A stretch of 21,114 bases of DNA from Candidatus Woesearchaeota archaeon (GTDB lineage: Archaea; Nanobdellota; Nanobdellia; Pacearchaeales; GW2011-AR1): positions 1 to 21,114 of the forward strand of contig CAZHCL010000014.1 of assembly GCA_964530955.1 (NCBI GenBank), in the 5' to 3' direction. The translations under genes and the position numbers were made by a program. Numbering within the stretch: position 1 is the first letter of the stretch; each line of letters begins with the position of its first letter. This document shows positions 1-21,114 of the stretch, piece after piece. The notes beneath the pieces are model-generated. The model was given only the letters and a program-made list of their open reading frames with translations. It searched no databases and was not told the origin of the DNA.

Positions 1-72
1 AGAAAAATAATGTTCAGAAACGCCCCTCAAAAAGACGAAGATAACATCATAGCAGAAAAGAAAAAATGGTAA
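1..72 (+). CDS. 3' end of a CDS entering from the left (…RKIMFRNAPQKDEDNIIAEKKKW*)
   Basis: Frame open from base 1 to TAA at 70-72; next ATG follows at 74. Confidence 0.5.
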   Translation, partial: RKIMFRNAPQKDEDNIIAEKKKW

Positions 73-73
73 T

Positions 74-349
74 ATGAAAAATAAAACCAAAATAATTCTT
101 ATAATCTCACTTTTTATCCTAGTTATTGTTCTATCAGCAGCATATTACATCATTTACCTAAACATTGCACATAGTACTTTTGAAAATTATTACAAATTTA
201 GAGGTTGTGTAGAATTAATTAATAAAACAGACAGCTATGGATTTTGTAAAATAAGCTCTGGAGAAACAATAAAACTGGTAAAGTATAAAGAGAAATGGTT
301 TTTAGACGGAGATTTGCCAGTATCATGTGGGATTATTAACTGTCCATAA
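74..349 (+). CDS. Small membrane-anchored/secreted hypothetical protein
   Basis: Basic N-terminus, hydrophobic helix (IILIISLFILVIVLSAAYYII), then a small domain with 4 Cys. Confidence 0.75.
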   Translation: MKNKTKIILIISLFILVIVLSAAYYIIYLNIAHSTFENYYKFRGCVELINKTDSYGFCKISSGETIKLVKYKEKWFLDGDLPVSCGIINCP

Positions 350-405
350 AAATTCAGGATAAAACCAAACAAAACAATTAAAAAGCAATTTCCTCAAAAT
401 ATAGT

Positions 406-930
406 ATGAAAAAGTCAAAAAAGGCTGATAAAAAAGAGAACAAGAAACCGAAAGCAGTTAAAAAAGAAGAGAAAGAAGAAATTTCACTCGATGATGCATT
501 CGCAGACGATGAAGGAGTCGAATACGCTCCTTCAAAGCCTAGAAAGGAAAAGAAAAAAGGGATGAATGAAGATGAAATGGAAGAAGAGATAGAGGAAGCA
601 GAGGAAGAGGAAGAAAAAATAAGCAGTTCAATAAATAGTTCAGATGATCCGGTAGATAGAGAGATAACGTTCAAGGCTTCAAAGCCTCTAGCTAAAGTAA
701 AGAAGGGAGATAAAATAAAAATTGATGGAGTTGAATATGAAGTTGACAGCCATTATATCCTCATTGATCACGGCTCAACAAAAGAAATGGCATTAGATAT
801 CTTTGAGCCAAAATCAGACAGAGATTATCAGCTAAGGTATTTTGATGACCAAGTTGAATCAACCCTGGACTTCTATGAGCTTAGAGATATAATGTATTTC
901 AAAAAACCAATGAAAAAGATTGAATGGTGA
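406..930 (+). CDS. Hypothetical protein: K/E/D-rich disordered N-terminus plus beta-rich C-terminal domain (possibly DUF4178-like)
   Basis: Charged low-complexity first ~80 aa. VKKGDKIKIDGVEYEV resembles the start of DUF4178-type domains (from memory, unverified). Confidence 0.7.
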   Translation: MKKSKKADKKENKKPKAVKKEEKEEISLDDAFADDEGVEYAPSKPRKEKKKGMNEDEMEEEIEEAEEEEEKISSSINSSDDPVDREITFKASKPLAKVKKGDKIKIDGVEYEVDSHYILIDHGSTKEMALDIFEPKSDRDYQLRYFDDQVESTLDFYELRDIMYFKKPMKKIEW

Positions 931-960
931 AATAGCAAGGGTTATTAATCCTTTTTTATT

Positions 961-1782
961 ATGTTAAGTATGAAAAAGGCGTTTGTCATTCTTGCATCTC
1001 TTCTGTCAGTTATTTTAATTATCAATGCCGTAGAGGCAGAAAGCATCCCCAAACCCTATGACATGTACGTTAATGACTACGCACATATTTTCTCTGCTCC
1101 AGATACATCTTACCTACAAGCATTGTTAAATGAAGTACAGCAAAATACAACTGCTCAAGTAGTAATAGTAACCTTACAAAGTCTTAACGGCTCAGACATA
1201 TCTCAATACACAACAGATTTAGGGCAGGCTTGGGGAGTAGGCAATAAAGATAATAGCAATGGTTTTGTTATACTATATTCAGCGGAAGAAAATAAAATAT
1301 TCGCTGCTTCTGGATATGGATTGGAAGGAATTCTTCCTGATTCAAAAATAGGTAGACTATTAGATGAAAATTATGTTCCTCTAAAAAACTCAGGCAATGT
1401 AAGTGAAGGAATTATTAAATTCACAGAAGCAATCTCTCAGGTAATTGAACAAAATGCGGATGAAATTAAATCAAATCAATCGCAAGGACAGGGAGCAATA
1501 GGAATAATCCCTATTGTTCTAGGATTATTCATATTTTTCTTTTTTATAGCCTTGATATCTTATCCTTTCACAAAAAGAAAGGGTGGAAGAGGATTTGGTG
1601 ACTTCTGGACATTCTTCTTCATAGACTTCCTAGTAAGAAGCATATTGTTTTCAATAATATTCAGGGGAGGGAGAGGCAGGTCCTCAGGAGGAAGCAACTT
1701 CGGAGGAGGTTTCGGAGGTGGTGGATTCGGTGGAGGCGGCTTTGGTGGCGGTGGCTTTGGCGGAGGGGGAGCGGGAAGATAG
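961..1782 (+). CDS. TPM-domain (YgcG-like) membrane protein with Gly-rich tail; probable true start ATG 970
   Basis: Signal peptide; YVNDYAHIFS, QVVIVT, WGVG, NGFVIL, GYGLEGILPD motifs; TM helix; GGGFGGGG…GGGAGR end. TATA-like TTATTAA at 942-948 fits ATG 970. Confidence 0.92.
   Translation: MLSMKKAFVILASLLSVILIINAVEAESIPKPYDMYVNDYAHIFSAPDTSYLQALLNEVQQNTTAQVVIVTLQSLNGSDISQYTTDLGQAWGVGNKDNSNGFVILYSAEENKIFAASGYGLEGILPDSKIGRLLDENYVPLKNSGNVSEGIIKFTEAISQVIEQNADEIKSNQSQGQGAIGIIPIVLGLFIFFFFIALISYPFTKRKGGRGFGDFWTFFFIDFLVRSILFSIIFRGGRGRSSGGSNFGGGFGGGGFGGGGFGGGGFGGGGAGR
1699..1770 (+). repeat. Coding (FGGG/FGGGG)x5 glycine repeat
   Basis: ttc gga gga ggt ttc gga ggt ggt gga ttc ggt…; units diverged at synonymous sites. 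Confidence 0.9.
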
Positions 1783-1812
1783 TTTTTTAAACTAAACTTT
1801 TCTAATACTAAT

Positions 1813-2391
1813 ATGAAGAAATCAACCATCGCATGGATTATTGTTGGAGTAGTAGTTCTATTATTAATAGGATTTGTAGTAGGCTCATATAATAGTTTCG
1901 TCACTCTTAATCAGAATGTTAATAGTGGTTGGAGCGAAGTAGAAAACCAGTACCAAAGACAGGCTGATTTAATTCCAAATTTAGTTTCAGTAGTATCAAG
2001 TTCAGTAGGAGTTGAAACTAAGTTTGTTAAGGATGTTATTGCAGAAAGAACAAGTTGGCAGAGTGCGCAGACTCAGCTTGAAAAAGATACAGCAGGACAG
2101 CAGTTAAATAACGGAATAACTGCATTGGTAAGTGCAGTCTCTGAAAATTATCCCGTATTGCAAGCAAATCAGCAGTATACTGCATTAACTGATGAATTAT
2201 CAGGAACACAGAATAGAATAACTGTTGCAAGAGGAAGATACATTACATCAATACAAGCCTACAACACAGCAATCAAAGTATTCCCTGGAAACATAATCGC
2301 TGGAATGTTCGGATTCTCTGAGAAGCAATATTACCAAGCAGCAGAAGGAGCAATGAACACCCCTCAGCTTGGAACTGGAACTCTTCCTTAA
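1813..2391 (+). CDS. lemA: LemA family protein
   Basis: N-terminal TM helix; YNSFVTL, WSEVENQYQRQADLIPNLV, ENYPVL, ELSGTQNRITVARGRY, YNTAIKVFPGNIIAGMFGF. Confidence 0.95.
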   Translation: MKKSTIAWIIVGVVVLLLIGFVVGSYNSFVTLNQNVNSGWSEVENQYQRQADLIPNLVSVVSSSVGVETKFVKDVIAERTSWQSAQTQLEKDTAGQQLNNGITALVSAVSENYPVLQANQQYTALTDELSGTQNRITVARGRYITSIQAYNTAIKVFPGNIIAGMFGFSEKQYYQAAEGAMNTPQLGTGTLP

Positions 2392-2436
2392 GATAATTAA
2401 GGTAAGGTTTAATAATAATGATTTTTTCTTTTTAAT

Positions 2437-3741
2437 ATGGGCTTAGTTGAAGATAAAGTCAAGAAGTATCTTGAAGTTATAAAAAAAGATAATGGAAAGA
2501 TTAATGCAATTCTTCATTTAAATGATAAAGTACTGGAAGAAGCAAAATCAGTTGATTCAAAGGCTAAGAAGGGAAAACTTTATGGATATGTCTTTGCAAT
2601 TAAAAGTAACATTAACGTAAAAGATTTGATAACGAATTGCGCTTCTAAAGTTCTTGAAGATTACGTTGCACCCTATGATGCTACAGTGATTGAAAAAATA
2701 AAGGCAGAAGACGGAGTAATAATAGGAATGACTAATATGGATGAGTTTGCTGCTGGAGGAAGCGGAGAGAATAGCGCATTTGGATGCGCATTAAATCCCA
2801 GCGCAAAAGATAGAATTCCTGGAGGTTCAAGCTCTGGCTCCGCATCTGCCGTGGCAGCAGGTTTCTGCGACGTTGCTTTGGGAAGCGACACAGGAGGAAG
2901 CATAAGAAATCCAGCATCAAATTGCGGAGTAATAGGAATAAAACCTAGTTATGGACTAGTAAGTAGGTATGGATTAATTGATTTATCCATGAGTCTTGAC
3001 CAAATAGGAGTTATTGCAAAAAATATTGCTGATGCTTCTTTAGTTTTAGATATAATAAAAGGAAAAGATGAGCAGGATACAAAAACATTTGAATCTGAAC
3101 CTATAAAAATAGAAAATCTAAAGAAAGTAAAGATAGGTGTGTTAAATATAAAGAATGTTGACAAAAAAATACAAAAATTAATTGACGATAAAGTTGCTGA
3201 GTTAACTAAAAAACTAAAATGGACTTCAAAAGAGGTAGAAATAAGTCATATTGATCTTGCGGTACAAACATATTATCCTCTTGTTTACACTGAATTCTTC
3301 TCAGGAACAAGAAAATTCGATGGCAGACGTTTTGGAAAGAAGATAGAAGAATCTTGCGGTCCAGAAGTTCTTAGAAGAATAATGGGCGGAAGTGAAATTA
3401 CAAAAGCAGAATACAAAGGAAGATACTACAAGAAAGCGCTTGAAGTAAAAGAAGTAATAAAAGAAGAATTTGAATCAGTATTCAATGATGTTGACTGCAT
3501 AATTCTTCCAACTGTTCCGGGATTACCCTGGAAAATAGGAGAAGGAAAGAAAATGGCTCCAGAAAAGATGTATGCCTATGATATTTGCACTATTCCAGCA
3601 AATCTGGCAGAAATATGTGCCATTTCAATGCCAGCAGGCAAAGTTGATTCAATTCCAGTAGGCATGCAGATATTCTGCGCAAAAGGCCAGGAGAGCAAAA
3701 TGCTTTCCATTGCAAAAATGATTGAAGAAATTAATAATTAA
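2437..3741 (+). CDS. gatA: Asp/Glu-tRNA amidotransferase subunit A (amidase signature family)
   Basis: Catalytic Lys in AIKSNI, GMTNMDEFA, PGGSSSGSA, LGSDTGGSIRNPA, KPSYGLVSRYGL, SLDQIG, EVLRRIMGG. Confidence 0.93.
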   Translation: MGLVEDKVKKYLEVIKKDNGKINAILHLNDKVLEEAKSVDSKAKKGKLYGYVFAIKSNINVKDLITNCASKVLEDYVAPYDATVIEKIKAEDGVIIGMTNMDEFAAGGSGENSAFGCALNPSAKDRIPGGSSSGSASAVAAGFCDVALGSDTGGSIRNPASNCGVIGIKPSYGLVSRYGLIDLSMSLDQIGVIAKNIADASLVLDIIKGKDEQDTKTFESEPIKIENLKKVKIGVLNIKNVDKKIQKLIDDKVAELTKKLKWTSKEVEISHIDLAVQTYYPLVYTEFFSGTRKFDGRRFGKKIEESCGPEVLRRIMGGSEITKAEYKGRYYKKALEVKEVIKEEFESVFNDVDCIILPTVPGLPWKIGEGKKMAPEKMYAYDICTIPANLAEICAISMPAGKVDSIPVGMQIFCAKGQESKMLSIAKMIEEINN

Positions 3742-3773
3742 GCTTATAAGGCTGGAAAATTTTAACATAAAAG

Positions 3774-4451
3774 ATGGAAATAAACAATGTTAAAATTGAA
3801 TTCCTAGGACACAGCGGATTTTTAATAAGTAATGGAGATGGAAAGAAAATTTTCATAGACCCTTTCAGCATTTCGGAGAGCGTTGCAACCCAAAAAGCAG
3901 ATTTTATTTTTATAACTCATAGCCACTACGACCATTGCTCTATAAAAGACATAACAAAGCTGGTCAAAAAAGGAACTGTAATAGTAGTCCCCGCTGATGC
4001 ACAAAGCAAGATAACAAAAATAGAAGATGTCCAGATGCAGGTTATTGAAGTAGGTGATGAAATAGACTTCGGCAAGTTCAAAGTAGAAGCAATGCCTGCA
4101 TATAATGTAGGAAAAGATTTTCATACAAAAGCAGATGGCTGGGTAGGATATGTAATGAAATTTGATAAAGTAATAATATACCATGCGGGAGACACCGATA
4201 AGATACCTGAAATGAGCAGGCTTACAGGATATGGCAAGCACGGCCAGGAATTCATAGCACTTCTACCTGTTTCAGGAACCTACGTCATGAATGCTGATGA
4301 AGCAGCAGATGTCGCCTCAATGCTTAATGTAGATTTAGCCATACCCATGCATTATGGAGCAGGAGTCGCAGGCACAGAAGATGATGCCAAAAAGTTCGTT
4401 GAAGCCTGCAAGCAACTTGATGTTTACGCCCAAGTTCTGGATAAAATTTAA
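3774..4451 (+). CDS. Metallo-beta-lactamase-fold hydrolase (UPF0173/UlaG-like)
   Basis: FLGHSGF, IDPF, THSHYDH (HxHxDH), YHAGDT, IPMHYG. Confidence 0.92.
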   Translation: MEINNVKIEFLGHSGFLISNGDGKKIFIDPFSISESVATQKADFIFITHSHYDHCSIKDITKLVKKGTVIVVPADAQSKITKIEDVQMQVIEVGDEIDFGKFKVEAMPAYNVGKDFHTKADGWVGYVMKFDKVIIYHAGDTDKIPEMSRLTGYGKHGQEFIALLPVSGTYVMNADEAADVASMLNVDLAIPMHYGAGVAGTEDDAKKFVEACKQLDVYAQVLDKI

Positions 4452-4493
4452 GATAATAACACATTATTTAAACTAAAATTATGTTTAAAACTA

Positions 4494-5537
4494 ATGATAG
4501 AACTAGTTAAGCCCGAATTTGTTAAAGGAGATGAGAAAAGATTCAATAAGTTTGTATCTGAATTAAAAAGCAGCGATAAAATAGCCCTAATAAGCCATGA
4601 AAGCGATCCTGACGGTATCATAAGCGCTAAAATAGTAAATGCTGCTGTAAAAACCAGCTTTATCAAATTTATAGGCTACACTGACGCAAACATAGAGCTA
4701 GTTAAAGAAGTAAAAAAATCAGGAGCAAATAAAGTAATAATCACTGATTTATACATAAAAGACAGAAACTTCCTTGATAAATTAGCTGAATTTTCAGAAA
4801 TCCTTATAATAGACCACCACTTATTTGAAAATGATTGGAATTCGGATAAAATAATTTTTATGAACGCCCAGGAATTCTGTGCAGCCTATTTGACCTACTA
4901 TTTATTTAGAAAAACAAAAGACATTGAAAAATACGACTGGCTTGTAGCCTGCGCTTCAGTAAGTGACTGGCAATATACAAAAAATGCAAGATGGATGGAA
5001 GATGTATATGAAAAATATAAGGAGAAATTCAGTCCAACAATAGAAGGAATAAAGAAAAGCAAGTTTTTTGAGATAGTTGATAAAATAAGTCTTGGAATAA
5101 TCTATCATAAAAAAGAAGTTAAGATAATATACGAGCAAATAGGAGAAAAATTTGGAGACATAGGAAATATTGAAAAACATTCAGCAGAAGTGAGAGATGA
5201 AATAAATAAATTGCTTATCGATTTCGAAAAAAATAAAATAAATATTAAAGATGGCTTCTTCTATGAAATAGAAAGCAGATTACCTCTAAGTTCCTATTTA
5301 TGCACGACAATCAGCTCAAAAATTCAGAATAAAACAATAATTATTTCTCAAAAAGAAAATGATATATACAAAATGTCAGCAAGAAGACAAGATAAAAAAG
5401 AAAGTATGGACTCTTTTCTTAGAGAATTAGTTTCAGGATTAGAAAATAGCAAGGCAGGAGGCCATACGGCTGCTGCCGGAGCGAGTTTTATGTTGAAAGA
5501 TTTGGAAGAATTTAAAAAAAGAATCAAAAATCTATGA
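4494..5537 (+). CDS. DHH/DHHA1 phosphoesterase (RecJ/NrnA-like)
   Basis: SHESDPDGIIS, IITDL, IIDHH, SVSD, MSARR, GGHTAAAG. Confidence 0.9.
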   Translation: MIELVKPEFVKGDEKRFNKFVSELKSSDKIALISHESDPDGIISAKIVNAAVKTSFIKFIGYTDANIELVKEVKKSGANKVIITDLYIKDRNFLDKLAEFSEILIIDHHLFENDWNSDKIIFMNAQEFCAAYLTYYLFRKTKDIEKYDWLVACASVSDWQYTKNARWMEDVYEKYKEKFSPTIEGIKKSKFFEIVDKISLGIIYHKKEVKIIYEQIGEKFGDIGNIEKHSAEVRDEINKLLIDFEKNKINIKDGFFYEIESRLPLSSYLCTTISSKIQNKTIIISQKENDIYKMSARRQDKKESMDSFLRELVSGLENSKAGGHTAAAGASFMLKDLEEFKKRIKNL

Positions 5538-5622
5538 ATTTTCATTAAAAATTAATAAAATTCTGCAACATAAAAATATAAATACTAGTAATTTCTTCTT
5601 CTTGCATAAATATTACATGAAA

Positions 5623-5628
5623 GGAGGT
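5623..5628 (+). promoter_or_regulatory. Shine-Dalgarno of ftsZ
   Basis: GGAGGT 8 nt upstream of ATG 5637. Confidence 0.75.
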
Positions 5629-5636
5629 ATAAAAAG

Positions 5637-6716
5637 ATGGTACTAGATTTTGCAAAAGAGGCTTTACAGAATGTTGCGACGCATAGCATCAACTTTGATG
5701 AATTAAGAGCTGGAAAAGCTAACATTAAAGTTTTCGGTGTTGGCGGAGCAGGATGCAACTCTATAACATGGCTTTTCAACAAAGGAATTAGCGGAGCTAC
5801 AATTTACGGAGTAAACACTGACGCCTTGCACTTGAGTATTACCAAAGCCGATGAGAAAATTCTAATCGGTAAGGAGCTTACGAGAGGGCTTGGTTGCGGA
5901 GGTTACCCAGCAAAAGGTAGAGAAGCTGCTAAAGAATCTTTGTCAGAGCTTAAGAAAGCTGCCACCGGCGCGGACATGGTATTCGTTATTTCAGGCATGG
6001 GCGGCGGTACAGGAACTGGTGCAGCTCCAGTTGTTTCGCAATTAGCGAAAGAATCAGGAGCAGTAGTCATTGGCGTTGTTACAATGCCATTTGATTGCGA
6101 AAAAGCCAGGTACGATAAGGCAGAATTCGGATTGCAGGAATTGACTGAAGTTGTTGACACTGTTATAGTTATAGACAACAATCGTCTCGTAGATATTGCA
6201 GGTAACTTGCCAATGGAGCAGGCCTTCGCAGTAGCAAACGAACTGACTTCCACAATGATTAAAGGAATAGTTGAGACAATCACTCTTCCTTCATTAATCA
6301 ACCTGGACTATGCAGACGTTTCAGCTATTATGAAGAACGGCGATGTTGCAGTTATCGGCGTTGGAGAGAGCGATACGCAATCAAGAGTTGATGAAGCAGT
6401 AAGACAAGCATTGACACATCCATTGCTGGATGTAGACTACAAAGGCGCTACTGGCGCTTTAATCCACATAACTTGCGGACCAGACTTCAAGCTTGAGGAA
6501 TTCGCAGGCATTGGTGAACTCGTAACAGAGAACATCAGCCAGGATGCTCAGGTTATTATTGGAGCAAGAGTCAACAAGGATTTTGCCAACAAGGTAAGAG
6601 TCATTACAATAATGACTGGAGTCAAATCTCCATATGTCCTTGGAAAGAAGGCAATGCGTCAAGAGTCAGCAATGAAGTCTGAAATGTCAGAGCTTGGAAT
6701 AGAGGTCTTCAGATAA
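5637..6716 (+). CDS. ftsZ: Cell division protein FtsZ, archaeal FtsZ2-type
   Basis: GVGGAGCN, NTD, GMGGGTGTG tubulin signature, PF…E, DNNRL, SLINLDYADV (T7 loop). The C-terminal LGIEVFR resembles the SepF-binding tail. Confidence 0.97.
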   Translation: MVLDFAKEALQNVATHSINFDELRAGKANIKVFGVGGAGCNSITWLFNKGISGATIYGVNTDALHLSITKADEKILIGKELTRGLGCGGYPAKGREAAKESLSELKKAATGADMVFVISGMGGGTGTGAAPVVSQLAKESGAVVIGVVTMPFDCEKARYDKAEFGLQELTEVVDTVIVIDNNRLVDIAGNLPMEQAFAVANELTSTMIKGIVETITLPSLINLDYADVSAIMKNGDVAVIGVGESDTQSRVDEAVRQALTHPLLDVDYKGATGALIHITCGPDFKLEEFAGIGELVTENISQDAQVIIGARVNKDFANKVRVITIMTGVKSPYVLGKKAMRQESAMKSEMSELGIEVFR

Positions 6717-6731
6717 TCCTTAAACCGGGAA

Positions 6732-6770
6732 TTATTTTTATTCCCTTTTTTTCTTTTTTTTTATTTTATT
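6732..6770 (+). terminator. Oligo-T archaeal-type terminator after ftsZ
   Basis: Several T-runs of 5-9 nt between convergent genes. Confidence 0.65.
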
Positions 6771-6773
6771 CTC

Positions 6774-7763
6774 TTATTTTTCTATATTTTGTCGAGAAGA
6801 TAGCTTTTCTTCTAATTTTCTCTTCCTCGCTTCTCTTAACAGAACAGGATCATATCTAAAGTACCCACCACCTAAACCATTGGGAGCTACTAATCCAGAA
6901 TTATGAAAACAGCTTTCTTCAAAACTTCTGAAATAAATTTCATCACCTGACCCATATATATTCTTCCCAAGATTCTCATCGATAATTCTAGTTTCGTATG
7001 TTCTTATTTTATTATTTCTGAATCTAATTGCTACTCTAGGAAGGTCATAATAATTTAGAACTGGAAAATCTGAAAGATGAATATATCCTTCTTTTAGAAG
7101 AGTTTCCTGTATTCTTTGAAAGGTATCCTGAACTATTTTATGAACAACTTCCTTTGAAAGGTATCTCTGAATTTCAATCTCTTGATCAGAGATTATGCTC
7201 CATTGTTTTCTACGAAATCTTTTAGATTCAGCTTTTAATAAATCTAGTGCTTTTTTGTTAAACTCTTTGCTCAATTGAATGACCTTCCCCGAATCTTCAG
7301 CTCTGAGAAAAACTTCCCCACTTAATTCAAGACGCCACTTCTTGCCTAAATTAGGCTCATAACCTACGTTCAAAAGAGTTGATTTTTCTTGAGGTTTTAT
7401 ATATCTACCATGTATAGCGCACAAGTCCAAGTCCAAATCTGTGGCTGAAAGTTTTCTGAGTGCGGCTTCTATAGAAACAGACTTATGTCTGAGTTTTTCA
7501 TGGACATCCGAACTAGTAAAAAGAGTATTGACTGGAAAATCTTTTACAAACGATATTACATCGTCAAGAAGATAGTTCTTTCTTCCGGAAATATCTAGAT
7601 AGTATCTTGATGCCTCTGATGCGGCAAACCAGACTTCCTTATAGAATTTCTTTGCTAAATTTGAAGGCAGAGCATCGCCTATATCCTTAATTGCCAAAGC
7701 CATCTCAGCCACCTGTATCTCTAAAGGCGAAAGTCCTCGTGTGGTAATATCCGTGTGTTTCAT
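6774..7763 (-). CDS. Hypothetical protein, possible internal winged helix
   Basis: 329-aa ORF with GGAG upstream of ATG. FTSSDVHEKLRHKSVSIEAALRKL looks HTH-like. Confidence 0.75.
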   Translation of the reverse strand: MKHTDITTRGLSPLEIQVAEMALAIKDIGDALPSNLAKKFYKEVWFAASEASRYYLDISGRKNYLLDDVISFVKDFPVNTLFTSSDVHEKLRHKSVSIEAALRKLSATDLDLDLCAIHGRYIKPQEKSTLLNVGYEPNLGKKWRLELSGEVFLRAEDSGKVIQLSKEFNKKALDLLKAESKRFRRKQWSIISDQEIEIQRYLSKEVVHKIVQDTFQRIQETLLKEGYIHLSDFPVLNYYDLPRVAIRFRNNKIRTYETRIIDENLGKNIYGSGDEIYFRSFEESCFHNSGLVAPNGLGGGYFRYDPVLLREARKRKLEEKLSSRQNIEK

Positions 7764-7859
7764 TTTTACTCCTTGAAAGTAAGTGCTAATCCATATTATA
7801 AGAATATTTCTAAATAAAAATAAGCATAAAATGGAAATATTTATATATTAATCCAATTT

Positions 7860-8834
7860 ATGATAAATATGCCTCTTGAGCTAGATGAAATAGACAAAAG
7901 AATACTCTTTGAGTTAGAAAGAAACGCACGCATCCCAGACGTTAAACTTGCCAAGATAGTAAGAAAAAGCAAAGATGCTGTAAGATACAGAATAAAAAGA
8001 CTTGAAGAAGAAAAAATAATTACGGGTTATAAGACATGGATAGATATGTCAAAATTAGGATTTAGAAGCGGAACAATTTACTTTACTTTATTAAATATTC
8101 CAGAAAAAAAGAAAAAATTGATTGATTTTATCACAAATGACCCGAGAACATACTGGATAGGTGTTGCTGAGGGGGCTTGGAATATAGGAATATCTCCTTA
8201 TTTTAAATCAAATGAGGAATTATTTAGAATAAAACATGAGCTAATGAACAAATTTGGAGATATAATCCTTGATGTAAAGATGACTTCTCTTGTAGGAGTA
8301 AGCATACATGAAAAAAACTTTTTGATAAATGAAAAGACCAAACTTACCTCATTCACAGAAAAATTAGAAGAAAATAATCTTGATGAAATGAGCGAAAAGA
8401 TACTGAAGAAGATTTACTGGAACGCAAAAGAGAATATAGCAACCTTGGCTTCAGAACTTAATACTACTGTAGATATAATAAGAACAAGAATAAAAAATCT
8501 TGAAAAAGATAAAGTAATAATCAGATATTCTGCAGTAATAGATTATCAAAAAATAGGATACGAATATCACAAGGCATTTATTTATATAAAAAAGTTTGAC
8601 TCCGAATTCTTTAATAAAATAAATAATCACCTTGAAAACAGCAAAGTAGCCATAAATATGGTAAGACAGATTGCTCCCTGGGATTTAGAAATAATATTTT
8701 TCACTAGAAATTTCTCAGAATATGACTTGGCAATAGGAGAAATCACTAAAATGTTTGAAGATAACATAAAGAAGATTGAAAGTGCAACAATGAGTATAGA
8801 TATAATATTTCCATGCAAGAAACTACCTTTCTAG
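7860..8834 (+). CDS. Lrp/AsnC family regulator with duplicated HTH+RAM units; probable start ATG 7869
   Basis: LDEIDKRILFELERNARIP…VRYRIKRLEEEKII and a second unit LDEMSEKILKKIYWNAK…IRTRIKNLEKDKVI. Confidence 0.92.
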   Translation: MINMPLELDEIDKRILFELERNARIPDVKLAKIVRKSKDAVRYRIKRLEEEKIITGYKTWIDMSKLGFRSGTIYFTLLNIPEKKKKLIDFITNDPRTYWIGVAEGAWNIGISPYFKSNEELFRIKHELMNKFGDIILDVKMTSLVGVSIHEKNFLINEKTKLTSFTEKLEENNLDEMSEKILKKIYWNAKENIATLASELNTTVDIIRTRIKNLEKDKVIIRYSAVIDYQKIGYEYHKAFIYIKKFDSEFFNKINNHLENSKVAINMVRQIAPWDLEIIFFTRNFSEYDLAIGEITKMFEDNIKKIESATMSIDIIFPCKKLPF

Positions 8835-8893
8835 TAAATAAATAACATTCTTCACAACAACAATTTATTTATATCTGAAAAACAAACAAGGTT

Positions 8894-9337
8894 ATGACTC
8901 CGATATACCTCTATTATGGCAGTTCAAATCCATTGGAAGGAGAATATATTTTACCTAAACAAGGTAAAGACGCAAGAAAAAGACCTGAAAACATGCACAC
9001 AGGGGTTTATGCAACTGATTCAAGAGAAGTAGCAATAGCAATGGCCCTTATTAGATGCAAGGGAGTAAAAATGTCAAGCATAAGATTTTCACAAAGTCCA
9101 CCAGCAACAATATACGAAGGATGGCCTGAACAAGAGGAAATTTATCTTTACACTCTTTCACCAAATAAATTCCTACAAACAAGCCTGAAAAGACAATGGC
9201 TCTGCCTTTCCCAAGTCAAACCTCTGAAAGTAGATAAATTAAAAGTCGCAGATTATTTAAGTTTGATAAGAAAAGCAGATGAAGACGAAAAGATTGAATG
9301 GATAAAGAAAAACTCACTTAATAAGAAAGAAATTTGA
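8894..9337 (+). CDS. Putative ADP-ribosyltransferase-fold protein (Arr-like)
   Basis: LYYGS (cf. LYHGS), GVYATDSREVA, IYLYTL, RQWLCLSQVKP are spaced as in H-Y-[EDQ] ARTs. Confidence 0.55.
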   Translation: MTPIYLYYGSSNPLEGEYILPKQGKDARKRPENMHTGVYATDSREVAIAMALIRCKGVKMSSIRFSQSPPATIYEGWPEQEEIYLYTLSPNKFLQTSLKRQWLCLSQVKPLKVDKLKVADYLSLIRKADEDEKIEWIKKNSLNKKEI

Positions 9338-9341
9338 TTAA

Positions 9342-9905
9342 CTAATCGTCTTCGCTTCCTTCCTGAATTAATGAAGCTCTCTTCTTAGTTCCCCATTCTT
9401 CCCAGAAAAGTGAATGCTCAAGAGTTTTTTTATTCTTCTTTGGATTCTTTCCATTTTCATATCCGATAGGCACGATAGCCTCAACCTGTATATGCGCAGG
9501 TATTTTGAGCATCTGCTTTATCAATTCATCTGTAAAAGAGCCTACCCAGCACGAAGAAAGTCCTAAATCAGTCAATTTAAGCAAGAAAGTCTCTATCGCT
9601 GCTCCTGCCTGTTGCCTTGAATAAACCCTTCCTCTCTCTCCATGTAAATTCTCAAGATTTGTATCATCAGAGCATACAACAACAAGAATTGAACACTCAC
9701 TTATCCAAGTCTGCCCAGCAAACTCTGATATTTTATCAATCTTTCCAGGTTCCTCAATTATCAAGAATCTTAAATTATTAAGTCCATCAGCAAAAGGTCC
9801 TTTGCCAGCAGAGTCAACAGCTTCAAGCACATCCTTCCAGCTAGCTCTTTTACTTTTAAAAGAACGAACTGACTTTCTCTTATCAATTACGGAGTCAAAA
9901 TCCAT
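9342..9905 (-). CDS. Nitroreductase family protein
   Basis: IDKRKSVRSFK, AAIETFLL…LGLSSCWVGSF, IVPIGY. Confidence 0.93.
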   Translation of the reverse strand: MDFDSVIDKRKSVRSFKSKRASWKDVLEAVDSAGKGPFADGLNNLRFLIIEEPGKIDKISEFAGQTWISECSILVVVCSDDTNLENLHGERGRVYSRQQAGAAIETFLLKLTDLGLSSCWVGSFTDELIKQMLKIPAHIQVEAIVPIGYENGKNPKKNKKTLEHSLFWEEWGTKKRASLIQEGSEDD

Positions 9906-10004
9906 TAATATTCTATGGAAATAAGATATAAAAATCTATCCAACCAGTCAAAATAACTCTCAATTAATTAAAGTTTAAAAAGGGAGGATATTATAAATTT
10001 CCAA

Positions 10005-10075
10005 GCGCGGTTAGTTAAATGGTAGAACAGCTGGTTGCCAATCAGCGGACACGGGTCCGATTCCCGTACCGCGCA
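10005..10075 (+). tRNA. tRNA-Gly(GCC), CCA not encoded
   Basis: Acceptor GCGCGGT/ACCGCGC + A73; anticodon arm GCTGG-TTGCCAA-TCAGC; T arm ACGGG-TCCGATT-CCCGT. Confidence 0.95.
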
Positions 10076-10106
10076 TTTTCTGATTTGACCTATTAAAAAT
10101 AATTTA
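10075..10106 (+). repeat. Direct repeat copy 1 (32 bp, 28/32 identical to 10694-10725)
   Basis: ATTTTCTGATTTGACCTATTAAAAATAATTTA, starting at the tRNA-Gly discriminator base. Confidence 0.7.
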
Positions 10107-10128
10107 TCCATTAAACAAAAGAGAAAGA

Positions 10129-10157
10129 TTTAAATATTCAGTAAGAATAGTCTTACT
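10129..10157 (+). promoter_or_regulatory. TATA box plus inverted-repeat operator of the TA operon
   Basis: TTTAAATA at 10129-10136; AGTAAGA-ATAG-TCTTACT at 10140-10157 abuts the antitoxin ATG. Confidence 0.7.
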
Positions 10158-10430
10158 ATGTCACAAATAGATATAACTAAAATTAGTTCTAAAGGACAGA
10201 TAGTAATACCTCAAGAACTTAGGCAAGACTTCAACGAAGGAGATAAACTTATAGTAATAAGGAACGATGACCAGATTATACTAAAAAAAGCAGACAAATT
10301 TGATAAACAAATAGAAGAAGATATAATCGTAGCAAAAAGAGTTGAGGCGGCATGGAAAGAAATAGAGCAAGGAAAATATAAAAGAATGTCCAGTGAGGAT
10401 TTTCTTAAAGAAATAAGAAGCCTAAAATAA
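10158..10430 (+). CDS. AbrB/MazE/SpoVT-family antitoxin
   Basis: TKISSKGQIVIPQELRQDFNEGDKLIV swapped-hairpin motif; acidic C-terminal tail. Confidence 0.92.
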   Translation: MSQIDITKISSKGQIVIPQELRQDFNEGDKLIVIRNDDQIILKKADKFDKQIEEDIIVAKRVEAAWKEIEQGKYKRMSSEDFLKEIRSLK

Positions 10431-10433
10431 AAA

Positions 10434-10682
10434 ATGGTAAAAGAGATTATAAGAACAGATAATTTCTTAAAGCGACTGAAAAAGATAGACAAATCAATTT
10501 TAGATAGAGTTGAAAAATTAGTTCTCAAAATTATCAATAATCCTGAAATAGGAAAACCTATGCGCTATGATAGAAAAGAAACGAGAGAATTACATCTGCC
10601 ACCTTTTAGATTAAATTATATTTACGATAAATCCAGAGATATACTTATTTTCTTAGATATCTATCATAAAGATGAACAATAA
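10434..10682 (+). CDS. RelE/ParE-family toxin
   Basis: FLKRLKKID…IINNPEIGKPMRYDRKETRELHLPPFRLNY…LDIYHKDEQ. Confidence 0.9.
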   Translation: MVKEIIRTDNFLKRLKKIDKSILDRVEKLVLKIINNPEIGKPMRYDRKETRELHLPPFRLNYIYDKSRDILIFLDIYHKDEQ

Positions 10683-10693
10683 AAAGCGATCAG

Positions 10694-10725
10694 ATTTTCT
10701 AATTTGATTAATTAAAAATAATTTA
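10694..10725 (+). repeat. Direct repeat copy 2
   Basis: ATTTTCTAATTTGATTAATTAAAAATAATTTA. Confidence 0.7.
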
Positions 10726-10785
10726 CTACTGCTCAAGATGAAAATCAACAAGCAACTTTAAATATTTGCTGATACCTTAATTAAT

Positions 10786-11742
10786 ATGGAAAAAGCTTAC
10801 GCAGTTGATGCTATGATTGCAACGGTTAGAGGAGTAGGCGACTCGGAGCCTGTTTTCTTCCAGAGAAATGGATGTTTTTATGTGGCTTCTCCCCAAGGGT
10901 TCGGAAGAATGTCATACGGTTTATCATTAAGTCCCCAAAACCCAGAAAATAAAAGGTACATGACCGAATTGCCAGAAATAGAAAATTCTCAAGATTTAAC
11001 AATAAGAGAAGGCGAGGGTCTAAACGAGAAATTAAGATTAAAAGAAAGCGAGCTAGAAAGAACAAGACCTTTGATAATGCATGAAGATTCGGGAGAATCT
11101 TTTAGTCTTGAAAGCATGGCAAACTTAGCAAAAGCACTTCAAAAAATAGGTGATGATGGCAATATCAGACTAGTATCTCATTATACCTCATACCATAGTC
11201 ATAAACATGGATATGCAGCAGATGGGACTGACACATCACTTGATGGAGCAAGAGTCATGCAAAGAGAAAAATACCTTGAAATCATGCGCAGCAGGGAAGA
11301 TGGATTTTTTGAAGGGTTATTAAAAGCTACAAAAGAACAGTTAGGCAGAGTATATGAAAGTTCGTCCATTAGTTACATGATGCCTCAGGGAAGAGTTGTC
11401 CATATACCTGATGTTTTAATAGCCACACCCAACGTAATGGCAGCATTCCCTAGAAGAGTATTCTTTGACCATCATAATAGGAATTCAACTTGGCAGAAAG
11501 ATACTGACTTTAGCAGACCCGTTTTTTCAAGGGCAGCAATATATGATAGACTTCCATTTTCATTTAGTTGCATAATCAACAGACAAGCAGTCAATGTGCA
11601 AAACACAAAAGAGCTTGAGACAGAATTAACTAAAAAACTGACTGGAGTTTCGGATGATATTGCTGGTTTAAATAAAGCAATGCCTCAAATTGAAGCTTTC
11701 CTAACAAGAATAAACGGCGCGCATAATGCTGTGTTGAAATAA
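10786..11742 (+). CDS. Hypothetical protein
   Basis: 318-aa ORF; TTTAAATA (10757-10764) 21 nt before ATG; no family recognised. Confidence 0.8.
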   Translation: MEKAYAVDAMIATVRGVGDSEPVFFQRNGCFYVASPQGFGRMSYGLSLSPQNPENKRYMTELPEIENSQDLTIREGEGLNEKLRLKESELERTRPLIMHEDSGESFSLESMANLAKALQKIGDDGNIRLVSHYTSYHSHKHGYAADGTDTSLDGARVMQREKYLEIMRSREDGFFEGLLKATKEQLGRVYESSSISYMMPQGRVVHIPDVLIATPNVMAAFPRRVFFDHHNRNSTWQKDTDFSRPVFSRAAIYDRLPFSFSCIINRQAVNVQNTKELETELTKKLTGVSDDIAGLNKAMPQIEAFLTRINGAHNAVLK

Positions 11743-11851
11743 GATATAGCTTATTGGGAAAATGTCAGAAATGAGGCAGCAGCCAAAAGACAAAAAGATA
11801 AAGGCAAAGAATCTCTCGTGCCATTCTAATAAATAAAATTCTATTAATTAT

Positions 11852-12106
11852 TTAATCGTTAGGATATCTCACTTCAAGACCCTTCGCCCTCGCTTCCATA
11901 AGAGTTGAAGGCACACATTTCTTGTCAGTAAAAGCACAAATTATACAACAGCCAGTTATAGGCGTCTGAATTCTCTTTCCGCATTTATCGCAGTCAAAAT
12001 ACTGGGGGCTACTGTCAAGAGGAACTTTTCTAAGACTGACAGCACCGCATGAAGGACATTTAATCTTTGCATTCTTAGCTATTTTAGCTACTCTTTTTTT
12101 ACCCAT
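11852..12106 (-). CDS. GDCCVxC-domain-like Cys-rich small protein
   Basis: CPSCG…P…QYFDCDKCG…TGCCIICAF…C matches the family Cys pattern. Confidence 0.8.
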   Translation of the reverse strand: MGKKRVAKIAKNAKIKCPSCGAVSLRKVPLDSSPQYFDCDKCGKRIQTPITGCCIICAFTDKKCVPSTLMEARAKGLEVRYPND

Positions 12107-12143
12107 GAATCAAAAAAGAAATATAGATTAATAAATCTGATTA

Positions 12144-12512
12144 TTAATATCCTCTCTTTAAAAGCGCATCCAAGGGTAATTTTAACTTTTTTAGCAGACC
12201 ACTCAAATTATCAGAATTCTTAGGTTCTCCTATGAGTTCGATTTCAGAAGGAGATGAATAATCCCACCTAGTAGATGTACCTTTATATGTCGTCTTGGGC
12301 GAAACACAAACAATACATCCATCTATCAGATAAAAAGAATCAGAACCTGCGTTGTAGCCTGAAGAAACTTTGACATGGGGTCTAGATTTAAGTAGTTTAA
12401 CAGCACGAATTAAAATAGGCTGCCTGACATAAATATCATAAGTATCACCGTACTTAGTCTTTTTATATCCGAAGCTTACAGACAAAGGTTTTTTAATCAC
12501 AACCCAAAACAT
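12144..12512 (-). CDS. Hypothetical protein
   Basis: 122-aa ATG-started ORF filling an otherwise empty interval. Confidence 0.65.
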   Translation of the reverse strand: MFWVVIKKPLSVSFGYKKTKYGDTYDIYVRQPILIRAVKLLKSRPHVKVSSGYNAGSDSFYLIDGCIVCVSPKTTYKGTSTRWDYSSPSEIELIGEPKNSDNLSGLLKKLKLPLDALLKRGY

Positions 12513-12574
12513 AAAAAGAGGTTATTAAACTTATTTATGAATTAGAATATATCATAGTTATATAAAATTCAAAC

Positions 12575-12593
12575 AAACATAAACATTTAAAAA
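12575..12593 (+). repeat. 19-bp direct repeat copy 1, containing a BRE/TATA promoter
   Basis: AAACATAAACATTTAAAAA, identical to 12976-12994. Confidence 0.75.
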
Positions 12594-12614
12594 TAATAAT
12601 CATAAAAATATCTT

Positions 12615-12977
12615 ATGGTAAATGTAACAGAAGACCAAGTTTATGATGCTCTTACATATGAATGGCAATCTGGAGGAAAGATAAGGAATGATTTAATTGA
12701 AAAACTCGGACTTAATAAACTAACTCCTGTGAAGAAGGCAGCATATCTTTTAGCATTTCAAAGTTGGACTGTTAGTAAAGCCGATTTTTACCAAAGAATT
12801 GAAGATTTAAAAGAAAGAGGATTAGCTGAAATTGATTACAGAAAAGAGCTTGAAGGAGAAAATCTTATACAAGTAAACTATGTGAGGAAAAAGAGAGGCG
12901 GAGTTAGAGAAAAAGGGGCTGGAGAAATCCCAGAATTATCTATTGAAACAGGTTTATCAGGACTATTGAGCACATAA
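12615..12977 (+). CDS. Hypothetical protein, probable winged helix
   Basis: DQVYDAL…SGGKIRNDL…FYQRIEDLKERGLAEI pattern. Confidence 0.7.
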   Translation: MVNVTEDQVYDALTYEWQSGGKIRNDLIEKLGLNKLTPVKKAAYLLAFQSWTVSKADFYQRIEDLKERGLAEIDYRKELEGENLIQVNYVRKKRGGVREKGAGEIPELSIETGLSGLLST

Positions 12978-12994
12978 ACATAAACATTTAAAAA
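12976..12994 (+). repeat. 19-bp direct repeat copy 2 (promoter of tRNA-Val TAC)
   Basis: AAACATAAACATTTAAAAA. Confidence 0.75.
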
Positions 12995-13025
12995 ACACTT
13001 TTAGATTATAGCATTAGCATAATGA

Positions 13026-13096
13026 GGCCCATTAGGCTAATGGTAGACCGGGTCGTTTACACCGACCATGCCGAGGTTCGATCCCTCGATGGGCCA
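13026..13096 (+). tRNA. tRNA-Val(TAC), CCA not encoded
   Basis: Acceptor GGCCCAT/ATGGGCC + A; anticodon arm GGTCG-TTTACAC-CGACC; T arm CGAGG-TTCGATC-CCTCG. Confidence 0.93.
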
Positions 13097-13192
13097 TTCT
13101 CATCATCATATACAAATCATTAAAATAAAAATATTTCCTTTATGTAATCTATAATAATTATGTTTATATATCGATAATAACCGCAATTATAA

Positions 13193-13951
13193 ATGGCAGA
13201 AGTTAGAATAGAAGAAACTCCTGAATTTGAATTCATCAGAAAGCTTATTGGCAATTATGAGAATCCGCCTCCAACAACTACCTCTGAAATATTGCGTTAC
13301 TTCTCATATGGAATTGGAATTTTTCAAGGAGTACTGGCACAAACATTTATTGGTGAGGTCAGAAATAATATTTTATCTGGCTCTAAACATCTTATGAAAG
13401 TCATTCCTCTAAAAGAAGAAAGACCTCTAAGATTAGATGATGAATCAAAAAAGATTGCCAGCGAGTACATAAATTTTAATCCTGCAGTAGTTAGTTCACA
13501 CGTAGAAAGGGAAGAAAATAATGTTTCTTTGCATAATTTGCTACGCGAAGATACTTCAGCAAAAGATATAGAACAAATTGTTTCAAGAGCTGAGTCTTGG
13601 AGAGACTTCTTTTTTAGGGCAAAAAAAGAATTCGGAGATGAAATCGGTGGCGGTTGGGGATTTGACTATCCATTATCTTTAGAAAGCATGGCCCTTAGAG
13701 CTAATCCTTTCCTAGAAAGAGATTATAAATCTAATGGAATTGGACAAGAAATATACAGGATAGAAGGAGAATATGTAGGCTTAAGTGTGCCATTCAAAAG
13801 ACCTGAACTATTTATGGGAGATTTAGGAATTATAATTAACATCGATGAAGCCCTTGCTACCTCTCTAGTTGGAAAAAATATAGAGTATCATATTAATTAC
13901 ATGCCCAGAGATGCCTTTGTCTATTTAGGAAACCTAGTCAGAATTCCTTAA
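13193..13951 (+). CDS. Hypothetical protein
   Basis: 252-aa ORF; TTTATATA (13163-13170) 22 nt upstream. Confidence 0.8.
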   Translation: MAEVRIEETPEFEFIRKLIGNYENPPPTTTSEILRYFSYGIGIFQGVLAQTFIGEVRNNILSGSKHLMKVIPLKEERPLRLDDESKKIASEYINFNPAVVSSHVEREENNVSLHNLLREDTSAKDIEQIVSRAESWRDFFFRAKKEFGDEIGGGWGFDYPLSLESMALRANPFLERDYKSNGIGQEIYRIEGEYVGLSVPFKRPELFMGDLGIIINIDEALATSLVGKNIEYHINYMPRDAFVYLGNLVRIP

Positions 13952-14038
13952 ATGTTCCTAGATTTAAGAGCATTTTAAAATCTATACGCAATCATTCTCA
14001 CCAAAAGGTAATTATATCTTCATTTTCTAAGACAAAAA

Positions 14039-14109
14039 GGCCTTGTAGTCTAATGGTAGAACATCTCGTTCACGTCGAGAGAGCCCAAGTCCGATTCTTG
14101 GCAGGGCCA
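14039..14109 (+). tRNA. tRNA-Val(CAC), CCA not encoded; integration target
   Basis: Acceptor GGCCTTG/CAGGGCC + A; anticodon arm TCTCG-TTCACGT-CGAGA; T arm CCAAG-TCCGATT-CTTGG. Confidence 0.93.
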
Positions 14110-14118
14110 TTTACATCA
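14104..14118 (+). repeat. Candidate 15-bp target-site duplication (left copy)
   Basis: GGGCCATTTACATCA = last 6 nt of the tRNA plus 9 nt of trailer, directly before GGGG. The partner copy is not in the window. Confidence 0.5.
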
Positions 14119-14145
14119 GGGGTATATTACATCTCCCGAATTCCG
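14119..14145 (+). repeat. Candidate casposon terminal inverted repeat (left end)
   Basis: GGGGTATATTACATCTCCCGAATTCCG resembles my recollection of the Aciduliprofundum boonei casposon end (GGGGATATATATACATCCCC…). The partner is not in the window. Confidence 0.6.
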
Positions 14146-14277
14146 AACCCTATATAGCATAGTTCTATAGAAAAGATATAGGAAAAGTATAGATATTAGA
14201 GTAAAATTTAATTTATTGTATGGTTTAATACAGCTATGACTTTATATAGGTCTTTATAATCAAGTAGGTATTAACAG

Positions 14278-14658
14278 ATGACAAAGTTAAAAGAGAATGT
14301 AAACAAATTGAACGCATTACTTAAAGAAGGTAAAATTACCGAAGCCTTTCAAAAGTATTACAATATTGATGTAAATATACATATTGATGGAAAACCGCCT
14401 ATAACTGGAAAAGAACAAAAGAGGGAAATGATATTTCTTCAAGAAATAGAAAAATTAAACTCTGCTGAGATAAAATTAGTTGCTTTTGGAGGAGTTGATG
14501 ATGATTTTTCAGTAACAGAATGGGAAATAAATATTGAAAATAAAAAAGGAGAAAAGAAAACAATTTATCGTGTAAATGTTCAACATTGGAAAGATGATAA
14601 AATTATTGATGAAAAAATATATTTTTGTGGTGACCAAAAATTTAAAGTAGAAGATTAA
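14278..14658 (+). CDS. SnoaL-like / NTF2-family protein (cargo)
   Basis: GKITEAFQKYY…DV…P.ITGK…SVTEW…QHWKDDKIIDEKIYF. Confidence 0.8.
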   Translation: MTKLKENVNKLNALLKEGKITEAFQKYYNIDVNIHIDGKPPITGKEQKREMIFLQEIEKLNSAEIKLVAFGGVDDDFSVTEWEINIENKKGEKKTIYRVNVQHWKDDKIIDEKIYFCGDQKFKVED

Positions 14659-14663
14659 TAAGT

Positions 14664-15839
14664 CTATTTCCAATAAATCCAATCGCTATAAGATTCGCCT
14701 GATATAACATTATCTCCATAAGCTCTCACATAAATTCTAAACTGCTGTCCAGTTGGCGAGTGTAGATTAGTTACTGTATATTGATAAGCTCCTTCTGGGT
14801 CTATCTCTAAAGAGTCACTTGTTACATCACTCCAAACTTTAGTTTGGTCTACGGTTTGTAAAGCAACATATATTTTAGTATTCTTTGCCGTTTCAGAGCC
14901 TAAGTTTTTCACAGTAACATTTACATTAGTATACACATCTCGATAGTTGTAAGCATAATTTGAGATAAAATGAATTTCAAGAGATGGTTTTTCAACAATA
15001 GGAAGGATAATCGCTTGTGAATTTTTAAATTCGTCAGGTATTTGTCCAACATCCCAACCTTTAGATGTAGTTTCTAAATAACAAAAGTCCATTCCACCAT
15101 ATGCATAATAGGATTGTCCAGCCGAAGGTGTACATTTTATTCCAACAGCCATGTGACCTACTGGATTTCCTTTAAATTCTAACATAGCTACACCATAGCC
15201 TAACTCATTAAGCATAGAAGATACTAGAATCGAAGTGTCTTCACAATCTCCGCCATCATCATAAATAGTTTCATAAGGGAATCTAGGATATTCATCAAAA
15301 CCAGTTGTGACTTTATCGGAAGTATATGGGAGACTTTGAACAAAAGAAATAATAAAATAGGGTATTTCTGAATCACTCAATCCGCTATTTTTACCGTAAT
15401 CTCTCAAATTTTCAGTAATACTTTTGATAAATGGTTTACTATAAATATCTGAGGCAAATAAATCATAATCTCTAACTCTTTCTCTAGCTTTGAAAACCTT
15501 ATCAACTTCGGGATATAATGTAATGGTTGTCTCATAACTATAACCTTTGTAATCCCATTTAAAGTCTCTAGTAAAAGCTCCTTTTTGATAATCAGATAAT
15601 GTATTGCTCTGACTTTGAATTGTTTGAGAAGTATTTGTTTGGTCATTTTGAGAGGGCGTTTGTAGATAGGTTTGACCTTGAGAAGAAGTTGGTGCTGGAT
15701 TATTAGCCGAAGTACTACTTGAGTTATTGGTAGAAGAATTATCTCCAAAGAAGTATCCAATCAGAACTAAAGCAATGAAAATCCAAAAGATAATCCAAAG
15801 CGTTCTCTTCCACACACTCTTTTTGGGTTTTGAATCCAT
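14664..15839 (-). CDS. Membrane-anchored transglutaminase-like cysteine protease with C-terminal Ig/CARDB-like domain (cargo)
   Basis: Likely start MDSKPKK at 15839 (ORF track extends to a TTG at 15887). TM helix; S/T/Q linker; FVQSLPY, GDCEDTSIL (Cys), GHMAVGI (His), YLETT; VNVTVKNLGS. Confidence 0.85.
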   Translation of the reverse strand: MDSKPKKSVWKRTLWIIFWIFIALVLIGYFFGDNSSTNNSSSTSANNPAPTSSQGQTYLQTPSQNDQTNTSQTIQSQSNTLSDYQKGAFTRDFKWDYKGYSYETTITLYPEVDKVFKARERVRDYDLFASDIYSKPFIKSITENLRDYGKNSGLSDSEIPYFIISFVQSLPYTSDKVTTGFDEYPRFPYETIYDDGGDCEDTSILVSSMLNELGYGVAMLEFKGNPVGHMAVGIKCTPSAGQSYYAYGGMDFCYLETTSKGWDVGQIPDEFKNSQAIILPIVEKPSLEIHFISNYAYNYRDVYTNVNVTVKNLGSETAKNTKIYVALQTVDQTKVWSDVTSDSLEIDPEGAYQYTVTNLHSPTGQQFRIYVRAYGDNVISGESYSDWIYWK

Positions 15840-15883
15840 AAAAGATATTGGTTTAACTAACTTAAAAACATATTGAATAATAC

Positions 15884-18520
15884 TCAATTCAATAATTTCT
15901 TTACTGCTTTAGTCTTCCAATTAAAATTAATAGGGTCTTTTCTTAATCGGTCTTTCATTTCCCATAAAGTAGACTTAGATACTTTGTGTCCTCTAGCTTC
16001 CTTAAAGGATATTTTCATTATCTTCTCAATCTTTTCCTTTTCAGATTTATATTCTAATGGTTTATCAAGCAATAAAGGTAATTGTTCTAAATTCTTTATT
16101 TCTTTTCCGATAAAGATTAATTCTGCTTCATTTACATGTCTTCTTTCAAGCTTACCGCTTTGAGTGCCATTAACAAATTTAGATTCGGGATGATTTGCAT
16201 ATTCTAAAATTGTATCTGCTAAGCTTTTCCAATATTCTAAACCTTTAAGGGTCTTTCCAGATTTGTAATCAATAAACTTTTCATAAACAGCAGATTGAGG
16301 ATTACTAGAATATGGAGCAATAGGCTTAACATTTCTATGATTCTTTTGACCAACTAGAAAGAAATTGAAAGGCTTAATCTGTTTTGATAATGGTTTATCC
16401 CTATTAAATTCCTTAAATCTTTTATAAATTGAAGGTGTCGAGACTGCAATCTTAGACATCGAATACAAAGAGGAGTATTTGTTTATGATATCTTCTTGAG
16501 TTATTATTTTATAATGTAATTTTAATATGTCTTCCCATATTTCTTTATGCCATTTCTCCCCATCCTTAAACTGTTTATCGAAGGGGTTTAGCAAATAGCC
16601 TAATCCATGAAGCTTAAAGTTGTCTTTCTCTATGATTATCTTATCATTTTCTATTCGATAAAGTACATATCTCTTTGCACTGATTCCATAGAACAAATAT
16701 TTTTCTTTCTCAATCTTGAAAAAGTCCTCATTAAATTCATAGGGATTAAGGGGCTTAAAGAGGACTTTTAGCCCTTCTGCATATTCTGAGGGAGCGTAAC
16801 AAGCGTCAGTATCCATATAGACATGGCAAGTATTTCTATCTTGAAGATACTTTTCTGCCATCGCTAAAAGAAGCCTAGCTCCCGCAACTTGCATAACTGC
16901 AATTAGTGGATTAAAGAACTTGCCCTCTTCTTCTACTTTCTGTTTAGTGAAAAATTGCTCCTTGCTATAAACAGTCAAATCACTATCTTTCTGCATAGTT
17001 CTAAGTTCGATAAATATACCATATGTCAAAGAATTAGCTAGAATCTTTACCGCTCTCTGCTTTCCGTCAAGTCTACTATATTCTTCTAAGACCTTTTGAA
17101 TTTTATCTCTTAATTCCTTAAAAGAATGTCTTTTCTCAATTAATATTTTTATAAAATTCTGTTCTCTTGGGTCTACTTCAATACCTAAAATATTAGTTTT
17201 CTTTAATGTCTCTTGCTTTCCAACTGGAATAAATCCAATAGCTCTTTTTATCTTAGGAATCTTGCCAGTTAATAACAAAGAAGCGATAACATCAGGCAAA
17301 GCATAATAAAGAGACTTGCCATATTTCAAATAATTAATTCCTACATTATACACGTCTCCTTTAGCGAGATAATTAGACCTTATTGGTAGAATATCCTCAT
17401 CAGGCTCTAACTCAACTAAGATATTCATTAACTTCCAGACATCTTTATTTGTTAAGCTCTCTAAGGTAATTCTATTCAACAATTCGATAGTTTCTTTTGT
17501 CATATCTTTTTCTTGAATCTCTTTAGCGATTACATAATCCCATAGACCCATGTTTATCGTGAGCGAAGGATACATACTTAGAAAATCTAAAACAGAGACC
17601 TCAATAGGAGTTTTTCTTATCTTTGTCTCACATCTTCCACCAAAATAAGCAGACATTAGTTGCCCTTTGACTTTTGCATTAATCTTTGTGCTGATTTTAG
17701 ATAATGGTTGTATTCCCATTTGTCTTAATGCACATTTTCCTAGAGAAGCGCTAGAGTATATTTTATTGAGATTACCTTTAATTTGGAATTTATCAAAATG
17801 TTTTTCTATATTCTTATACAATTCATAAGTTGAGACTAAATCATTAAGATTGTAGTCAAGATATTCTTCATTAATAACTCCGTGTTCTTTAGCTTTCTTC
17901 TTTATAGTCTCACATTCAAAGAATTTACCAGCGCTTTCTAAACTAGCGTGTTTATCATCCATGAATATAACTGATGGAGTTCTCAAATCTAAGAAATGAC
18001 CTTTAAACCTCTTAGAGAATTGAATAAAACTAATAGCCGAATCTATGCTCTTTATTTTCAGTCTAGGGAGAAACTTATTTTGTGATAGTTGAATAGAAAA
18101 CCAATCTCCTTTATGTGTATGCCTACTATCACTAAAATGTATAGCTAATCTGCTCAAATCAAAGGGAAGATTAAAGCCAACACATAAAGATTTAGCTTCA
18201 AGCATTTCAGGATAAAAGATATCTTCAATGAATCTTTCAACATCAAAGAGCTGAATGTTATTTTTATCGCAATACTTCTTAATAATTTCTAATTCTTCTT
18301 TAGTAAGGTTATCTTTATGGTAAAAAATTCCCGTTAAATTCTTCTGTGAGTTCTGAACTATCATAAAAGAGCCAAACTTTAAGTTTTGATATTCATCACT
18401 TGTTGTTTCAGTGTCAAATATAAGCAATCGAGTAAATTCATTATTCACTTCTGTGCCTTCCCATTTAAGTTTTTTGTTAGTCTCTTCTGTATAAGCTCTA
18501 ATTGCTATCTTATTTCTCAT
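15884..18520 (-). CDS. polB: Family B DNA polymerase, protein-primed/casposon-type, with 3'-5' exonuclease
   Basis: ExoI IFDTETT, ExoII GFNLPFD, ExoIII YNLND, YFGGRCE, motif A DFLSMYPS, motif B KILANSLTYG, motif C YMDTD, KRY; C-terminal HTH-like KVSKSTLWEMK. Confidence 0.95.
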   Translation of the reverse strand: MRNKIAIRAYTEETNKKLKWEGTEVNNEFTRLLIFDTETTSDEYQNLKFGSFMIVQNSQKNLTGIFYHKDNLTKEELEIIKKYCDKNNIQLFDVERFIEDIFYPEMLEAKSLCVGFNLPFDLSRLAIHFSDSRHTHKGDWFSIQLSQNKFLPRLKIKSIDSAISFIQFSKRFKGHFLDLRTPSVIFMDDKHASLESAGKFFECETIKKKAKEHGVINEEYLDYNLNDLVSTYELYKNIEKHFDKFQIKGNLNKIYSSASLGKCALRQMGIQPLSKISTKINAKVKGQLMSAYFGGRCETKIRKTPIEVSVLDFLSMYPSLTINMGLWDYVIAKEIQEKDMTKETIELLNRITLESLTNKDVWKLMNILVELEPDEDILPIRSNYLAKGDVYNVGINYLKYGKSLYYALPDVIASLLLTGKIPKIKRAIGFIPVGKQETLKKTNILGIEVDPREQNFIKILIEKRHSFKELRDKIQKVLEEYSRLDGKQRAVKILANSLTYGIFIELRTMQKDSDLTVYSKEQFFTKQKVEEEGKFFNPLIAVMQVAGARLLLAMAEKYLQDRNTCHVYMDTDACYAPSEYAEGLKVLFKPLNPYEFNEDFFKIEKEKYLFYGISAKRYVLYRIENDKIIIEKDNFKLHGLGYLLNPFDKQFKDGEKWHKEIWEDILKLHYKIITQEDIINKYSSLYSMSKIAVSTPSIYKRFKEFNRDKPLSKQIKPFNFFLVGQKNHRNVKPIAPYSSNPQSAVYEKFIDYKSGKTLKGLEYWKSLADTILEYANHPESKFVNGTQSGKLERRHVNEAELIFIGKEIKNLEQLPLLLDKPLEYKSEKEKIEKIMKISFKEARGHKVSKSTLWEMKDRLRKDPINFNWKTKAVKKLLN

Positions 18521-18833
18521 TGTTTAACTCATTAATCTTTTTTTCTCTTAGTTCACGTAAACATTCTATACCTAACTCAAAAAATCCAATAGAGCTAGTT
18601 ATAGCCATAATCTCTTTATCTTTTCTCAATTCAACTGGAAGAGAATCTTGAAAACAGCTAATAAAATCATGAAATTCTTTAAGTAGAGGTATTTGCTGTT
18701 CTGAGTTTATTCTTCCATGTACATGATGGCTTTCTATTTTCTGATTAGGCGCTTTCAAATTAACCTTATCCATCTTTCCCTTCTCTATTCTCTTTCTTCT
18801 ATTCCCTAAATATCTGGTTAAATCTTCATTCAT
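18510..18833 (-). CDS. HNH-like protein lacking Zn-finger cysteines
   Basis: Probable start MNEDL (ATG 18833) with SD GAGGTG; ESHHVHGRINSEQQIPLLKEFH; overlaps both neighbours. Confidence 0.7.
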   Translation of the reverse strand: MNEDLTRYLGNRRKRIEKGKMDKVNLKAPNQKIESHHVHGRINSEQQIPLLKEFHDFISCFQDSLPVELRKDKEIMAITSSIGFFELGIECLRELREKKINELNNEK

Positions 18834-19470
18834 CGGAATACACCTCATAGACTTCTGAATCTTCTTTTGATTCTTCAATATCTCGAACATTCTCAGGATT
18901 AGTTTCTAATCTGTGCCTCTTTCTGTAAATATCAATTATTATTTTATCTTTGAATGGTGTAAGATAGCTAGAATCTCCAGTTAAAAGATAATTCTTAACT
19001 GCATTGTAATAAGACCCAATCAAAGAAGCATATTTTGATTTGTTTACTATGATTGTGATTATTCTACCTTTTTCATAAATCTGCAAAGCTCTTTGTATTG
19101 AATCTGTTTTATTTGCTATCCATCTGCCCGACCTCTTCCTTATTGCTTTTCCTAGATAAATTAAAGTCTCAGATTGAGCAAAACCTATTTCTTCACAAGC
19201 AGATGATAGAGATTCCCCTTTTCTCATCTGTCTTAATATCTCTAAAGCCAAAATTCTTTTATGCTTTTGCTTAGCAGTTAGTAAAGTCCATCTTTTCTTA
19301 GACAAATCTAAATCGCTTAATCTTTTTTCTCTTAAAACTTTAAGAGATTCATTAGGAAAATAATCGTGAAGCCTTGTTATTCTTTTATAATATCTTGAAT
19401 TATTATTAACGTGTGTCTTCCAATGATTGAAAGACGAGTGTCTTGCTGAAAATCTACCTCTTTTTTCCAT
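18826..19470 (-). CDS. Basic HTH-containing protein of casposon type
   Basis: LEILRQMRKGESLSSACEEIGFAQSETL HTH; RSGRWIA…DSIQR…ASLIGSYYNAVKNYLLTGD…LETNP. Alternative GTG start at 19476. Confidence 0.8.
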   Translation of the reverse strand: MEKRGRFSARHSSFNHWKTHVNNNSRYYKRITRLHDYFPNESLKVLREKRLSDLDLSKKRWTLLTAKQKHKRILALEILRQMRKGESLSSACEEIGFAQSETLIYLGKAIRKRSGRWIANKTDSIQRALQIYEKGRIITIIVNKSKYASLIGSYYNAVKNYLLTGDSSYLTPFKDKIIIDIYRKRHRLETNPENVRDIEESKEDSEVYEVYSDE

Positions 19471-19527
19471 AGACACAAGAAAATAAAAATAAATTGTGTT
19501 TCGCTACTAGATAGCTCATCAGTATGG

Positions 19528-19758
19528 TTAATCTTCTACTTGTGCAGTAGGCAACTCTTTCTGTTTTTCATCTGTAGCTAAGAGAATCGTATAAGCTGGA
19601 CTTTTATCATCAAGCTTCTCTCCTTTCTTCGCTTCAAAAGGCATAACTATCACTCTAACAGTTTGCCCCGCAATCAATTCAACCACGCCAGAAAAGAACT
19701 TTTTGTTATTTTTCTCTTTGCGCCACAATGCGCCAATCTTTTTTAAAGCCATTTTCAA
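19528..19758 (-). CDS. DUF736-like small protein (putative ssDNA-binding)
   Basis: KIGALW.K…KFFSG…K…DKSPAYTI pattern; SD-like GGGGGTG upstream; TTGA overlap with the RHH gene. Confidence 0.65.
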   Translation of the reverse strand: MKMALKKIGALWRKEKNNKKFFSGVVELIAGQTVRVIVMPFEAKKGEKLDDKSPAYTILLATDEKQKELPTAQVED

Positions 19759-19928
19759 CTTGCACCCCCTTTCATGTTATTGTCTTCTTGCAAGAAATCT
19801 TTCAAGTGCTCATACAGCGCTGTTCTGATTATCTCAGCCTGTGAACAACCTCTATGTTCTGATGCTTTCCTTAAAACCCTTCGTAGAGCCTCAGGAAGGC
19901 ACACCAATAGTTTACTTGTTTCTATCAT
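19755..19928 (-). CDS. Ribbon-helix-helix (CopG-like) protein, 57 aa, not in ORF track
   Basis: Hand translation: MIETSKLLVCLPEALRRVLRKASEHRGCSQAEIIRTALYEHLKDFLQEDNNMKGGAS*. Confidence 0.85.
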   Translation of the reverse strand: MIETSKLLVCLPEALRRVLRKASEHRGCSQAEIIRTALYEHLKDFLQEDNNMKGGAS

Positions 19929-19943
19929 GGTAAAACTAGGCTA

Positions 19944-19961
19944 CCTATATTCTTATATAGG
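19944..19961. promoter_or_regulatory. Palindromic operator in the divergent promoter region
   Basis: CCTATAT-TCTT-ATATAGG between the RHH gene (-) and the HTH-HEAT gene (+). Confidence 0.55.
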
Positions 19962-20008
19962 CTTAATATCTAATATGATATAGATAGTATATACAAGATG
20001 AGACTAAA

Positions 20009-20155
20009 ATGAGTGAAAATGATAACGAAGACGTTGATGAAGCGATATTAAAAGCCGTAGAGGTGAGACAATTCATCAGAAGGAAAGATTTGCTCAAATT
20101 ATTATTGAAAGAAGATGAAAAAACTAAGTCGAATACAAAGCACAAAAATGGTTAA
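20009..20155 (+). pseudogene. N-terminal fragment (helices 1-2) of a winged-helix protein, 48 aa
   Basis: Hand translation MSENDNEDVDEAILKAVEVRQFIRRKDLLKLLLKEDEKTKSNTKHKNG*; it would join naturally to ISKATLNRHISNL at 20533. Confidence 0.55.
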
Positions 20156-20532
20156 CTCATATTATTTAACATCACACAAGCACACACTAAAAAGCACAGC
20201 GCACAAAACGCTGAGAAAGCACAACTAAAAGTGGTGAAATAGTGCTAAAACAGTACAAAAACGCTAAAATGACCATAAATAACCAAAATAACCCGCTAAA
20301 TACCACTAAATCCGACAAAAACAGCAGCGCTAAAAAGGGGAAAAAGGGGATTCAGGGGAAAAAATCAGCAAAAAATTACGCTAACGTAGCGCAAAGTCCC
20401 TTTATTTCACGTAAGCGTACGCATGAGCCCACGCTAGAGCGTACGCTACCAGCGCAGACGCCTATTTTTCCACAGCAGAGCACGGCGGAAATGGCGGATT
20501 TGTGGGCGGAAGAGGACATAAAAAAGCTGGAT
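20153..20532. other. Compositionally anomalous ~380-bp segment interrupting the HTH-HEAT gene
   Basis: A/C-rich with ~10-bp phased A-tracts, then G4 runs, then a GC-rich CGCT/AGCG palindrome array. Boundaries are approximate. Confidence 0.55.
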
Positions 20533-21114
20533 ATATCTAAAGCAACACTGAATAGGCACATTTCTAACTTAATAGGGCTGAAAAAACTTATTACAATTAA
20601 GTCAGAAGATTTTAGAAAGTTTGGATTGACAGAAACAGACAAAAAAGCCCGTTTTCTAACACTAGCTAGAAATGATTCTCTTCCAAAATACTACAATTTA
20701 GTTCTATCTTCATTAAAGAGCGAAGACCCAACTATGAAGAAAAACGCCCTTATTGAACTTGAATCAATGAACTCTATTAGTCTGTTGCCTAGCCAACTAA
20801 CCAATTTAGTCTCAAAGTTATTAAAAGAAAGCTATGAGATAAGTGAAAGAATAATCAGAGTAATTTATAACAATTTTCAGAAAGGAATTGTACCATCAAA
20901 CTTAAACAAACTTCAAAATAATTTAATCTTGTTCTACGAAAAGAATAAAGAAAAGACAAATCAAAACACTAAAACTTCAATAATGTTCATGCTAGGAGTG
21001 CTAGGCAATAAGAAAATAATTAAGTTTCTCAAAGAAGATATAATCAAAAATAAAACTTATAATGACTTGCAACTGGAAGGTTATATTAGTTGGTTTGTTG
21101 CTAAAGTAATTGAT
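20242..21114 (+). CDS. HTH recognition helix + HEAT-like repeat protein (casposon HTH-HEAT type), runs off the window, not in ORF track
   Basis: Frame open from 20215 to the end. Candidate starts: GTG 20242 (SD GGTGA at 20233), ATG 20269, ATG 20491. ISKATLNRHISNLIGLKKL…LSSLKSEDPTMKKNALIEL. Confidence 0.75.
   Translation, partial: MLKQYKNAKMTINNQNNPLNTTKSDKNSSAKKGKKGIQGKKSAKNYANVAQSPFISRKRTHEPTLERTLPAQTPIFPQQSTAEMADLWAEEDIKKLDISKATLNRHISNLIGLKKLITIKSEDFRKFGLTETDKKARFLTLARNDSLPKYYNLVLSSLKSEDPTMKKNALIELESMNSISLLPSQLTNLVSKLLKESYEISERIIRVIYNNFQKGIVPSNLNKLQNNLILFYEKNKEKTNQNTKTSIMFMLGVLGNKKIIKFLKEDIIKNKTYNDLQLEGYISWFVAKVID

Follow-up and report, generated by a model that had tools for sequence, protein, structure and literature searches.

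What begins immediately after the tRNA-Val(CAC) gene in the 21,114-nt stretch of DNA analysed here (the window), and where does it end? An earlier note, made from the letters alone, had taken positions 14104-14145 for the left junction of a casposon and expected the far end to show the terminus again in inverted form, next to a repeat of the target. Casposons are self-copying transposons moved by a Cas1-type enzyme, and the CRISPR adaptation machinery is proposed to descend from them. [quoted passage not shown]

The acceptor 3′ strand of tRNA-Val(CAC), CAGGGCC, lies at 14102-14108 and is followed by the discriminator A at 14109; no encoded CCA is present at the 3′ end of the gene, according to ARAGORN and the sequence. 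The T-stem, loop and stem occupy 14085-14101, and the T-loop TCCGATT is found at 14090-14096, that is, at positions -16 to -10. The discriminator is followed by TTTACATCA (14110-14118) and then by GGGGTATATTACATCTCCCG (14119-14138), exactly as stated earlier. With up to 3 mismatches allowed, this 20-mer has a single match in the window, and none of 100 shuffles gave one. The other valine tRNA gene of the window, tRNA-Val(TAC) (13026-13105), ends in ...GGGCCATTCTCATCA, agrees at 12 of 14 positions over the equivalent 14-mer region and is unoccupied. The two tRNA-Val genes are ~45 bp apart in the congener G007, so their 3′ likeness may simply reflect a tRNA gene duplication.

The window is the entire contig C14 of a 761-kb, 26-contig MAG that is 82.7% complete. 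No inverted copy of the terminus and no second copy of the trailer were found downstream within the window, because the window ends inside the element. The far end had been expected on the same contig; a genome search placed it instead on contig C20 (5,382 bp), where the inverted copy occupies 4495-4513 of the opposite strand and, in the register first proposed, differs at 1 position. The terminus occurs nowhere else in the genome. On C20 the right end reads ...CGGGAGATGTAATATACCC / GCCATTTACATCAG / AATAAATCC or, in a longer reading of the plus strand, ...TTCGGAATTCGGGAGATGTAATATACCC / GCCATTTACATCAG / AATAAATCCGAGC.... When the two arms are aligned inward from 14120 and C20:4512, 50 of 51 positions match; the left repeat is thus 51 nt long with 1 mismatch, and a weaker match runs on to ~14178 (~59 nt). 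The right copy of GCCATTTACATCAG, at C20:4513-4526, directly abuts the right arm. The arm match and the abutting 14-mer together are far beyond chance.

The exact register is given by an unoccupied site. In a scan of public metagenome contigs, the sole match for the tRNA end and trailer was contig L126 (1,521 bp), whose reverse strand is 100% identical to C14:13994-14119 (126 nt) and to C20:4513-5382 (870 nt). The two flank matches overlap by exactly GCCATTTACATCAG, which is present once. L126 is the unoccupied site, the element extends from C14:14120 through C20:4512, and the duplicated target measures 14 bp, comprising three acceptor bases (GCC), the discriminator A and 10 trailer bases. The insertion is polymorphic among essentially identical genomes; since the empty-site allele is 100% identical across both flanks (126 + 870 nt), the gain or loss of the element must be very recent. 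The casposase and the empty site were encountered in source metagenomes such as JGI Ga0265337 and Ga0265338. An empty site was also sought through contigs with a 96-97% identical FtsZ, none of which extended to tRNA-Val(CAC). A 15-16-bp duplication and a repeat starting with GGGG were considered as well and rejected, since either would bring in a mismatch and the empty site agrees exactly with 14 bp. The predicted inverted copy is therefore present as ...CGGGAGATGTAATATACCC, with 19 of the 20 predicted bases, in a register shifted by one base, and the repeat starts with GGG and not GGGG. Likewise, the last tRNA bases and the trailer are duplicated as foreseen, but the L126 contig shows that the duplicated unit is the 14-bp GCCATTTACATCAG and not (G)GGCCATTTACATCA.

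[quoted passage not shown] The junction sequences already refute this reading, whose probability we consider negligible. A long att repeat of a tRNA half, which the earlier note had set down as evidence against its own proposal, is absent: the repeat is only 14 bp with 4 tRNA bases, and 51-bp inverted repeats abut it. Furthermore, no tyrosine or serine recombinase (integrase) domain was found among the element ORFs scanned, and a full-length casposase is present.

An assembly or binning artefact, in which C20 would come from another organism or another copy and the two ends would not bound one element, is very improbable. The MAG is in 26 contigs, the ends lie on different contigs without sequence overlap, and the GC content of C20 is 0.313 versus ~0.345, all of which could point in that direction. 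Against it, L126 joins the C14 and C20 flanks at 100% identity with a single 14-mer, and the genome has no terminus copies other than the two. The HTH-HEAT-like gene also continues in frame over the break: residues 42-291 of its window part correspond to residues 2-252 of the 313-aa homologue in casposon L113, and residues 1-58 on C20 correspond to residues 255-312, leaving ~2 codons missing at the break. We estimate that ~6 nt are unsequenced between C14 and C20, whose ends have no exact overlap, and the remainder of the casposon is C20:1-4512 (4,512 bp). The synteny of the flanks in G007 argues against an artefact as well. That genome carries tRNA-Gly, tRNA-Val(TAC) and tRNA-Val(CAC), then ~310 bp, and then a homologue of the Zn-ribbon gene on C20 (83% amino-acid identity), with no element between tRNA-Val(CAC) and this homologue. 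An additional ORF of ~265 nt lies between the tRNA and the Zn-ribbon gene in G007. In a comparison of prefoldin-gene synteny across 30 relatives, tRNA-Val never adjoined. Reading the locus as one casposon links two contigs of the MAG, which is useful for annotation. The features of the element and its flanks are collected in Table 1.

Table 1 Features of the casposon and its flanks. Positions refer to the window (contig C14) unless C20 is named.
Feature	Position	Strand	Basis
tRNA-Val(CAC), integration target	14039..14109	+	ARAGORN and sequence
14-bp target duplication, left copy, GCCATTTACATCAG	14106..14119	+	Identical 14-mer at right end; single copy in empty site
Left terminal inverted repeat, GGGTATATTACATCTCCCGAATTCC...	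14120..14170	+	Arm-to-arm alignment with C20:4462-4512
Casposon, left part, 6,995 bp	14120..21114	.	Runs to contig end
126-aa cargo ORF	14278..14658	+	ORF list
407-aa cargo gene	14664..15887	-	55% identical to gene in Nanoarchaeota casposon L009
Divergent family B DNA polymerase (PolB), 878 aa	15884..18520	-	Motifs and profile search
126-aa core gene, position of family 2 HNH gene	18510..18890	-	Homologues in related loci
216-aa core gene, position of family 2 HTH gene	18826..19476	-	Homologues in related loci
Two overlapping small genes, 76 aa and 57 aa, head of polymerase operon	19528..19928	-	Homologues
48-aa ORF and HTH-HEAT-like gene, N-terminal ~250 residues	20009..21114	+	L113 arrangement
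Cas1 casposase, 403 aa	C20:174-1385		PF01867 Cas_Cas1, E 5e-62
50-aa CxxC...CxxC Zn-ribbon gene, convergent on tRNA	C20:4523-4675	-	Right flank

The C20 casposase is the sole Cas1 match in the genome, and no other cas domain was found among the element ORFs scanned. Residues 1-393 of the protein align with the M. mazei casposase 6OPM (E 5.4e-147), C-terminal extension included. Residues E162, H231 and E246 do not vary among 28 aligned sequences and correspond to the triad E162/H232/E247 of the M. mazei casposase (PMC6977970). The polymerase has intact motifs, namely the exonuclease motif FDTET (residues 35-39) and motif C, YMDTDA (DTD at 570-572). Searched as a single sequence, it reached Pfam DNA_pol_B at E 6e-4, below the cut-off, had a likewise sub-threshold PHROG polymerase match and had no match in the PDB. 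A profile built from 12 casposon orthologues matches archaeal PolB structures (P. abyssi 4fm2, E 1.2e-7), and the protein is 37-60% identical to the gene at the same position in 16 related casposon loci. Weak matches of this kind are expected, because the A. boonei casposon polymerase belongs to a separate, divergent PolB cluster (PMC7544198).

In 10 related loci, a homologue of the 126-aa core gene (30-62% identity) immediately precedes PolB, and homologues of the 216-aa core gene occupy the same position in 15 (33-57% identity). Neither of these proteins nor the HTH-HEAT-like protein has a Pfam or PHROG domain match, so the family 2 names HNH, HTH and HTH-HEAT are taken from the literature by position only. 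The overlapping 76-aa and 57-aa genes, which keep their position in relatives and likewise lack domain matches, are probably co-translated; the former protein is 88% identical to its L113 counterpart, and the latter has homologues in L005, L008, L040 and L041. The 48-aa ORF (20009-20155) precedes the HTH-HEAT-like ORF (20242-21114), which continues over C20:1-177 and overlaps the start of the casposase gene. L113 has the same arrangement, with ORFs of 54 aa and 313 aa followed by Cas1, and its small ORF shares 56% identity with ours over 34 aa. Judged by this comparison, the pair is a conserved two-gene arrangement and did not arise by a recent split. The HTH-HEAT-like gene probably starts in reality around codon 41 of the ORF as listed, since the homology to L113 begins at residue 42. 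Among the cargo genes, the 407-aa protein gave sub-threshold hints of transglutaminase-like and CARDB domains and a superinfection-exclusion-like PHROG (5e-6), and the 126-aa cargo ORF had neither a Pfam or PHROG match nor a homologue in the related casposons compared. The other cargo genes encode a membrane protein, a TPR protein and products of 94 aa and 278 aa. Most of the small and cargo ORFs have no PHROG or Pfam match.

The locus combines a Cas1 with an intact triad, an internal PolB, terminal inverted repeats and a perfect 14-bp duplication, the hallmarks of the casposon superfamily. Family 2 casposases carry a C-terminal extension of ~60-70 residues (HTH) that is absent from family 1. 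This extension is found here, together with a duplication over the tRNA end and a T-arm upstream of it. In our survey of related loci, the casposase is 52-63% identical to those of Methanosarcinales and DPANN casposons and 37-39% identical to those of Nitrosopumilus and Nitrosotalea, most of which align only to ~residue 381. The placement in family 2 comes from alignment and identity. We regard the element as a bona fide family 2 casposon, probably recently mobile. The host assignment to a DPANN archaeon (Nanoarchaeota/Pacearchaeota-like) follows from three observations: the FtsZ encoded in the window is 87-96% identical to proteins labelled Nanoarchaeota or Candidatus Pacearchaeota archaeon, the genomes of the host genus and order measure 0.5-1.2 Mb, and the nearest casposases in the one-genome-per-species survey (61-63%) are from Woesearchaeota and Nanoarchaeota MAGs. 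We note that one 91% identical FtsZ (P0151) has the source label Candidatus Liptonbacteria bacterium and probably comes from a mis-binned archaeal contig. No paper describing DPANN casposons was found in the literature searched. The present locus adds a complete, apparently intact DPANN casposon with a base-exact natural pair of sites before and after insertion.

To our knowledge, biochemical studies exist for only two family 2 casposases. By homology with the A. boonei and M. mazei enzymes, the casposase, probably a tetramer as in 6OPM, would bind the T-arm and acceptor DNA of the tRNA-Val gene as a 'leader'. Two 3′-OH element ends (...ACCC-3′) would then attack strands 14 bp apart, the first site being 3 bases before the discriminator, and gap repair would duplicate GCCATTTACATCAG. 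The left copy would keep the tRNA intact, and the right copy would keep the stop codon of the convergent Zn-ribbon gene (C20:4523-4525, inside the 14-bp target). Both tRNA-Val(CAC) and the Zn-ribbon gene are intact because the 14-bp duplication gives each of them one copy. From its family membership, the element is assumed to replicate with its own PolB.

The earlier note gave GGGGATATATATACATCCCC as the A. boonei terminus, and this is letter-exact: it equals the first 20 nt of oligonucleotide LE26r, GGGGATATATATACATCCCCTCTTAA (PMC6614799 Suppl. Table 1). It had also given the A. boonei duplication as ~15 bp over the last tRNA bases and the trailer. The mutagenesis numbering gives 14 bp, consisting of CCC-A and 10 trailer bases, with the T-loop at -16 to -10 (PMC6614799). 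The A. boonei tRNA-Pro gene reads T-15 C A A A T C C G G G C G G C-1 / C+1 C C A+4 (PMC6614799). Like the present element, AciBoo-C1 (PMC5137440, PMC6614799) has inserted at the 3′ end of a tRNA gene whose T-loop occupies -16 to -10, with a 14-15-bp duplication starting 3 nt before the discriminator, a terminus composed of a G-run, alternating A/T, TACATC and a C-run, and a 3′-terminal CCC. It differs in its target, tRNA-Pro instead of tRNA-Val, and in the length of the inverted repeat (37 bp versus 51 bp). The comparison with AciBoo-C1 covers the ends and the target site. Our terminal 26-mer scores better against LE26r than all but 6 of 20,000 shuffles, or all but 134 of 20,000 when GGG is held fixed.

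In A. boonei, a 3′-terminal TCCCC suffices and C-3 is essential; in the target, C is needed at +1 and +2, and a TCAAATC T-loop motif was mapped (PMC5137440, PMC6614799). The A. boonei element ends in CCCC-3′, and an oligonucleotide with C-4 changed to A (LE10C7A) is used poorly, whereas the present element naturally ends in ...TATACCC-3′ (as an oligonucleotide end, ...ATATACCC-3′ / ...TGTAATATACCC-3′). Furthermore, position +1 is G here and C there, and the T-loop is TCCGATT here and TCAAATC there, so target recognition cannot match that of A. boonei in detail.

The family 2 tRNA-Leu casposons of M. mazei (6OPM; PMC4779613, PMC6977970) resemble the present element in several respects. Their casposase aligns over residues 1-393, and the 14-bp duplication of 4 + 10 bp is equivalent to that of M. 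mazei, which consists of the last 4 bp of tRNA-Leu and 10 bp (PMC6977970). The inverted repeats start with GGG(A/T)..., and occupied and empty sites coexist in natural populations. PolB, the small core genes, the HTH-HEAT-like gene and Cas1 come in the same order, an order that is also found in Woesearchaeota and Nanoarchaeota casposons. On the other hand, the M. mazei host is a methanogen and ours is a DPANN archaeon with a genome below 1 Mb. The conserved tetranucleotide is CGCA there, as opposed to GCCA at tRNA-Val(CAC) here, and the tip of the repeat is GGGATATAGG... there and GGGTATAT... here. The cargo also differs, with a TPR protein, a membrane protein and the 407-aa protein in the present element.

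We surveyed one genome per species and obtained 75 loci with related casposases. Their ends were searched for in a sequence-agnostic way, using 9-nt exact inverted seeds and a 13-16-bp direct repeat with at most 1 mismatch. Convincing ends were obtained for 27 loci, or 28 elements with the present one, and 48 of the 75 loci gave no solution, mostly because contigs were broken off or the flank retrieved did not reach the ends. For L015 and L018, the solutions had 9-10-nt arms and 13-bp repeats containing a mismatch; they were judged spurious and excluded. The hosts in the survey include Woesearchaeota, Nanoarchaeota, Iainarchaeum, Aenigmatarchaeota and Micrarchaeota among DPANN archaea, as well as Methanosarcinales, Methanomicrobiales and Nitrosopumilus. 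The duplication is 14 bp in all 28 elements. All 56 ends begin with GGG followed by an A/T run; position 4 is A in 32, T in 20 and G in 4, and positions 5-8 are mostly T-A-T-A (~80-90%). In the 14 elements with an adjacent tRNA called by ARAGORN (Leu, Ser, Gln, Arg, Pro or Val), the T-arm falls in the same columns, with the T-loop at -16 to -10 as in A. boonei and M. mazei. T-16, C-14, A-12, T-10 and C-9 never vary in these elements, and 3 acceptor bases and the discriminator open the duplication.

The likeness of the terminus to that of A. boonei could have been a compositional accident of a G run, an AT run and a C run, without a conserved recognition motif. Most relatives' repeats do score low against A. 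boonei beyond GGG and the A/T run, and terminal inverted repeats are casposon-specific in sequence (PMC4779613). We nevertheless regard such an accident as quite unlikely, given that GGG was found at every end by a search that did not require it, that positions 5-8 are so often T-A-T-A, that few shuffles match LE26r as well as our 26-mer does, and that recognition in A. boonei was mapped to the 3′-terminal TCCCC. The comparison of ends supports a conserved core end motif, as had been proposed from the A. boonei likeness, in a refined form: only the 3′-CCC after the A/T run is universal, and a fourth C as in A. boonei is found in a minority.

Among the relatives, the uncharacterised casposons L005, L006, L009 and L113 from Woesearchaeota and Nanoarchaeota MAGs are most similar to the present element, with casposases 61-81% identical, tips identical over 17-30 nt, the same core gene order and 14-bp duplications at tRNA 3′ ends. 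The first 17 nt of our left repeat are those of the Woesearchaeota casposon L006. L113 is the closest relative with context (casposase 81% identical), and its right repeat is identical to ours for 30 nt. It is located at tRNA-Ser(GGA) with the duplication GGCGTTACTCTTCT, and L009 is located at tRNA-Ser(GCT); the duplications of L005, L006, L009 and L113 all start with GGCG, compared with GCCA at our tRNA-Val. The L113 and L009 comparison indicates that near-identical ends are compatible with different tRNA targets. The 14-bp stagger, the tRNA register and the GGG/CCC tip are fixed across the 28 elements while the tRNA target varies. The survey supports what was known from A. boonei and M. mazei and extends little beyond it.

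We tentatively suggest, as somewhat less than an even chance, that family 2 casposases follow one rule across archaea, with generic T-arm docking, two cuts 14 bp apart of which the first falls 3 nt before the discriminator, and joining through 3′-CCC, the choice of tRNA being set by only a few extra contacts. Two observations support this idea: an 81%-identical casposase with a 30-nt-identical tip uses tRNA-Ser and not tRNA-Val, and the existence of occupied and empty alleles with fully identical flanks suggests that casposons may be moving now in ultra-small DPANN genomes. If the idea is true, the two casposases would make a natural enzyme pair for mapping the determinants of target specificity.

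The element could also be a genuine casposon that is now a fixed, inactive relic, with the empty-site contig coming from a lineage that was never occupied. The casposons of M. burtonii have decayed (PMC4779613), and an empty allele shows polymorphism but neither its direction nor its age. On balance we consider a relic unlikely, because the inverted repeats differ at only 1 of 51 positions, the duplication is perfect, the casposase triad and PolB motifs are intact, and the empty allele matches the flanks without a single difference.

Several further observations were made on the surveyed loci. In L113, a DNA methylase and a SacI-like restriction nuclease lie directly after Cas1 (L113:10284-12415), at the position where the present element has the 94-aa ORF and the TPR protein, so that different cargo is swapped in at the same place. 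This closest related casposon has matching tRNA-Ser flanks in one sample (L113:12464-12477). In two other samples, L114 (127-140 / 12604-12617) and L115 (11955-11968), its right end abuts a different 14-mer, GGCGTCCAGTACTA, and the left end keeps AGAAGAGTAACGCC. These mismatched flanks could result from recombination between copies at different tRNA genes, from inversion or from co-assembly of variants. Lastly, the Methanosarcinales casposons L029, L031, L033, L034, L036 and L039 abut a T-arm-like sequence and CGCA where ARAGORN calls no tRNA; such flanks could represent pseudo-targets or 3′ fragments of tRNA genes, which serial or tandem insertion may have left behind.

Follow-up and report, generated by a model that had tools for sequence, protein, structure and literature searches.

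Casposons, transposons with a DNA polymerase and a Cas1-type integrase of their own, have been proposed as the origin of the machinery for CRISPR adaptation. To our knowledge, all described examples come from Euryarchaeota (for the most part methanogens), Thaumarchaeota or a small number of bacteria. The biochemistry of three casposases is known to us, and the tRNA targets that we know to have been characterised are tRNA-Leu and tRNA-Pro.

The closest described systems are the family-2 casposons, whose integration, at a tRNA 3' end or in some cases at an intergenic site, produces a target site duplication (TSD) of 14-15 bp that in a tRNA overlaps 4-7 terminal nucleotides (PMC6977970, PMC4046053). 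In the M. mazei elements, the duplications measure 14 bp and begin with the final 4 bp of tRNA-Leu (PMC6977970, PMC4779613); the active-site residues of the casposase are E162, H232 and E247 (PMC6977970). Similar helix-turn-helix (HTH) domains occur at the C termini of Cas1 and PolB in this family, and the domain names HTH and HTH-HEAT used here for its proteins also come from PMC4046053. The Cas1 clade of family 4 is sister to that of family 2 (PMC4779613).

Here we analyse contig C14 in full (21,114 nucleotides, "the window"), together with C20, a 5.4-kb contig of the same genome. A preliminary description of the window had proposed a casposon-like element at tRNA-Val(CAC), and terminal inverted repeats (TIRs), a TSD, PolB and Cas1 have all been found. 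The locus very probably holds a family-2 casposon that is complete and autonomous, measures about 11.5 kb and sits at the tRNA-Val(CAC) 3' end, its host being a DPANN archaeon of the Nanoarchaeota/Pacearchaeota type. It is an orthodox family-2 casposon, a known kind of element, and we found no published description of one with a DPANN host or with a tRNA-Val target.

Boundaries and target site

The element runs off the end of C14 and resumes on C20, which carries its cas1 half, and its span is window positions 14120-21114 plus C20 1-4512. The break between the contigs falls inside the HTH-HEAT gene, where about 6 nt are missing, as judged by DNA-level alignment to the orthologue in the related locus L007. 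This alignment and the split gene suggest that C14 and C20 are adjacent. The left boundary comprises the following features.

14039-14109, forward strand: tRNA-Val(CAC), identified with ARAGORN; the integration target, intact after insertion
14106-14119, no strand: 14-bp target site duplication, GCCATTTACATCAG, matching C20 4513-4526 at 14/14 positions
14120-14170, no strand: left TIR of 51 bp, starting GGGTATATTACATC, an inverted copy of C20 4462-4512 (50/51 positions)

The TSD begins with GCCA, the 4 nt in which the tRNA ends. The preliminary description had noted an end beginning with GGGG after the tRNA and placed it at 14119; the end is real, but it lies one base later. The inverted repeat begins at 14120 with GGGTATATT, and G14119 is the final base of the duplication. 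The inverted far end that had been predicted is likewise present on C20, where the copy of the left end is directly abutted by the second copy of the TSD. The start of the repeats, GGGTATAT/GGGATATA, is common to this element and to related casposons of DPANN archaea and methanogens.

A search for an empty tRNA-Val site, as the preliminary description had advised, gave a divided result. No such site was found in the genomes of 40 relatives, in which the prefoldin flank reaches at most 70% identity and tRNA-Val is not beside that flank; close metagenome contigs likewise do not keep the synteny downstream of FtsZ. However, one metagenome contig (L107), located solely by the exact junction pattern, represents the empty site. 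It joins window positions 13994-14119 to C20 4513-5382, both at 100% identity (126 and 870 bp, respectively), through one shared 14-mer. The existence of this unoccupied allele, whose flanks are identical, makes the insertion recent or reversible. The inverted end on C20 with its perfect 14-bp flanking copy, together with the single 14-mer of the empty-site contig, excludes chance as the source of the pattern.

Cas1 and PolB

C20 174-1385: Cas1 casposase, 403 aa (PF01867, E = 5e-62), overlapping the stop of the HTH-HEAT gene
15884-18520, reverse strand: intact family-2 casposon PolB of 878 aa, ending in an HTH-like tail

The cas1 gene that was expected beyond position 21114 thus lies on the adjoining contig; its product is a family-2 casposase whose C terminus bears an HTH, and the genome has no other Cas1. 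The best PDB match of this protein is the M. mazei casposase structure 6OPM (E = 5e-147), in an alignment that covers residues 1-393 of 403 and includes the C-terminal HTH region, and E162, H231 and E246 of the active site are retained. Neither cas2 nor a CRISPR array was found beside cas1 on C20, where the only tandem repeats are 102-nt TPR coding units. Since the predictions that were tested held and cas1 is present, two fallback ideas of the preliminary description, a non-autonomous derivative and an element using another integrase, are not needed.

In a Cas1 tree that included no representatives of families 1, 3 or 4, the protein groups with casposases of Methanococcoides burtonii, Methanosarcina and Methanolobus and with a DPANN clade. 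Its identity is 52-57% to methanogen casposases and 45-63% to unannotated casposases in DPANN metagenome-assembled genomes (MAGs).

The PolB is 43% identical over 830 aa to the casposon PolB of M. burtonii. The preliminary claim of an intact PolB with all exonuclease and polymerase motifs is borne out by the motifs read in the 878-aa ORF: ExoI FDTETT, ExoII NLPFD and ExoIII YNLND for the exonuclease, and motif A DFLSMYPS, motif B KILANSLTYG, motif C YMDTD and KRY for the polymerase. The Pfam DNA_pol_B match is weak (E = 6e-4), and a search of the PDB gave no usable match. There are 2945 homologues of this protein, and none of 50,697 phage records matched it; it groups with the polymerases of family-2 casposons and not with those of viruses or pipolins, the alternative that had been raised. 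In the supplementary text of PMC7544198 that was searched, the term PolB_CDTDS does not occur. The C-terminal tails of Cas1 and PolB resemble each other (E = 2e-4). A Cas1-family integrase, a PolB within the element and TIRs with a TSD, the features of the casposon superfamily, are all present.

Other core and operon genes

18510-18890, reverse strand: HNH-like small protein, recognised by its family motif; translation probably begins at an internal Met, for a length of about 108-112 aa
18826-19476, reverse strand: conserved family-2 core protein of 216 aa, probably a second HTH protein (tblastn, 42 related loci)
19528-19758, reverse strand: ORF of 76 aa, overlapping the next gene by 4 nt
19755-19928, reverse strand: ribbon-helix-helix (RHH)-like protein of 57 aa, first gene of the leftward operon
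20242-21114, then C20 1-177, forward strand: divergent HTH-HEAT core gene, whose 5' part, open at its 3' end, is in the window; the start is probably ATG at 20269

The coupled operon of PolB with HNH-like and HTH genes is seen in the overlaps of these ORFs: the 216-aa ORF overlaps the HNH-like ORF downstream of it, and the stop of the latter overlaps the start of PolB. Together with PolB, the HNH-like, 216-aa and HTH-HEAT genes match the core set of family 2, and these three and the RHH gene all have homologues in family-2 casposons of methanogens. Pfam does not confirm the names HNH, HTH or HEAT for the window copies, and the small proteins of the element gave nothing significant against Pfam, PHROGs and NCBIfam.

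The alignment of the HNH-like family (A3) has the signature E-x-HH...N-S...PLC-x-x-CH...QN, in which E53, H55, H56, S63 and H74 are invariant, and the HH..N..H part is kept across 10 orthologues. The window copy reads PLLKEFH where relatives read PLCxxCH. Pfam HNH matched only one member of the family (E = 0.035). An AF2 model of the protein contains a beta-beta-alpha unit at residues 52-82. However, a Foldseek search with this model gave no match at E <= 0.001, and the family profile found nothing among PDB sequences. The HNH assignment is therefore based on the motif and on the literature.

Homologues of the 216-aa protein, which has no significant Pfam match, include proteins of Methanosarcina, Methanolobus and Methanococcoides casposons (tblastn, alignment A2). 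For the RHH-like protein, the Pfam matches are weak (DUF6290, E = 0.012; RHH_1, E = 0.087), and homologues occur in 11 related loci, methanogen casposons among them. The 76-aa ORF occurs only in the closest related loci, L007-L010 (88% identity), and it matches no Pfam or PHROG family. The divergent HTH-HEAT gene, also noted in the preliminary description, is a real orthologue of the conserved family-2 core gene: its window part corresponds to residues 38-252, and C20 1-177 to residues 255-312, of the 313-aa orthologue in L007. Its homologues were found in 22 loci, including that of M. burtonii.

Cargo genes

14278-14658, forward strand: ORF of 126 aa, absent from all related loci
14664-15887, reverse strand: ORF of 407 aa, with an N-terminal membrane anchor, a low-complexity linker, and transglutaminase-like (DUF553) and CARDB-like parts

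The 126-aa ORF has no match in Pfam, PHROGs or NCBIfam. Pfam matches of the 407-aa ORF to DUF553 and CARDB are weak; feature matches in the Atlas reach 0.95 to DUF553 clusters, and a 55% identical copy lies within a casposon of Nanoarchaeota (L016). Further variable cargo consists of a TPR protein broken by one in-frame TAG, a membrane protein and other ORFs. One cargo ORF (c278) gave only low-TM matches in the Atlas, from a low-confidence model.

Comparison with described casposons

The family-2 casposons of M. mazei (for example, MetMaz1FA1A3-C2; casposase structure 6OPM) share with the window element a casposase with a C-terminal HTH, the core genes for PolB, HNH-like, HTH and HTH-HEAT proteins, TIRs of tens of base pairs beginning with GGG, the same geometry of tRNA and TSD, and the natural occurrence of both empty and occupied alleles. 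In contrast to the methanogen M. mazei, the host here is a DPANN archaeon, the targeted gene is tRNA-Val(CAC), with a TSD that starts with GCCA rather than the CGCA of tRNA-Leu, the HNH-like protein lacks the CxxC pair, and Cas1 falls in a separate clade dominated by DPANN sequences. The M. mazei residues R191 and R192, which read CGCA, correspond to K-P in the Cas1 studied here.

The family-2 element AciBoo-C1 of Aciduliprofundum boonei also resembles the window element in site-specific integration at the very 3' end of a tRNA (tRNA-Pro), in a duplication of 14-15 bp and in leaving the tRNA intact, and has the same set of core genes according to its literature description rather than to a sequence comparison (PMC4046053, PMC6614799). 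The tRNA and the host phylum are different.

Cas1 and PolB are also found together in family-4 casposons (MetMaz1FA1A3-C1-like). However, these lack the HTH-HEAT gene and have TIRs of about 225 bp and TSDs of 35 bp, whereas the window element has HTH-HEAT, 51-bp TIRs and a 14-bp TSD. The Cas1 tree being free of families 1, 3 and 4, the assignment to family 2 rather than family 4 draws on gene content, the lengths of TIRs and TSD, and similarity to known family-2 members. Family 1, with its protein-primed PolB, its Cas1 without HTH and its site at the 3' end of aEF-2, was rejected, given a Cas1 with a C-terminal extension, a tRNA target and a PolB of the family-2 type. Pipolins, which combine a primer-independent PolB with a tyrosine recombinase and direct att repeats, were also rejected: no recombinase turned up in the searches of the ORFs, and inverted repeats with a TSD form the ends.

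Host and DPANN relatives

By FtsZ similarity and genome size (about 0.9 Mb, in 26 contigs), the host is a DPANN archaeon, the group that the preliminary description had supposed. The FtsZ encoded on C14, the contig with the left junction, shares 87-91% identity with its counterparts in Nanoarchaeota/Pacearchaeota.

MAGs of Woesearchaeota (L012, L013), Nanoarchaeota (L016), Iainarchaeum (CP064981, L037) and Aenigmatarchaeota (L048) contain related casposons, which have TIRs and 14-bp duplications at other tRNAs, and those of Woesearchaeota and Nanoarchaeota form a supported clade with the window element. In these DPANN casposons, as in the window element, PolB is encoded on the strand opposite to cas1, about 2 kb upstream of it, the GGGTATAT/GGGATATA TIRs (32-58 bp) accompany 14-bp TSDs, and the site is a tRNA 3' end (Ser, Arg) wherever a tRNA is visible; the elements measure 9.9-11.3 kb. 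Their tRNA targets and cargo differ from those of the window element, and their Cas1 proteins are 45-63% identical to the one studied here. We found no description of them as casposons in the searchable literature. The novelty is smaller than the preliminary description had proposed: the element is of an orthodox kind, and relatives were already present, unannotated, in many public DPANN MAGs.

Alternative explanations

We consider it unlikely that the element is a non-autonomous family-2 casposon, a decaying copy fixed at its site, with the empty contig derived from a lineage that was never invaded. Such an explanation would fit the lack, in the HNH-like gene, of the zinc-binding cysteines of relatives, the in-frame TAG in the TPR cargo gene and the presence of a single copy in the genome, and inactive family-2 copies do exist, as M. 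burtonii shows (PMC4779613). However, Cas1, PolB, the 216-aa protein and HTH-HEAT are full-length frames with intact catalytic residues, mismatches amount to 1/51 in the TIRs and 0/14 in the TSDs, and the complete identity of the flanks of both alleles points to a very young insertion. Moreover, HNH-like variants without cysteines occur in other, intact DPANN copies (L015, L013 and L044). Some decay of what we regard as a complete, autonomous casposon is possible, because the CxxC pair kept by relatives is gone from the HNH-like copy and one cargo gene has an in-frame stop.

It is very improbable that binning or assembly joined a casposon of a co-occurring methanogen (Methanosarcinales) or other archaeon to a DPANN genome, even though methanogens are the classical hosts of family 2, among the nearer relatives of the Cas1 some bear the label "uncultured Methanosarcinales", and the cas1 half is on a short contig. 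The left junction shares its contig with the DPANN-like FtsZ, the empty-site contig joins the host flanks of C14 and C20, and the GC content of the element (about 0.31-0.33) fits that of the genome (0.34). In addition, the Cas1 sits in a clade of eight, in which all seven named members are DPANN (SH-aLRT 98). That the locus is no casposon at all, but a pipolin, a provirus with protein-primed PolB, a plasmid or a remnant CRISPR adaptation module, is extremely improbable. The weak Pfam match of PolB and the many unannotated ORFs would be compatible with this idea. Against it, Pfam and PHROG searches found no capsid, terminase or tyrosine/serine recombinase among the tested ORFs of the element, PolB is without a phage match, cas1 has neither cas2 nor a CRISPR array beside it, and Cas1 bears the casposase-specific C-terminal domain. 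TIRs with a 14-bp TSD are also hallmarks of transposons and not of att sites.

Proposed mechanism of integration

How the family-2 casposon could have integrated is suggested by biochemical work on the casposases of M. mazei and A. boonei. Cas1 would bind the 51-bp inverted ends, and the 3'-OH groups of these ends would attack both target strands, 14 bp apart, at the tRNA junction. Gap filling would then duplicate the 14 bp and restore the final 4 nt of the tRNA, and the tRNA gene would stay intact because of this restoration. The PolB of the element presumably copies the casposon during transposition, and the HNH-like, 216-aa, RHH and HTH-HEAT proteins may act as accessory or targeting factors.

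Conclusions

The element leaves the understanding of what casposons are unchanged. Its host is unexpected: a genome of about 0.9 Mb, without a CRISPR cas1, tolerates a self-synthesizing transposon of 11.5 kb. Several observations lead us to suggest, tentatively and with somewhat less than even confidence, that DPANN archaea own an active lineage of family-2 casposons: the supported Cas1 clade described above, the identity to L007 of about 80% in the DNA of the element core versus 66-70% in the host flanks, a sister element with two different right junctions, and cargo common to another DPANN casposon. This lineage might have spread horizontally among distant DPANN, possibly to or from methanogen neighbours, been retargeted from tRNA-Leu or tRNA-Pro to various tRNAs (Val, Ser, Arg and perhaps Thr and His), and ferried surface-protein and restriction-modification cargo into genomes of less than 1 Mb.

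Both ends, the 14-bp target and the empty site form a complete natural set of substrates for a casposase with a different target, one that starts with GCCA. Since the residues that read the target in M. mazei are replaced here, the locus is a natural case on which to test site choice by casposases, and it points to a set of unannotated DPANN casposons in public MAGs.

A casposon spanning two contigs

The window carries most of an orthodox family-2 casposon in an archaeon of the DPANN group. The genome (26 contigs, 761 kb, estimated completeness 82.7%) includes the window as one entire contig, C14, of 21,114 bp. Because the element runs past the end of this contig, sequence beyond 21114 was sought on other contigs. 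A blastn comparison of the left junction with the genome located the terminal inverted repeats (TIRs) and target site duplication (TSD): the junction has two adjoining matches on a second contig, C20, so that the element consists of window 14120-21114 and C20 1-4512.

Features of the element and its target (window positions unless noted; L007 is a locus of a sister element)
14039-14109: tRNA-Val(CAC), from ARAGORN
14106-14119: TSD, GCCATTTACATCAG; direct 14/14 match at C20 4513-4526
14120-14170: left TIR; 50/51 reverse-complement match to C20 4512-4462
15884-18520, minus strand: PolB, intact ORF of 878 aa, motifs read from sequence
20242-21114: HTH-HEAT gene, 5' part, 3'-open ORF; aligns to L007 protein residues 38-252
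C20 1-177: HTH-HEAT gene, 3' part, 5'-open ORF; aligns to L007 protein residues 255-312
Cargo: orphan ORF of 126 aa
Cargo: membrane-anchored transglutaminase-like/CARDB protein; 55% identical copy in the Nanoarchaeota casposon of locus L016
Cargo on C20: TPR protein with one in-frame TAG; membrane protein; orphan ORF of 278 aa

The element ends in TIRs of 51 bp and has a perfect TSD of 14 bp, whose opening four bases are the final four of tRNA-Val(CAC). The preliminary description correctly set the left end beside this tRNA gene, but its start coordinate, 14119, was one position off; G14119 belongs to the TSD, and the true start is 14120.

An exact-pattern scan of metagenome contigs matched the predicted unoccupied junction to one contig, L107, which supplies an empty tRNA-Val site. 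On one strand, L107 is identical (100%) to window 13994-14119 and to C20 4513-5382, which overlap there in a single copy of the 14-mer. This contig proves the element boundaries, shows that C14 and C20 flank one and the same site, and shows that the insertion is either young or precisely reversible. Excision of MetMaz-C1 in vivo also leaves one target copy (PMC10359463).

The window has two tRNA-Val genes 1 kb apart, TAC (13026-13096) and CAC (14039-14109), separated by a 252-aa ORF without a family match. The CAC gene is targeted, and the neighboring TAC gene is not.

Judging by alignment to the 313-aa L007 orthologue, C14 and C20 appear to abut inside the HTH-HEAT gene; when the DNA is aligned, L007 has 6 nt that fall between the contig ends. 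This break has no k-mers in common with any other contig. Elsewhere in the assembly, several pairs of contig ends share 35-90 nt (the start of C14 and the end of C26; the ends of C20 and C10, at 97%), so the assembly graph could be joined further.

Genes of the element

The cas1 gene predicted to lie past 21114 is present at C20 174-1385, the single Cas1 in a whole-genome search with PF01867; its start overlaps the HTH-HEAT stop by 4 nt, as in L007. Residues 1-393 of the 403-aa protein align with the family-2 casposase of M. mazei whose structure is known (6OPM, E 5e-147), and the aligned part takes in the C-terminal region specific to casposases. The active site is conserved, with E162, H231 and E246 here against E162, H232 and E247 in M. 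mazei (PMC6977970). Neither a cas2 gene nor a CRISPR array lies beside it on C20.

In the M. mazei casposase, R191 and R192 make the sole base-specific contacts with the target motif, CGCA. This RR pair is confined to the Methanosarcina, Methanolobus and Methanococcoides clade, whereas the window protein and L007 have VNKPFG in the region of residues 186-196, and other DPANN copies have KKP, DTP or KRP at the equivalent position. Because L007 shares the window's residues yet has a GGCG-type target, no simple residue-target code applies.

PolB was described from the outset as intact with all its motifs, as the 878-aa ORF bears out: ExoI FDTETT, ExoII NLPFD and ExoIII YNLND, then A DFLSMYPS, B KILANSLTYG, C YMDTD and KRY. 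It matches Pfam DNA_pol_B weakly (E 6e-4) and has no match among PDB sequences or phage genomes. A representative library contains 2945 homologues, and identity to the polymerase in a Methanococcoides burtonii casposon locus is 43% over 830 aa. PolB and Cas1 end in similar C-terminal tails (E 2e-4), a similarity already published as a mark of family 2 (PMC4046053).

HTH-HEAT and cas1 form a rightward operon. The leftward operon encodes an RHH-like protein (57 aa), a 76-aa ORF, a conserved 216-aa protein, an HNH-like protein and PolB. The 216-aa gene has homologues by tblastn in 42 related loci, HTH-HEAT in 22, the HNH-like gene in 14 and the RHH-like gene in 11; casposons of Methanosarcina, Methanolobus or Methanococcoides occur in every set. 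The HNH-like alignment gives the signature E-x-HH-x-G-[RK]-x-N-S...PLC-x-x-CH...QN, of which the window copy retains HH, N and H, with PLLKEFH where the family has PLCxxCH. An AF2 model (pLDDT 85) places a beta-beta-alpha unit at the motif. Because Pfam support for HNH is marginal in this family and Foldseek gave no match to the model, we call the gene HNH-like, HNH being not proven.

The TPR cargo gene (C20 1429-2919) is one 497-codon frame with an in-frame TAG at 1711-1713; possible explanations are a nonsense mutation, a sequencing error and a split gene.

Relatives and host

The sister element (12.46 kb) is 81% identical to the present one in Cas1 and 83% in PolB. The relevant regions are L007 12427-12480, L008 127-177 and 12567-12660, and L009 11910-12010. 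Its TSD is AGAAGAGTAACGCC, at a tRNA-Ser site (L007 right flank, L008 left flank). Downstream of cas1, L007 (10284-12415) encodes a C5 DNA methylase and a SacI-like restriction enzyme where the window's element has TPR and membrane cargo, which makes this region a variable cargo slot. DNA identity to L007 is about 80% in the element core and 66-70% in the host flanks, a difference that hints at horizontal spread. In L008 and L009, the sequence after the right TIR differs (GGCGTCCAGTACTA...), which means either that the identical element occupies two sites in the communities concerned or that the assemblies are chimeric.

A Cas1-alignment scan of GTDB species genomes recovered many Methanosarcinales, together with Woesearchaeota, Nanoarchaeota, Iainarchaeum, Forterrea and Aenigmatarchaeota MAGs. 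In nearly all DPANN loci with a full-length Cas1 match, PolB is encoded on the opposite strand, some 2 kb upstream; L070, with a partial match, is the exception. Five DPANN elements were delimited (9.9-11.3 kb), with GGGTATAT/GGGATATA TIRs and 14-bp TSDs, at tRNA-Ser or tRNA-Arg 3' ends wherever a tRNA is visible. A quick ML tree places the window Cas1 in a clade of eight (SH-aLRT 98), all seven named members of which are DPANN, separate from the methanogen clade (support 99). The element is rare: among 400 other genomes sampled from the phylum, two have the casposase, and none of 16 congeneric genomes has the PolB.

Three MAGs labeled uncultured Methanosarcinales (L017, L018, L025) have Cas1 proteins 60-63% identical to that of the window, outside the classical methanogen clade and adjoining DPANN clades. 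This placement could reflect mis-binned DPANN contigs or DPANN-methanogen transfer.

The proposed DPANN host holds: FtsZ on C14 shares 87-91% identity with proteins whose source is given as Nanoarchaeota or Pacearchaeota archaeon, NCBI places Pacearchaeota in kingdom Nanobdellati (that is, DPANN), and genome size and GC content are consistent with this assignment. The GC content of the element is close to that of the host.

Published accounts place family 2 in the Euryarchaeota, with TSDs of 14-15 bp at tRNA-Leu, tRNA-Pro or intergenic sites (PMC4046053, PMC4779613, PMC6977970, PMC9939771). In the full-text literature, we found no description of casposons in DPANN, Woesearchaeota, Nanoarchaeota or Forterrea, a provisional result, as subscription journals and a 2017 review lie outside its coverage. 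The casposon-like element first noticed at tRNA-Val(CAC) is confirmed as an observation, and its interpretation is supported. Its novelty lies in the host group, in tRNA-Val(CAC) as a target and in the matched pair of occupied and empty sites.
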